Assembly: GCA_016282155.1 (NCBI GenBank)
Contig: JAEEJY010000005.1
Location: forward strand, 10,656 to 74,655
DNA from: Bacillales bacterium
GTDB lineage: Bacteria > Bacillota_I > Bacilli_A > RF39 > UBA660
Direction: 5' to 3'
Length of the DNA stretch: 64,000 bases
The notes below the pieces were generated by a model. That model was not told the DNA's origin. It saw only the letters and a list, made by a program, of their open reading frames with translations, and did not search any database. Position numbers and translations under genes: made by a program. This document shows positions 1-64,000 of the stretch, one piece after another. Numbering within the stretch: the first letter of the stretch is position 1; every line of letters begins with the position of its first letter.

Positions 1-194
1 GCTCCATCATTACAAATTAGATAGTCATATTTAATATTATGCTTTTCGATTTCTGGTTTTATTAAGTAAATTGGTCTTCCGGTTGCGATTATAAATAAAT
101 TCCCTTCATCTCGAAACTTATTTACTAAGTCAACATTATTATCAATTCTATTTGTAAAAAAAGTATTATCAAAATCACTAACAAGTATTTTCAT
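1..194 (-). CDS. Cof-type HAD hydrolase (5' part, runs off window)
   Basis: Manual translation from ATG at 194: MKILVSDFDNTFF...FIIATGRP...YLICNDGA; HAD motif I DxD, ATGR and NGA-like motifs; RBS AGGTGG upstream. Confidence 0.85.
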   Translation of the reverse strand, partial: MKILVSDFDNTFFTNRIDNNVDLVNKFRDEGNLFIIATGRPIYLIKPEIEKHNIKYDYLICNDG

Positions 195-244
195 ATTACC
201 ACCTACTATATAAATTATAATATAAAGCATAAATATTTTCAAAT

Positions 245-270
245 AAAAAAAGTTAACAAATGTTAACTTT
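245..270 (-). terminator. Intrinsic terminator
   Basis: AAAGTTAACA-aa-TGTTAACTTT hairpin at the stop of ORF 270..1352, followed by a T-run on the minus strand. Confidence 0.7.
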
Positions 271-1352
271 TATTGTTGTTCAACCATTCTTACTATACCA
301 TGATTAATTAATTCTATTTCACTAACATATTTTGTTCTTAAAGCATCTTTGATAGGTATTTCGATTCCTTTACCAAATAAAATTATTTTATCTAAATCAG
401 CACATGTTACATAATATGCTTCCTCATTAAATTCAAATACTATTTGTTCTTCATCTAAACAGAAATCAGATGTATCAAATACATCAAAGTCTCCTACATG
501 ACCTAAATATAAATATTCATTAAATTTCTCATCAGTATAACGTTTATTAATTGTATCTAAAGAAGTTTTCTTGATATTTCCATATATTTCATTAATCTTA
601 TTAATTGTAAAATTGTATGTTCTTCCATCTACGATAAAATTAACTTCGTTAGCATCATCTATTAAATGTAGTAGTGTTGCTGCATCATATTCAATAGTTG
701 CGATAAATGAATCCATTTCTTTCATATATAGATTTATTGTATATGGTTCAGCATGAGTATCAATAGTATAAGAACTTATATACTTAGAAGTTTGTAAATA
801 CTTAAATGTTTTTACTATTCTTGAACTCTTAATACTTATACCTCTAAATTCTTCTAAAGAAGAGAATTTATCTTTAATAACACTTGTAGTTGGTATTAAG
901 AATAAATATGGGATTAAAAATACAATTAGTAATACTTTTAAAATGTTCTTTTTTTGTTTATCAATATTATATTTTTTAATAATCTTATTTATTAAGAAAG
1001 TTCCTACTGTTACACTTATAAGTACAGCAATTACAGCATAAATAAATGAAGTTGGCTTACTATATAAATTTTTCTCAAGAGGAATTATTAAACCATTTTT
1101 AATACTATTATTATAATTAAATAATTCAGTTGCGATAAATAAAGCAAAAGTAATTATATTAGTTAAAATATAAACTAAGAATATTTTTAAACTACTCTTT
1201 ATATTAAAAACTTCTTTATTATAATTTGTAAATATATATAGTATTCCTATTGTTAAGATAGTTAAAATAATATTATATGATAAAGTTACAAATAAAATTG
1301 GTGGGACAAAAAGCAATATCCATATTGGTAAAAAAGCATACATCTTTTTCAT
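270..1352 (-). CDS. Membrane protein with DUF4825-like soluble domain
   Basis: About five N-terminal hydrophobic helices; TIDTHAEPYTINLY...DAATLLHLIDDANEVNF resembles DUF4825. Confidence 0.55.
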   Translation of the reverse strand: MKKMYAFLPIWILLFVPPILFVTLSYNIILTILTIGILYIFTNYNKEVFNIKSSLKIFLVYILTNIITFALFIATELFNYNNSIKNGLIIPLEKNLYSKPTSFIYAVIAVLISVTVGTFLINKIIKKYNIDKQKKNILKVLLIVFLIPYLFLIPTTSVIKDKFSSLEEFRGISIKSSRIVKTFKYLQTSKYISSYTIDTHAEPYTINLYMKEMDSFIATIEYDAATLLHLIDDANEVNFIVDGRTYNFTINKINEIYGNIKKTSLDTINKRYTDEKFNEYLYLGHVGDFDVFDTSDFCLDEEQIVFEFNEEAYYVTCADLDKIILFGKGIEIPIKDALRTKYVSEIELINHGIVRMVEQQ

Positions 1353-1895
1353 TTAAGCACCTCTTATTATTGATATATACTTAGAACCATATTTTTTATC
1401 TTTAATAATTTCATAGTCTAAGTAATCAATACTTTCATTTTCATATTCACAGATAATAATACCGTTATCATTTAATAAGTTTAACTCTTTAATTAATTTG
1501 ATGGCAGGAGTTATAAAATTCATTTTATAAGGTGGATCTAAGAAGATAATATCAAATTTTAAATTATCTTTACTAAACTTTGTAAGTGCATCCTTAAAAT
1601 CACTTTTTAAAATATTTACATCTTCTGTCATTCTTAATTCTTTAACATTCTTTTTTAAAGTATCAGTTACCTTAAAATTATTATCAACAAAATAAATGCT
1701 TTTAGCACCATTACTTATAAGTTCAAAACCTATACTACCAGAACCGGCAAATAAATCTAAGCAAACACTATCAGTTATTTTGTTTTGAATCATTGCAATC
1801 ATTGATTCTTTGACTCTATCCATAGTAGGTCTAGTACCATCAATATTATATCCCTCTACCTTACGGCCTTTATATTTACCACTTATAATACGCAT
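1353..1895 (-). CDS. rsmD: 16S rRNA m2G966 methyltransferase
   Basis: MRIISGKYKGR, TRPTMDRVKES, LDLFAGSG, DIIFLDPPY. Confidence 0.95.
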   Translation of the reverse strand: MRIISGKYKGRKVEGYNIDGTRPTMDRVKESMIAMIQNKITDSVCLDLFAGSGSIGFELISNGAKSIYFVDNNFKVTDTLKKNVKELRMTEDVNILKSDFKDALTKFSKDNLKFDIIFLDPPYKMNFITPAIKLIKELNLLNDNGIIICEYENESIDYLDYEIIKDKKYGSKYISIIRGA

Positions 1896-1973
1896 ATTAT
1901 CACCTATCTAATTATACCAAAAAAAGACTAATAATTTAATCTTTTTTACAAAAAAATAAGAGACATAAGTCTC

Positions 1974-2849
1974 TTATCCATTAATTTGTTTAGCTACTTC
2001 TTCAGCAAAGTTTTCTTCTCTTTTTTCCATTCCTTCGCCTACTTCATAACGAACCATAGTTACGATTGATCCACCGTTATTTTTAACATATTGACTAACA
2101 GTTTCTTTGTTTTCTGCTTTTACAAAGATTTGATCTTCTAAGCATACTTCTTCGTAATATTTTTTAACTTTACCAACTAAGATTCCTTCGATTCTATCTT
2201 CAGGTTTACCTTCGTTTAGTAATTGTTCTTTCATAATAGCTTTTTCTTTTTCAAGTACATCAGTTGGAACATCACTTGATTTAACATAGCTTGGTCTCAT
2301 AGCAGCTGCATGCATAGAAACTTCTTTAGCAACTTCACTATTTGCACCATCTAATACTGTTAAAACAGCAATCTTTCCACCCATATGGATGTATTCTCCA
2401 AATGATTCATTATCATTCTTAACGATTCTTTCGAATCTTCTGAAAGATAATTTTTCTCCGATTTTAGCAGTTTTAGCAACAACTAAATCTTCAACAGTTC
2501 CATTTGATGATGGTAATTTCATAGCTTCTTCCATTGTAGAAACTTCGTTATCTACAATAATTTTACCTATTTCTTTTACCATATCAGTAAATTCACTATT
2601 CTTAGCAACGAAATCAGTTTCTGAGTTGATTTCAATTATTGAAGCTACATTTCCTTCAATAGTAATGTATGCTAATCCTTCAGCTGCAATTCTGTCAGCT
2701 TTTTTAGCGGCTTTTGAAATACCTTTTTCTCTTAACCAATCTACTGCGGCATTCATGTCACCATTAGTTGCTTCTAAGGCTTTTTTACAATCCATCATAC
2801 CAGCACCAGTAGATTCTCTTAATTCTTTTACTTGACTTGCTGTAATCAT
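1974..2849 (-). CDS. tsf: Elongation factor Ts
   Basis: VKELRESTGAGMMDCKKAL, EINSETDFVAKN; directly downstream of rpsB. Confidence 0.98.
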   Translation of the reverse strand: MITASQVKELRESTGAGMMDCKKALEATNGDMNAAVDWLREKGISKAAKKADRIAAEGLAYITIEGNVASIIEINSETDFVAKNSEFTDMVKEIGKIIVDNEVSTMEEAMKLPSSNGTVEDLVVAKTAKIGEKLSFRRFERIVKNDNESFGEYIHMGGKIAVLTVLDGANSEVAKEVSMHAAAMRPSYVKSSDVPTDVLEKEKAIMKEQLLNEGKPEDRIEGILVGKVKKYYEEVCLEDQIFVKAENKETVSQYVKNNGGSIVTMVRYEVGEGMEKREENFAEEVAKQING

Positions 2850-2900
2850 ATTAATTTCCCTTTCTAGAAATAAAGATGATTATAAAATCATCTTATAGAT

Positions 2901-3911
2901 TTATTTTAAAGCATCAATTAATTCTGCTTTTTTCATTGTTGAATAACCTTTAACGTCTTTAGCTTTTGCAAGTTCTCTTAATTCAGCAACTGTTTTAGTT
3001 GATAAATCAACTTCGGCTTTTTTAGCAGGTGCTTTTTTTGGAGCTTCTTTAGCTTCGGCTACAGGTTTTTTAGTTTCTTCTTTTTTAACTGGTTCTTTTA
3101 CTTCTTTTCTTGGAGCTTTTACTTCTTTTTTGTTATTTGGTTTTTTATCTTCTTTTCTTTTAACTGTTTCTAATGCTTTTTGCATAATATCAGTTGGTTG
3201 TTTTTCATCAGATACATAGTTAACGATTTGTCCACCTTGAGCTTCACAAATAGCATTTGCTAAAACTCCTAGAATTAATTTTACTGAACGAATAGCATCG
3301 TCATTACCTGGAATTACATAATCAACCATATCTGGATCACAGTTAGTATCTACGATACCAAATACAGGAATTCCTAATCTTCTTGCTTCTCTAATAGCGA
3401 TTTCTTCTTTAGAAGGATCAACTATAATCATAGCATCTGGTAATTTGTGCATTCCTCTAATACCTGATAATAAAACGTTTAATTTTTCATATTCTTTCTT
3501 TAAACCAATAACTTCTTTTTTAGGTAGTACATCAAATGTACCATCTTTTTCCATTTTTTCGATTTCTTCTAAACGACGAACTCTTCTTCTAATTGTTTTG
3601 AAGTTTGTTAAAGTTCCACCTAACCATCTTTGGTTAACGTAGAAAGAATTACTTCTTGTAGCTTCTTCTTTACTAGCTTCTACAGCTTGTTTTTTAGTTC
3701 CTACAAATAAAACCTTTCCACCATTTTCTGCGATAGCTTTTAAAGCAGCATAAGCTTCTTCAATCATCTTAGCAGTTTTTTGTAAATCAATAATATAAAT
3801 ATCATCTCTTGAAGTAAAGATGTATTCTTTCATTTTTGGATTCCATCTTTTTGTTTGATGTCCAAAATGAACGCCAGCTTCTAATAAATAATTCATTGAA
3901 ACGACTGTCAT
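2901..3911 (-). CDS. rpsB: 30S ribosomal protein S2 with Lys/Glu/Ala-rich linker and C-terminal Rho_N-like helical domain
   Basis: [39 protein letters not shown]; start moved to ATG 3911 (RBS AAGGAGG). Confidence 0.97.
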
Positions 3912-4003
3912 ATTTTTTCCTCCTTTTGTTATTTCCTCTGAATACGTCATCTTTTTATACCACCTATTGGCACCGATATAAAAATCAGTATTCATGTGTA
4001 TTA
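3912..4003 (-). promoter_or_regulatory. Probable rpsB 5' leader (S2 autoregulatory RNA)
   Basis: Minus strand ACACATGAATACTGATTTTTATATC...GGTATAAAAAGATGACGTATTCAGAGG forms a long hairpin (TGAATAC/GTATTCA, TTTTTATA/TATAAAAA) ahead of the RBS, resembling Firmicute rpsB leaders. Confidence 0.65.
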
Positions 4004-4054
4004 AAAAAGCCATTAATATTATAACATATTAATGACTATTTGCAACAGTTTTTT

Positions 4055-4825
4055 CTAATAATCCGATAAGCTATTATCTGGATATTTCATAATATATTGT
4101 CTTGCTTTTTCTGTACATGCTTTAGCATCCATTAAGTTATCTCTAAGATAAATACGGCGATAATAATATTTCATATCATTTAGACCAAATATAGTAATTT
4201 CTGGATTATCAATTACATGATGATTAACATAGAAATTACGTATTGCCTTTTTGTCTTTTTCACTAATAATAGTTTCTTTACCATTATCCATATTTACAAA
4301 GTTATAAAAGTTATCACTCTTTATGCATACGTAAGTAGCATCATTATCTTCAATATTTTGAAAAGCTTTATATTGAAGATACGAAGTATCGCTATAGCAT
4401 TCTTTAGTTGCTTCTTCAAGGAATGCTTTATTAGCTAAATATTCCTTAACTGTTTTTTCTTTAAGTAATTCTTGTTTTCTTTGATATAACTCTTTTAATT
4501 TGGCTTTACGATCTTCTTTTAGTATTTCTACATTCTCAACATATTCATATACTTCACCAAAGTTTTCAACTAGTGATTCATCTTTGGTTTGAATATACTC
4601 ACGAACTTTTTCTTCGTTTTTTAATTCTTCTAGTTCCTTTTCTTTCTTTTCAAAGTAATATTCATCACTATAATAATTAATTAAATCTTCTACTTCAAAA
4701 TATTCTCTTACTAATGGATCATGTTCTAAAACACATTCTTTATCTTGCGCATCAAATATTTTCTTTCTCAATGCGCAATAATATTCATAATTTTTTCTTA
4801 CAGTATTAAGATTATCTTGATTCAT
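4055..4825 (-). CDS. Hypothetical protein, Glu/Lys-rich helical
   Basis: 256-aa ORF with internal quasi-repeat (E..VREY); no motif recognised. Confidence 0.6.
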   Translation of the reverse strand: MNQDNLNTVRKNYEYYCALRKKIFDAQDKECVLEHDPLVREYFEVEDLINYYSDEYYFEKKEKELEELKNEEKVREYIQTKDESLVENFGEVYEYVENVEILKEDRKAKLKELYQRKQELLKEKTVKEYLANKAFLEEATKECYSDTSYLQYKAFQNIEDNDATYVCIKSDNFYNFVNMDNGKETIISEKDKKAIRNFYVNHHVIDNPEITIFGLNDMKYYYRRIYLRDNLMDAKACTEKARQYIMKYPDNSLSDY

Positions 4826-4828
4826 AAA

Positions 4829-5269
4829 TTACTTAGTTAATCTTTCTCTAATCATTTTAGAAACATTACCCATATCTGCTTTACCCTTTAATAAAGGACT
4901 TACAATACCCATTATTTTACCCATATCTGCTGGGCCTGTTGGATTTACCTTATTAAATGCATCATCGATAATTTTTTCTACTTCTTCTTCTGATAATTGA
5001 GCAGGCATATATTTAGATAAAATTTCGATTTCTCTATTTGTTGCGTCTACTAAATCTTGACGATTACCTTTTTCAAATTCAACAACTGATTCTTTTCTAG
5101 TTTTAATTTGTTTAGCAAGAATACCAATCATCTCATCATCATTTAATTCATGTTTTACATTTATCTCTTCAAGTTGAATAGCACCTTTAACACTACGTAA
5201 AACTGTTAATGTTTCTTTATCTTGGGCTTTCATAGCTGCAACTAAATCTTTTAAAATTGTTTCTCTCAT
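4829..5269 (-). CDS. yqeY: GatB/YqeY domain protein
   Basis: AAMKAQDK, KQIKTRKESVVEF, EIEILSKYMPAQLSEEE, DMGKIMG; next to rpsU. Confidence 0.93.
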   Translation of the reverse strand: MRETILKDLVAAMKAQDKETLTVLRSVKGAIQLEEINVKHELNDDEMIGILAKQIKTRKESVVEFEKGNRQDLVDATNREIEILSKYMPAQLSEEEVEKIIDDAFNKVNPTGPADMGKIMGIVSPLLKGKADMGNVSKMIRERLTK

Positions 5270-5310
5270 AAATTATATCCTCCTTTTTAGCAAAAAAGAG
5301 CCTTAAGCTC

Positions 5311-5505
5311 TTAGTTATAATTTCTATTATTTCTTCTAGCGTTTTTAATAGCTTCTTTTTTAGCAAGTCTATTCTTTACGCCTGGTTTCATATATCCTTC
5401 TTGTCTCTCACGAACTTTTTTAAGGGAGCCATCTTTAGCATTTCTTTGCTTTACCATTCTTAAAGCACCATCAACGTTACCATTACGAACTATAACTTTT
5501 GTCAT
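5311..5505 (-). CDS. rpsU: 30S ribosomal protein S21
   Basis: KVIVRNGNVDGALR...YMKPGVK; rpsU-yqeY synteny. Confidence 0.88.
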   Translation of the reverse strand: MTKVIVRNGNVDGALRMVKQRNAKDGSLKKVRERQEGYMKPGVKNRLAKKEAIKNARRNNRNYN

Positions 5506-5593
5506 CTATATCCCTCCCTTCACATCAACTATTGATATTATAGCACTTGAAAAATCAAAGTACAAGAAAAAATGTTTAATTTTAAACGTTTTT

Positions 5594-6055
5594 CTAATTA
5601 TTTTCTTTATATTTTTTATTTAATTCCGCTAATTCTTCATAAACAGCGTCACAAGTTTCTTTTAAACCTTCAAAACTAAATACATTACTCATCTCTGGTT
5701 CTATGTAACTATCTATTTCAAATTTAATATTTTCCCCTTCATAAATTCTTCTTTTACGAACTAAAGTATTATCTTTTCTATATCCTAGAAACTCTAATAT
5801 ATCTTCACAATTTTCTAAACTATCAAACTTAATTTGTTTAGATTCTTTTCTTACTATTAAATCTTTATTCTCAAGTTTATCTTCTTTAAAATCTAAATAC
5901 ATTTCATCATCTATTTTTGTAATACGAGCGATTATTCCATTATTACGATAGATTGTTCTTGTTTCATTTTGTTCTTTAACAAAGGTATATCTTTTAGAAA
6001 CAAAATCTATATATTCATCTAATTCTTTTACTCTATAGCTATACTCATATTCCAT
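5594..6055 (-). CDS. CYTH-domain protein
   Basis: N-terminal EYEY (ExE), KRRIY, FEID, FEG; start moved to ATG 6055. Confidence 0.75.
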   Translation of the reverse strand: MEYEYSYRVKELDEYIDFVSKRYTFVKEQNETRTIYRNNGIIARITKIDDEMYLDFKEDKLENKDLIVRKESKQIKFDSLENCEDILEFLGYRKDNTLVRKRRIYEGENIKFEIDSYIEPEMSNVFSFEGLKETCDAVYEELAELNKKYKENN

Positions 6056-6080
6056 ATTATCACCAGTTAAATTATAACAC

Positions 6081-6108
6081 AAAAGTAGTAGATATTTCTA
6101 TCTACTAC
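6081..6108 (-). terminator. Intrinsic terminator of peptide operon
   Basis: GTAGTAGATA-tttc-TATCTACTAC perfect 10-bp stem followed by TTTT on the minus strand. Confidence 0.8.
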
Positions 6109-6262
6109 ACATTCCTTCTTCTACTATTTGTCTTGCGTAAGTTCCTACGTAATTTCCGTACGTAAAAATTACATTTGTGATGACACCTATTAAAGGTATC
6201 GATAGAATAACTGCTAAAACAATTAATATTTCTTTAATTCTATCCTTTTTTAAAGAGAACAT
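6098..6262 (-). CDS. 54-aa leaderless membrane peptide (candidate immunity/partner protein), not in ORF track
   Basis: MFSLKKDRIKEILIVLAVILSIPLIGVITNVIFTYGNYVGTYARQIVEEGMCSR; overlaps the upstream peptide gene end and stops in the terminator. Confidence 0.65.
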   Translation of the reverse strand: MFSLKKDRIKEILIVLAVILSIPLIGVITNVIFTYGNYVGTYARQIVEEGMCSR

Positions 6263-6411
6263 ATTTTACCAGTTCCTATTCTTCTAATTGCTGTACCTAC
6301 ACTTCTTCCTAAATCAAGAAATGTATTAATACCACGCGCTATTGCGTTTATGAATGCAGCTGTTACAGCACCACCTACAATCTGTTTTAATTCTTTGTTT
6401 GTTAATTCCAT
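6250..6411 (-). CDS. Double-glycine leader peptide precursor 2 (bacteriocin/pheromone-like), not in ORF track
   Basis: MELTNKELKQIVGG|AVTAAFINAIARGINTFLDLGRSVGTAIRRIGTGKICSL; RBS AGGAGG. Confidence 0.88.
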   Translation of the reverse strand: MELTNKELKQIVGGAVTAAFINAIARGINTFLDLGRSVGTAIRRIGTGKICSL

Positions 6412-6419
6412 AAATCCTC

Positions 6420-6557
6420 CTAACGACATTTAAGTGGTCTTACATACCCATCAATTACACCAATTATAAATATAACAATTCCTGCGACTAATAGATATGT
6501 TCCAAGTGCACCACCATTAATTTGTTTTAATTCTTGTGTTGTTAACTCTTTCATCAT
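6420..6557 (-). CDS. Double-glycine leader peptide precursor 1 (class IIb bacteriocin-like), not in ORF track
   Basis: MMKELTTQELKQINGG|ALGTYLLVAGIVIFIIGVIDGYVRPLKCR; ATGA overlap with the upstream gene. Confidence 0.88.
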   Translation of the reverse strand: MMKELTTQELKQINGGALGTYLLVAGIVIFIIGVIDGYVRPLKCR

Positions 6558-6964
6558 TTAAAACCTTTCCATATTTTTTTGATAATTTCACTATATAAAT
6601 TAGTGTTTTCTCTTAACGTATAAAAAGAAACTATACGATCTTTAATATTATTACTGCTTTTAATTACAAGTTCATACATTCCCTCTTTATAATTAAGATT
6701 AATTAGTTCATATTTAAGCCTTTTATCAGCATAATAAACATTATTATTTGTGAATGTTTCTAAATCATCTTGTTTAAGATTTAGATATATATAGTTATCT
6801 TTTAAATAGCCAATATAATTATTCTTTTTATCAAACTTATATAAAACTATATAAGTCGTGGTAACTAGGAAAATAATATATAATATTAAGAATTTTAGAT
6901 ATATTTTTTCTTCCTTTTTTAATAAAACTTCTTCACTATTATTATAAATATCAATCTTATCCAT
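6554..6964 (-). CDS. Single-TM accessory protein of peptide exporter (reduced ComB/LcnD-like position)
   Basis: One TM helix; overlaps the ABC transporter stop and the first peptide start. Confidence 0.55.
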   Translation of the reverse strand: MDKIDIYNNSEEVLLKKEEKIYLKFLILYIIFLVTTTYIVLYKFDKKNNYIGYLKDNYIYLNLKQDDLETFTNNNVYYADKRLKYELINLNYKEGMYELVIKSSNNIKDRIVSFYTLRENTNLYSEIIKKIWKGFK

Positions 6965-8993
6965 TTAGTAAAACACCATCTTCTAATTTTATAATTTTAC
7001 TGAATAAATCATGATTATTATCTCTATGTGATACAAATATAAAAGTTTTATCTTTATAGTAAGTAAATATATTTTTTAATATCATACGTTCTAATTCAAT
7101 ATCTACTTGGCTTAATCCTTCATCAATTAAAATAACATCACTATTTTTAAGTAAGGCACGAGCTAAAACAATACGTTGTTTTTCACCACCCGAAATATTA
7201 AAACCATTCTCCTCAATTACCATATTATAACCTAAATCATTATTCTTTATGATTTCATCAACATAACACATTTTAATAACATTTCTAACATCATCACTAT
7301 CATAAATACCAATATTATTAATTAAAGTATCTGTAAATAAAGTTTCGTTTTGGGATATATAAGTAATCTTTTCTTTTAAATTACTTACATCATTTATATC
7401 TAAGTTGTCTAACTTTATTACATCTCTTTTTACTTTCAAGTAGCCCATCAATATCTTTAAAAGTGTAGACTTACCAGATCCTGATTTTCCTAGAAGTAAA
7501 ATCTTTTCTCCCTTTTTAATATTCAAGTTAATATTTTTTAAAATAATGGATTCATTTAAATTTAAAGATAGATTATTTATAGATATATCATCTAGATTTT
7601 CTATCTTAAAAGTTTTTTCTTCCCTACTTGAAAACATTTCATATACTTTCTTTAAAACTCTTTTAGCCTCAATTAAGCTTACATCTAAATCAACAATATT
7701 TCTTACAGGAGCGTGAAAAAAAACTAAAATGGAGTTAAAGGCGAGTAACGAACCGACGCTTAATGAATTATTACTTACTAGTTTAACACCAATAAAAAAT
7801 AATATAAGTTCACTAGTTATACTTACTAGTTCCTTTAGATGTATCTGGATATTTAAAAAATTATCCATATTAATTAAAGCTTTTAAATATCTTACATATC
7901 TATTTTCATATCTTTTGATAATTTTATCTTCGACATTAAGATTTTTAACTGTTTCAAAGCCACTTATGCTTTCTTCTAAAAAAGAAGCAACTTCACTTTT
8001 ATTTTGATAGACATTTTCAGTCTTGGAGGCGATTATTCTTTTACATAAGAATATTATAATTACATATAATATTAAGAATAATAAGGAGATAAAAAATAAT
8101 TTATAACTAATAATAATTAAAATTAAAGCAGAAACCAAAGTAAGTGGAACATCTAAAAACATAATTAATATTACTTTATTAATAATATTTCTTACTTTAT
8201 CTAAGTCCATTATTTTAGTTACAACTTCACCTGTTGTACGGTTACGATAATAATGATATGGGAGGTTAATAACTTTATTGATTGCGTCCATATTAAGTTC
8301 TAAATCTATTTTTTCATTAATAAAAATTAATAATTTATTTCTTAAATAATCACTAATAATTTTAAATAAATTAAAACTTAAAAAAGCCCAAAAGATCAAA
8401 TCTATATAACTATGGTCATCAATATTATCAAAAAGGATTTTTAAGTAAAATGAAGTCCCTACAGAAAGGATCATATAAATAAACGAAATAAAAAATAAAT
8501 GAGACAATTCTTTGTGATATTTTTTTATAATATTTAAAATTAATTTTTTTAGAGATACTTCATTATTCTTAATTATAGGTTTAACAGGATATAAAAATAT
8601 CGCAACATCAGAATAGATTTTTTCTAGTTCAAAGAAAGTAATCTTTCTTACTTTAGTAGCAGGATCTCCTACTATTAAATATTTCTTTTTAAAATTAATT
8701 TTGTAAACAACCATAAAGTGTTTATACTTATCATCAATTACAACATAAATGATAAAGGGATATATTGTATTGACTTCTGACATTTCTTTTAAAGGTGCTC
8801 TTACACCTCTAGCGTTAAATCCTAATTTTTTAGCTACTTCAATAATATTAAAGGCAGTAGTACCATTTTTTGTTGTATGTAACAGTTCATTTAAATCATC
8901 AATTGATACATACCCGTTATAATATTTTATAATCATTTGTAGTGATGCTGACGCACAATCTTTAACACCACTTTGCTTTGTATGTGGATACAT
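6957..8993 (-). CDS. Peptidase C39-containing ABC transporter (ComA/LagD type)
   Basis: QSGVKDCASASL (Cys), HFMVVY (His), GDPA; TM domain; GKSGSGKST, ISGGEKQR, ILIDE. Confidence 0.95.
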   Translation of the reverse strand: MYPHTKQSGVKDCASASLQMIIKYYNGYVSIDDLNELLHTTKNGTTAFNIIEVAKKLGFNARGVRAPLKEMSEVNTIYPFIIYVVIDDKYKHFMVVYKINFKKKYLIVGDPATKVRKITFFELEKIYSDVAIFLYPVKPIIKNNEVSLKKLILNIIKKYHKELSHLFFISFIYMILSVGTSFYLKILFDNIDDHSYIDLIFWAFLSFNLFKIISDYLRNKLLIFINEKIDLELNMDAINKVINLPYHYYRNRTTGEVVTKIMDLDKVRNIINKVILIMFLDVPLTLVSALILIIISYKLFFISLLFLILYVIIIFLCKRIIASKTENVYQNKSEVASFLEESISGFETVKNLNVEDKIIKRYENRYVRYLKALINMDNFLNIQIHLKELVSITSELILFFIGVKLVSNNSLSVGSLLAFNSILVFFHAPVRNIVDLDVSLIEAKRVLKKVYEMFSSREEKTFKIENLDDISINNLSLNLNESIILKNINLNIKKGEKILLLGKSGSGKSTLLKILMGYLKVKRDVIKLDNLDINDVSNLKEKITYISQNETLFTDTLINNIGIYDSDDVRNVIKMCYVDEIIKNNDLGYNMVIEENGFNISGGEKQRIVLARALLKNSDVILIDEGLSQVDIELERMILKNIFTYYKDKTFIFVSHRDNNHDLFSKIIKLEDGVLLNG

Positions 8994-9194
8994 ATTATTA
9001 CCTCCTACTTATAACATACAAAGTATTTTTCTGATTTCCTTTTTATTTTTTTAACTTTTTTAGGTTTTGCAAAAGTTATATTTTTACTTATTTATAAAAA
9101 CAAAAAAATAGTAAAATGTTTAAATCTTACTATTTTTTATTTATAAATATATTTAATTTTAAAAATTTAGTTTTTCTTATAAAATTTTTATATT

Positions 9195-11384
9195 CTATTT
9201 TTTATTAATTACACTAATAATTCTATCTTTAAGACTAGTATTTCTTACGATATTAGATTCATTTTTAGCACAAGTTAAGAATGAATTTAAATCTCCTATA
9301 ACTATTAATTTTCTCTTAGCTCTTGTTACCCCAGTATATAGAAGTTTACGATATAGCATTCGTTTATAAGAAGGACATATTGGCATAACTACCATTTCAA
9401 ATTCACTACCTTGACTCTTATGAATACTAATAACAAATCCATGCTTAATTTTATTTAGTTCTTTAACAGGATACATAACTATATTCCCATCAAAATCAAT
9501 TTTAAACACTTCTTTACCTTTAACTAATTCAATAGCAAGAATTACTCCAATATCGCCATTATATACATTTAATTCTGGGATATTAACTAATTGTAAGACT
9601 TTATCTCCTACACGATAAATTATATCACCCGAAACATATTCGTCCTTTTTAGGACTCTTAGGATTAAATATTTCTTGTAGTTCATTATTTAAATTATCAA
9701 TACCATTTATTCCTTTATAGATAGGTGCCATTATTTGAACTCTCTTATAATCATAGCCTTTTATGATTAACCTCTTACAAATAACTTTAAGATTATGAAT
9801 AATTGAATTACTATCGCATTCTAAGAATACAAAATCATCTTTCTTTTCTTTAATAGTTTCACTTATTTCATTATCTCTTATTTCCATAGCAAGAGTATTT
9901 ATATAAGAATTTTCTTCTTGGCGATAAAGTAAATTTAAATAAACTGTATTAATCATTTCTGAATCAATTAAATCACGTAATATTTCTCCCGGTCCAACAC
10001 TAGGAAGTTGGTTATAATCTCCTACTAAAACAAGTTTAACATTACGTTTAATACCACGAAGTAAAGACGCAAATAAATTAGTATCTATCATACTTACTTC
10101 ATCAACAATAACAAGTTCTTCCGGATTAGGATTAAATTCATCAACACCAAAACGATTACTATCTTTATCCCATTTCAAATAACGATGAATAGTTGAAGCA
10201 GGATAAGCTGTTGCTTCACTCATACGCTTACTTGCTCTTCCTGTTGGAGCAAGTAAAGCTAATTTTTTATCAAATTCACCGATTGAATAGCCTTTTATAC
10301 GACGATATGCTTCAGTAATTGCTTTAATAATAGTTGTTTTACCAGTTCCTGGACCTCCCGTAATAATAACTATATCATTATTAATAGCAAGTCTAATCGC
10401 AGCTTTTTGGTCATCGTTATATTCAATATTTAAATCTTTTTCTATCGCTTTAATAATTAAATCTACATCTTCTACTTTTTCTGTTAATCGACTGGATAAA
10501 TAGGCTACTGTATCTGCAATATAGTTTTCATTATCAAACATATCTTTTAAATAATAATGTTTATTATAATAAATTATCTTATGACTTGTTTCTAGATCAT
10601 ATAAATAATTATCAAAATCATCAATTAATATTTCTTCATGTAAGTAATTTTCTAAGGCACTATAAATATTTTCATATTCTAGATATGTATCTCCTGATTC
10701 AAAAGTGAGACTTTCCATAACAAAAATTATACATGCTTCTATCCTCTTAGCTTTATCATGAACTAAATCCTTACTTGTTGCGATTAAATCAATCTTAGGA
10801 AAATTAAGTTCATCTAATTCAATTAAATCATAAATATTATTATTTATAATGTCTTTAGTACGTTTTTTAAAACGATTATAAATAATCATAGCTTCTTTAA
10901 TATTAAAACCTATCTCCGTTAAATATACATATATTTCATTACTTTCTTCATACTTATTTAAAGTATCAATGATTGTATTTTTCTTTTTTAAAGTTAATTT
11001 AGGTATACCATCTAATGCTTCATTATTATTTAAAATAATATTTAAAGCATCACTACCTAAGCGATCAACAATACTCTTTGCCATACTAGGACCAATTCCT
11101 GGGAATAAATCACTAGATAAGAATTCAATAACTCCTACTTTATCTGTAGGTTTTACTTTCGCATAACTCGTTACACTAAATTGTTTTCCATATTTACTAT
11201 GCGTTGTGAATTCTCCTGTAAAAGTATATTGATCATCGATTACTAGTTCATGGAAAAAACCCGTAAATGTTACGGTTGTATTAATATATTCTTTTTCACT
11301 ACATTCTTTTATTCGAAATAATCCAACAATATATCCTTTATCAGTTTGATATATTGTTTTTTTAAATATACCAACTATTTCCAT
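9195..11384 (-). CDS. recD2: ATP-dependent RecD-like helicase RecD2
   Basis: HSKYGKQF, ITGGPGTGKTT, LAPTGRASKR, IVDEVSMID, SIHKSQGSEF, LLYTGVTRAK. Confidence 0.95.
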   Translation of the reverse strand: MEIVGIFKKTIYQTDKGYIVGLFRIKECSEKEYINTTVTFTGFFHELVIDDQYTFTGEFTTHSKYGKQFSVTSYAKVKPTDKVGVIEFLSSDLFPGIGPSMAKSIVDRLGSDALNIILNNNEALDGIPKLTLKKKNTIIDTLNKYEESNEIYVYLTEIGFNIKEAMIIYNRFKKRTKDIINNNIYDLIELDELNFPKIDLIATSKDLVHDKAKRIEACIIFVMESLTFESGDTYLEYENIYSALENYLHEEILIDDFDNYLYDLETSHKIIYYNKHYYLKDMFDNENYIADTVAYLSSRLTEKVEDVDLIIKAIEKDLNIEYNDDQKAAIRLAINNDIVIITGGPGTGKTTIIKAITEAYRRIKGYSIGEFDKKLALLAPTGRASKRMSEATAYPASTIHRYLKWDKDSNRFGVDEFNPNPEELVIVDEVSMIDTNLFASLLRGIKRNVKLVLVGDYNQLPSVGPGEILRDLIDSEMINTVYLNLLYRQEENSYINTLAMEIRDNEISETIKEKKDDFVFLECDSNSIIHNLKVICKRLIIKGYDYKRVQIMAPIYKGINGIDNLNNELQEIFNPKSPKKDEYVSGDIIYRVGDKVLQLVNIPELNVYNGDIGVILAIELVKGKEVFKIDFDGNIVMYPVKELNKIKHGFVISIHKSQGSEFEMVVMPICPSYKRMLYRKLLYTGVTRAKRKLIVIGDLNSFLTCAKNESNIVRNTSLKDRIISVINKK

Positions 11385-11421
11385 AAACCCTCCTAATAAA
11401 AAGAAATCCTAAAAAGGACTT

Positions 11422-11649
11422 CTAATTAAATATTTCATTTAAATAACCTAATGCTTTATCAAATTCTTTATCATCATCAAGTCCAATTATTGCTTCTTCA
11501 CCATCTTGCATTATTAATTTACGAATACAAAAATCTTTTTCATCATTCACATTTGCTAAATATAAATAAGTATTTCCTTCTTTTTCAATTGTTTGAACAA
11601 CAGCATATTCAATGCCATCTTCTAATTTAATTACGTCTACTTCTTTCAT
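11422..11649 (-). CDS. DUF1292-like small acidic protein
   Basis: IEKEGNTYLYL...GLDDDKEFDKAL pattern. Confidence 0.65.
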   Translation of the reverse strand: MKEVDVIKLEDGIEYAVVQTIEKEGNTYLYLANVNDEKDFCIRKLIMQDGEEAIIGLDDDKEFDKALGYLNEIFN

Positions 11650-12221
11650 TATCTACCTACTCCTTGATATGATGAACCATCTAAGATCTCTTGTGCTTGC
11701 ACTAAATCAGAAGCTGCTTTTTGGAATGCTTTTACATCGAAGTTTCCTTCTTTATCAACGAAACCTTTTTCGCGATAATATTCTTCGAAATTATTATAAG
11801 TTACTAGGTTTTCATCTTTATTAAGTAAACTAACCCAGTGCATTACTTGATTCATTTCTTCCATACGATTTGATTGATTATATCCGATATGTCCATAAAC
11901 ACCATATACATTAGCATCAAACATTGTTGGATCTTTAAGTAATCCTTCTGCTATTTTTTCTTCATCATAATAATATCCTTGATTATCTGCTGTACGATGA
12001 GTATTAGAATTTACTAATCTCATAGCATAATCATTAGTTTGTTCTAATGTTTGACTTACTTCAATATTATTCATAGTTGTATAAACAGGAACGCTAAGTA
12101 ACATACCTGCTAAAGCACCAGCAATAAACATTCTTGCTAATGGTTTTTTTCTTTTCGAAACACGTACTGGTTCTTTTTGAACACTTTTTCTTCTTGCGTT
12201 TTCTATTTGTTCTCTACTCAT
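11649..12221 (-). CDS. Hypothetical membrane-anchored protein
   Basis: Basic N-terminus, one TM helix, 190 aa; RBS AGGGAGG. Confidence 0.6.
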   Translation of the reverse strand: MSREQIENARRKSVQKEPVRVSKRKKPLARMFIAGALAGMLLSVPVYTTMNNIEVSQTLEQTNDYAMRLVNSNTHRTADNQGYYYDEEKIAEGLLKDPTMFDANVYGVYGHIGYNQSNRMEEMNQVMHWVSLLNKDENLVTYNNFEEYYREKGFVDKEGNFDVKAFQKAASDLVQAQEILDGSSYQGVGR

Positions 12222-12264
12222 TTTAAAACCTCCCTTTACTATCTTAATTATAATCTATTTTGGC

Positions 12265-13527
12265 TTATTTTGCAATAACATAAGGGTATTCGACACTATC
12301 TATCTTTACACTTATATCATCATGTGTTAATTCCCTATCAGTTATATATTTAACATTTAAATAATTACCTGTATGCCCTATTAAAGCATTATCTTTTCTT
12401 ATCTCAGGAATAAAGACTACTTCTTTACCAATATATTTGTTCATATATTCAATTTCAAGTTCTTTAGATAATTCAATTATCTTTTTAACTCTCGCATGCT
12501 TAGTATTTTCATTTACCTGATTTTCCATAAGATCCGCTTTTGTTCCACTTCTTCTACTATAAGGGAATACATGAATCTTACTAAATTTAACTTTTTTAAT
12601 TGTATTAATAGTTTCGTTAAAATCTTCTTCTGTTTCATCCGGAAAACCAACAATTAAATCTGTTGAAATAGCAATATCTTTACGAATACTTCTAATTTCA
12701 TTAATCTTATTAATAAAATATGTAACATCATATTTACGATTCATATCTTTTAATGTTTTATCACATCCTGATTGAATAGGAATATGAATATGATCAACAA
12801 TCTTTGGATTGTTCTTAAGTACTTTCATAAAATTATCATCTAATTCAGTTATTTCAATTGATGATATTCTTACTCTTTCTAAACCATCTATCTTACATAT
12901 TCTTTCTAGTAAATCACTAAAATGAACATCATTATCAATATAATGTCCTGTATGAATACCTGTTAAAACAACCTCTTTATGGCCGTTTTTAACAAGAGTT
13001 TCAATTTCACTTACGACATCCCCGATTCTTTTAGAACGTACTTTACCTCTTGTATATGGAATTATACAGTAAGAACAAAAATTCTCACAACCATCTTCAA
13101 TTTTAACAAACGCTCTTGTCTTATTAAAATTATTTAATTTCATATCATCAAAAGGTACCTCATTCATATTTGGTATTTCACAAATATTTTCCTTTGTTTC
13201 AAGATATTTTTTGACATATCCAAGAACTTTACTTTTATTATGGTTACCTAAAATAATTTGTACTCCTAAATCAACAAGTGTATCTTTGTTAAGTTGCGCA
13301 AAACATCCCATAACAACAAAGATTGCTTTTGGATTATTACGCATATTTTGACGAATTATTTTAAGTGATTTAGAGTCCGCTGTATCTGTTACAGTACATG
13401 TATTTATGACAACAATATCCGCATCACTTTTAACTTCTTCATAACCCTCATTTAAAAAACTATCACGAACTACATTTGACTCATAAGTATTAACCTTACA
13501 ACCCAAAGTAACAATTAAAAACTTCAT
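12265..13527 (-). CDS. mtaB: tRNA t6A37 methylthiotransferase
   Basis: TLGCKVNTYES, INTCTVT, EDGCENFCSYCIIP, EVVLTGIHTG. Confidence 0.93.
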   Translation of the reverse strand: MKFLIVTLGCKVNTYESNVVRDSFLNEGYEEVKSDADIVVINTCTVTDTADSKSLKIIRQNMRNNPKAIFVVMGCFAQLNKDTLVDLGVQIILGNHNKSKVLGYVKKYLETKENICEIPNMNEVPFDDMKLNNFNKTRAFVKIEDGCENFCSYCIIPYTRGKVRSKRIGDVVSEIETLVKNGHKEVVLTGIHTGHYIDNDVHFSDLLERICKIDGLERVRISSIEITELDDNFMKVLKNNPKIVDHIHIPIQSGCDKTLKDMNRKYDVTYFINKINEIRSIRKDIAISTDLIVGFPDETEEDFNETINTIKKVKFSKIHVFPYSRRSGTKADLMENQVNENTKHARVKKIIELSKELEIEYMNKYIGKEVVFIPEIRKDNALIGHTGNYLNVKYITDRELTHDDISVKIDSVEYPYVIAK

Positions 13528-13578
13528 AAAAATCACCGTTAAGATTATACCACAAAAAAAGAGATTATCAAATAATCT

Positions 13579-14025
13579 CTAGTTTGCTCCTGTTGAACCG
13601 AAACCTGAGTCTCCTCTTTCTGTTTCTTCAAGTTCTTCAACTTCATTAAAAACTACATTAACATAAGGGATAAAAACTACTTGCGCAATTCTATCGCCAT
13701 TATTAATAGTTCTAGTTTCCTCACTATCATTATGAAGAGCTACGATATATTCTCCGGTATAATCATAGTCACATACTCCTACACAGTTAGCAGGTCTAAG
13801 TCCTTGTTTAGTAGCTAAACCACTACGGGCAAATACCGCTCCAAAAGTATCTTTTGGAGGTTGAATTGCTACTCCTGTACCTACTTTAATAGTTGTATGT
13901 GGAAGAATATCAATACTATCTTCTTCTAAACGAGCATATACATCATACCCTGCAGCATATTCACTACCTCTTGTAGGCATTTTACTATCTGCATATAATT
14001 TTTTGATATTAACTTTAGTTGCCAT
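13579..14025 (-). CDS. dut: dUTPase
   Basis: AAGYD, ARSGLA, DYDYTGE, GDRIAQ, RGDSGFGSTG. Confidence 0.95.
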   Translation of the reverse strand: MATKVNIKKLYADSKMPTRGSEYAAGYDVYARLEEDSIDILPHTTIKVGTGVAIQPPKDTFGAVFARSGLATKQGLRPANCVGVCDYDYTGEYIVALHNDSEETRTINNGDRIAQVVFIPYVNVVFNEVEELEETERGDSGFGSTGAN

Positions 14026-14026
14026 A

Positions 14027-14518
14027 TTAATCACAGTATAAAACTACTTCACCTTTCTTTTTAGTTTTTTTGATATCAATTACTCTTTGATTACTTGAAC
14101 CCTTCCATTTTAAATTAGGATTACGTAACGCTATTTTAAATTGACCATCAATCATTACGTCGATATAATCAAATATCTCATTATCTTTAACATTATCATA
14201 TAGGAATCCTGACCATAACCAAATATTTTTATCAGGATAAACTTCTTTAAATCTTTTAGCAAGAGCTGTAGCACCTCCAATATTAGTTGGATGAAGTGGT
14301 TCACCCCCTAATATTGAAAGCCCTTTAATATATGAATTATCTGCAAGTTTAATAACTTCATCTATTACTTCATCAGTAAATTCTAATCCACACTTAAAAT
14401 CCCATGTTTCTGGATTAAAACATCCTTCACAATGAAAGATACAGCCTTGGAAGAAGATAGATACACGTACCCCTTCTCCGTTAGCTATATCCATTTTACG
14501 TATTTTATTGTAACGCAT
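14027..14518 (-). CDS. nrdG: Anaerobic ribonucleotide reductase activase
   Basis: DIANGEGVRVSIFFQGCIFHCEGCFN, LGGEP, GSSNQR. Confidence 0.96.
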   Translation of the reverse strand: MRYNKIRKMDIANGEGVRVSIFFQGCIFHCEGCFNPETWDFKCGLEFTDEVIDEVIKLADNSYIKGLSILGGEPLHPTNIGGATALAKRFKEVYPDKNIWLWSGFLYDNVKDNEIFDYIDVMIDGQFKIALRNPNLKWKGSSNQRVIDIKKTKKKGEVVLYCD

Positions 14519-16704
14519 TAAGCATCTTTGTTATCTAAATGGATAACTCTTTCTTTAATTTCTTCAGTACGACCTTTATTCCAGAAATTAGTTCCAATAT
14601 ATCCACAAGTACGTCTTGCTACATTTAATTTGTCATGATCTCTATTACCACAGTTTGGACAGTACCATTCTAGATTATCATCGATTAAGATTTCTCCTGT
14701 ATAACCACAAGCTTGGCAATAGTCTAATTTAGTATTTAATTCAGCATACATAATATTATTATAAATAAAATCCATTACTTCAAGAACAGCTGGTATATTA
14801 TTAGCTAAGTTAGCTGTTTCAATATAACTAATAGCTCCTCCTGGAGATAATTTTTGGAATTCACTTTCTAAAGCAAGTTTCGTAAATGCATCTATTTCTT
14901 CAAATACAGGAACATGATATGAATTAGTAATATAATTACGATCAGTAATTCCTTTAATTACACCAAATCTTTCTCTTAAACATTTAGCAAATTTATATGT
15001 AGTTGATTCAATAGGAGTTCCATAAACAGAATAATCAATATCTTCTGCTTCTTTCCACTCTTTACATTTATCATTAAGTTTTTGCATAACAGCAAGTGCA
15101 AATTCTTTACCTTTACCATTATCTGTATGTGAATGTCCAGTCATGTATTTAACACATTCATATAATCCAGCATATCCTAAAGAGATAGTTGAATATCCAT
15201 GATGTAATAATTCATGAATTGATTCACCTTTTTCAAGACGAGCTAATGCTCCGTGTTGCCATAAAATTGGTGCTACATCACTAGTAGCTTTTGATAAACG
15301 TTTATGTCTAAGTTGTAATGCACGGTGACATAATTCAAGTCTTTCTTCCATAATATTCCAGAATAAATCCATGTCTTTATCACTAGATAAAGCTACATCA
15401 GGTAAGTTAATAGTAACAACACCTTGATTGAATCTACCATAGTATTTTCCTTTACCTGGAACATAGTTTTTAGCATGAGCAATATTTCCTAAACTAATTG
15501 ATCTATCTGGTGTTAAGAATGAACGACATCCCATACATGGATAACAATCTCCTTCACCATTTTCATTCTTTTTAAGTTCTAACATCATCTTTTCAGATAT
15601 ATAGTCTGGTACCATACGTTTAGCAGTACATTCAGCAGCTAATTCTGTTAAGTAGTAATATTTACCACCTTTTAAGTTATCTTTTTCAAGAACATATAAT
15701 AGTTTTGGGAATGCTGGTGTTACATATACACCATTTTCATTTTTCATACCAAGAATTCTTTGATGTAAGAACTCTTCAATTAACATAGCAAGTTCTTCTT
15801 TATACTCTTTAGTTTCACCTAAATACATACATACTGATAAGAATGGAGCTTGTCCGTTAGTTGTAGTCATTGAATTAATTTGATATTGGAAAGTTTGAAC
15901 ACCATCAGTAATTTCTTTCTTTAAGTCTTCCGCAACAAACTTTTCAATTTGTTCTTTAGTTAATTTACGAGCTTTATATTTTTTCTCATAAGCTTTTTTA
16001 CTATCACGAATAAATGGCGCTAAATGAGTTAAAGTAATTGTAGCTCCACCATATTGACTAGATGATACAGCTGTAATAAGTTGTGTTGCAATAGTAGCAG
16101 CTGTTAAAAATCTATGTGGTTTTTCAATCATAACTCCATTAACATTAGTTCCATTTTGAAGCATATCTTCAAGGTTGATTAAATCACAGTTATGAAGTGC
16201 ATTTTGTGCGAAATAATCAGCATCATGGAAATGGATAATGCCTTCATCATGAGCTTTTACAATATCTTCAGGAAGTAAAAATCTCTTTGTAATATCAGTA
16301 CTTGTTATACCAGCTAAATAGTCTCTTTGTGTTGTAACTACTTTAGCATTCTTATTAGAGTTTTCTGTATTCCAGTATTCGCTTTCTCCATCAATTAATT
16401 CTTTAATTGCTAAGTCAGTAGAATTACTCTTACGAACAAGTTCTCTTGTATATCTATATGTAATATAGTGTTTAGCAAGTTCAAATTTACCTATAGTCAT
16501 TAACTTAGTTTCAATAATATCTTGAATATCTTCAACTAAGATTCTCTTTTTACCTAAACCTTCTATATACTTAATAATATTTTTAATTTGAATAGATGAA
16601 GCTCTTTCACTTTCTTCTACTTCTTTATTTGCTTTTTCAATAGCGTTTTCAATTTTTTCAGGACAATAATCTACCATATGTCCATCTCTTTTAATTATTT
16701 TCAT
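14518..16704 (-). CDS. nrdD: Anaerobic (class III) ribonucleoside-triphosphate reductase
   Basis: N-terminal ATP cone (KIIKRDG), MGCRSFL, CQAC/CPNC zinc site, RRTCGYI glycyl radical motif. Confidence 0.97.
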   Translation of the reverse strand: MKIIKRDGHMVDYCPEKIENAIEKANKEVEESERASSIQIKNIIKYIEGLGKKRILVEDIQDIIETKLMTIGKFELAKHYITYRYTRELVRKSNSTDLAIKELIDGESEYWNTENSNKNAKVVTTQRDYLAGITSTDITKRFLLPEDIVKAHDEGIIHFHDADYFAQNALHNCDLINLEDMLQNGTNVNGVMIEKPHRFLTAATIATQLITAVSSSQYGGATITLTHLAPFIRDSKKAYEKKYKARKLTKEQIEKFVAEDLKKEITDGVQTFQYQINSMTTTNGQAPFLSVCMYLGETKEYKEELAMLIEEFLHQRILGMKNENGVYVTPAFPKLLYVLEKDNLKGGKYYYLTELAAECTAKRMVPDYISEKMMLELKKNENGEGDCYPCMGCRSFLTPDRSISLGNIAHAKNYVPGKGKYYGRFNQGVVTINLPDVALSSDKDMDLFWNIMEERLELCHRALQLRHKRLSKATSDVAPILWQHGALARLEKGESIHELLHHGYSTISLGYAGLYECVKYMTGHSHTDNGKGKEFALAVMQKLNDKCKEWKEAEDIDYSVYGTPIESTTYKFAKCLRERFGVIKGITDRNYITNSYHVPVFEEIDAFTKLALESEFQKLSPGGAISYIETANLANNIPAVLEVMDFIYNNIMYAELNTKLDYCQACGYTGEILIDDNLEWYCPNCGNRDHDKLNVARRTCGYIGTNFWNKGRTEEIKERVIHLDNKDA

Positions 16705-16760
16705 ACTACCCTCTCCTATACTTATGAATTAATTATAAATAATATTTTATTTTTTGTATT

Positions 16761-16774
16761 GTTGCACTTGCAAC
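16761..16774. promoter_or_regulatory. Palindromic operator candidate between divergent nrdD and Crp/Fnr gene
   Basis: GTTGCA-ct-TGCAAC perfect inverted repeat in an otherwise AT-rich intergenic region. Confidence 0.6.
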
Positions 16775-16815
16775 TTTTTAATAAAAATGTTAAATTTTTA
16801 TTAGAAGGTGTAAAC

Positions 16816-17457
16816 ATGCAAAATTTGTTTGAAGGAATTAGTAATAAAAATAAGGATAAAATCCTAAAAAGCTTAGAGGGTTTACCTACGAGGTTTACAA
16901 AAGGTATTAACATTATTTCTTATATGAATCGTAAAAATACGATTGGTATTATTAATAGTGGTAGTATTGAAATTAGTATTAGTAATTATAACGGTGATAC
17001 ATTTTTACTTGATGAATTAGGTCCTAACGATATCTTTGGTTCAGTTATATCATCTTCTATTCTAAATAAAGAATGTACTATTATAACAAGAGAAGAAACT
17101 AATATTACTTTCATTGACTTTGATAATATTACTAATAAAGAAATTGTTAAAAATGATTACTATATTAAGTTCATTGAAAACTTCTTAAAAATCATATCAG
17201 AACAAACCACTCTTAAAAATGAACGTATTGAAATCTTAATAAAAAAGACTATCCGCGATAGACTTCTAACTTATTTTGATATGATGGCTAAAAAAGTTGG
17301 GGTTCGAACATTTACTATTCCCTACAGTTTATCTTTCTTAGCAAACTACCTAGCAACTGATCGATCAGCTATGATGCGTGAAATAAAAAATCTTAATACT
17401 GACGGTCTGATTATTTCTAAAGGTCGTAAGATTAAATTAATGTATCAAAAAAAGTAG
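16816..17457 (+). CDS. Crp/Fnr family transcriptional regulator
   Basis: cNMP-binding-like beta domain (GPNDIFG), TIRDRLLTYF, HTH LANYLATDRSAMMREIK; start moved to ATG 16816 (RBS GAAGGTG). Confidence 0.9.
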   Translation: MQNLFEGISNKNKDKILKSLEGLPTRFTKGINIISYMNRKNTIGIINSGSIEISISNYNGDTFLLDELGPNDIFGSVISSSILNKECTIITREETNITFIDFDNITNKEIVKNDYYIKFIENFLKIISEQTTLKNERIEILIKKTIRDRLLTYFDMMAKKVGVRTFTIPYSLSFLANYLATDRSAMMREIKNLNTDGLIISKGRKIKLMYQKK

Positions 17458-17458
17458 C

Positions 17459-18184
17459 TTATAAGCTACTTCTAAATTTTTTTAAAGAATCTAGAAATTC
17501 ATCTGTTTCATCTTCGGATAAAACAGTTTTTTCTTCGACTTTTTTAACTGTTGGATAATTAGCAGTATTTGCTTGTCTACCATATATTGGTGAAATAAAA
17601 TCACTTGATTTAAATTCTGGTGTTGAAGATGTAAGTTCAACCTTTTTATATTCAACAGGTTTTAATCTATCACCATCTTCTTCATAAGTAGTTTTTTCAA
17701 TAGTTTCTTTTACTTCATTAACTGGTTCTTCACTTTGAAGAGCCATTTTTCTTTCTACTAATTCTTGATAACTAATTACAGCATTTTCTTCTTGATCTTC
17801 TTCATAACGATCAATCTTTTCATATTTTTGTCTTTCAATATCTTCGTTCATTGCCCCTAGTATTTCTTCAATACTTGATTTATTCTTTTCATCTTGCATA
17901 ATCTCTATTTCCTCATCTGTCTTATTTTCTTCTTGCTCTTGTTTTATACTTTCAAACATACTCTCTAATTTAGGAGCTTGTTCACTTATTTCTGGGATAT
18001 CTTCTGTTGCTAAAGCCATTTTAATATCTGGTTCTTTAGTAACTTTCTTTTCCTCTTTTACAACTTTCTTTTCTACTTTATTTCCTTTTAAAGAAAATAT
18101 AATGCATAGTATTCCTACAACAATTATAAGTCCTATTAAAACAAATAAAATAATCATATCTTGATTAGTTAATGAATCTAACAT
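17459..18184 (-). CDS. Hypothetical N-terminally anchored acidic protein
   Basis: One TM helix, long Glu/Lys-rich region, C-terminal amphipathic helix. Confidence 0.65.
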   Translation of the reverse strand: MLDSLTNQDMIILFVLIGLIIVVGILCIIFSLKGNKVEKKVVKEEKKVTKEPDIKMALATEDIPEISEQAPKLESMFESIKQEQEENKTDEEIEIMQDEKNKSSIEEILGAMNEDIERQKYEKIDRYEEDQEENAVISYQELVERKMALQSEEPVNEVKETIEKTTYEEDGDRLKPVEYKKVELTSSTPEFKSSDFISPIYGRQANTANYPTVKKVEEKTVLSEDETDEFLDSLKKFRSSL

Positions 18185-18188
18185 ATTA

Positions 18189-18893
18189 TCACTCCATAAA
18201 TTCATAATTAAATATACTTAAGATATATAAAGGTACAGTTTCAACACGCATTATACGATTACCTAAACTTACCCTTGTAAACCCAAGACTCACAAGTAAT
18301 TCTTCTTCCTTAGGAGATATGCCTCCCTCCGGACCTACTACTACATTAATTCTATCACAATTTTTAGTATGTTGCAAAAAGTTTTTTATATTTAAACTCT
18401 TTTCACTTGTCGAACAAATTATATTTAATCCAGGCATATCTTTTAACTCGTTTATAGAGTGAATTTTGCTTATTTCTGGGATATCAACTCTCTTCGATTG
18501 TTCACTAGCTTCCTTACATATTTTACTCCAGCGTTCTATCTTTTTACTTATATCTTTATTATCTAATTTAATAATACTTCTTTCCATCTTAACAGGAATA
18601 ATACTACTTACTCCAAGTTCAGTTGCTTTTTGAAGTATTAAGTCAAATTTTTGTTCCTTAAGTAAAGGAACTATTAAAGTAATAAATTTATCTTTTGTTT
18701 CTTTTTTAGTAAGTTTCTCTTTTATTAAAGCATTATATTCATTATCTAAAGTACAAATATACTCATTCTTATCATATACTACTTCAATAAGATCATTTTC
18801 CTTCATACGCATTACCGTTTTAATGTGATATAAATCATCTTCATTTAATATAAACTTATTATCAACTAACTTTGTACCAAAATATCTTTGCAT
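18189..18893 (-). CDS. rsmE: 16S rRNA m3U1498 methyltransferase
   Basis: MQRYF, HIKTVMRM, QKATELGV, EASEQSKR, VGPEGG, LGNRIMRVET. Confidence 0.95.
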   Translation of the reverse strand: MQRYFGTKLVDNKFILNEDDLYHIKTVMRMKENDLIEVVYDKNEYICTLDNEYNALIKEKLTKKETKDKFITLIVPLLKEQKFDLILQKATELGVSSIIPVKMERSIIKLDNKDISKKIERWSKICKEASEQSKRVDIPEISKIHSINELKDMPGLNIICSTSEKSLNIKNFLQHTKNCDRINVVVGPEGGISPKEEELLVSLGFTRVSLGNRIMRVETVPLYILSIFNYEFME

Positions 18894-18935
18894 ATAACCA
18901 CCAAAGATATTTTATCATAAAAAAAGCATAGAAAT

Positions 18936-19652
18936 CTATGCTTTACGATATTTACTTAATACTTCTTCAACACCATCTATTTCAATCTTATTAAGTTCAA
19001 CTAATTTATCGACTGAAGAAACTGTTGTGATATTGTATTTTAAGAATAAATCAAGAGCTTCTTTATTAAAGCTATTAGCGTTATAAGCTGTTTGATATTT
19101 TTCTTCTAAAGTCCATAATTCTTCCCCTACTTTAGCAGTCTTTTTAGCATATCCAGTTAATACTGGTGTTTTATATAAGATTGGTTCTCTTAATTTTGAA
19201 CCTCTAAGTAAGTTTATATTAAAGAATGGTAAAGACACAATATAAAGAATTATAAATACTAAAATATAATTTTCTACTATTCCTAGAACCATACCACATA
19301 TTTTAGATACAGGTCCGTAGATAATAGTAACTTTAAGTAATTTTTCAATTATTCTAAATAAGTAAGAAACTACTTTTACAACAATCCATAATACTCCAAG
19401 CACAATTACAAAGGCAATTACTTCATATAAAAGAATATTAACGATTGTTACTCCTTTTAGGACTCCTACAAATTTAAAGAATGGCAATTTAGTAAATAAA
19501 AATTCTGATAATGGATTCTTTAAAATGAAAGCTAAAATTACCGTTAAAATAAAACTAACAAGGGATACAAGTTCAGGAAGTAATCCTCTCTTAAAACCTA
19601 TAATTCCTCCAATAATTAAGATTAAAATAATAACACCATCTATAATATTCAT
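18936..19652 (-). CDS. CvpA family membrane protein
   Basis: IIDGVII...GFKRGLL; four TM helices; divergent from rnhC as in Bacillus. Confidence 0.85.
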   Translation of the reverse strand: MNIIDGVIILILIIGGIIGFKRGLLPELVSLVSFILTVILAFILKNPLSEFLFTKLPFFKFVGVLKGVTIVNILLYEVIAFVIVLGVLWIVVKVVSYLFRIIEKLLKVTIIYGPVSKICGMVLGIVENYILVFIILYIVSLPFFNINLLRGSKLREPILYKTPVLTGYAKKTAKVGEELWTLEEKYQTAYNANSFNKEALDLFLKYNITTVSSVDKLVELNKIEIDGVEEVLSKYRKA

Positions 19653-19737
19653 CTTATCACCTACTATGTAAATTATACTATAAAATATTTTAAAAATAAA
19701 GTCTTTATGATAGAATATAATTATAGAGGTGAGCGGT

Positions 19738-20685
19738 GTGACAATAACAGTAAAAGTAAGTGAAAAAACAAAAAAAGAGATGGATGAGTTCTTTAACGAC
19801 TATAAAAGAGAAAAAACTCCTCCCTACGCTATTTTCCAAGCTGATGATGCTGATACTGTAATAACACTTTATGAATCAGGAAAAGCTGTTTTCCAAGGAA
19901 GAGATGCTGACTTATCTAGTCAATTTTGGATTGAAAGAGAACGTCATAATAATCCTTTAAAAAAAGTAGAAGTAACTAATTCTGAGAATAAAGAAAAGAA
20001 AGAAAAAGAAACAACATATGTCGATCCTAAAATATATAATTCAACTTCTATCGGTTCCGATGAAGTCGGTACTGGTGATTACTTTGGACCTATCGTTGTT
20101 TGTGCAGCATACGTAGAAAAGAAAAATATTCCTTTACTTGAAAGTTTAGGAGTTAAAGATTCTAAAAAAATGACTGATGAACAAATACTTAAAGTAGTTC
20201 CTCAGTTTATAAATACCATTCCTTATGAATGTATAATTCTTTCAAATAAAGATTATAATGAAAAATATAAAGATGGTTATAATATGAATAAATTAAAAGC
20301 CATCTTACATAATAAAGCTTTAGCAACACTAAAAAATAAATACCCTATTTATGATTATATTGTTGTTGATCAATTCGCAGAAAAATATGTATATTTTAGT
20401 TATTTAAAAGAAAGTAATAATGTCGTTCGTAATATTACATTTATGACAAAAGCAGAAGATAAATGTTTAAGTGTAGCAGCTGCTTCCTTAATTAGTAGAT
20501 ATGTCTTCTTAAAAGAATTTGCTAAAATATCTAAGAGTGTTGATGAACTTCTTCCTAAGGGAGCATCTACTGCTGTTGATGAGAAAGCTGTTAAAGTAGT
20601 TAAGAAATATGGTTTTGATAAATTATACGAAATAGCTAAGATTAATTTTAAAAATACAGACAAAGTAAAAGAACTATTAAAATAG
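19738..20685 (+). CDS. rnhC: Ribonuclease HIII
   Basis: ITLYESGKAVFQG, IGSDEVGTGDYFGP, GVKDSK, VAAASLISR; GTG 19738 follows RBS GAGGTGAG. Confidence 0.95.
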   Translation: MTITVKVSEKTKKEMDEFFNDYKREKTPPYAIFQADDADTVITLYESGKAVFQGRDADLSSQFWIERERHNNPLKKVEVTNSENKEKKEKETTYVDPKIYNSTSIGSDEVGTGDYFGPIVVCAAYVEKKNIPLLESLGVKDSKKMTDEQILKVVPQFINTIPYECIILSNKDYNEKYKDGYNMNKLKAILHNKALATLKNKYPIYDYIVVDQFAEKYVYFSYLKESNNVVRNITFMTKAEDKCLSVAAASLISRYVFLKEFAKISKSVDELLPKGASTAVDEKAVKVVKKYGFDKLYEIAKINFKNTDKVKELLK

Positions 20686-20711
20686 TTCTTTTTTTATATA
20701 AAAAAATGGTA

Positions 20712-22940
20712 TTATTCATACCATTTTTTCTTTTTAGGTTTTCCTATTACATGTTTTTCTAAATCATACCAAATTGGTGCTGCAATAAATAAACTTGAAA
20801 TAGTACCAGCTAATAATCCAATAAATAAAGCTATATTGAAATTATATATTTCATGAGCTCCTAAGAAGATAAGAGCAATTACTGGCATTAATGTAGTTAC
20901 TGTTGTTGTAATAGATCTACTTAATACTTGATTTAAACTTTCGTTAGCAATATCTTTAAGTTCTTCTCTATTCTTAACAGTTCCCTTTTTACGTAATAAT
21001 TCTCTAATTCTATCAAATGATACAATTGTATCATTAATTGAGTAACCAATTATTGATAGAAGTGCAGCGATAAAGATTGAAGATACTTCTAATTTTAATA
21101 AACTAAATAGTATTACAATTAAAGATACGTCATGAACTAAAGCAGCAATTCCTGAGAATGCAAAGTTAAAGTTGAATCTTAAACCTACGTAAATAATGAT
21201 ACCGATACATGCTAAGATTACAGATATAATTGCATTCTTAACAAGTTCTTTTTTAACGACATTAGATATTACACCAATATCAGTACGTGCTTCATATTTA
21301 TTTTCAAAAAATTCTTCAGCTTCGTTTACTTTATCTTCTTTTAAATTTTCATTTATCTTAACAATTACGTTCTTTTCATTAACTTGCTCAACATCATAAA
21401 CAGTATATCCTAATGTTTCAACATCTTTCTTAATAACTTCACCAGTTAAACCAGTTTCGTTAGAAATACTAATACTTGAACCACCTCTAAAATCAATTCC
21501 TAGAGTTAATCCGTTATTGAAAATTGTAAATACTCCTACTACAACAATAACTGCGATATATGTATATGCAAATTTACGAAGTTTAATGAAATCAATTTTC
21601 TTTCTTTCTTTCTTAGCTTTCTTAAATCCAATAAAGAAATTTAATTTTTTATCAAACATTTCTGTTTTAACAAATAATCCTAATAATGATCTTGTTAATA
21701 GAACCATTACAAGCATTGTTACTATTGTACTTATAATTAACATTGTAGCAAATCCTTTAACACTACTTTCACCAAAGATGAATAAAATGATTGCTACTAA
21801 AAGTGTAGTAATATTTGAATCTAAAATAGATGTAATTGAATTCTTATTACCTTTTTTGATTGCTCCTTCTAAACTTGTATTATTTTTAAGTTCATCTTTA
21901 ACACGAGCAAATGTAATAACACTTGAGTCAATAGCCATACCTACACCAATAACTAAAGCAGCGATACCAGGTAAAGTTAATACTCCACCAAATAACCAGA
22001 ATGCTAAAATAGTTAAGAATGTATAAATTAATAATCCTATACTAGCTATTACACCAGCAAAATGATACATAATAATTAATAATAAGATAATTGCAGAAAT
22101 TCCAACAACTCCTGCTTTAGCAGTTAAACTAAGTGAATCTTCACCAAAAGATGCAGATACGTTTTTACTTGATAATTCAGTTAATTTAGTTGGAAGTGAT
22201 CCTGAATTAATTAAAGTAACTAAGTTTTCTACTTCTTCAGTAGTAAAGTTACCTTGGATAATTACATCACTAGCAAATCCTTGAGATACAGTTGCGGCAC
22301 TTAAACAGTTAGAACCGTTAGTTCCACATCCTTCTTTACCATTAGTATTATTACTCTTTAAAGCTTCAGTTTTATAACTATCAGTTGCACTATTATAATC
22401 TAGCCAAATAACAATTAATTTATCTTTTGTTTCAGATATTTTCTTTGTTACATTATAGAATGTTTCCTTATCTTTTACTGATAATGCTACAGCTGGACGA
22501 CCTTGATCATCTTGAGATACTTTGGCTTGTCCACTAACTAAAACATCACTACCCATTAATAAATTATCACTAGAATCTCTAAATGATAATGTAGCAACAG
22601 AACTTAATGTTTTTCTAGCAGTAGCTGAATCTTTAACACCCGGTAATTGGACACGAATATTTTCCCCTTCAACAATTATTTCTGGTTCAGAGACTCCTAA
22701 ACCATTAATTCTTCTTTCAATAGTTTTGTATGTACTTGTAACCATACTACTAGTTACTTTTTCTCCATTTGCTCCTTCTACTTGGTAAAGTATTTCAAAC
22801 CCACCTTGTAAATCTAAGCCAAACTTTAAATCATTTAATAATGGTTTAAGTCCTAAACCCATTACTAAAAAGATTAAAGCTACTATAATTAAACTTTTTA
22901 TAAGATTATTTCTTTTACTTGTGTTATTAATCTTTTTCAT
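20712..22940 (-). CDS. secDF: Protein translocase subunit SecDF
   Basis: FGLDLQGGFEILY, LTLPGIA, LGIDFRGG, IIGYSINDTIVSFDRIRE. Confidence 0.96.
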   Translation of the reverse strand: MKKINNTSKRNNLIKSLIIVALIFLVMGLGLKPLLNDLKFGLDLQGGFEILYQVEGANGEKVTSSMVTSTYKTIERRINGLGVSEPEIIVEGENIRVQLPGVKDSATARKTLSSVATLSFRDSSDNLLMGSDVLVSGQAKVSQDDQGRPAVALSVKDKETFYNVTKKISETKDKLIVIWLDYNSATDSYKTEALKSNNTNGKEGCGTNGSNCLSAATVSQGFASDVIIQGNFTTEEVENLVTLINSGSLPTKLTELSSKNVSASFGEDSLSLTAKAGVVGISAIILLLIIMYHFAGVIASIGLLIYTFLTILAFWLFGGVLTLPGIAALVIGVGMAIDSSVITFARVKDELKNNTSLEGAIKKGNKNSITSILDSNITTLLVAIILFIFGESSVKGFATMLIISTIVTMLVMVLLTRSLLGLFVKTEMFDKKLNFFIGFKKAKKERKKIDFIKLRKFAYTYIAVIVVVGVFTIFNNGLTLGIDFRGGSSISISNETGLTGEVIKKDVETLGYTVYDVEQVNEKNVIVKINENLKEDKVNEAEEFFENKYEARTDIGVISNVVKKELVKNAIISVILACIGIIIYVGLRFNFNFAFSGIAALVHDVSLIVILFSLLKLEVSSIFIAALLSIIGYSINDTIVSFDRIRELLRKKGTVKNREELKDIANESLNQVLSRSITTTVTTLMPVIALIFLGAHEIYNFNIALFIGLLAGTISSLFIAAPIWYDLEKHVIGKPKKKKWYE

Positions 22941-23217
22941 GTTCTTCCTCCTCAAAATAAATCTTACGATTTTTCATATTTAGTTTTTGTTTTAAATAGT
23001 CATCTATTAAAACAGCTTCTGTATTTAGTACATCACTTACCATTTGATAGAGATTTAAATCTACTGCGATTTTCCATTTTACTTCTTTTAGATAATTCCA
23101 AATATCTTCATCTGTTATATAAGTATAGCCTAATCTTTTCATCTCTATACACTTTGTATTAAGAGCAGGTTTAATACGTTTATATAATTCTTCAAGACTA
23201 TGAAATTCTAAATCCAT
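22927..23217 (-). CDS. comN: ComN-like post-transcriptional regulator
   Basis: PALNTKCIEMKRLGYTYITDEDIWNYL...W; upstream of secDF as in Bacillus. Confidence 0.75.
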   Translation of the reverse strand: MDLEFHSLEELYKRIKPALNTKCIEMKRLGYTYITDEDIWNYLKEVKWKIAVDLNLYQMVSDVLNTEAVLIDDYLKQKLNMKNRKIYFEEEEHEKD

Positions 23218-23321
23218 AACAGTACCTCCATGCTTAACGTCTAGATATATTATATATTAAATACCCAGTTTTTTAAAGCATTTTTAGTAATTTTGCTATA
23301 TTTTTAAACCTACAATTATCT

Positions 23322-23350
23322 ATTGTATAATTTATATCTAGCTTAGTCAA
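23322..23350 (-). promoter_or_regulatory. Sigma-A promoter upstream of comN-secDF
   Basis: TTGACT-N17-TACAAT on the minus strand. Confidence 0.6.
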
Positions 23351-23365
23351 CAAAAAAGAGAAGGA

Positions 23366-23911
23366 TTACTTCTCTTCATTATCTCTTCTATTTCTTGCAC
23401 GTAGTTTAAGATCAATTGTTTTTTCTCCTAAACTCTTGCCTAATTCATCATGTAATTCTTGCTTATTAACTTCTGTTGCTAAAGCTACATATGTTCTTAA
23501 TAAGTCTTTAGCTGTTGCAACATTTAAGTAAAAACTACCATGATAGAAAATGTGCATTGTTAAACTACTATTTTTATCAGTATCATATTTAATATCAAAT
23601 TTAAATGCAGTTTGGTCTACTTTAACATAAGTATCGATTTTAGCACTTTCGCTAGTTGGAGCATAAGTAAGTTCTTGATACATTTGTCTTAAAGTATCAA
23701 CATATATATTTAATATATCTTTACGATCAGATAATTCTGATGTTACTAAGACATTATCATCAGTAATTGTATAACTACTAGCATCCCATCCTAAAATACT
23801 ATCAGGTACTAATCTTAATTCTATATCAATGTGACGATTATTATTTGTTGTTATTTCAGTTAAATAACTTCCTACTAAAGGACGACATACATCATAACCT
23901 TTTCTTTGCAT
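23366..23911 (-). CDS. Hypothetical protein
   Basis: 181-aa ORF with RBS GAGGTGG and its own promoter-like TATAAT. Confidence 0.6.
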   Translation of the reverse strand: MQRKGYDVCRPLVGSYLTEITTNNNRHIDIELRLVPDSILGWDASSYTITDDNVLVTSELSDRKDILNIYVDTLRQMYQELTYAPTSESAKIDTYVKVDQTAFKFDIKYDTDKNSSLTMHIFYHGSFYLNVATAKDLLRTYVALATEVNKQELHDELGKSLGEKTIDLKLRARNRRDNEEK

Positions 23912-23977
23912 AATTCCACCTCATTTATGCCATTATTATACTAGTATTTTTATAATTGTCAAAAAAGAGAAATATTT

Positions 23978-25387
23978 CTATTTCTCTTCTACTATTTCTC
24001 CATCAAGACTCCAACTTTTAGCACTTGTTATTTTAACATCAACAATACTTCCTAAATATTTAGGATCAGCTTTTACATTAACAAGTTTCATAGTATCAGT
24101 ATACCCCATTAATAAGTTTTTATCTTTTTCACTATAATCTTCAAGTAATACTTTAACAATTTTACCTTCATACTTAAGATTATTTTCTTTAGCATATTTA
24201 TTAACTAAATCATTTAATTTATGAAGTCTTTCTTCTTTAACTTCTAATGAAATATCATCTTGCATTTTAGCTGCCGGAGTTCCTTCACGAGGTGAATAAA
24301 TAAATGTAAAGGCACTATCATACTTACATTCATTAACAACTTCTAATGTTTCATTAAAATCTTCTTCTGTTTCATTAGGAAATCCTACAATTATATCTGT
24401 TGTAACAGCTACATTTTTAATAGTATCTTTAATCTTTTTAAATAAAGTTATATATTCTTCCTTTGTATAACGTCTACCCATTAATTTTAAAATACGACTA
24501 GATCCAGATTGTAGAGGTAAATGAATATAAGGCATTATATTATCTCTACTTGCAATAGCGTTAATCATATCATCAGAGAAATCCCAAGGATGACTAGTTA
24601 CAAATCTAACTCTATCAATACCTGTATCACTTACTTTAAGAAGTAATTCAGCAAATGATAAGTCATTAATATCTTTACCGTAAGCATTAACATTTTGACC
24701 TAATAAAGTAACTTCTTTATAACCGTTCTTTACTAAACATTCTACTTCTTTAATTATTTCTTCAGATTTTCTACTTCTTTGTTTTCCTCTTGTATATGGT
24801 ACTATACAATATGTACAAAATTTATCACAACCATATTGGATATCAACCCAAGCTTTAAATTTAGAATCTCTCTTGTAAGGAATATTTTCATATACTTCCC
24901 CTTCTTTAGAGTAAACTCTAATATCTTGTCTTTCCATTTTGTTTAATAACATATCCTCAAGTTCAAAGATATTATGTGTTCCAAAAACAATATCAACATA
25001 AGGATGATTCTTAATTAAGTCATTAGCAACTTTCTCTTCTTGCGGCATACATCCACATATACAAATTATTAAATCTTTATTGTTATTTTCTTTTTCGTGC
25101 TTACATCTACCTAAGAAGCCATATAATTTATCATGGGCATTTTCTCTAATTGCACAAGTATTTAAAATGACGATATCAGCTTCTTCAATAGTTTCTACTT
25201 TACTAAAACCTAAATTTTCTAAACGAGCTGATATTTCTTCACTGTCATGAACATTCATTTGACATCCATAAGTTCTTATAAAGTATTTCTTACCAGCATA
25301 AGCTTTATCTGCATTATTATTTAAATATATATAATTAGTTTTATCTGTTGTACGAGTTTGTGCTTCTTTCATATTTGGTAAATTCAT
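23978..25387 (-). CDS. miaB: tRNA i6A37 methylthiotransferase
   Basis: TYGCQMNVHDSE, NTCAIRENA, GCDKFCTYCIVPYTRG, LLGQNVNAYG, C-terminal TRAM domain. Confidence 0.96.
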   Translation of the reverse strand: MNLPNMKEAQTRTTDKTNYIYLNNNADKAYAGKKYFIRTYGCQMNVHDSEEISARLENLGFSKVETIEEADIVILNTCAIRENAHDKLYGFLGRCKHEKENNNKDLIICICGCMPQEEKVANDLIKNHPYVDIVFGTHNIFELEDMLLNKMERQDIRVYSKEGEVYENIPYKRDSKFKAWVDIQYGCDKFCTYCIVPYTRGKQRSRKSEEIIKEVECLVKNGYKEVTLLGQNVNAYGKDINDLSFAELLLKVSDTGIDRVRFVTSHPWDFSDDMINAIASRDNIMPYIHLPLQSGSSRILKLMGRRYTKEEYITLFKKIKDTIKNVAVTTDIIVGFPNETEEDFNETLEVVNECKYDSAFTFIYSPREGTPAAKMQDDISLEVKEERLHKLNDLVNKYAKENNLKYEGKIVKVLLEDYSEKDKNLLMGYTDTMKLVNVKADPKYLGSIVDVKITSAKSWSLDGEIVEEK

Positions 25388-25465
25388 AATATCCCTCTTT
25401 CACTTAAAAAATAATAGCATATTTGCTATTATTTTTCAACAAAAAAACATATATAAAATATGTTT

Positions 25466-25771
25466 TTAAACTAAGATACCGTAATTTCTTAAAATAATAT
25501 ATCCTGAAATTAATAGACCAAAAACTGCTACTACTTTACCAGCTACACTTTTACTTGAAAGTCCACATAATGAACATGCAAAAGCGATAGCTGCTACGAC
25601 AGGTACTGTTGCAAATATATAGTCATATACAAAATATGAAACTAAAGATAAGCATAGTCCAATAAATCCTGCACTTAGTAAACCAGATATTAATCTTAAT
25701 GCTGCAAATGCTAGTAAAAAGATAACACCTATAGCAACTACTGATCCTAATGTTCCGAAATTAGCTACCAT
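25466..25771 (-). CDS. Small multi-pass membrane protein
   Basis: 101 aa, almost entirely hydrophobic; RBS and extended -10 upstream. Confidence 0.65.
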   Translation of the reverse strand: MVANFGTLGSVVAIGVIFLLAFAALRLISGLLSAGFIGLCLSLVSYFVYDYIFATVPVVAAIAFACSLCGLSSKSVAGKVVAVFGLLISGYIILRNYGILV

Positions 25772-25814
25772 TATTTCACCACCTAGATTAATTATAACAT
25801 AAAAAAGAGGTATA

Positions 25815-27458
25815 TTATACCTCTTGTAATACTAAAAGTATCATTGGTTTACATTCAGTTTGTTCATATAAGTACTTACCAACTTTATCTCTGATTCCAT
25901 TTTTAACTTTTGCAAAATCTACATATGTATTATTTATATATTCATTAATAACATTTAATGATATATTTTGTGCTTCTTTAATTAAATCTATATTATCTTT
26001 AACATATATAAATCCCCTAGTTAAAATTTCAGGACCCGCAAGTACTTTCTTAGTAACCTTATCAATAGTTGCTGTTACAATAACAATACCATTATCACTT
26101 AATGCTTCTCTATCCTTAATAACAGCTTCCCCAATATCACCAACAGTCTTACCATCGATTAAAATATCATCGAAAGGCACTTTTTCTCCTGTTTCAACAA
26201 GTTCACCATTAACGAATGTAGCTACTTCTCCATTTAACTTTAATAGGATATTTTCATCTTTATATCCTATTTGACGTGCTAAGTCAGCATTAGCTACTTG
26301 GTGACGATATTCTCCTATTACTGGGAAGTAATATTTAGGTTGCATTAAATCTAGCATCAATAGTAAATCTTCACTAGATGCATGTAACGATAAATATTTT
26401 TTAGAAGATAAAATAATTAAATTACATCCAATACGCGCTACACTATCATAAATATCTGTAGCAGTTTTTTCCATACCATCATATACTTGTGAAGCAAATA
26501 CAACAGTATCATTACTTGTAAGTTTAATAAATTTATCTGTTCCTCTTATAATTCTTTTCATATTAGAAAAAGGTTTTTCACGATCGTCAGATATTAAGAT
26601 TGCTACATTTTCACTATTTACTTCATGAATATTAGCAAATCTATCTTTATCGAATTTAAGATATCCTTTTTCAATACAATTATTTACCATTGCTTGTAAA
26701 TTTTTACCTAAAATAACAACTCTACGCTCAGTTTTTTCTATCTCAGCTAATAATTCTTGTAATCTTGATATTTGTGAATCATAAATATTAAATAAAATTC
26801 TACCTTCAGTTTTACCTAATATTTCACTAAAAGCATTACCTACACGATGTTGAGGCGATGTATATCCCTTCTTATCAGCATATAAAGACTCACTAAGTAA
26901 GCATAAAACTCCTTGTTTACCAACATATGCTAATTTACCAATATCTGTTTTAAATGCTCCTATCATTGTTGAATCAAAAGCAAAATTACCCGTATAGAAA
27001 ATAATACCATCTTCGGTATATAAAGCATAACCTACTGCTTCAGGTACTGAATGTGTTAAACTAATTGGAAAAATACTATTCTTCCCAAATGTTTTCTTTT
27101 GATGTGGTTTTAATTCAATTAAATTATCCGTATTTATACCACTATCTAAATCTTGTTTAATAATATCAATTGTGAAAGCTGTACCATAAACTTTTAAATT
27201 TGGTAATTCCGCTAATATATCTGCTACAGCTCCCATTTGTAATTCATGACCGTGTGTAATAAATAAACCTTGTATTCTATCTATGTTTTCTTTTAAATAA
27301 TCGAAATTAGGTATTATATAATCAACACCCAACATTTTATCATCCGCATATTTAAGACCTGCATCAAAGATAAATATATCTTTATCTACTTCAACAACAT
27401 ACATATTTTTACCATTGTCATTTAATCCACCAAGTCCAAATATTTTAATTTTACTCAT
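25815..27458 (-). CDS. rnj: Ribonuclease J (J2-like, degenerate metal site)
   Basis: IFGLGGLNDNGKNMY, DAGLKY, THGHELQMG, GPEILTRGFIY. Confidence 0.92.
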   Translation of the reverse strand: MSKIKIFGLGGLNDNGKNMYVVEVDKDIFIFDAGLKYADDKMLGVDYIIPNFDYLKENIDRIQGLFITHGHELQMGAVADILAELPNLKVYGTAFTIDIIKQDLDSGINTDNLIELKPHQKKTFGKNSIFPISLTHSVPEAVGYALYTEDGIIFYTGNFAFDSTMIGAFKTDIGKLAYVGKQGVLCLLSESLYADKKGYTSPQHRVGNAFSEILGKTEGRILFNIYDSQISRLQELLAEIEKTERRVVILGKNLQAMVNNCIEKGYLKFDKDRFANIHEVNSENVAILISDDREKPFSNMKRIIRGTDKFIKLTSNDTVVFASQVYDGMEKTATDIYDSVARIGCNLIILSSKKYLSLHASSEDLLLMLDLMQPKYYFPVIGEYRHQVANADLARQIGYKDENILLKLNGEVATFVNGELVETGEKVPFDDILIDGKTVGDIGEAVIKDREALSDNGIVIVTATIDKVTKKVLAGPEILTRGFIYVKDNIDLIKEAQNISLNVINEYINNTYVDFAKVKNGIRDKVGKYLYEQTECKPMILLVLQEV

Positions 27459-27579
27459 AAAACTCCTTTCTTTAAATTAAAAAAGCCTAAATCATTATAG
27501 CATACTTTCATTATATGTGCAAATACACTATCTATATAAATTATATCACTAAAAAAAGGTATATCATACCTTTTTTATT

Positions 27580-29643
27580 CTAATAAACGGGGGCGATAGT
27601 AGCATCAAAACCATAATATTCATTTACAATATTATCAGTTCTAAATACAATTTTAATGTAATTGCCTGGAACAGTAATATTAGTGGTTAAATTCTCGCCT
27701 TTATTTACGAATCCACCATATTTACCAAACGTACTACTTGAACCATACACATATACCCAATCATAGCTTGTACTTTCAGTAGCATAATTAAGGATGACTT
27801 CAATACTTGTTGCACCAGGGAAAGTATTTTCATAATATACAACATTATCAATGTTATTTGCGTATGGATTATGTTCTGACTCAACATATATTTGATCGGT
27901 AAGCTCTATATCTGTTACATTAGCATTAATAGAAGGCATAGTAAATTTTCTGTCATTAATCAAAGTACCATTCATTTTAAAACTAACAATTTTTTTATTC
28001 TGAGCTTTTAATGTGATATTAGTTCCTGGATAAGCACGAGATAATGATGGTGTTACAGTTGAATCACTAACTGTAATAGTATGTTTAGCAGGGCATGAAA
28101 CTTCAGTAACATTAACTCTATTACTATAGTTAGCCGTAGCTAAGACACTTTCAATATTAGCAGGACTATAATTACCACAGTCTAATCTAATATTTACTTG
28201 TCCATACTGTGCGGCATTTCTTAAGAAACTATTATAATTACCATTAGAAGCATCAAAATTTAAAGTAAAACTTGTATTTAAATATGGATTTTCTTCAAAC
28301 ATATAACTAATATTTTCAACATTGGAAAAGTCGAAATTTGAAATATTTAAATTTTTTACATTACGTCTTGCAAACATACCACCCATATTAGTAACATTAC
28401 TTGTATTAAAATTACTTAAATTTAAATCTAAGGTTGCTCTTACTTCACTTGCCTCATCTTCACCTTCCTCATCTATTGAAAACATACCACCCATATTAGT
28501 AACATTACTTGTATCAAAATTACTTAAATTTAAAGTCTCAAGGGAATAGCAGCCATTAAACATATTACCCATATTAGTAACATTACTTGTATTAAAATTA
28601 CTTAAATCTAAAGTCTCAAGGGAATAGCAGCCCCTAAACATACCTGCCATACTCTCAACATCACTTGTATCAAAATTACTTATATTCAAATTTTTGAGCG
28701 ACTCGCAATATTCAAACATACAATCCATATTAGTAACATTACTTGTATCAAAACTACTTAAATCTAAAGTCTCAAGGGAATAACACTCCTCAAACATACT
28801 TATCATACTCTCAACATTACTTGTATCAAAACTGCTCAAATCTAAAGTCTCAAGGGAATAATTACATTCGAACATAAAAGTCATATTGTAAACTTTACTT
28901 GTATCAAAATTATTAAATTCATATTTTCTTACATTCTCAAAATCGTAAAATAATTCTTCACTATCCCCCGGAGCAAATATTTTATAATCCGATATTACAT
29001 ATAAATCAAACGCTGGGGTTTCTGGTGGTGCCCCAGGACACACGGCATTAGGAGGACATATAGATCTATCACGAATATTTCCATTTCTAACTAAATAAGC
29101 TGTTATCATTCCAGGCTTTGAACCAACATCATACGAATAATAATATTCACTTGGAGCATCATCATATCCAAAAGTTACGGAAATAAGTTGGTGTGGATCT
29201 ATATAATCCCCATGTCCGCATTCTTTTTCATCCATTGGGCAGGCAAAATTATAATTCAAATATAAATCTTCATCAACAAGATGAATACTACAGCTTACTA
29301 TTTTTAAATCATTTCTTGTTCCACTAACACAATACTTACCATTTGATATTCTATCTGCATAATAAGTATTATCTCTATATGTTATTTTACCCTTTGTAAA
29401 TTGCTCTTTATTATTAATATCTATATCAATATTTTTGGCGTTTAATCCGTTTGAAGGGAACGTTTTTCCGTTAGAAGCATATTCTTCATCTACCGCTGTT
29501 AGAAGGCCATAAACGCTCACTTTAAAGGCATCTTTTTCTCTTTTATCAATGATATAATTAGTTACTGGTACAACAATAACAATAATTAATCCAAGAAGAG
29601 TAATTATTGCTATTAATTCAACTAGCGTAAATCCCTTTTTCAT
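27580..29643 (-). CDS. Type IV pilin-like surface protein with BspA/DUF285 repeats and C-terminal CUB-like domain
   Basis: MKKG|FTLVELIA prepilin site (start moved to 29643, RBS GGAGG); repeats LDLSxFDTSNVxxMxxMF; C-terminal ESEHNPY...TESTSYDWVYVY...FRTD...YYGF. Confidence 0.85.
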   Translation of the reverse strand: MKKGFTLVELIAIITLLGLIIVIVVPVTNYIIDKREKDAFKVSVYGLLTAVDEEYASNGKTFPSNGLNAKNIDIDINNKEQFTKGKITYRDNTYYADRISNGKYCVSGTRNDLKIVSCSIHLVDEDLYLNYNFACPMDEKECGHGDYIDPHQLISVTFGYDDAPSEYYYSYDVGSKPGMITAYLVRNGNIRDRSICPPNAVCPGAPPETPAFDLYVISDYKIFAPGDSEELFYDFENVRKYEFNNFDTSKVYNMTFMFECNYSLETLDLSSFDTSNVESMISMFEECYSLETLDLSSFDTSNVTNMDCMFEYCESLKNLNISNFDTSDVESMAGMFRGCYSLETLDLSNFNTSNVTNMGNMFNGCYSLETLNLSNFDTSNVTNMGGMFSIDEEGEDEASEVRATLDLNLSNFNTSNVTNMGGMFARRNVKNLNISNFDFSNVENISYMFEENPYLNTSFTLNFDASNGNYNSFLRNAAQYGQVNIRLDCGNYSPANIESVLATANYSNRVNVTEVSCPAKHTITVSDSTVTPSLSRAYPGTNITLKAQNKKIVSFKMNGTLINDRKFTMPSINANVTDIELTDQIYVESEHNPYANNIDNVVYYENTFPGATSIEVILNYATESTSYDWVYVYGSSSTFGKYGGFVNKGENLTTNITVPGNYIKIVFRTDNIVNEYYGFDATIAPVY
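28310..28925 (-). repeat. Tandem ~78-bp (26-aa) BspA/DUF285 leucine-rich repeats
   Basis: Recurrent ttacttgtat(c/t)aaaa and aaagtctcaagggaata blocks at 78-bp spacing, about 7-8 units, one interrupted by an acidic insert. Confidence 0.85.
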
Positions 29644-29665
29644 AAAATGCCTCCTATCTAAGTTT

Positions 29666-30649
29666 CTAACCAATAGTTTCGATATCACTTGTTTCATTTG
29701 CTTCTTCTTCACCATAGCCTGGACCCATAACAGTTACTTTCTTAGTAGCCGTCGCCTTATTACCTGTTTCATCTGTTGCTGTGTAAGTAATTGTATAAGT
29801 TCCTGGTATACCTAAGGCTAAATTAGTCTTAATATTTACTTTTGGTTCTACATCATAATTATCTGAAACTAAAATATAATCATATGCATTAAATTCAGTT
29901 TCATAATAAGGTATTTTTACATCCTGAGGCGATACTATAATAATAGGAGCTGATATATCCTTTACTGTTACAGTTCTCTCAGTTACTGAATTTTTATTTG
30001 ATAAATAAGTATTTGTGTAAATTAATACATATTTTGCTGGTTCAGATGTATCTAATTTTATATCTGTAATTTCATTTACTGATGAATTATAACTATTTAT
30101 CTCTGTACAAAAGCGACTATCACCACAACCTAAAACTGTAACTTCCCAAGAAGGATTAGTAATAAAACTGTACTTACCATACATATCAAATCCCGGTTCA
30201 TTATATTCTGAATTTATATCAATAGTCATCTCTTTATTACCTTTAAGTTTAGTAAGTCCCGAACTACTACTACAATGACCATCATAATAAGGGCTATCAA
30301 CATCAATAAAATAGAAATCATAAGTGCCCCCATAAATTTCTACATTCAAATATTCGTTACTTCGCGTTTTGTAAAAAGAATTGCTATTTGCATCTTTCGA
30401 AGATAAATATCCATCTTTAACAAGATCACTTAATTTAAAGCATTCTTCTGCATACATAACGCCTGGCGCTAATTTAGTACTTACATAATCTTTTGTTAAA
30501 TCATAAATAAACTCCCTTTCGGCATCTTCTTTTTCATAACGTGAACTTAAAAGCATATCACCTATCTTTGGAAGAGCTAAAGCACTAATTAGTCCTAAAA
30601 TAATAACTACCGCTAATGTTTCAATTAATGTAAAACCTTTTTTATTCAT
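29666..30649 (-). CDS. Type IV pilin-like protein with Ig-like (DUF5011-type) domains
   Basis: MNKKG|FTLIETLA; LKGNKEMTIDINSEYNEPG, PGTYTITYTATDETGNKAT. Confidence 0.82.
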   Translation of the reverse strand: MNKKGFTLIETLAVVIILGLISALALPKIGDMLLSSRYEKEDAEREFIYDLTKDYVSTKLAPGVMYAEECFKLSDLVKDGYLSSKDANSNSFYKTRSNEYLNVEIYGGTYDFYFIDVDSPYYDGHCSSSSGLTKLKGNKEMTIDINSEYNEPGFDMYGKYSFITNPSWEVTVLGCGDSRFCTEINSYNSSVNEITDIKLDTSEPAKYVLIYTNTYLSNKNSVTERTVTVKDISAPIIIVSPQDVKIPYYETEFNAYDYILVSDNYDVEPKVNIKTNLALGIPGTYTITYTATDETGNKATATKKVTVMGPGYGEEEANETSDIETIG

Positions 30650-30719
30650 AATACACCTACCATATCATATAAAATAATTATACCATATATAAAGAAAAAA
30701 AGATACAATCACTTGTATC

Positions 30720-31838
30720 TTAATGTACGGATTTAATACCACTATCTGTATCTAATGAAATCATATTGTAAATAAATAGAATATTTTTAATATTAGGATT
30801 TTCTAAAACATAATCACTTATACTCTTTTTATAATATCTTGGATCAATCACATATACTTTATGATAATGATTTACTAAAAATGGGATTAAAGAATTAGCA
30901 TAACTATCTTTTATAACAAGTAAATCATTATTCCCTTTTATATTATTATTTGTTATTTCAATTAGCGAATGATTATTATCTAAAAAGTAAGAGTATTTAT
31001 CCTTTTCTTTTAGATATTTATCTGCATATAAAGTATTAGTTTGAATATCAGTATCAACATACTTAACTGTATAATCTTCATTATCTAAAGAAAACTTATA
31101 TATTGAATCTGATTTTATTAGATAATCACTAGTTTTAGAACTAAGAGTTCCTCTAAAAGAGTCTGTTACTTTAGTGATATTAAATTTACTTATATCAATA
31201 TAGTCAATATTATTATTTTTGGCATATTCTTTATAAGCATAATACGCTGCATAACTAGTCCAGTGATGATCTAATTTGTAGAACATTTGATAATCACTAT
31301 TATGTGTTTTTAAAGTGCTTGTTATATCAATATAATCAAAATTAATATTGTCATAATACTCTTTTATAGTAGCTAATTCATCATAAGATAAAGAATTATT
31401 CGGTAATAAATCTTTGTTGATTTGAATACTTGTTGGAACAAGCATTAAATTCATATTGACATAATTTAATTTTTCATAAAACTTATTTAATCTATTAATT
31501 ATTTTCTTAGTATTAACTGGTTTATTATATTTTTCTATTAAATAGCCATCTTGTGCAAAATATACATCACTAATTTCATCTTTTAATAAGATTCTTTCAC
31601 TAGTTAAATGAATATTCATAAACATATCTCTAAATGGAAAATGGTCAACTAAATAATCCTCTAATTCTTTAATATAATCTCCTTCATATAATCTCTTAAA
31701 TGTAAAAGTAGGAAAAGTAGCAAGCATCCTATTTTCCTTACTTGAAAATTCTTTCTTAGGTAAAAATATTTGTAAAATAAATAGTAATACAAATATTAAA
31801 CTTATCGTTAAAACTATTATCTTTTTAATATACTTCAT
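30720..31838 (-). CDS. DHHW family (AlgJ/SGNH-like) O-acetyltransferase partner
   Basis: ENRMLA, DHFPFRD, YKLDHHW, KDSYANS, IDPRYY. Confidence 0.88.
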   Translation of the reverse strand: MKYIKKIIVLTISLIFVLLFILQIFLPKKEFSSKENRMLATFPTFTFKRLYEGDYIKELEDYLVDHFPFRDMFMNIHLTSERILLKDEISDVYFAQDGYLIEKYNKPVNTKKIINRLNKFYEKLNYVNMNLMLVPTSIQINKDLLPNNSLSYDELATIKEYYDNINFDYIDITSTLKTHNSDYQMFYKLDHHWTSYAAYYAYKEYAKNNNIDYIDISKFNITKVTDSFRGTLSSKTSDYLIKSDSIYKFSLDNEDYTVKYVDTDIQTNTLYADKYLKEKDKYSYFLDNNHSLIEITNNNIKGNNDLLVIKDSYANSLIPFLVNHYHKVYVIDPRYYKKSISDYVLENPNIKNILFIYNMISLDTDSGIKSVH

Positions 31839-31846
31839 AAGATCAC

Positions 31847-33244
31847 CTAAAATCTAAAATATAAGAAAGGATTATATGTATCACTTACTAAATAAGAGAT
31901 CGTTACTAAGAATAATAATAAATATATTAATATTGTTAAAACACTTATTAATTTTGGATATTTTATTTTTTTAATTAAATCTTTTACTTTAGTACTTATT
32001 GGTAAACTAAAGATAATTCCTAGAGTCAAAATAACAAAGTAATTTTTAAAATAATAGAAGAATGCTTTATTTACAAAATCAATATTTCCAATATTAAATA
32101 ATACTTTTAAATATGACCCTAAAGCATTAAAATCAGTTATCGCAAATAAAACCCATCCAAACATTACAATTATTAAAGTATATATGTGTCTTAAATAAAT
32201 TGGCAATCTATCAATCAATTTTTTTAAGAAGAATTTTTCTAGAATTAAAAATATACCATAATATAAACCCCATAGTACAAAATTTAAACTTGCACCATGC
32301 CATAATCCTGTTAACATCCAAACAATTAATATATTGCGGATATTCTTTAATACACCACATCTATTTCCACCTAAAGGAATATATAAATAATCTTTAAACC
32401 ATGTAGATAATGATATATGCCAGCGATGCCAAAAGTCCGTTATTGATGTTGCTATATATGGATAATTAAAGTTTTCTAAATATGTAAATCCTAACATCTT
32501 ACCCATTCCTATAGCCATATCAGAATATCCAGAAAAATCAAAATATATTTGAAGAGTAAATGATATAACTCCTAGAATTGCTAAGCCTGTTGACATTAAT
32601 TCAGGTTCTAAAGAAGTTATTGTTGTAAATAATAAACCTATATTATTTGCAAGTAACACCTTTTTAAATAAACCTCGCATAAATCTAATTAAACCATTAC
32701 TAAAAGAATTAAAAGTAACTTTACGATTATGTAATTCACTAGTGATAGTTTCATATCTTACAATAGGTCCCGCAATTAATTGAGGAAACATTGATACATA
32801 CGTTAAAAAGTCAAAGAAGTTTTTCTCTGCTTTTACCTCATCACGGTAAACATCAATAATATAACTCATTATTTGGAAAGTAAAGAAACTTATACCAATA
32901 GGTAAACTTAAGTTAAGACTGCCTATATTAACTCTAAATAAATAATTAATTATTTGAATTAAAAAGTCTGCATACTTAAAGAATCCTAGTACTAAAATAT
33001 TTACGATTATCGCAATTATTAGATATTTCTTTTTATCTTTTTCTTTTGCTATTTTTAAAGTTAAATAGTAACCTAAGTATGAAGATAAAATAAGTAAAAA
33101 TACATATATAGGTTCTCCCCAAGCATAAAAGATTAAACTAAATGCTAAAAGAACATAATTTTTTATCTTTTTAGGTACTAAATAATATGCAATTAAAAAT
33201 ATAACAAAAAAGAAAAAGAGAAAAGGTATACTACTAAAAACCAT
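31847..33244 (-). CDS. MBOAT family O-acyltransferase (AlgI-like)
   Basis: LPIGISFFTFQ, FPQLIAGPIVRY, YFDFSGYSDMAIG, FWHRWHISLS, LWHGA, YNPFLYFRF. Confidence 0.95.
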   Translation of the reverse strand: MVFSSIPFLFFFFVIFLIAYYLVPKKIKNYVLLAFSLIFYAWGEPIYVFLLILSSYLGYYLTLKIAKEKDKKKYLIIAIIVNILVLGFFKYADFLIQIINYLFRVNIGSLNLSLPIGISFFTFQIMSYIIDVYRDEVKAEKNFFDFLTYVSMFPQLIAGPIVRYETITSELHNRKVTFNSFSNGLIRFMRGLFKKVLLANNIGLLFTTITSLEPELMSTGLAILGVISFTLQIYFDFSGYSDMAIGMGKMLGFTYLENFNYPYIATSITDFWHRWHISLSTWFKDYLYIPLGGNRCGVLKNIRNILIVWMLTGLWHGASLNFVLWGLYYGIFLILEKFFLKKLIDRLPIYLRHIYTLIIVMFGWVLFAITDFNALGSYLKVLFNIGNIDFVNKAFFYYFKNYFVILTLGIIFSLPISTKVKDLIKKIKYPKLISVLTILIYLLLFLVTISYLVSDTYNPFLYFRF

Positions 33245-33259
33245 AATTCTCCCCTCCTA

Positions 33260-33697
33260 TTATTTTGTAATTAAATCACAAACTTTATCTGGATCACTAT
33301 TTACAACATATATAAAATAGTTATCTTCTTCGTAAGTCATTCCTTTTTTTACTAATGCTGTTTCACTAGGAAAATATCCGTTATCCCAGGCAGCTTTATA
33401 TTGATCAACAAAATAATTTGCTTCATCTAAAGCATCTTCCTTGTTGCTACCATATTTAAAGATTGCATACATTTTAGAAACTGCGGCATCCTCTTCCATA
33501 ACTACCATATAAGATTCAAATTTAGATAAATCAACTCCATAAGTCCCTTCAATAGTTTCTTTATCTATTTTTTCAAAATCTTTATATTCTGTTTTTAAAT
33601 TATTATAAACAGTATCATAATTTATATCTAACTTTCTTTTACCACAACCTGTTAATAAAAATGCTACTGCAATTAAACTTATTATTATTTTTTTCAT
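33260..33697 (-). CDS. Lipoprotein, DUF4358-like
   Basis: Lipobox LLTGC; located at the head of the MBOAT-DHHW cluster. Confidence 0.65.
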   Translation of the reverse strand: MKKIIISLIAVAFLLTGCGKRKLDINYDTVYNNLKTEYKDFEKIDKETIEGTYGVDLSKFESYMVVMEEDAAVSKMYAIFKYGSNKEDALDEANYFVDQYKAAWDNGYFPSETALVKKGMTYEEDNYFIYVVNSDPDKVCDLITK

Positions 33698-33766
33698 ATT
33701 ATCACCATAATAAGTATATCATAAATAACCGCTATAAGAAAATAAAAAAAGACTAGTTAGTCTTTT

Positions 33767-34918
<1,152 letters not shown>

Positions 34919-34922
34919 CTAA

Positions 34923-35339
34923 TTATATAGTCTTTTGTTTTGCTGTATATACTTTTCCGATGCTACCTACATAAATTTTTCCAACAACATCATAAGAAAA
35001 TTTATCTCCTTCTTGTTTACCAATTACGGCTTGTCCCATTGGAGAGTTAGGTAATACTGCTTCATAACCGCCAGCTCCAATAGCAGATTCACTAATTACA
35101 TATTTACCTTCTTGTTTGAAACCATAATCACTCATAATAACACTAAATTTACTACCTAAAGTAATTGTGTTACTATTAGGATTTTCTAGTATTTCTACTT
35201 CGTTTAAAATAGCATCATAGCTTTTTACTTCGTTATTTGAAATTTCTTTTTGTCTTGCTGTTGTAGCAAATTTCGCATCTTCAATAGCTCTTTCATGTCT
35301 TCTTGTAAGTACATCATATTGTTCTTGTATAATTTTCAT
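34923..35339 (-). CDS. GreA/GreB C-terminal domain protein with shortened N-terminal coiled coil
   Basis: ITLGSKF, NSPMGQAVIGKQEGDKF match the Gre C-terminal domain; no GDLSENAEY motif. Confidence 0.72.
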   Translation of the reverse strand: MKIIQEQYDVLTRRHERAIEDAKFATTARQKEISNNEVKSYDAILNEVEILENPNSNTITLGSKFSVIMSDYGFKQEGKYVISESAIGAGGYEAVLPNSPMGQAVIGKQEGDKFSYDVVGKIYVGSIGKVYTAKQKTI

Positions 35340-35361
35340 TCCAATTCCCCCCTAAAAATTA

Positions 35362-35580
35362 TTAATCCATAAATTTATTCATTTGTTTCATCATTTGATT
35401 AACTTGTTTTTGACTTGGAGTTCTTCCCATTCCACTCATCATCGCTCTAATCATTTGTTCATTGATTGGTGGATTCTTTTTCATATATTTCATTAAATAT
35501 TTTCTGGCAATGAAAAATCCAATAACACCACCAGCTATTAATCCTACTAATATTTTTAATATATCAAATAATAGTTCCAT
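35362..35580 (-). CDS. yneF: YneF family protein
   Basis: [36 protein letters not shown]. Confidence 0.92.
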
Positions 35581-35685
35581 ATTTTCACCTCTAATAGTAT
35601 TTTACTAGAAAATATAACTCATTTCAAGATTAAAACTTGAATAAAGATTTAAAATACTATAAAATTAAATTAGAAAGAGGTAAAT

Positions 35686-36636
35686 ATGAAAAAGATAAGT
35701 TTTATTATACCTGTTTACAACGTTGAAAAGTATCTTGATAAGCTTTTAAAAAGTATTATAAGTAATAATTATAAGGATTATGAGATTATAATTGTTAATG
35801 ATGAATCAACCGATAAAACATATGATATATGTGTTGATTATTTAAGTAAATATGATAATATTACCGTTATTAATGAGAAACATCAAGGATTATCAGTCGC
35901 AAGAAATAATGCTTTAAAACTTGCTACCGGTGATTATATTTGGTTTATTGACGGTGATGATTATATTGAAAAAAATAGTCTTAAAATATTATCCAAATAT
36001 ATGGAAAGTAATTACGATATTATTGTTTTTAATTATAATAAGGTATTTAATGATAAAGTCATTAAAATTAATAGTTTTGGTAGCTTTGATGATGTAAAAA
36101 TAAAGTATATCTTGTCTTCAGGATTTGTATGGAATAAGATATGTAAAAAAGAATTATATACTAAGAATCCTTTCCCTAAGAATTTAATATTTGAAGACTT
36201 ACATGTTATGCCAGAACTTGTCTTAAAAACAAATAATATTAAATTTATTGATAATTATCTATATAATTATGTTCAAAGAAAAGATTCAGTATTAAGCACT
36301 TATTTTCCAGATAAAATTGATGAACGTTTAAAAGCCTATGAAACTTTATATAAGAAATTAGGTAAAGAATATTACAACGAGATAGAATATATTTTTATTA
36401 CTAATCTCCTTGAAAGTTTTATCTATGATGAAACATATTTTAAAAAGAAATGTAATTTAAAAAATATAAATAAATATGTAAAAAGTTATTTTAATAAATA
36501 TTATAATAATAAATATTTAAGAGGTTCTTCACATATAAAAAGTATTTTAAAACGTATTTACTTTTTCTTAATCTATCATAATATATTTTTCTTTTCAAAA
36601 ATATATATTAAATTTAAATTAATATTTAACAAATAA
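35686..36636 (+). CDS. Glycosyltransferase family 2
   Basis: IIPVYNVEKYL, VNDESTD, GLSVARN, FIDGDD, FED. Confidence 0.92.
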   Translation: MKKISFIIPVYNVEKYLDKLLKSIISNNYKDYEIIIVNDESTDKTYDICVDYLSKYDNITVINEKHQGLSVARNNALKLATGDYIWFIDGDDYIEKNSLKILSKYMESNYDIIVFNYNKVFNDKVIKINSFGSFDDVKIKYILSSGFVWNKICKKELYTKNPFPKNLIFEDLHVMPELVLKTNNIKFIDNYLYNYVQRKDSVLSTYFPDKIDERLKAYETLYKKLGKEYYNEIEYIFITNLLESFIYDETYFKKKCNLKNINKYVKSYFNKYYNNKYLRGSSHIKSILKRIYFFLIYHNIFFFSKIYIKFKLIFNK

Positions 36637-36667
36637 AAAAGATATTAACACTTGTTAATATCTTTTA
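36636..36667. terminator. Bidirectional terminator between GT2 and tkt
   Basis: AAAAGATATTAACA-ct-TGTTAATATCTTTT. Confidence 0.75.
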
Positions 36668-38656
36668 TTTATATAGTTTTAAAATACTTTCATAAATATA
36701 ATTAAAATCAAGATGGCATGCTCTTAAAACTTCATCTCTACTTCCACTTAAACCAAAGTCATTTACGGTAAATAAGTATTTATCACTATAAACAAATTGA
36801 TGCCATCCAAAAGATGATCCTGCTTCAATTACCATAACTTTAACTCCCATTGGTATTAAGCTTTCCTTATATTCTTTAGGTTGATTCATAAATATTTCCA
36901 TACAAGGCATACTTACAACTCTTAAATCTATACCCTCTTTAGCAAATAATGTTTCTGCAATATTAAGGGCTAATGTAACCTCTGTACCAGTTGCAATTAT
37001 AACACCATGTAATATTCTATTTTCTTTTCTTACGATATAAGCTCCATTTTTAACCAATAATGGATTAGTACATTTTAAATTATTTTGCTCTAATCTAGAG
37101 AGTATCAAAGCATTAGGATTATGCGAATTAAGCATAACTTGCCATGAACCTAATACCTCATTAGCATCGGCTGGTCTAAATACATTTAAGTTAGGTGTTG
37201 ATCTTAACATAGCAAGTTGTTCAATAGGTTGATGTGTTGGCCCATCAGGTCCAATATTTATTGAATCATGACTAAATATATAGTTAACTGGTAAATCCAT
37301 TAAAGCTGACATACGAATAGCTGGTTTCATATAATCAGCAAAACTTAAGAATGTTGATCCAAAAGTTTTAAAACCTGTTAAAGCTAGCCCATTTAAGATA
37401 GCTCCCATTGCATGTTCTCTTACGCCAAACATTATATTTTTACCGGTATAATGACCATCCTTAATTTCTCCTAAATCACGCAAATTAGTTCTTACTGAAC
37501 TAGCAACATCAGCACTACCACCAACAAAGTTTGGCACCTGTCTTGCTATTTCATTAATAATTTCGTGATTACTATCTCTTGTTGCTTCTTTTTCTTCATA
37601 ATTAAAAATCCATTGACGTTCACCATTAATTAATTCAACGTTTTGATTTTTAATATAAATATCTACAATATCTTTATCATATTCATGATTTAAAGTACGA
37701 TATTCACTAAATAATCTACTCCATAAATCATGTTTAACACTTGATCTTTCAAAAATAAGTCTTGTAAAGTATTTTTTTGCTTCTTCATTAACATAGAAAG
37801 GTTCTTTAGGAACTTCTAAACTTGCCTTTAACTGTGCTAAATCATCTTTTTCTAATAATTTACCATGGACTGTATTGGTTCCTGCATTTAAAGAACCATA
37901 ACCGATAGTAGTTTTTACTTCAATGATAGTAGGTCGTAATGATTTTTTAGCAGCATTAATAGCTTTATCTATTTCATTAACGTTATTCCCGTCACCTACT
38001 TTTAATGTATACCATCCCATAGCTTTAAATCTATCAAGAACATTTTCGGTAAATGTATTAGAAGTATCTCCGTCTAAACTAACATTATTTGAATCGTATA
38101 ATACGATTAAATTATTAAGATTTAATGTACCTGCGAAACTTGCAGCCTCATAACTAATACCTTCCATTAAATCCCCGTCACCACATAAAACAAATACATT
38201 ATAGTTTACGAGTGGCTTATTTGAAAATATCTTTCCTTCCTTTTCTAAAGAAAATTTATTTTCTAACATCTTCTCCCCTAGTGCTAAGCCTACGGCTGTA
38301 GCAATACCTTGTCCTAATGGACCTGTTGATACATCTACTCCAGGAGTAACTCCATATTCTGGATGACCAGGAGTTTTGTATCCTTGTTTTCTAAAATGTT
38401 TTAAGTCTTCCATCGATATATCATATCCGGCCATAAATAATGTTGCATATAATAAAGCAGATCCATGACCGGCAGATAAAACAAATCTATCTCTTGATAA
38501 CCAATTATTATCATTAGGTATTACATTCATATGTCTTGAATATAATGTATAGATAATTGGGGCAGCTCCAAGTACAATACCTGGATGCCCACTTCCCGCT
38601 TTATCTATCATATCGATTGCTAAAGATTTAATATTATTAATAATTTTTTCATCCAT
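36665..38656 (-). CDS. tkt: Transketolase
   Basis: SGHPG, RDRFVLSAGHGS, STGPLGQG, GDGDLMEG, FGVREHAM, DGPTHQP. Confidence 0.97.
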   Translation of the reverse strand: MDEKIINNIKSLAIDMIDKAGSGHPGIVLGAAPIIYTLYSRHMNVIPNDNNWLSRDRFVLSAGHGSALLYATLFMAGYDISMEDLKHFRKQGYKTPGHPEYGVTPGVDVSTGPLGQGIATAVGLALGEKMLENKFSLEKEGKIFSNKPLVNYNVFVLCGDGDLMEGISYEAASFAGTLNLNNLIVLYDSNNVSLDGDTSNTFTENVLDRFKAMGWYTLKVGDGNNVNEIDKAINAAKKSLRPTIIEVKTTIGYGSLNAGTNTVHGKLLEKDDLAQLKASLEVPKEPFYVNEEAKKYFTRLIFERSSVKHDLWSRLFSEYRTLNHEYDKDIVDIYIKNQNVELINGERQWIFNYEEKEATRDSNHEIINEIARQVPNFVGGSADVASSVRTNLRDLGEIKDGHYTGKNIMFGVREHAMGAILNGLALTGFKTFGSTFLSFADYMKPAIRMSALMDLPVNYIFSHDSINIGPDGPTHQPIEQLAMLRSTPNLNVFRPADANEVLGSWQVMLNSHNPNALILSRLEQNNLKCTNPLLVKNGAYIVRKENRILHGVIIATGTEVTLALNIAETLFAKEGIDLRVVSMPCMEIFMNQPKEYKESLIPMGVKVMVIEAGSSFGWHQFVYSDKYLFTVNDFGLSGSRDEVLRACHLDFNYIYESILKLYK

Positions 38657-38713
38657 AAACATTCACCTATTTTCATAATACAATTATATCATATATATAG
38701 GTAAATGTACCTT

Positions 38714-38842
38714 CTAATTATTAATAAGAATATTACTTTCATTACTAGAATAATGTCTTAAAGCAACACCTCCAACATAAAAGAATAAAGCATAAAATAA
38801 TATGATAGCTATTAAAAACCATCTTCCTGAAACGTTTTCCAT
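38714..38842 (-). CDS. 42-aa single-TM peptide under LexA control (yneA/sosA position), not in ORF track
   Basis: MENVSGRWFLIAIILFYALFFYVGGVALRHYSSNESNILINN; strong RBS AAAGGAGG; promoter TTGACG-N17-TATAAT. Confidence 0.75.
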   Translation of the reverse strand: MENVSGRWFLIAIILFYALFFYVGGVALRHYSSNESNILINN

Positions 38843-38877
38843 ATTCGTTTCCTCCTTTCTTAATTCCATTATATAGC

Positions 38878-38889
38878 GAACAAGTGTTC
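38878..38889. promoter_or_regulatory. SOS (Cheo) box
   Basis: GAAC-AAGT-GTTC matches the Firmicute LexA consensus; lies between -35 (38891-38896) and -10 (38868-38873) of the minus-strand promoter. Confidence 0.85.
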
Positions 38890-38905
38890 ACGTCAAGAAG
38901 AAAAC

Positions 38906-38944
38906 AAACAAATGTTTGACATTTACACTTTTATGTGTTAATAT
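38906..38944 (+). promoter_or_regulatory. lexA promoter with overlapping degenerate SOS box
   Basis: AAAC-AAAT-GTTT (38906-38917) overlaps TTGACA (38916-38921)-N17-TAATAT, with extended TG. Confidence 0.75.
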
Positions 38945-38974
38945 AAAAATGTAAGAAATAATAAGGAGGCGCTT

Positions 38975-39592
38975 ATGAGTAAATTAACTAAACGTCAAGA
39001 AGAAATACTAACATATGTAAAAGAATATATTGTATCGCACGGATACCCACCTACTGTTCGTGAAATAGGTTCATCTTTAGGTGTATCTTCACCTGCTACA
39101 ATACATACCCATTTAGCTAAATTAGCAGAAAAAGGTTTTATCAAGAGAGACGGTTCAAAAAATAGAGCTATTGAATTATTAGTAGAAAATGAATTTGAAA
39201 ATAAAGATGAAGATGTTATCGAAGTACCATTACTTGGTAAAATAACAGCAGGTTCACCAATTGAAGCTATCGAAAATCCAGATGAATTCTTTAGTTTACC
39301 AGCTTACTTAGTTCCAAATAATAAAGAAGTATTTACTTTAAAAGTAAGTGGTGAATCAATGATCAATGCTGGTATCTTAGATGGCGATATAATTATTGTT
39401 CAAAAGCAAAATGTTGCACGTAACGGAGAAATAGTAGTTGCAATGAATGATGAAAATGAAGTTACTCTTAAAACATTCTATAAAGAAAACGGATATTTCC
39501 GTTTACAACCTGAAAATGATACTATGGACCCAATAATTTTAGATAATGTTACTATTTTAGGTAAAGCAATCGGTTTATATAGAAAATTTTAA
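38975..39592 (+). CDS. lexA: SOS repressor LexA
   Basis: GYPPTVREIG, ITAG cleavage site, GESM (Ser), VTLK (Lys). Confidence 0.97.
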   Translation: MSKLTKRQEEILTYVKEYIVSHGYPPTVREIGSSLGVSSPATIHTHLAKLAEKGFIKRDGSKNRAIELLVENEFENKDEDVIEVPLLGKITAGSPIEAIENPDEFFSLPAYLVPNNKEVFTLKVSGESMINAGILDGDIIIVQKQNVARNGEIVVAMNDENEVTLKTFYKENGYFRLQPENDTMDPIILDNVTILGKAIGLYRKF

Positions 39593-39595
39593 AAT

Positions 39596-39626
39596 AAAAA
39601 AGGAAGTTTAAAACTTCCTTTTTTTA
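39596..39626. terminator. Bidirectional terminator between lexA and pilin gene
   Basis: AAAAAAGGAAGTTT/AAACTTCCTTTTTT. Confidence 0.8.
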
Positions 39627-40007
39627 TTCACCATATACTTCAACCGGATTAGTACAAGACACTTCATATTCTATAATTTTACGACTATTTTTTGTTGCTT
39701 TAATTTGAATATTTTCATTATCACAATCCGTTGGATTAGAAATATCACTAGGAAGATAATCTCCCAAAATTAAGTCATTTAAAGTAAAAGTATATTCTCC
39801 CCCTACTTCTTTAAGTTCATCAATATCATCTAAATTAGTTTCTATATATGTAGAAGAAGCATTAGTAACATTCGTTACAAATGTTTTTTCTTCTTTTATT
39901 TGGGCATCTTTTATGCTTTTAGTTAAACTTGTAAATGATACTACCGCTATTACAGATAAAATTATAACTACTGCCATTAATTCAACTAATGTAAATCCTT
40001 TTTTCAT
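39624..40007 (-). CDS. Short type IV pilin-like protein
   Basis: MKKG|FTLVELMAVVIIL; two C-terminal Cys; start moved to 40007 (RBS AGGTGAG). Confidence 0.85.
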   Translation of the reverse strand: MKKGFTLVELMAVVIILSVIAVVSFTSLTKSIKDAQIKEEKTFVTNVTNASSTYIETNLDDIDELKEVGGEYTFTLNDLILGDYLPSDISNPTDCDNENIQIKATKNSRKIIEYEVSCTNPVEVYGE

Positions 40008-40059
40008 ATTCTCACCTATATTCATTATAGCATAAAAAAAGAATGTATAAAACATTCTT

Positions 40060-42582
40060 TTAAAATTTGAAATCATCTAAGAAATCGTCAATAGTTAAAA
40101 TCTTTTCATCAACTTTTTTAAGATCAATATCTTCTTTAACTACTTCTTCTTCCTTAACTACTTGAATAGAATCTGATTCTCTAGAAGATAATTCTTCTTT
40201 CAAGTATGCTTCATTTACTTTACCTTTAGTAAATTGTGTACCTGTTGAATATCTATCTGTGATAGGAAGTTCCGTAAGTTTAATAGTTTCAAAGTCATTA
40301 CCTATTTTAACTAATACACTACTTTTATTTGAAACAATAAATGTATTAATGATACTATATGGGTTTGTCTTTACATCACGTACCATAAGTACACCTTTTT
40401 TAGCACGACTTATTTTTTCAAACTCAGATAACTTAATACGTTTACCTGTTCCCTTATCAGTAATAACAGTTAAGTATTCTGCTGTTCCATCAAAAATAGT
40501 TGCTGTTACAACAAAGTCGTTCTTAAGAGCAATTGCTTTAACACCACTTGCTCTTAATCCTACAGGACTTACTTCGTTAACATCATATCTTAATCCATAA
40601 CCATTGTTTGTTGTGATAAATATTTCTGTTCCACAAGAATCAGTAACACTTACAACTTCATCATTATCTTTAAGCTTCATACAGTTAATAGGTTTACTAT
40701 AACGTTGAACCTTAAATTCATCTAACTTAGTACGTTTAACCATACCATTTTTCGTAAATGTTGTAATATATTTATCTTCATTAAAATCATAAACAGGTAT
40801 TGAAGAAATAATTTTTTCTTCTTCTTGAATTTTAATAACGTTACTTATATGTTTACCAAGCTCTTTCCATTTAAGTTCTGGAAGTTCATAAACTGGTACA
40901 TATAAATAATTACCTAAATTAGTAAATAGAAGTAATGTATCTAACGTATTCATTTCATACATTCCAATTATGCAACTACCCTCTTTAATAAGAGTATCTT
41001 CATCTTTATTATAACTACGAAGAGATACTCTTTTTACATATCCTTCATTAGTTACAACAACAATACAATCTTCTTTACTAATCATATCAGTTGTATCAAT
41101 CTTTATCTCAGTTATTTCATCTTGAATAACAGTTTTACGTTCAGTAGCATATTCTTTCTTAACAGCACGTAATTCATCTTTCATAACTGATTTTAATACT
41201 TCTTCATCATCAAGAATTTTTCTTAATCTTTCAATTTCACGAGCTAAAGCATCTTTTTCTTCTTCTAAAGCAACCACATCAGTATTTGTTAAACGATATA
41301 ATTGTAATACAACAATTGCTTCAGCTTGTTCTTCTGTAAAACCAAATTCTTTACATAAATTAGTCTTAGCATCACTCTTATTTTTAGATGCACGAATTAT
41401 CTTAATTACTTCATCTAAAATTGATAATGCTTTAATAAGACCTTCAACAATATGCATTCTTTTTTCAGCTGTTGCTAGTTCAAAGTTTGTTCTATTTAAA
41501 ATGCATTCTTTGTTATGTGCGATATAAGCGTCTAAGATAGGAATAATTCCTAAAGTCATTGGTCTTCTATTAACTATAGAAACCATATTATAATTATAGC
41601 TTATTTGTAGTTCAGTATTCTTAAGTAAGTAATTTACTACTAAATCACGACTTGCTCCTGATTTTAAATCAATTGCAATACGAAGACCAGTACGGTCTGA
41701 TTCATCTCTTACTTCACTAATACCATCTATTTTTTTATCAATTCTAATTTCATCTATTTTTTTAACTAATAATGCTTTATTAACTTCAAAAGGAATTTCT
41801 GTAATAATAATTTGCTCTTTTGATTTTTCTTTAACAAATTCATATTTACTTCTTACTATTACTTTTCCTCTACCAGTTGTAAAAGCATCAATAATACCAC
41901 TTTTACCTTCGACGATACCACCTGTAGGAAAATCTGGTCCCTTAACTATTTCTAGAATTGTATCTAAACGACAATTAGGGCTATCAATTCTTTTAATAGT
42001 TGCATCAATTATTTCCCCTAAATTATGTGGTGGAATATTAGTAGCATAACCAGCACTAATACCACTTGATCCATTTACAAGTAAATTAGGAAATCTAGCA
42101 GGTAAAACTGTAGGTTCTAATTCGGTATCATCAAAATTAGGAGCCCATTTAATTGTATCTTTATCAATGTCTCTTAATAGTTCATTAGATATTTTTGATA
42201 GACGAGCCTCTGTATAACGCATTGCGGCTGCACCATCACCATCCATTGAACCATTATTACCTTGCATATCTACATAACAAGTATTTTGTTTCCACCATTG
42301 TGACATACGTACCATCGCATCATAGATTGAACTATCACCATGAGGATGGTAATTACCCATTATGTATCCAACTGTTTTAGCACTCTTACGATATGGTTTA
42401 TCGTAAGTATTATGATCCTTATACATTCCATATAATATTCTTCTTTGTACAGGTTTTAATCCATCACGAACATCAGGTATAGCACGATCTTGAATAATAG
42501 ATTTAGCATATCTACCAAATCTATCACCCATTATTTCTTCTAGGGCATAATCGTGAATTCTTTTTAATACGTCATCTTGCAT
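40060..42582 (-). CDS. parC: DNA topoisomerase IV subunit A
   Basis: LEEIMGDRFGRYAKSIIQDRAIPDVRDGLKPVQRR, HPHGDSSIYDAMVRM, AAMRYTEARL. Confidence 0.94.
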   Translation of the reverse strand: MQDDVLKRIHDYALEEIMGDRFGRYAKSIIQDRAIPDVRDGLKPVQRRILYGMYKDHNTYDKPYRKSAKTVGYIMGNYHPHGDSSIYDAMVRMSQWWKQNTCYVDMQGNNGSMDGDGAAAMRYTEARLSKISNELLRDIDKDTIKWAPNFDDTELEPTVLPARFPNLLVNGSSGISAGYATNIPPHNLGEIIDATIKRIDSPNCRLDTILEIVKGPDFPTGGIVEGKSGIIDAFTTGRGKVIVRSKYEFVKEKSKEQIIITEIPFEVNKALLVKKIDEIRIDKKIDGISEVRDESDRTGLRIAIDLKSGASRDLVVNYLLKNTELQISYNYNMVSIVNRRPMTLGIIPILDAYIAHNKECILNRTNFELATAEKRMHIVEGLIKALSILDEVIKIIRASKNKSDAKTNLCKEFGFTEEQAEAIVVLQLYRLTNTDVVALEEEKDALAREIERLRKILDDEEVLKSVMKDELRAVKKEYATERKTVIQDEITEIKIDTTDMISKEDCIVVVTNEGYVKRVSLRSYNKDEDTLIKEGSCIIGMYEMNTLDTLLLFTNLGNYLYVPVYELPELKWKELGKHISNVIKIQEEEKIISSIPVYDFNEDKYITTFTKNGMVKRTKLDEFKVQRYSKPINCMKLKDNDEVVSVTDSCGTEIFITTNNGYGLRYDVNEVSPVGLRASGVKAIALKNDFVVTATIFDGTAEYLTVITDKGTGKRIKLSEFEKISRAKKGVLMVRDVKTNPYSIINTFIVSNKSSVLVKIGNDFETIKLTELPITDRYSTGTQFTKGKVNEAYLKEELSSRESDSIQVVKEEEVVKEDIDLKKVDEKILTIDDFLDDFKF

Positions 42583-42590
42583 GTTATCAC

Positions 42591-44495
42591 CTATATCTTA
42601 TAATTGTCTTCTAGAGTAAATACAACATTTTGATCAATCCACTCTTTACGAGGTTCAACCTTATCACCCATTAAAACACTAACTCTTTTTTCCGCAAGTG
42701 CTCCATCATTTATATTTACTCTTATTAAATTTCGTGTATCAGGATTCATAGTAGTCTCCCATAATTGATCAGCATTCATTTCACCAAGTCCTTTGTATCT
42801 TTGAACGCCTGGGCGACCACCCTTATTTTCTTTAATTTCATTTAATTCTTCATCTGTCCAAGCATATAAATGCTCTTTACCATAATCTATTTTATATAAA
42901 GGAGGTAATGCTATATAAAGCTTACCAGCTTCAATTAATGGTTTCATATAACGATAGAAGAAAGTAATTAATAAAATTTGAATATGTGCTCCATCGTCAT
43001 CGGCATCGGTCATGATAATAACCTTATCATAGTTAGAATCATTTACATCAAAATCTGAACCAACACCAGCTCCGATAGTATATATCATTGTATTAATTTC
43101 TTCATTCTTGAAGATATCTTCCATACGAGTTTTTTCAGTATTTAATACCTTACCTCTTAAAGGAAGAATAGCTTGGAATTTTCTATCTCTTCCACCTTTA
43201 GCAGATCCACCCGCAGAATCTCCTTCGACTAAGAATAACTCATTCTTTTTAGGATTCTTTGTTTGGGCAGGAGCTAACTTACCAGATAAAGCTTGTTCTT
43301 TTTTATTTTTTGATTTACCAGCACGAGCTTCATCACGCGCTTTTCTAGCAGCTTCCCTAACAGTTCTACTCTTTAACATTTTTTCAATTAAATCAGTAGC
43401 TACTGTTTTGTTTTCTTCTAAGTAATATTGTAATTTTTCATAAACAATATTTTCAACAACCGACTTAGCAACAGGAGTACCTAACTTACCTTTAGTTTGT
43501 CCTTCAAATTGAAGTAATTCTTCCGGTATTTGTAACGATATAATTGCTGTTAAGCCTTCTCTTGTATCTGAACCTTCTAAAGCTTTATCTTTATTTTTAA
43601 TGTATCCGTTTGCTTTAGCGTAATCATTAAATACACGAGTTATTGCTGTTTTAAAACCAACTTCATGGCTACCACCATCATTAGTTTTTACATTGTTAAC
43701 AAATGAAACAATATTTTCTGAATAACTATCAGTATATTGAAGAGCAACTTCAACATTAATACCATTCTTTGTTCCATCAACCATTACTACTTTATGAAGA
43801 GCTTTCTTATCATCATTGATATATTCAACAAATGCTCCTAAACCATTTTCGTAATGGAAACATTCACTTCTATTTTCGATTTCATCAATAACTTCGATTG
43901 TTAAATCCTTAAGTAAGAAAGCACTTTCTTGCATTCTTTCAGTTATTGTTGAATAAGAGAATGTTGTGATTGGAAAGATTTTTGGATCTGGTTTAAATCT
44001 TACAGTTGTTCCAGTACGGCTAGTTTTTTCACCTTTCTTTAATGGAATAACTGTATTACCACCATTTTCAAATCTAATATAATGTTCGTATCCATCTTTT
44101 TTGATAGTTACTTCCATCCATTCAGATAGTGCATTAACTACTGAACCACCTACACCGTGAAGTCCACCAGATACTTTATATACACCTTCTTCAAATTTTC
44201 CTCCAGCATGTAATACTGTATAGATAACTTCTGGTGTACTCTTACCTGAAGCATGCATTCCAACTGGAACACCACGACCTTCATCACTAACAGATACCGA
44301 ACCATCTTTATGCATTGTTATTTTAATTTTTTTACCAAAACCATTAATAGCCTCATCTATTGAATTGTCGACTATTTCCCATACTAAATGGTGTAATCCT
44401 CTTTTATCTGTTGACCCAATATACATACCAGGACGTTTTCTTACAGCTTCTAGTCCTTCTAGTATCTTAATTGAGCTCTCATCATATTTTGCCAT
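42591..44495 (-). CDS. parE: DNA topoisomerase IV subunit B
   Basis: LEGLEAVRKRPGMYIGST, LVEGDSAGGS, PLRGKVLN, QRYKGLGEMNADQLWETTM, LMGDKVEPRKEWI. Confidence 0.94.
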   Translation of the reverse strand: MAKYDESSIKILEGLEAVRKRPGMYIGSTDKRGLHHLVWEIVDNSIDEAINGFGKKIKITMHKDGSVSVSDEGRGVPVGMHASGKSTPEVIYTVLHAGGKFEEGVYKVSGGLHGVGGSVVNALSEWMEVTIKKDGYEHYIRFENGGNTVIPLKKGEKTSRTGTTVRFKPDPKIFPITTFSYSTITERMQESAFLLKDLTIEVIDEIENRSECFHYENGLGAFVEYINDDKKALHKVVMVDGTKNGINVEVALQYTDSYSENIVSFVNNVKTNDGGSHEVGFKTAITRVFNDYAKANGYIKNKDKALEGSDTREGLTAIISLQIPEELLQFEGQTKGKLGTPVAKSVVENIVYEKLQYYLEENKTVATDLIEKMLKSRTVREAARKARDEARAGKSKNKKEQALSGKLAPAQTKNPKKNELFLVEGDSAGGSAKGGRDRKFQAILPLRGKVLNTEKTRMEDIFKNEEINTMIYTIGAGVGSDFDVNDSNYDKVIIMTDADDDGAHIQILLITFFYRYMKPLIEAGKLYIALPPLYKIDYGKEHLYAWTDEELNEIKENKGGRPGVQRYKGLGEMNADQLWETTMNPDTRNLIRVNINDGALAEKRVSVLMGDKVEPRKEWIDQNVVFTLEDNYKI

Positions 44496-44572
44496 CTTAA
44501 TCACCATCCTAATTATAACATAATATCCTTATAAAATAAAGGAAAACAAAGAAAAAGAAGAACTAAATTCTT

Positions 44573-46804
44573 CTATTCTTTATCATCATTTTCAATTTCA
44601 ACTAAAAGTTTTCGAGGTTTAGAACCATTTGCTGGTCCTACTATTCCTCTTTCTTCTAATTTATCAATAATACATGCTGCTCTATTATAACCAATTCTAA
44701 ATCTTCTCTGTAATGAAGAAGTAGATGCACCCTTTTTCTCAATAACAAATTCAACTGCTTGAGCATATAATGGATCTTCACCAGCATCATAATCTTGTCC
44801 TTCATTATCTCCCATTTTAAATGAGGAAGAAGCATTCATTTCTTCAATATCCATAGTTAATGTATTATCATATTTAGCTTTTTGTTGATTAATTGTATAA
44901 TTAATAACTTTAAACATTTCACTTGATGTTGGATCAGAATCATCAACATAAGCACCTTGAATACGCATTGGTGTATTTTCTCCTTGAGGCAAGAATAACA
45001 TATCTCCTTTACCAAGAAGTTTTTCTGCACCTATTTGATCAAGAATTGTTCTTGAATCTATTCCACTAGATACCGCAAATGATATACGTGATGGAATATT
45101 TGCTTTTACAACACCTGTAATTACATCAGTACTTGGTCTTTGTGTTGCTACTATTAAATGCATACCAGCAGCTCTGGCCATTTGTGTAATACGCATAATT
45201 GAATCTTGTACTTCTTTAGCAGCTACCATCATAAGATCCGCTAACTCATCGATTACAATTACGATAAATGGCATCTTATGTAATTTTTCGCTATCAGGAA
45301 GTGTTGCATTTTTCTTTTCTACATAAGCATTATAACCTTCGATATTTTTTGTTCCTGTTTCTTCAAACATGTCATAACGTCTTTCCATTTCCGCAACCAT
45401 TTTCTTAAGAGCAATGTTTGCTTTTCTAGCATCCGCTACAACAGGAGCAAGTAAATGTGGTACTCCGTTATATGGAGCAAGTTCTACTTTCTTAGGATCA
45501 ATTAAAACTAATTTTACTTGATCAGGTTTAGTACGCATTAATATTGAAGTTAAAATGCAGTTAATACATACTGACTTACCACTACCAGTTGAACCAGCAA
45601 TAAGTAAGTGTGGTGTCTTATTAATCTTACAGAATTGTGGGTTACCCATAATATCTCTACCTAATACTACGGCAAGTGGTGAATCTTTCATGGTTTCTGG
45701 CATCTGAGCTAGAACTTCACGAATTGTAACCATTGTTGTTTTACGATTAGGTATTTCAATACCTACAGTTGATTTACCAGGTATTGGAGCTTCAATTCTT
45801 ACTTCTTTAGCCGCTAGTGCTAAAGCAATTTCTCTATTAATATTAAGAATTCTATTTAATTTAGTTCCACCTTTTACTTCAAGTTCATATTGCGTAACTG
45901 CAGGTCCTACATGCGCTGCAACTACTTTAGCTTGAATATCAAAATTTGCTAAAACATTTTCAAGTTGTGGAACAATTTCTTTAATACTTGCTTCATTTTC
46001 TTTAGCACTACCTTTAGTTGGACGATTAAGTAGTGTTAAAGGTGGTAAGCTGTAACTTGTGTTTTCTTCTACTATGTCTTCAACAATTTCTTCTTCATTT
46101 GAAGAAACAGTCTCAGCAACCTGTTTCTTAGGATGTGTAAGTTCATCGATACTTGAAACAATTACCTTGTCATCCTCTTCATATTCATCTTCTGCTTTAG
46201 ATATTTCTATCTTATCTTTCTTGGATAATGTTTTATCTTTTAGGTAAGTTCCCTTTTCTTTAGCAAAGTTAACTATATCTTTAATAGTTAAACCTGTAAA
46301 CATTGCAAATCCAAGAACAATAAATGTTATAGAAATTACCATAGTTCCTGTATTCTTACCATTGCCATCTAAAAAGTAAGTACTTAAACTACAGAAGATA
46401 CTACCAATCATTCCTCCACCGTCAGGAATAACTGTTGTAGTTCCTTTATAATAATTTAATAAATCACTAAAATTATGTTTAATCATATCCATACCAACAT
46501 AATTCTTATAAGTCAGATTTGTAAGTGTTAAAGCTGCTACAATCATGAATATTAAACCCATTGATTTAAAACTTAATATCTTAGGTCTTTCATTTTTAAA
46601 TAGCATATATACACCAATAAAAGCATTTATAATCATTAATTCTAAATACCATTTACCAGCAAAGAACATTGCTACACATCTTAGAAAAAATCCAACTTTT
46701 CCAAAATTAAATATTCCTATCACAGATAATAAAATGATAAATAAACCAAATAAATCTGCATTGCTTGTTTTTTCAACTTGTTTTTTCTTCTTTTTTCTTC
46801 CCAT
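44573..46804 (-). CDS. ftsK: FtsK/SpoIIIE DNA translocase
   Basis: N-terminal TM helices, PHLLIAGSTGSGKS, IDELADLMM, ATQRPS, gamma domain LQRRFRIGYNRA. Confidence 0.95.
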   Translation of the reverse strand: MGRKKKKKQVEKTSNADLFGLFIILLSVIGIFNFGKVGFFLRCVAMFFAGKWYLELMIINAFIGVYMLFKNERPKILSFKSMGLIFMIVAALTLTNLTYKNYVGMDMIKHNFSDLLNYYKGTTTVIPDGGGMIGSIFCSLSTYFLDGNGKNTGTMVISITFIVLGFAMFTGLTIKDIVNFAKEKGTYLKDKTLSKKDKIEISKAEDEYEEDDKVIVSSIDELTHPKKQVAETVSSNEEEIVEDIVEENTSYSLPPLTLLNRPTKGSAKENEASIKEIVPQLENVLANFDIQAKVVAAHVGPAVTQYELEVKGGTKLNRILNINREIALALAAKEVRIEAPIPGKSTVGIEIPNRKTTMVTIREVLAQMPETMKDSPLAVVLGRDIMGNPQFCKINKTPHLLIAGSTGSGKSVCINCILTSILMRTKPDQVKLVLIDPKKVELAPYNGVPHLLAPVVADARKANIALKKMVAEMERRYDMFEETGTKNIEGYNAYVEKKNATLPDSEKLHKMPFIVIVIDELADLMMVAAKEVQDSIMRITQMARAAGMHLIVATQRPSTDVITGVVKANIPSRISFAVSSGIDSRTILDQIGAEKLLGKGDMLFLPQGENTPMRIQGAYVDDSDPTSSEMFKVINYTINQQKAKYDNTLTMDIEEMNASSSFKMGDNEGQDYDAGEDPLYAQAVEFVIEKKGASTSSLQRRFRIGYNRAACIIDKLEERGIVGPANGSKPRKLLVEIENDDKE

Positions 46805-46873
46805 TATATTACCTACCCTTACAAAACAATTATAACATATTACCAAATTAAAAGAAACAAATTACTTTGTTTC

Positions 46874-47919
46874 TTATTTAATAATTGTAAATAAATAGAT
46901 TAAGAATCCAACTCCGTAAGCTGTTACTATCATAGTTAATGTAACAAAACTTACAAAACCGTTATATGGAGTCATTACTAATTGTTTAACTTTATTAGTT
47001 TTTTCTAGTTGAGGTTCAGCAACTACATTAACATTAAGTGCCTTTCTTCTTTCTTTTTCAGCTTCTAATCTTCTTAAGTATTCAGCTTTTAATTTTTCTC
47101 TTCTTGCTAGAAGTATCTCTAAATCAGCATCACTTAATGTTGTTACATCTTCAATTTCATCGTCTTCTTTAACCTCATTATCAATAGGTTGCTCTACTCC
47201 TGTAGGATTATATGTTTCATTATCTAGATGAACAATCTTTTCTGCATCACTCGTTGTTTCACCTATTTTGTTAATCTTCTTATCTCCTGTAGAAGTTTCG
47301 ATAACATTATAATTTTCTCCACTATTCTTATCAACATATATACCAGCTTCAGTATTATATATTAATTCTCTATCTTTTAAATTAGAAGTTATCATTTCAT
47401 GTTCTTTTTTATCTTCTTGACTCATCACTGCAGTGTTTGCTGTTACTGTACTAGTTAAATCATATTCTTTTCTTTCATCTCTAATTGCACTTAATACTTG
47501 ATCTTTATTATCTTCCGCATTCAAGCCTTGATAATCTAAACTTTCTTTTTGTTTTTCTTCTACCTGTTCAACAATAGTTTTATCTTCCCTAGTATCATCT
47601 ATTAAATGAGTCTTATCTTCACTATCTTCAAATTCTAAATATTCTGTTCCATCAACATTAATCTTTCTAATTCCATCAACATTGATATTAGTAACAGGAT
47701 ATTTTTTATGATATTCTTCCATAAATGCATTATAGAAATTCTTATGTGCAGTATCTTCTTTATCATAAATTCCAAATTTATAAAAATCTTGTTTAATAAC
47801 TTGATTAGAATCTACCATACGAACTACATTATCTAAGAATTGTTTAAATTCTGCTTCATTAGCAAATTCACCTTTATTTATACGACCAATTATTTCTCTT
47901 GTATATCTATTATCTTCCA

Positions 47920-47920
<1 letters not shown>
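46874..47920 (-). CDS. Hypothetical acidic protein with C-terminal TM tail
   Basis: No signal peptide; ends KTNKVKQLVMTPYNGFVSFVTLTMIVTAYGVGFLIYLFTIIK. Confidence 0.65.
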
Positions 47921-49212
<1,292 letters not shown>

Positions 49213-49247
49213 TTACAATTAATATAATACTAATTACGAGGTGTAGT

Positions 49248-49655
49248 ATGAAAGAATTGGTAACAGTTATTCTCGGTAAAGATGTAGAAAAGTTTGATGG
49301 CAAACGTATTGATTTGTCCTACAGAAATTCCCATCGAGAGACTTTAATTAAAATAATAAAAAGATTAGAAGAGTTTGGTTTTAATATTAGCATAAATTAC
49401 AATCTAACTGGTGATGAAATAGCCGATGATTTTGCTGCTTTAGGCAATGTAGTAATTCTTAATTTGAATAACCAAATATATTTTCTAAAACTACCTGAAA
49501 CTTTAACAGAAAAACAAGCTATAGAATTAAAGAAAATTGAACAAGAAATTAAAAATAGTAAAACTTACGAACAAACAGTTAATAAAGAAGGCAATATCGT
49601 TAATTCTAAAGAATTTAAATTAAATTATAATTATAAAAAAAATAACAATCAATAA
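49248..49655 (+). CDS. Hypothetical protein
   Basis: 135-aa ORF, RBS GAGGTG, upstream TTGACA...TATAAT promoter. Confidence 0.65.
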   Translation: MKELVTVILGKDVEKFDGKRIDLSYRNSHRETLIKIIKRLEEFGFNISINYNLTGDEIADDFAALGNVVILNLNNQIYFLKLPETLTEKQAIELKKIEQEIKNSKTYEQTVNKEGNIVNSKEFKLNYNYKKNNNQ

Positions 49656-49659
49656 ATTG

Positions 49660-50061
49660 TTATTTTTTTATTTCATATCTAATTTCAACAGCTTCTGATA
49701 AATCAGTATTTATTGAAGCTTTAATTGTTTTAGAACCTTTTTTAGGTATTACATCACCTACATAGCCAGGCATTGTTACTATTACATTACCATCTTTACC
49801 AATTACTATAATTTCATATTCTTCTAACTTATAATCTGCATCTGTATTATTAACAGCTTCAGCTACATAATATGATATTCCATCTTCAATAACTAAAGAA
49901 ACTCCTTTGATAGTGATACCATCAACATCTTGTTCTTTAACTACTTCTTCATTAGTGTTTACATTAATATTTGGTTCTTTTTTTTCTTCTTTTTTCTTGC
50001 ATCCTGTAAAAAGAACTAAAACAGTTAGCATTACTATACCTAATTTCATCATTTTTTTCAT
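49660..50061 (-). CDS. Lipoprotein with FxLYD-like Ig domain; last gene of pilin operon
   Basis: Lipobox LFTGC; NNTDADY...IIVIGKDGNVI...G; RBS GGAGG 12 bp after the previous stop. Confidence 0.7.
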   Translation of the reverse strand: MKKMMKLGIVMLTVLVLFTGCKKKEEKKEPNINVNTNEEVVKEQDVDGITIKGVSLVIEDGISYYVAEAVNNTDADYKLEEYEIIVIGKDGNVIVTMPGYVGDVIPKKGSKTIKASINTDLSEAVEIRYEIKK

Positions 50062-50073
50062 TTTATCTACCTC

Positions 50074-50994
50074 CTAATCTAAAATGAATGGGTAATCTAA
50101 TGTTCCAGCACTAGGAACATAATTAATATTTGCTTTTAATACCAATATTGGGCGAAGATGGGCAGTCACAGAAGACTCAGTGTACTTCCCGTGAATAAAA
50201 TAATAAAGAAATCCAGTATCCGCATGGATGCTATTAGCATTTACCCTTGCTATAAAATCCCACATTTCAAGTGAAGTATCAACATTATTGTAATACCTTG
50301 ATGCCCAATAATAATCATAAATGCTATTAACTGTACCATACACATTTTTAATCAAATTAAAATCGGTGTTATTTGACCATTGATCACCTGCGCCAAAAGG
50401 TTCTTCTTCTATTTGATAGCGATTACTATCAGTAGTATAATTCCATGGTTTAGTAGTTTGAACTAATTTTGTATCATCAGTAATATACTCAGTCTGATTA
50501 GTGTATCCTGCACATCTTGATCCTATAGTATATTTACTATTCTCATATTTACTGGCTAATACATTTAAATACCCTACTAAATTCATGTATCCAGTCTTAC
50601 CATAAAATTGTATTTCTTCTTCCGCAGGAGTATCTGCAATCATCTCTACCACACCATTATTAACCTTTATAACACGCCATAATTTTAACTTACTTGGATT
50701 AATTTTTTTACCATAATAATATCCAGTCATAGTTCTACTCGTTGTAAAACTCGTAACTGTCGGCGTCATTTGAATATAATCTCCAACTTGTGGAGTGTTA
50801 TGTAATAAGAAGCATTTATATCCTGATGGGCAATCACTATTATTAGCAAATAAAGTATCCAAAGCAGATTGCACGCTTGTTCCATTTGATAACACAATAG
50901 AATCCGAAGAATATAACGATGATGCAATCGCAGTACTCATCAAAATAATGCTTACAAGCAAAAAAACAAAAAAATTATTACTTAGTTTCCGCAT
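50074..50994 (-). CDS. Secreted paralogue 4 (type A), putative C-type-lectin-like fold
   Basis: Signal peptide; VQSALDTLF; VGDYIQMTP, LWRVIK, YWASR...LRPILVLK...GTLDYPF. Confidence 0.8.
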   Translation of the reverse strand: MRKLSNNFFVFLLVSIILMSTAIASSLYSSDSIVLSNGTSVQSALDTLFANNSDCPSGYKCFLLHNTPQVGDYIQMTPTVTSFTTSRTMTGYYYGKKINPSKLKLWRVIKVNNGVVEMIADTPAEEEIQFYGKTGYMNLVGYLNVLASKYENSKYTIGSRCAGYTNQTEYITDDTKLVQTTKPWNYTTDSNRYQIEEEPFGAGDQWSNNTDFNLIKNVYGTVNSIYDYYWASRYYNNVDTSLEMWDFIARVNANSIHADTGFLYYFIHGKYTESSVTAHLRPILVLKANINYVPSAGTLDYPFILD

Positions 50995-51003
50995 TTTATC
51001 CTC

Positions 51004-51960
51004 CTACTCTAATACAAATGGATCATTAATTGTACCAGCACTAAGCTTATAATTAATACTTGATTTTAATATTAATATTGGGCGAAGATGGAAATAACTA
51101 TACGCACCCGAAATATCTGTATATCCCCAAACAAGATTTTCTGCTTTTAAATTATCTTCGACATATCTTGGGCGAAAATACCACAAACCAGAAGTTGCTC
51201 CTTCATAAGTCCTAGAGGCTATAAAATATTTATATGTACTCCTCAACTTACCATACACATTTTGGACCAAGTTAATATCATTTACATATCCAAGATCACC
51301 ACCACCTAAGGATTCATAATTTTCCGGGTGGCAACTTTCACCGGTACTACAAGTCCATGGCCTCATTTCGTTTAATTTTGTATCATCCGTTAAGTATTCA
51401 GTTTGATTACTATAGCCCATGTGTCTTGATCCTACAGTATATTTACTATTCTCATACTTACTAGCTAATACATTTAAATAACCTATGTAATTCATATAAC
51501 CAGCTTTTCCATAAAAATCAATTTCTTCACTAGAAGGCTCATTAGATACCATTTCTATTGTTCCATCATTATTTACTTTTATAACGCGCCACAAATTAAC
51601 TTTATATGGATAAATTGTTTGTGATGAACCATATCCAGTCTTTGTCTTATCTGTCGCAAAACTTCTAAGTGTTGGTGTCATCTTAATATAATCACCAACT
51701 TCTGGAGTTGATTTTAATTTTATACACATATAATATGGTGGGCATTCCATACTTTCTCTTGCTTCTGCCTTAACATATAAAGCATCTAATGCATCTTTTA
51801 AAGTTGCATTAGCACTTAAATTTGAAATATTTGTAGTATCAACACTGATACTACTTGAATCTATTTTTGTACCTGCTACTACATGTATAACTGTTACTAA
51901 TATAATTGCGAGAATAAGACCATATATATAATGTCCTAATTTTCTGAATGTCTTTCTCAT
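51004..51960 (-). CDS. Secreted paralogue 3 (type B), putative C-type-lectin-like fold
   Basis: Signal peptide; LKDALDALY; same core and ASR...LRPILILK C-terminus. Confidence 0.8.
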   Translation of the reverse strand: MRKTFRKLGHYIYGLILAIILVTVIHVVAGTKIDSSSISVDTTNISNLSANATLKDALDALYVKAEARESMECPPYYMCIKLKSTPEVGDYIKMTPTLRSFATDKTKTGYGSSQTIYPYKVNLWRVIKVNNDGTIEMVSNEPSSEEIDFYGKAGYMNYIGYLNVLASKYENSKYTVGSRHMGYSNQTEYLTDDTKLNEMRPWTCSTGESCHPENYESLGGGDLGYVNDINLVQNVYGKLRSTYKYFIASRTYEGATSGLWYFRPRYVEDNLKAENLVWGYTDISGAYSYFHLRPILILKSSINYKLSAGTINDPFVLE

Positions 51961-51968
51961 AATGTCAC

Positions 51969-52886
51969 CTATCCTAAAATAAATGGGGAAGTTTCTGTTC
52001 CTAAAGATGGTGTGTAACTAATACCAGCTTTTAATATTAATATTGGACGAAGAGTTAATGATGTACTACTGGTCTCTCTAAATTTACTGCTGGAATAGTA
52101 ATATGTATAAGTATTACCAACAGCACCTTCAGAAACTGTACGTATCCTAAATCTCCATGAAGTACTACTTGAATAATCATAATATCGGGAAGCTAAATAG
52201 TAAGCTCCCGAACCAGTAGTAAGAGTTTTAAAAACCGATGTTACCAACTGTATATCCGTATTATATCCTGAATCACCTCCACCAAGATTTTCTTGGTTCT
52301 CCGGATGGCAACTTGCCCCCGTATCACAGGTCCAAGGAACAGAAGTTTGAGTTAATTTAGAAGTATCTGTTATATATTCAGTTTGACTACTATATCCAAT
52401 GTATCTTGAACCAGCAGTATATTTACTGTTTTCATATTTACTAGCCAACAAATTTAAATATCCAATATAATTCATATATCCTGCCTTACCATAAAAAGTT
52501 ACTTTTTCTGAAGAACTATTAGTAGAGATTATTTCCATTGTACCATCACTATTAACTCTTATTACACGCCATAAAGTCAATTTACTTGGATAAATTGTTT
52601 GTGCTGAACTATATCCAGTCTTAGTTTTATCTGTTGTAAAACTTGTTAGCGATGGAGTCATCTGAACATAATCACCTACTTGTGGTATATTATGATTCAA
52701 AAAACATTTATATCCAGCTGGGCAATCTGTTTTTTTACTATATAAATCTTCTATTGCATTCTGCAATGCTGAATTATCACTTAAAATAATTGAGTCGGCA
52801 GAATATGTTGATGATGCAACAGCTATTGTCAGCGATATAACGCAAATAAATAATAATATACATATTTTATCCATTGTATTTTTCAT
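51969..52886 (-). CDS. Secreted paralogue 2 (type A), putative C-type-lectin-like fold
   Basis: Signal peptide; LQNAIEDLY; same core. Confidence 0.8.
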   Translation of the reverse strand: MKNTMDKICILLFICVISLTIAVASSTYSADSIILSDNSALQNAIEDLYSKKTDCPAGYKCFLNHNIPQVGDYVQMTPSLTSFTTDKTKTGYSSAQTIYPSKLTLWRVIRVNSDGTMEIISTNSSSEKVTFYGKAGYMNYIGYLNLLASKYENSKYTAGSRYIGYSSQTEYITDTSKLTQTSVPWTCDTGASCHPENQENLGGGDSGYNTDIQLVTSVFKTLTTGSGAYYLASRYYDYSSSTSWRFRIRTVSEGAVGNTYTYYYSSSKFRETSSTSLTLRPILILKAGISYTPSLGTETSPFILG

Positions 52887-52894
52887 ATTATCAC

Positions 52895-53863
52895 CTACTC
52901 AAGAATAAACGGATCATCTGCAACTCCGGCTGCTGGAGTATAACTAATACCAGCTTTTAATATCAATATTGGACGAAGTGAATATTCTGAAAATGAAGTT
53001 TCTAATTTTCCACTTGACCAGTATGCTACAGCATCAGAAGTTAATAATCCATCTTCAATTGTTCTACATTCAAACCAATCACCGTAGTCTACATATCTAG
53101 AAGCAACATAATAATCTTTTGCCATACTAATAGCATTTATATTTTTTAATAAATTATAATCTGTTACATAACCAAAATCACCGCCACCAAGATTTTCTTG
53201 ATTTTCCGGATGGCAACTTTCACCGGTAGCGCATGTCCAAGCATTTGACTCACTTGTAGTTAATTTAGAAGTATCTGTAATATACTCAGTTTGATTACTA
53301 TACCCCATATGTCTTGATCCTATAGTATATTTGCTGTTTTCATACTTACTAGCTAAAACATTGAGATATCCAATATAATTTACATAACCGGTTATAGTAG
53401 CAAATGCTACAGTCTCCGGTGTAGGCTCTGCAGAAACGATTTCTATTGTACCATCACTATTTTTTCTTATAACACGCCACATGTTTACTCTACTAGGATA
53501 AATTGTAGATGTACTTAAATAACTAAGATAGCCTGTTTTATTTCTATCAGTTGTAAAACGAGTTATTGTTGGCGTCATTTGAATATAGTCTCCAACATCA
53601 GGAGTATTTTTTTGTCTTATACAAGTATAATATGATGGACAAGTTGCACTTTCTCTAGCAGCTGCTTTCACATATAAGCCATCTAGTGCATCTTTTACGC
53701 TTGCTCCATCATTTAATTCTTCGATATTAGTTGCATCAACACTAACATTTGCAGAGTCTATATGAACAGCTGCCGCAAAAGTATGTTGCACAGCAACAGT
53801 TAGAAGGAAAGCGATAATAATAACATAAATACAGTCGCCTAATTTCTTTAAGAACTTTCTCAT
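52895..53863 (-). CDS. Secreted paralogue 1 (type B), putative C-type-lectin-like fold
   Basis: Signal peptide; VKDALDGLY; same core. Confidence 0.8.
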   Translation of the reverse strand: MRKFLKKLGDCIYVIIIAFLLTVAVQHTFAAAVHIDSANVSVDATNIEELNDGASVKDALDGLYVKAAARESATCPSYYTCIRQKNTPDVGDYIQMTPTITRFTTDRNKTGYLSYLSTSTIYPSRVNMWRVIRKNSDGTIEIVSAEPTPETVAFATITGYVNYIGYLNVLASKYENSKYTIGSRHMGYSNQTEYITDTSKLTTSESNAWTCATGESCHPENQENLGGGDFGYVTDYNLLKNINAISMAKDYYVASRYVDYGDWFECRTIEDGLLTSDAVAYWSSGKLETSFSEYSLRPILILKAGISYTPAAGVADDPFILE

Positions 53864-53867
53864 ATTA

Positions 53868-56800
53868 TCACTCCCCTAATCTATTATATAAATCACTTAT
53901 TGCTTGCTCTACTGTAATCTCACTACCACCTACAGGTGTATAGTAAACGTTACTTGCTGATTCTCCTATCTTTGTTTCAATATATGTTGCTGTTTCGGAA
54001 TATTCATTTCCTTCATTAAGACGTACATAAACCGTTGTTGGTTTAGCTGTATTAGCTTCATGAGTTAAAGTTATCTTTCCGCCCTTAACTATATTTGTCC
54101 AATCAACATTTTGTGTAGTGTCACTTCCAACCACAATTTTGTATTGTAGTTGACTTGCGTCTTCAGAAGTAATTGTTATCTCCCTACTTGTAGCCCAATT
54201 ACTACCATTAGGTGTAATTGTTATTGCTTTAAATGCTTCTACCATTGCAGAACTAGTTCGACTTGTTGAGTAACCAGCTCCGTTAGTCGAAGTAATCTTA
54301 TAATAAATATTACCTGAAATATTACTGATTACACAAGCACCATCTACTAATGAACCAGTTCTATTATAAGCATTAGAACTTGTTTCAACATTACTTGTTC
54401 CATACTTACATACAGTACTTGCAATATCAGATTCGGGATCTTCTGCTGTAAATGGAACTGTAATAGATGTATGTGTTGCAACGCCAGTACTTAAAGTAAC
54501 TATTGGATCTGTTGGATCAATAGCAGTCTCAGTATAAGTATATGTGTCTGAATAAGTATTAGTTACCGTATTCTTAAACCTTAAATATATATAAGTAGGA
54601 CTATCAAGTGTTGCAGCACTATTTAATGTTATAATCGAACCTCTCGCTTTAGTTGTCCAATCTACATCTTTAGAATGATCACTTGATACTACTAATTTAT
54701 ATTGAAGTTCAGAATTTTCTGCTACTCCTTTTAAAGTCATAGTTTTGGTCTTTGCCCACCCTGTTTTTGAAGAAGTTACTTTTAAAGATTCACCCACAAA
54801 ATATGAAGTTTGTCTTGCATTAGTATTATTTTGATATAAGGTTGGGGAGGCAACATTAAACGCTACAACTCTAAAGTATTTATTTCCTCTTCCAATTTGA
54901 CTCTTAGTATAAACACATGATCCCGTCAAATAATTCTTCCCTACTTCAACACTTGGTTGACTATACGCATAGGTCCAAGTTGAACCATTATTACTATTAT
55001 AAGTACAACTAATAGATTTTAATCCACTTTCATAATCAGATACAGTAAAAGGGACAGTTATTGTACTATCAGTTTCAGTAATAGAACCTAAAGTAAGCGC
55101 TGGGAAAGATCTGTCAACTTGAGTTTCAGTATAAGTGAGTGTGCTATCTGTTGAGTATGTTTTTTTATTATATAATCTCACGTAAACAGTTGTAGGACTA
55201 GTTGGTGTTGAAGTTGTAGTAACATAAACAGTACCCCCTGATTTTATATCAGTCCAACTATAACCACTACCCCTTTTATACTGCAACGTATAACCTTTTT
55301 TTGCTCCTCTTACAGTTAAATCTCTTTCGTAAGCCCATCCAGTTGAATCTGGTGTTATGCTAATTTCTTGAGGTGTAATTTGATATATAGGTGTACTTTT
55401 ACCTACTAAACCATTACTATTTTCTGCTTGAATATAAGAATAGAATTCTTTTAATGTTGTCGTTATAATACATATATTATCTTGTACAACACCATACTGT
55501 TCAGATTCACCTTCAGCATAATATCTACATCCTACTTCCGTAATTGCAGATTCCTTATCTTCTACAGTAAATGGGATTGCATAAGTGTTAGTTCCCATTG
55601 GAATAATTTGGGTAGCATTAATTTTAGGAGCTATTAAATCTAAATTAACTTCTACAAAAACTGTCTCATCTATTACTTCTCTTGTAATATTGTTATATAT
55701 TCTTGCATAAATATATGTTGGAGTTTCTATAGATGAGTGTGTTTTTACTGTAGCATATCCAATTTCAGCTGTTTCATCATCATCTGTTGATTTTGTATCA
55801 GGACGGTCCCAATCAGTACTAGAATTTGAATCATATTTAGAAATAATTCGATATTGGAAACTTAAGAATGAAGGTAACACATTTGATTCAATTTTATACT
55901 CTCTTCCTATTACTACATCATCACTATTAGTTATATTTTTTTCTGTTGTAATAGTTAAATTATATTTTGATATTGTTTCAGTTAAACCCGTTACAATTGT
56001 AGATAAACCTTTATAGTTTACTGATGTAACTCGGTAATACATATTTTCACCATTAGAAACAAAACGGCAACTATTATTATCAACCATACCTACATTTCCA
56101 TAAGTTAAATCTTTACCATATTCACATATTGTTTCACGAATACCAGTTTCATAATCATAGTTTTTGCTAAATGGTAAAACAGTACGGAATGAAGTTGTAA
56201 TTGGTGTTCCTATTTCTAATACTGGAGGTGTTGTGTCTATTACATTAACATTTCTCGTTTTAGAATATACTAAACCATTTGTTGTTAAAGTATATTGGAT
56301 ATAAGATTTACCACCTTCTACTATATACTCAACAAGTAATTTAGTCTTATCATCTTGATATGCATATGTAGGAACATTAAAAGTTAAATTAACATTTTCA
56401 CTTGTTATTATATGTTCTACACTATTAAAATCTTTAAATTTTACTCCCGGTTCAACATAACCTGTATCTGGATTCCATGTTACAGGATTATCTCCAAGTA
56501 ACTCTAAATACAAATTATTAATTGCACTACTACAATCATCCTCTGAACCATCAAGAAGTTTATCACCACTTATTTTATAAGAATATGTATTTTTAGTTTT
56601 TTTAATAACAAAACGCATAGCGTTTGATAAACAACTTTCTGTTTTAGGATTACGAATATCAGAATCAACAATATTTGCTTGTTTTAATTCGGCAAGTGTT
56701 ATTACAATTTCATCATTACTATAAAATCTATCATAATTATCTTTAGTCCAAGCCTCTAAAGAATTTAATAGGGAAACTTTTTGCTTATTATAAGCGTCAT

Positions 56801-56909
56801 CTTTAGCGTTCTTAATACCTCTATCTACTGCGGGAACTACTATTACGGCAAGTACTCCTAAGATAGTAATAACTGCAAGTACTTCAACTAACGTAAAACC
56901 TTTTTTCAT
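53868..56909 (-). CDS. Giant type IV pilin-like protein with repeated beta-sandwich stalk
   Basis: MKKG|FTLVEVLA; Ig-like LLGDNP...YVEPG; four ~190-aa bipartite repeats (PFTxxDxESxI...C...C and LQYK...WT...PTxxYxR); ends ASNVYY...TVEQAISDLY. Confidence 0.85.
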   Translation of the reverse strand: MKKGFTLVEVLAVITILGVLAVIVVPAVDRGIKNAKDDAYNKQKVSLLNSLEAWTKDNYDRFYSNDEIVITLAELKQANIVDSDIRNPKTESCLSNAMRFVIKKTKNTYSYKISGDKLLDGSEDDCSSAINNLYLELLGDNPVTWNPDTGYVEPGVKFKDFNSVEHIITSENVNLTFNVPTYAYQDDKTKLLVEYIVEGGKSYIQYTLTTNGLVYSKTRNVNVIDTTPPVLEIGTPITTSFRTVLPFSKNYDYETGIRETICEYGKDLTYGNVGMVDNNSCRFVSNGENMYYRVTSVNYKGLSTIVTGLTETISKYNLTITTEKNITNSDDVVIGREYKIESNVLPSFLSFQYRIISKYDSNSSTDWDRPDTKSTDDDETAEIGYATVKTHSSIETPTYIYARIYNNITREVIDETVFVEVNLDLIAPKINATQIIPMGTNTYAIPFTVEDKESAITEVGCRYYAEGESEQYGVVQDNICIITTTLKEFYSYIQAENSNGLVGKSTPIYQITPQEISITPDSTGWAYERDLTVRGAKKGYTLQYKRGSGYSWTDIKSGGTVYVTTTSTPTSPTTVYVRLYNKKTYSTDSTLTYTETQVDRSFPALTLGSITETDSTITVPFTVSDYESGLKSISCTYNSNNGSTWTYAYSQPSVEVGKNYLTGSCVYTKSQIGRGNKYFRVVAFNVASPTLYQNNTNARQTSYFVGESLKVTSSKTGWAKTKTMTLKGVAENSELQYKLVVSSDHSKDVDWTTKARGSIITLNSAATLDSPTYIYLRFKNTVTNTYSDTYTYTETAIDPTDPIVTLSTGVATHTSITVPFTAEDPESDIASTVCKYGTSNVETSSNAYNRTGSLVDGACVISNISGNIYYKITSTNGAGYSTSRTSSAMVEAFKAITITPNGSNWATSREITITSEDASQLQYKIVVGSDTTQNVDWTNIVKGGKITLTHEANTAKPTTVYVRLNEGNEYSETATYIETKIGESASNVYYTPVGGSEITVEQAISDLYNRLGE

Positions 56910-56911
56910 AT

Positions 56912-57352
56912 CTAGTCCCTCGGATCACCTTTAGCAGGTTCACCATTATAAGGTTTAAGATTGCTTTCACTACAACTACTGTCATCATAAGTATAAGTGT
57001 CTTTAAGTAAAGTATACTTAAATGAATTCTTAATACGGGTAATTCGAATAACAGTATCATTGCTTACGCAAGAGTCATTTCTTGGATCCCTTACATCTAC
57101 ATCTAGTAATTCCATAAATTTTAAATATCCTAATGTAATATCAAGATATCCTCCATCTTCTTCCGGTATCTCACTAGCTAAATATGGCGTAGCTGTCTTA
57201 GCAGCATCTATTATGGAATTAATTTGACCATCATATAGCTTTTCCCTATTAGATTTTAAAATTGAATCAACGCCTGGTACAACAATTAAAGCAAGAACAC
57301 CTATAATTGTTATCACGGCTAACACTTCTACTAACGTAAATCCTTTTTTCAT
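56912..57352 (-). CDS. Short type IV pilin-like protein; first gene of operon
   Basis: MKKG|FTLVEVLAVITIIG; pilin domain similar to the N-terminus of the next gene (ITL..LK...D.D.R.P....C.SN); start moved to 57352. Confidence 0.87.
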   Translation of the reverse strand: MKKGFTLVEVLAVITIIGVLALIVVPGVDSILKSNREKLYDGQINSIIDAAKTATPYLASEIPEEDGGYLDITLGYLKFMELLDVDVRDPRNDSCVSNDTVIRITRIKNSFKYTLLKDTYTYDDSSCSESNLKPYNGEPAKGDPRD

Positions 57353-57409
57353 ATTCTCACCTATTATCATTATATCATAAAAAAAGAACAAAAAAATACT
57401 TTTTTGTTC

Positions 57410-58573
57410 TTAAAAATTGAGCATTATCCATTCTGGTTTAAAGATTAATAATAAACCTATTAAAATCATTATAATTCCACCTACTAAATGGCATAATCTA
57501 TTATATTTAGTTGTAATTCCTGATAATTTTAATGATACCATAGCTATAACAAATACAACTAGGTCATCTAATAAATAGAAGAATACATATAATAAAATAT
57601 ATAATATTTCTTTAACTAATGAGATATTATTTAAATCCATTATAGATACAAATATACTTGGGAAACCTGCTGAGCAAGCAAGTTCTACCATATTAACACT
57701 AATAGCTAAAGCAATTACACCTATTAAGGCAAAGATAATACTTTTTTCTTTAGTAAATTTATCTATTCTCGTAAAATACTTCTTACGTTTTTTGCTATCA
57801 ACTACTGTACAACCATCTTTAGGTGTTTCAATATAAGATTTTATATTAAGTATTCCACCTACTAAAGCTACTAAAGCAATTATTCTTCTTACCCAAATAA
57901 CAGCAGTAAATGATAGTACTACAGATAGTCCTAGCATTGCTAAGAAATATACAAATGCACTAGTAAATAAGAAAGTAAATCCTATTAACCACATTCTCTT
58001 TTTATTTTGCATATTAAATAGCATATTTATTAAGAATAATAATACCCACATAGCACAAGGATTAAATCCATCAATTAAACCTAATACTACCGCTACTAAA
58101 GGAATAGATACATCCTTAGCACTTACTTTACCTAATAAAGGTAAGGAAAATGTTTTTTCTGTATTTTTAGTTTCTTTTAGATAATTATCAATTATACTTC
58201 TTATTTCTTCTTTACGTGAATCACCAAAGCCTGTAAAAGATTCATCACCTATTACTGTAAAAGGTACATATTGATCATGCTTTTCAAATCTTTCTTTAAC
58301 CAAATTCATGTATTCAGCATTCTTTTTATTACCTGACACTTCATATCTTCTTACTGTGATTTTATCTTTATACTCTTCTTCTAATTCATCTAAGAAGGCC
58401 ATTTCTTTACGGCAATGTGGGCAACTTTCTTGATGAAATAAATATATTGTTAAATTATTAGTTTTTTCTTCACCTACTATATCATACACTCTATCAATAT
58501 ATGTACTCTTAGCAGATACCAACATAGGTATAAAAAGTAATAATGTAAATATTAGTAATTTAAATCTTTTCAT
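57410..58573 (-). CDS. Extracytoplasmic thioredoxin/glutaredoxin domain fused to CcdA/DsbD-like membrane domain
   Basis: Signal peptide, CPHC, VPF, then TM region with DGFNPCAMWV and ELACSAGFP cysteines. Confidence 0.8.
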   Translation of the reverse strand: MKRFKLLIFTLLLFIPMLVSAKSTYIDRVYDIVGEEKTNNLTIYLFHQESCPHCRKEMAFLDELEEEYKDKITVRRYEVSGNKKNAEYMNLVKERFEKHDQYVPFTVIGDESFTGFGDSRKEEIRSIIDNYLKETKNTEKTFSLPLLGKVSAKDVSIPLVAVVLGLIDGFNPCAMWVLLFLINMLFNMQNKKRMWLIGFTFLFTSAFVYFLAMLGLSVVLSFTAVIWVRRIIALVALVGGILNIKSYIETPKDGCTVVDSKKRKKYFTRIDKFTKEKSIIFALIGVIALAISVNMVELACSAGFPSIFVSIMDLNNISLVKEILYILLYVFFYLLDDLVVFVIAMVSLKLSGITTKYNRLCHLVGGIIMILIGLLLIFKPEWIMLNF

Positions 58574-58826
58574 TTATCTCTTTTATTACACTTTCTACTT
58601 CTTCATAACTTTTTTCACCAACTAATCTTTTATATTCTTCATTATCTTTATAAAAAATTATAACTGGCAAAGTATTCCCTACATTGTACTTTTCAACTTC
58701 TTCACTATCCATATCTAGATCTAAACTAGTTATATCAAGTTCATAGTTTTCATTTAATTTATTCCATACTTTTTGCATTATTATGCATCCAGGACACCAC
58801 ATAGCCCCTATTTTAACTATCTTCAT
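58560..58826 (-). CDS. Thioredoxin family protein
   Basis: WCPGC, TLPVIIF. Confidence 0.88.
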   Translation of the reverse strand: MKIVKIGAMWCPGCIIMQKVWNKLNENYELDITSLDLDMDSEEVEKYNVGNTLPVIIFYKDNEEYKRLVGEKSYEEVESVIKEINEKI

Positions 58827-58833
58827 AATTCAC

Positions 58834-59955
58834 CTATTTCTTTAATTCATGATAGCATTTATCAAATGCTATTAAGAATTCATCAATCTCTTCATCTGTT
58901 GTTACATAGGATAAACTTATACGAAGTGATGAACTAGCTCTTGCCTCATCATGTGTTAAAGCAAGTACACTAGCAGAAATATTCTTTTCACTAGAACATG
59001 CTGTTTGTGTAGAAATATATACATCATATTTTTCTAAAGCATGTAAAAATGTCTCAGGTTTAACTCCAACTACACTTATATTAAGGACATAAGGTAAACA
59101 TTTATCATTTGAGTTAATGTATACATCTTTATATTCTTTAAGTTTATCTTTTAAACGATTATTTAATTTAGTAACATATTCATAATTACTTGCGATATCA
59201 CTTGTTGCAAGTCTTAAAGCTTTACTAATTGATACTATTAGTGGATGCGCTGGTGTACCACTACGATATATAGTAGTTGATTTACCACCATGAATAATTG
59301 GATCAATAACAATATTCTCTTTTTTAACTAAAATACCTATTCCTTTTAAACCAAAAAATTTATGAGCACTAAAAGAAGCAGTATCAATATTCGAAAAATC
59401 AATATCAATCTTACCCATTGCTTGAGTCACATCTACATGATAGTAGCATTTAGGATATTCTTTAACTATCTTACCAATTTCATTAATTGGTTGAATAATA
59501 CCTATTTCACTATTAATAGCGTTAATACTAACTAAGATAGTATCATCACGCATTAAACTTCTTAAATGATCTAAATCAACTGTTCCATCTTCTTTAGATT
59601 CAACAAAGTCTACTTCAAATCCTTGTTTTTGTAAATAACCTAAAGGTCCATAAATAGAAGAATGCTCATAATGTGTTGTTATAATATGCTTCCCTCTATT
59701 TTGATATCTTAAGCAGATTCCTTTAATAGCCAAGTTATTTGATTCACTAGAACCGCTTGTATATATTATTTCAGTTGGTTTAACATGAATAATATTTGCT
59801 ATTTGATTTGTTGCTTGATCAATTAGATTTTTACTATTAGTTCCTAATTTATGTAACGAATTAGGATTACCAGGAAAATCTAAACAAGCTCTATTAAAAC
59901 TATTAAGTACATCTTCATTTACTGGTGTACTAGCAGAATAATCTAAATATACCAT
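58834..59955 (-). CDS. iscS: Cysteine desulfurase (IscS/NifS family)
   Basis: YLDYSASTP, GNPNSLH, TSGSSESNN, SAHKFFG, RSGT, STQTACSS. Confidence 0.88.
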   Translation of the reverse strand: MVYLDYSASTPVNEDVLNSFNRACLDFPGNPNSLHKLGTNSKNLIDQATNQIANIIHVKPTEIIYTSGSSESNNLAIKGICLRYQNRGKHIITTHYEHSSIYGPLGYLQKQGFEVDFVESKEDGTVDLDHLRSLMRDDTILVSINAINSEIGIIQPINEIGKIVKEYPKCYYHVDVTQAMGKIDIDFSNIDTASFSAHKFFGLKGIGILVKKENIVIDPIIHGGKSTTIYRSGTPAHPLIVSISKALRLATSDIASNYEYVTKLNNRLKDKLKEYKDVYINSNDKCLPYVLNISVVGVKPETFLHALEKYDVYISTQTACSSEKNISASVLALTHDEARASSSLRISLSYVTTDEEIDEFLIAFDKCYHELKK

Positions 59956-60044
59956 TTTTATCACCTTGTTTATATTATACACAAATATACTTTAAATATA
60001 AAGATTTTCACATAATAATCAAAAAAATAGTTAGCTTTCGCTAA

Positions 60045-61766
60045 CTATTTTAAACAAGCAAGACTTCCTGCTGTTGTAGATATATTTAATAATCCTAGAA
60101 CAAATTCTAATAATGCTGGTACTAAGAATAATACCGCTACTAAAATTACTCTAGTAAGCATCTTCTTATTAGCTGCTGACATTGATTTGTCATCAAAACT
60201 TGAAGCTGCTTTAATATAATCAACCATTGATAAGATAATTGCAAGTACTACACCAGCTATTCTTATATACCATAAAATTGTATTTAAGAATGTTTTCATA
60301 TCAGAACTTATTATGCCACAACCGCCAGTAGAAGTAATCGTAAATCCTAAATCTTTACCATCTAATTGACTCTTCTTGTCTTTTAAAGTTGTTGTTATAC
60401 GTTGTTTTAAATCAGTCGCAGTATTAGAAAGTTCATTAGCATCATCTTTAAGATCATCAGCTAATTCTGCATCACCTAATTCTTCTGCTCTTTCAGCTAA
60501 TTTTTCCTTAGCTTTAGCAGCAGCTTGCAAAGCACTGGCATGCATATTGTTATAGCTACTTACCGAACTATAATATGCATCTAATACCCCACTTTGACTA
60601 GCACACAATTTTGTTTTTATACCATCTAGATAACTTAGGAAAGCATCTACTGCACTTTCAAAATTATCTCCCGAAACGTAATTATCAATTGTTGTACTAT
60701 ATGAATTAACTTGTGTTAAACTTAATTTTGAAAAATCTTTAACAATATAATAAGGAGTCGCACCAGAACTTGATGGTGGAATCTTTTTTTCTATTTGACT
60801 AGCTAATTTTGTATCTATAGAATTATGAGCATTCTTCACTTTATTGAATTCTGTTTCAATTTCATTTTGAATATCTTCATATCTTGTGCAATTATAAGAT
60901 TGACTATATGCGGCATCCGAACTCAAATCACATGTGTCTTTAGCCACACCACTATCACCTAGTTCAAATTTTTCGCTTCCTTTATCTGTTCTAAAGAAAC
61001 CATTTCTATTTAATTTACCAGTTTCCACTAAACTTTTAACTGTTGTGTACATTTCGCCGTAACGAGAATCATTTGTTTTAACATCCTTAGTTACAGGAGT
61101 TTCACTTGCGTCTTTATATGAAGAACTAGTTTTAGGAACCTCCATCGTAAATTGAAGTTTACCACTTTCATTAAAGAATAAAGTTATATCTGCTGATACA
61201 GTATAATTCTTATCGCTCCAGTGTGTACAAGTCCAAACATCTCTCCATTGTAATTCATTAGTATAAATTTTCTTAATATTATGACCAGAATTTTTACCTA
61301 TAGCTTTACAAGCTGAATTATCACTACCGCACCAGCTAGCTTGATCATCACTATTAATAAAAACTAGTTCTGTTCCAGCTGTGATTACAAATTTACTTGG
61401 GCATTTACCAGTAGATTCATATATCGAAAAGAAAGAACTGTCAACTTTTCCTGCAGATATACCAGATGGAAATGGTCCTGAAGAAATATTATTTGCCTGC
61501 GAAAAATCTTGGTAGCCCATGTAATGAGCATTTTGATGGACAGATGTTCCATACCAAAGTAATGCTTTCTTTTTAGCATTTGACTCATTAATATATAAAT
61601 CTGTCCAATATACTTCTAAAACCCCATTATAAGAATCCTTTAATTCTCCCTGTTCCATAGTATAAGAACAAGCTCCTGTCCCTACTAATTCTGCTGCTTT
61701 AGTAATATTTGGAGCAATAAAGAACAGAATTGCAAATATAAATACGTATAATAATTTCTTTTTCAT
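60045..61766 (-). CDS. Large secreted protein with C-terminal TrbC/VirB2 pilin-like two-helix membrane domain
   Basis: Signal peptide (KKKLL...ITKA), Cys-paired ectodomain, helical region, C-terminal ILWYIRIAGVVLAIIL..DYIKA...KKMLTRVILVAVLFLVP. Confidence 0.65.
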   Translation of the reverse strand: MKKKLLYVFIFAILFFIAPNITKAAELVGTGACSYTMEQGELKDSYNGVLEVYWTDLYINESNAKKKALLWYGTSVHQNAHYMGYQDFSQANNISSGPFPSGISAGKVDSSFFSIYESTGKCPSKFVITAGTELVFINSDDQASWCGSDNSACKAIGKNSGHNIKKIYTNELQWRDVWTCTHWSDKNYTVSADITLFFNESGKLQFTMEVPKTSSSYKDASETPVTKDVKTNDSRYGEMYTTVKSLVETGKLNRNGFFRTDKGSEKFELGDSGVAKDTCDLSSDAAYSQSYNCTRYEDIQNEIETEFNKVKNAHNSIDTKLASQIEKKIPPSSSGATPYYIVKDFSKLSLTQVNSYSTTIDNYVSGDNFESAVDAFLSYLDGIKTKLCASQSGVLDAYYSSVSSYNNMHASALQAAAKAKEKLAERAEELGDAELADDLKDDANELSNTATDLKQRITTTLKDKKSQLDGKDLGFTITSTGGCGIISSDMKTFLNTILWYIRIAGVVLAIILSMVDYIKAASSFDDKSMSAANKKMLTRVILVAVLFLVPALLEFVLGLLNISTTAGSLACLK

Positions 61767-61777
61767 AAATGCCTCCA

Positions 61778-62209
61778 TTATACATTTTCCTTTGTTTTAT
61801 CTACACAACTAATATTAGATTTAACTGTGTATTCTTTTTTGTCTAAACTACGAGGATAGATAATTACATATGTTGTTGTAAAATCACAAAAGTTTTCATC
61901 TTTTAAAAATACTTCTTTATCTATTCCTTTTACTTTAGTAGTTAAATCTCTTAAATTTATAAAATAACCTTCTGATGCATATTTTTCAAATTCACTATTT
62001 GTCATATTTGGAAAAATTACTTTTTCATAATATGTAGTTGCAATTTCTTCAATAACATTTTTAGTTTCTTTTTCCGAAGTTATTTCTCGCTCTGCTGTAT
62101 CCGGTATAAATATATTTACTATTGATATGATTATCGCTAATACTAATACTACTGCAATAACAATAATCTTGGATTTATTTTCCTCAATAATCTCATTAAA
62201 ACCTTCCAT
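61778..62209 (-). CDS. Pilin-like single-TM protein lacking canonical prepilin site
   Basis: TM helix, then A..YYE...INLRDL...C....YV.I......YTV...SC, similar to pilin 39624..40007. Confidence 0.55.
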   Translation of the reverse strand: MEGFNEIIEENKSKIIVIAVVLVLAIIISIVNIFIPDTAEREITSEKETKNVIEEIATTYYEKVIFPNMTNSEFEKYASEGYFINLRDLTTKVKGIDKEVFLKDENFCDFTTTYVIIYPRSLDKKEYTVKSNISCVDKTKENV

Positions 62210-62374
62210 TTAATCACTACCCTTACTAGCAAAATTATAACATAATATCCTGTAAATTAAAATAGTCTAATTTGCAAAAAGAATTATCTTGTTGTAAAAT
62301 TAATTATGTAAACTTTTTTAGGATATATATATCTTACTAAGATATATGTTATAATTAAAGAGCGAGGCGAGAAA

Positions 62375-62884
62375 ATGAAGAACATAAATGATTATGAATA
62401 TATCTCTTTAGTATCTGATATCTTAGATAATAAAGATTTTAATAAACTTAGTACTATTGAGCATCATGGAACAAATAGATTAGATCATTCTATAAAAGTA
62501 TCTTACTATTCTTACCTTGCTGCGAAAAAGCTAAATTTAAAATATAAAGAAGTAGCAAGAGCAGGTTTACTACATGACTTCTTTATGAGTTATGAAGATA
62601 GAACTTCTTTTGAAAGATTTATATCTACCTTCACTCATCCTAAATATGCTTTAATAAATGCTAGTAAATTATTTGATCTAAATGATCGTGAAAAGAACAT
62701 TATAAGAACACATATGTTTCCTATTAATCTAGCAGTTCCAAGATATTTAGAAAGTTGGTTAGTAAGTATTGTTGATAAGGGTGTAGCTTTCTATGAATTT
62801 TATCATTCTTATAGTCCAATATTTAGAACCGCTATTAATTATTTATATTTCTTTATTCTATTTAGCTTATACAGGGCAGATTAG
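62375..62884 (+). CDS. HD-domain phosphohydrolase
   Basis: HHGTNRLDHS, RAGLLHDFF, HP, IIRTHMFP, VDK. Confidence 0.9.
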   Translation: MKNINDYEYISLVSDILDNKDFNKLSTIEHHGTNRLDHSIKVSYYSYLAAKKLNLKYKEVARAGLLHDFFMSYEDRTSFERFISTFTHPKYALINASKLFDLNDREKNIIRTHMFPINLAVPRYLESWLVSIVDKGVAFYEFYHSYSPIFRTAINYLYFFILFSLYRAD

Positions 62885-62959
62885 TCCTCATAGCTCATCT
62901 GGATAGAGTAATCCCCTCCTAAGGGATAGAGGTAGGTTCGAGTCCTACTGGGGACACCA
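62884..62959 (+). tRNA. tRNA-Arg (anticodon CCT)
   Basis: Acceptor GTCCTCA/TGGGGAC, D-arm GCTC/GAGT, anticodon arm ATCCC-CTCCTAA-GGGAT, T-arm GTAGG-TTCGAGT-CCTAC, encoded CCA. Confidence 0.96.
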
Positions 62960-62966
62960 TTAATAA

Positions 62967-62996
62967 ATAAATCGAGATATTATCTCGATTTTTTAT
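62967..62996 (+). terminator. Intrinsic terminator after tRNA
   Basis: AAAATCGAGATA-t-TATCTCGATTTTTT. Confidence 0.8.
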
Positions 62997-63071
62997 TTAC
63001 TTAGTGAATTTGACTTTTTTTATTATTATGGTAGAATATATACTGCATCGAAAAAAAGAAGAGGTGTAATT

Positions 63072-63488
63072 ATGTTTATAATTTATATAGGAAGTATTAT
63101 TATTTCTTATTTAATAACTAAACAAAGTTTCAAAAAAGTATCAAATAAATTAAGTAATTTAGATTTAAATATTAAGGATACTACTAAAGATAAAGATGTA
63201 TTAAATGTATATTTACTTATCTTAGCTCTTATCCCTATTATTAATATAATAATTGCGATTCGTACATTATTTAATGACGAAACTTTATATAATACTTTTA
63301 AGAAAATACAATGCGAAAACATATTAAAAGATAATGAAGAGTTATTAAATACATATGAAAAAACATGTACTCTTAAGAACGAGACAAAACGTAGAACATT
63401 TGAAAAAGAATTAAACGATGCTATTAAATTAATCAATTGTGGCTATGATAAAGATGAAGTTTTTTCAAATTTAACTTTAGCAAAATAA
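63072..63488 (+). CDS. Hypothetical membrane protein
   Basis: Two hydrophobic segments (LIPIINII), RBS GAGGTG. Confidence 0.6.
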   Translation: MFIIYIGSIIISYLITKQSFKKVSNKLSNLDLNIKDTTKDKDVLNVYLLILALIPIINIIIAIRTLFNDETLYNTFKKIQCENILKDNEELLNTYEKTCTLKNETKRRTFEKELNDAIKLINCGYDKDEVFSNLTLAK

Positions 63489-63513
63489 TATACCTATTAA
63501 AAAACTAGTAAAT

Positions 63514-63999
63514 TTATTTACTAGTTTTCTTTTTTTCTACAATATGAAGTAATTCTTCTAATATTTCATCATTACTACGTCCACAAATACAAACTGTATC
63601 TGTTGCTAAAAAAGTATTACAAGGACTACTTACTAAGTGCCAATTAAGTTTTGATAAATCTGAACCTAAAGGTACTTTACCATTCTTATTTATTTTTGAC
63701 CAACAATCTTGTAAATCAATGTCTGGAAGAAGTAAAATTATTGTTTTAAATTTTTTCATAACTTTGATAACAGGATTAAATAATTCTTGATCTTCATAAA
63801 CTGTTTGACTAGCTTCAAATTTAATTATTGAAGGTGTCTTAATAGTTGGTAAAAACTTTGATACATGGTATGATTCAAATTTTTTCCAGTATTTATATCT
63901 TGCTAAAATACCATCTTCTTTTTTTAATTTATTCGCGTATTTTTTATCATAACCAATTTCATTATAATACTTATCTCTTGTACCTTCTAAAGATACAAC
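63514..63999 (-). CDS. Shikimate-kinase-like nucleotide kinase family protein (3' part; start beyond window)
   Basis: The frame of the 81-aa track ORF stays open to the window edge: SLEGTRDKYYNEIGYD...YKYWKKFE...TVYED...ILLLP. Confidence 0.6.
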   Translation of the reverse strand, partial: VVSLEGTRDKYYNEIGYDKKYANKLKKEDGILARYKYWKKFESYHVSKFLPTIKTPSIIKFEASQTVYEDQELFNPVIKVMKKFKTIILLLPDIDLQDCWSKINKNGKVPLGSDLSKLNWHLVSSPCNTFLATDTVCICGRSNDEILEELLHIVEKKKTSK

Positions 64000-64000
64000 T

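Follow-up and report, generated by a model that had tools for sequence, protein, structure and literature searches.

The window, by which we mean the whole 64,000-nt stretch of DNA analysed, comes from an uncultured monoderm gut bacterium with a reduced genome. It contains an operon of seven genes, all on the minus strand; the flanking genes are housekeeping genes, placing the operon in a cellular and not a phage setting (Table 1). It encodes a short pilin, a 1013-aa pilin (the giant pilin), four paralogous secreted proteins (the heads, C1 to C4) and a lipoprotein. This layout, proposed in an earlier sequence-only reading, was confirmed from the ORF coordinates, which leave intergenic gaps of 2, 4, 8, 8, 9 and 12 nt, the 2 nt lying between the stop of the short pilin and the start of the giant pilin, and every peptide string quoted in that reading was found as written. 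A Kyte-Doolittle scan showed one hydrophobic stretch in each of the seven proteins, at the N-terminus, which bears out the claim that the paralogues have no membrane anchor beyond their signal peptide. A consensus promoter scan listed no promoter in the likely start region (57353..57410). As to strain coverage, the runs contained 13-40% of the sampled words, and interpretation was confined to the parts of the stretch that contigs cover.

Table 1. Features of the operon, in order of transcription (positions in the window).
Feature	Position	Strand	Basis
Likely operon start: T-rich hairpin of the upstream gene, TATAAT-like box, AGGTGAG ribosome-binding site	57353..57410	-	by eye, weak
Short prepilin-type pilin, 146 aa from the ATG at 57352, first gene	56912..57352	-	PF07963 and TIGR02532
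Giant modular type IV pilin, 1013 aa	53868..56909	-	PF07963 and TIGR02532
C-terminal neck motif of the giant pilin, residues 984-1013	53871..53960	-	stalk-tail HMM; predicted contacts
Head C1, 322 aa, long (type B) neck; behind the leader come the neck motif, a CPSYYTC loop and a variable globular domain	52895..53863	-	
Neck of C1, residues 33-71	53651..53767	-	motif HMM 26.9-38.5 bits; interface residues
Head C2, 305 aa, short (type A) neck	51969..52886	-	alignment; predicted neck contacts
Neck of C2, residues 26-57	52716..52811	-	motif HMM; predicted contacts
Head C3, 318 aa, type B neck	51004..51960	-	layout, alignment, motif HMM
Head C4, 306 aa, type A neck	50074..50994	-	layout, alignment, motif HMM
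Conserved lipoprotein, 133 aa, lipobox LFTGC, last gene	49660..50061	-	homologues downstream of heads

Both pilins carry a class III signal peptide (G/F-T-L-x-E, the slash marking the cut, and a hydrophobic N-terminal helix), and both match PF07963 and TIGR02532 above the cut-off (E=1.1e-6 and 4.2e-8 for the short pilin). The genome encodes a prepilin peptidase (PF01478, E=3.9e-14), an assembly ATPase (PF00437, E=4e-125) and a platform protein (two PF00482 matches), all on contig C8, and is rich in modular pilin-type proteins bearing DUF285, BspA-LRR, RCC1 or Ig-like modules. Judged by its sequence, the giant pilin appears to be such a modular pilin, with modules grafted after the pilin module in one chain: a pilin module of ~130 aa is followed by alternating repeated beta-rich domains with one Cys pair each (93/126, 262/281, 461/480, 635/665, 834/859). 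Short pilins align with its N-terminal ~240 residues, and the repeated domains of further long pilins with residues 520-1000. Beyond the N-terminal domain it matched no Pfam or NCBIfam family; the pilin of a related locus, L044, has the same domain types, one of them named fn3 by Pfam. A full HMMER search of 1.84 billion representatives with the giant pilin returned 2771 relatives at E<=0.001, and a word-based search with its C-terminal 314 aa returned a single relative besides the query. DNA tandem repeats were not found in the gene.

The four heads are 45-57% identical to the first, C1, which has 449 relatives at E<=0.001; when 150 further genomes of the order were sampled, only 2 contained the head family. 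By eye their leaders look cleavable, with h-regions of ~15 residues and putative cleavage sites AVA/S, AIA/S, TFA/A and VAG/T. The predicted mature proteins run from a neck, long in C1 and C3 and short in C2 and C4, through a CPxxYxC loop to a variable head. Heads and neck have no match in Pfam, NCBIfam or PHROGs, and PDB searches with one head and with a head profile gave no matches at E<=10. The head domain may be lectin-like and seems distantly like DUF6273, with two links only: the head profile aligned with a true DUF6273 domain (locus L022) over 28 C-terminal columns (hhalign, 77%), and the ESM Atlas gave a DUF6273 cluster for the head at 0.90, rank 8. Against the Pfam model itself (PF19789) the heads had no match at E<=0.1 and did not reach the gathering score.

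A neck homologous to those of the heads also ends the giant pilin (residues 984-1013, SASNVYY...VEQAISDLYNRLGE). In the pilin it spans ~30 residues and consists of a short strand (S-x-x-V-Y-Y) and, behind it, an amphipathic helix (V-x-x-A-I-x-x-L-Y). Within the window, the motif common to the pilin tail and the paralogues' N-termini looks real but weak. An HMM of head necks, built from 104 relatives excluding the window's close kin, scored the pilin tail at 9.2 bits (E=1.7 over 35,193 search windows, rank 6 of 2251 ORFs); the tail was not reported when the whole 1013-aa ORF was scored, nor in a genome search with alignment A2. An HMM of nine other stalk tails, with the window's own tail left out, placed the giant pilin first of 2251 whole ORFs (E=0.0015) and scored it at 20.4 bits on search windows (E=4.9e-4). 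Profile-profile comparison of stalk tails with head necks gave the significant similarity that the sequence-only reading had expected, over all 31 columns (hhalign probability 98.1%, E about 1e-13), whether or not the tail from the window was included; the figure is inflated because the stalk tails were chosen for showing the motif. A C-terminal neck pattern drawn up post hoc matched one of the genome's own 1237 ORFs, the giant pilin. Cassette switching between the 3' end of the pilin gene and the 5' ends of the head genes was rejected because aligning these ends revealed no extended DNA identity.

A confident interface was predicted when the pilin tail region (residues 885-1013), mature C1 (type B) and mature C2 (type A) were folded together as the 1:1:1 trimer suggested earlier, the one stoichiometry covered: ipSAE was 0.70 (0.71, 0.70 and 0.68 per run) against 0.01 for the best of three controls. 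The runs had at least 78% of their contacts in common, and partner pLDDT was at least 67. For comparison, 58 of 80 solved complexes and 2 of 110 mismatched pairs attain this mark, counts that apply only roughly here because the prediction used three chains and alignments of our own. The predicted contacts are confined to the three copies of the motif, involving residues 981-993 and 1000-1012 of the pilin, 33-40 and 56-71 of C1, and 28-36 and 41-57 of C2.

These results support the hetero-oligomerisation proposed in the sequence-only reading. We think it probable that the operon encodes a split adhesin, in which exchangeable lectin-like heads are attached to a pilin stalk by non-covalent contact between necks. 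The giant prepilin-type protein would be the stalk, consisting of the pilin module, about eight beta-rich domains and the terminal neck, and would be built into a type IV filament. The four neighbouring proteins would be exported by way of leaders that, to the eye, are cleavable, and cleavage would leave the homologous neck at the mature N-terminus. Each stalk neck would then pack with a type A neck and a type B neck into a three-strand, three-helix bundle, so that two heads would sit on the distal end of each stalk. The pairs C1+C2 and C3+C4 may be alternative loads of different binding specificity, each head presumably binding a ligand through a lectin fold.

The arrangement recurs in related loci. 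The neck HMM, run on the C-terminal 45 aa of 509 ORFs from 43 loci, gave its best scores with a 719-aa pilin of L044 (38.5 bits) and with L043 (18.6 bits), against 5.9 bits for the next in rank; both tail-neck ORFs lie directly upstream of two heads, and L044 repeats the whole cassette of tail-neck pilin, two heads and homologous lipoprotein. Among 749 ORFs from 90 loci the post-hoc pattern picked out six (L043, L044, L106, L111, L128 and L135), and L107 has a divergent tail neck seen by eye. All six pattern matches adjoin a head with an N-terminal neck, and the predicted co-occurrence of C-terminal necks on stalks with N-terminal necks on neighbouring heads was found with six distinct tail types.

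An alternative, which we regard as unlikely, is that the neck serves self-association only. Heads would form homo- or hetero-oligomers among themselves, whether close to the membrane or out in the medium, giant pilins would bundle through their own tails as in minor-pilin trimers, and no stalk-head complex would form; the common motif would reflect descent from a fused stalk-neck-head ancestor. Many heads do lack a nearby stalk partner. By a tally made with the pattern and by eye, 7 of 38 loci with an N-neck head have a tail-neck stalk and 8 have a large protein with an internal stalk-type neck; the remaining 23 have neither, and for several of these (L046, L048, L049, L063) 4-8 kb of flanking sequence was visible on either side. 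Most heads elsewhere are without a pilin neighbour, and the neck profile found N-terminal or internal copies only, and no C-terminal copy at E<=0.1, in four further genomes. Single chains of stalk, internal neck and head exist (L045, L047, L051, L052, L057, L058, L119, L121). The neck is also not specific to pilin partners, because leader and neck precede unrelated C-terminal domains in L098, L102 and L104, and the mixed trimer was the one assembly that the complex prediction covered. Against self-association, however, tail-neck stalks occur only beside neck-bearing heads in the 749 ORFs, and where stalk and head are directly fused the neck has been lost: in such fusions (for example L053, L054, L055, L059, L066, L067, P0190 and P0227) the head begins at a GDYV motif, without neck or Cys loop. 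Replacing C1 by an unrelated protein, moreover, reduced the pilin's score to 0.01.

The relation between necks and heads within loci also speaks against it. Stalk, type A and type B necks form three distinct conserved classes that are kept together per locus. In all 12 within-locus head pairs the necks are less identical (31-65%, median 41) than the globular domains (55-99%, median 80), and the latter cluster by locus. Between loci, in 13 pairs assigned to the same class by the author's judgement, neck identity is 40-71% (median 59). We take this pattern to suggest that loci keep two diverged neck classes while their head domains are homogenised.

Still less probable, in our view, is that the neck is a tag for a shared third party in processing, sorting or anchoring, such as the lipoprotein or an envelope component. 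The position of the neck, always directly behind a leader or at a chain end, would suit a tag, and the lipoprotein family is conserved downstream of heads: homologues of 30-46% identity lie directly 3' of them in the split system of L044. Such homologues are, however, found in the same place in the fused systems L053, L054 and L055, and the lipoprotein is an unlikely neck partner because it also follows these fusions without a neck. The predicted contacts, moreover, run from neck to neck. That the pilin's tail motif is a functionless decaying remnant or a chance resemblance, as its weak head-neck HMM score and the absence of DNA identity with the heads' 5' ends might imply, was already disfavoured and is very improbable, given that eleven stalk proteins keep the motif at the extreme C-terminus behind poorly conserved domains, that the giant pilin tops its proteome with an independent tail HMM, and that 7 of its best 150 relatives (of 2771) end in the motif, five matched by the pattern (P0122, P0125, P0195, P0238, P0269) and two recognised by eye (P0127, P0128). 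Each of these seven begins in the manner of a prepilin, and TIGR02532 was confirmed in 4 of 4 tested.

DUF6273-like domains are C-type-lectin-like targets of diversity-generating retroelements (DGRs), according to the part of PMC10743442 available to us. Relatives of the heads are DGR targets as well, with a variable region that closes the globular domain on its C-terminal side and differs by adenine-specific mismatches from a template repeat beside a reverse transcriptase (PF00078, E=1.5e-12, from the analysis of L047 and L052). Of the mismatches, 19 of 25 fall at template adenines in each of two variable regions of L047, and 16 of 19, 17 of 22 and 18 of 25 in L052. For the window's own heads no template-like copy was found in the 92%-complete assembly, and the only reverse transcriptase in the genome, a 501-aa ORF on contig C25, was judged from its size alone not to be DGR-like. 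We therefore rejected a DGR acting on these heads and do not count them as DGR targets.

In monoderm type IV pili, adhesive functions have been gained through modules covalently grafted on pilins. The split adhesin favoured here would add another route to an armed pilus, with a non-covalent, sequence-coded neck allowing one stalk to carry alternative heads. Such a neck could account in part for the ability of gut symbionts with genomes near 1 Mb to change what they bind at little cost, and it would connect the DGR-diversified lectin heads of cellular genomes with a defined surface structure. We also put forward, tentatively, a broader possibility: that the neck is a portable plug-and-socket by which gut Bacilli with reduced genomes mount exchangeable, partly DGR-hypermutated lectin heads on differing scaffolds, as obligate heterotrimers of stalk, A and B. 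If so, the scaffolds would be type IV pilins here and non-pilin stalks with another leader in other lineages, and strains would gain, lose and replace head pairs. Cells would then have an equivalent of the swapping of receptor-binding proteins on phage tail fibres. With ~30 residues, soluble fragments and clear predicted contacts, the neck is readily testable, and it may be of use as a small heterotrimerisation or display tag.

Our literature search found no description of neck-docked heads on a pilin stalk, the precedents named below being all that it yielded, and no paper linking a DGR with a type IV pilin. The likeness to phage necks drawn in the sequence-only reading survives as an analogy and not as a sequence relationship: its sole support is the neck profile's best PDB match, a non-significant one (Sf11 gp13, 9occ_G, E=0.16), which covers gp13 residues 143-159, outside the modelled docking helices (residues 4-59), and the neck has no match in PHROGs. 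In Shigella phage Sf11, a single adaptor helix of a structural protein and the N-terminal helices of the receptor-binding protein form a bundle, according to the accessible portion of PMC12724387, and this tailspike docking may serve as an analogy for the neck bundle only. Phage DGR heads resemble the heads of the relatives, which likewise vary at the C-terminal end via a DGR; Mtd of BPP-1 is presumably attached to the tail fibre by its N-terminal part, as stated in the part of PMC10743442 at hand. In contrast, the window holds a cellular operon with no DGR acting on its heads.

Among pili, PilB (vWA module) and PilC (lectin module) of Streptococcus sanguinis are alike in carrying extra domains on a pilin module in an adhesive filament. 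In the excerpts on them available to us the adhesive module is covalently grafted, whereas here a neck-ended stalk and separate secreted heads are encoded; covalent pilin-head fusions of the PilB/PilC kind do exist among the relatives. In TcpB-TcpF of Vibrio cholerae, a secreted protein docks on a type IVb minor pilin. The sequence-only reading had taken the present architecture as undescribed, but a functional precedent exists in CofJ on CofB: in CFA/III of ETEC, secreted CofJ docks through an N-terminal extension on the minor pilin CofB, the socket being the H-type lectin domain of the pilin trimer, as far as the available part of PMC6048534 describes it. Both systems resemble ours, within what these partial sources cover, in that one operon encodes a large modular minor pilin together with a secreted partner, which docks on the distal pilin by an N-terminal extension and mediates attachment; here the docking is predicted. 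Searches of Pfam, NCBIfam and PDB found no sequence or domain homology to CofB-CofJ or TcpB-TcpF. CofB-CofJ is thus the closest functional precedent, a system that works alike and to which ours does not belong. In contrast to it, both sides here have a homologous strand-helix neck, the predicted unit is one stalk with two heads, and the host is a monoderm gut bacterium of reduced genome, with paralogous head pairs that have DGR targets among their relatives.

The seven minus-strand genes within 49660-57352 are separated by gaps of 2, 4, 8, 8, 9 and 12 nt, a layout that agrees with the sequence-only reading, which described seven co-oriented genes 2-12 bp apart. Each encoded protein has a single, N-terminal hydrophobic stretch. 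We found no family match for the four secreted paralogues (heads C1-C4) in Pfam, NCBIfam or PHROGs. By eye, each leader has an h-region of about 15 residues and then what looks like a signal peptidase I site, in order TFA↓A, AVA↓S, VAG↓T and AIA↓S. Also by eye, the DNA 5' of the short pilin shows a hairpin, a TATAAT-like box and a ribosome-binding site; a consensus promoter scan listed no promoter there. Housekeeping genes appear to surround the operon, with putative enolase-like and FtsK-like genes on one side and thioredoxin/CcdA-like and cysteine-desulfurase-like genes on the other (names from translations). An enolase-like gene adjoins the system in three loci, and in another locus, just 5' of two heads, an iPGM forms a fusion protein with a TM segment and a DUF6273 domain (called by Pfam), a second DUF6273-like stretch being seen by eye. 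The lipoprotein family (30-46% identity) is always found 3' of heads, split or fused (window, L044, L053, L054, L055), and has weak matches to FxLYD and DUF5643.

Features of the window, of the same genome (G000) and of fetched relative loci (L numbers)
Feature	Location	Length	Strand	Remarks
Short pilin	window	146 aa	-	prepilin-type N-terminal domain above curated cut-offs
Giant pilin	window	1013 aa	-	prepilin-type N-terminal domain above curated cut-offs
C1	window	322 aa	-	
C2	window	305 aa	-	
C3	window	318 aa	-	
C4	window	306 aa	-	
Lipoprotein	window 49660-50061	133 aa	-	
Enolase-like gene	window 47920-49206; L081 4931-6166; L141 1730-2962			
Prepilin-type ORFs	window 27580-29715; 29666-30649; 39624-40076			
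iPGM fusion (G111)	L022 699-3464			
TM protein	L045 4369-4911; L051 4855-5361; L117 4448-4912; L118 550-1050; L121 3061-3543; L122 3272-3784; L130 1399-1890; L142 709-1215	~160 aa		
DGR cassette	L047 4932-8921; L052 4947-8951 and 15079-16467			order: head, MutS_I-domain ORF, Avd-like ORF, template repeat, reverse transcriptase, head
Locus with a divergent stalk tail and a different first head	L107 3-2653			
Reverse transcriptase	G000, contig C25 519-2024 (L086)	501 aa		285-aa partner ORF

We consider it probable that the operon encodes a split adhesin, in which the neck at the tail of the pilin stalk would join the necks of one type A head (C2 or C4) and one type B head (C1 or C3). The window's two head pairs would then be alternative loads for the stalk. 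The 1:1:1 complex that the sequence-only reading put forward for testing was modelled from pilin residues 885-1013 with mature C1 and C2. Three runs gave ipSAE values of 0.71, 0.70 and 0.68, against 0.00, 0.01 and 0.01 for controls, the third of which had an unrelated protein in place of C1. Among calibration cases, 58 of 80 solved complexes and 2 of 110 mismatched pairs attain this ipSAE mark; the calibration used pairs and other alignments, and its counts apply only roughly here. The runs share at least 78% of contacts, with partner pLDDT of at least 67, and confident contacts occur only at pilin 981-993 and 1000-1012, C1 33-40 and 56-71, and C2 28-36 and 41-57, which correspond to the strand and helix of each neck. 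The expected interface was thus predicted (ipSAE 0.70 versus 0.01 for the best control) and confined to the three necks, which supports neck-to-neck binding in the mixed 1:1:1 trimer, the only assembly examined. That necks self-associate only, within heads and within stalks, we judge unlikely.

Three neck classes that are retained together while the heads are homogenised would fit a hetero-oligomer. The necks linked to stalks are a separate class, with A-S-x-x-x-Y and V-Q-C (V-E/Q-Q/E in the window and the related locus L044), and most free heads are paired, the two members differing in neck. In all 12 within-locus head pairs compared, the necks were less alike (median 41%) than the globular domains (median 80%); necks judged to be of the same class were 40-71% alike across loci. 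In a tree of the globular domain (49 rows, quick method, SH-aLRT only) heads grouped by locus. Furthermore, heads that directly follow a pilin or other stalk in one chain begin at a GDYV motif and have neither neck nor Cys loop (L054, L055, L053, L066, L067, L059 and the giant-pilin relatives P0227 and P0190). Separate chains thus retain the neck on both partners, and a single chain can dispense with it, as a docking module predicts. Other single-chain proteins carry an internal stalk-type neck between an N-terminal part and the head (L045, L047, L051, L052, L057, L058, L119, L121), and free heads share their loci. Many loci have a conserved TM protein ending in YDLYTVK, placed with the free heads on one side and, on the other, a giant stalk protein that bears a head itself; this candidate accessory factor is missing from the window's operon.

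The head alignment was scanned over genome and metagenome collections, and 43 and 47 loci were fetched. L044 encodes a 719-aa prepilin-type protein with alternating domain types that match the window's giant pilin and the C-terminus ASDIYYNNSTYTNGDITVQEAIEELYKKLS (neck HMM i-E 4.4e-9); then come two heads and a lipoprotein with 46% identity to that of the window. In L043 and L111 a 5'-cut ORF with a Cys-bearing tail variant (…NCDNVQCAIDALDKILSN) precedes two heads, a tail of the same kind precedes one head in L128, and in L135 a 1015-aa non-pilin protein with the motif at its C-terminus comes after a head. L106 is from the window's own species. In L107 the last head and lipoprotein are the same as the window's, the first head is different and the stalk has a divergent Cys-bearing tail (…GDVQCILDRIADEIG), suggesting that stalk and head were replaced together. 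The co-occurrence anticipated in the sequence-only reading was found: a C-terminal neck pattern, composed after seeing these cases, matched 6 of 749 locus ORFs, all six adjoining a neck-bearing head, and 1 of 1237 ORFs in the own genome. An independent phmmer search of 1.84 billion representatives, with the giant pilin as query, yielded 2771 matches at E<=0.001. Seven of the best 150 carry a neck at the C-terminal end and start like prepilins, and two others are stalk-head fusions. Counting against the generality of a split adhesin, 23 of 38 loci with neck-bearing heads had no stalk-type neck within the fetched stretch, the neck is also found at the start of unrelated proteins, and in a sample of 150 other genomes of the order only 2 contain the head family. 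That the neck is a tag for some third factor strikes us as improbable.

The head family has 449 members at E<=0.001, most of 300-330 aa. In the 120 listed, the neck after the leader reads V-x-Y-x-N-x-x-S-x-L-x-S-x-x-V-Q-x-A-I-D-E-L; a CPxGYxC loop comes next, and the globular domain has LRPI-x-LK at its end. An HMM built from 104 head necks, excluding the window's close kin, gave the giant pilin tail 9.2 bits (E=1.7, rank 6 of 2251 ORFs), and whole-ORF scoring did not report the tail; by itself this test makes the likeness only suggestive. Eleven stalk tails have A-S-x-x-x-Y ... V-Q-x-A-x-D-x-L in common at the extreme C-terminus, after poorly conserved domains. An HMM of nine of them, with the window's tail left out, placed the giant pilin top of its own proteome (E=0.0015; 20.4 bits and E=4.9e-4 when scored in windows), with the window's own heads next. 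The stalk-tail and head-neck profiles aligned over all 31 columns at 98.1% probability, a figure that overstates the case because tails had been selected on the presence of the motif; the proteome ranking is free of that bias. The proposed motif similarity is upheld by the stalk-tail profile and weakly indicated by the head-neck profile; a remnant or chance resemblance seems very improbable.

The heads of relatives have their DGR variable region in the variable C-terminal part, which singles this part out as a ligand-binding surface. In L045, L047, L048 and L052 two heads flank a DGR cassette, with a reverse transcriptase (PF00078, E=1.5e-12) and an ORF that we named Avd-like, which has no Pfam family match. 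Against the 3' part of each of the two heads, the 137-nt template of L047 shows 25 mismatches, and 19 of the 25 fall at template adenines. In L052 three targets, the third of them distant, use a common template, with 16/19, 17/22 and 18/25 mismatches at template adenines. In an excerpt of one study, DUF6273-like domains of phage receptor-binding proteins are called C-type-lectin-like targets of DGRs (PMC10743442). Evidence linking the head to DUF6273 is weak (hhalign, 28 columns at 77%; ESM Atlas lead, 0.90). We found no DGR in the own genome (92% complete assembly), nor any template-like copy of the heads' 3' ends. Its sole reverse transcriptase, judged not DGR-like by size alone, could be of a defence type. 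Head variation there would consist of four fixed paralogues. Metagenome contigs from two runs of different studies join 50108 to 52008, skipping 1899 nt with 4 letters between, and represent a strain with one head pair fewer, apparently lost by recombination between paralogues.

The source assembly (1.17 Mb, 39 contigs, ~28% G+C) has 31 prepilin domain matches, or 32 by our own pattern. Many of these ORFs encode long, modular proteins that carry DUF285, BspA-type LRR, RCC1 propeller or Ig-like modules, and the prepilin leader seems to serve surface-protein display in general. A platform protein, a prepilin peptidase and an assembly ATPase are grouped on one contig (C8). Gut MAGs labelled uncultured Bacilli, Tenericutes or Erysipelotrichaceae are the source of the related loci, and contigs near-identical to parts of the locus come from bovine-gut and other gut metagenome runs.

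Phage DGR heads such as Mtd presumably dock on tail fibres by their N-terminal part, according to excerpted text (PMC10743442), and the phage Sf11 tailspike is described, in part of another source, as docked by a helical bundle with one adaptor helix (PMC12724387). For the likeness to phage necks noted in the sequence-only reading, the match of the neck to Sf11 gp13 was not significant. In that reading the architecture was not known to have been described; docking by homologous necks of three classes, and a link to DGR-type heads, were not found in the literature searched, whereas a secreted docked partner has precedent in CofB-CofJ and TcpB-TcpF. In these type IVb systems, functionally the closest, the available part of one paper has a same-operon secreted protein docking via an N-terminal extension on a large minor pilin (PMC6048534); they share no homology with the window's system and use a different socket. 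In the modular pilins of Streptococcus sanguinis, as far as partial text describes them, the adhesive module is covalently grafted. The window's system would unite a modular type IV pilin and a docked, secreted partner.
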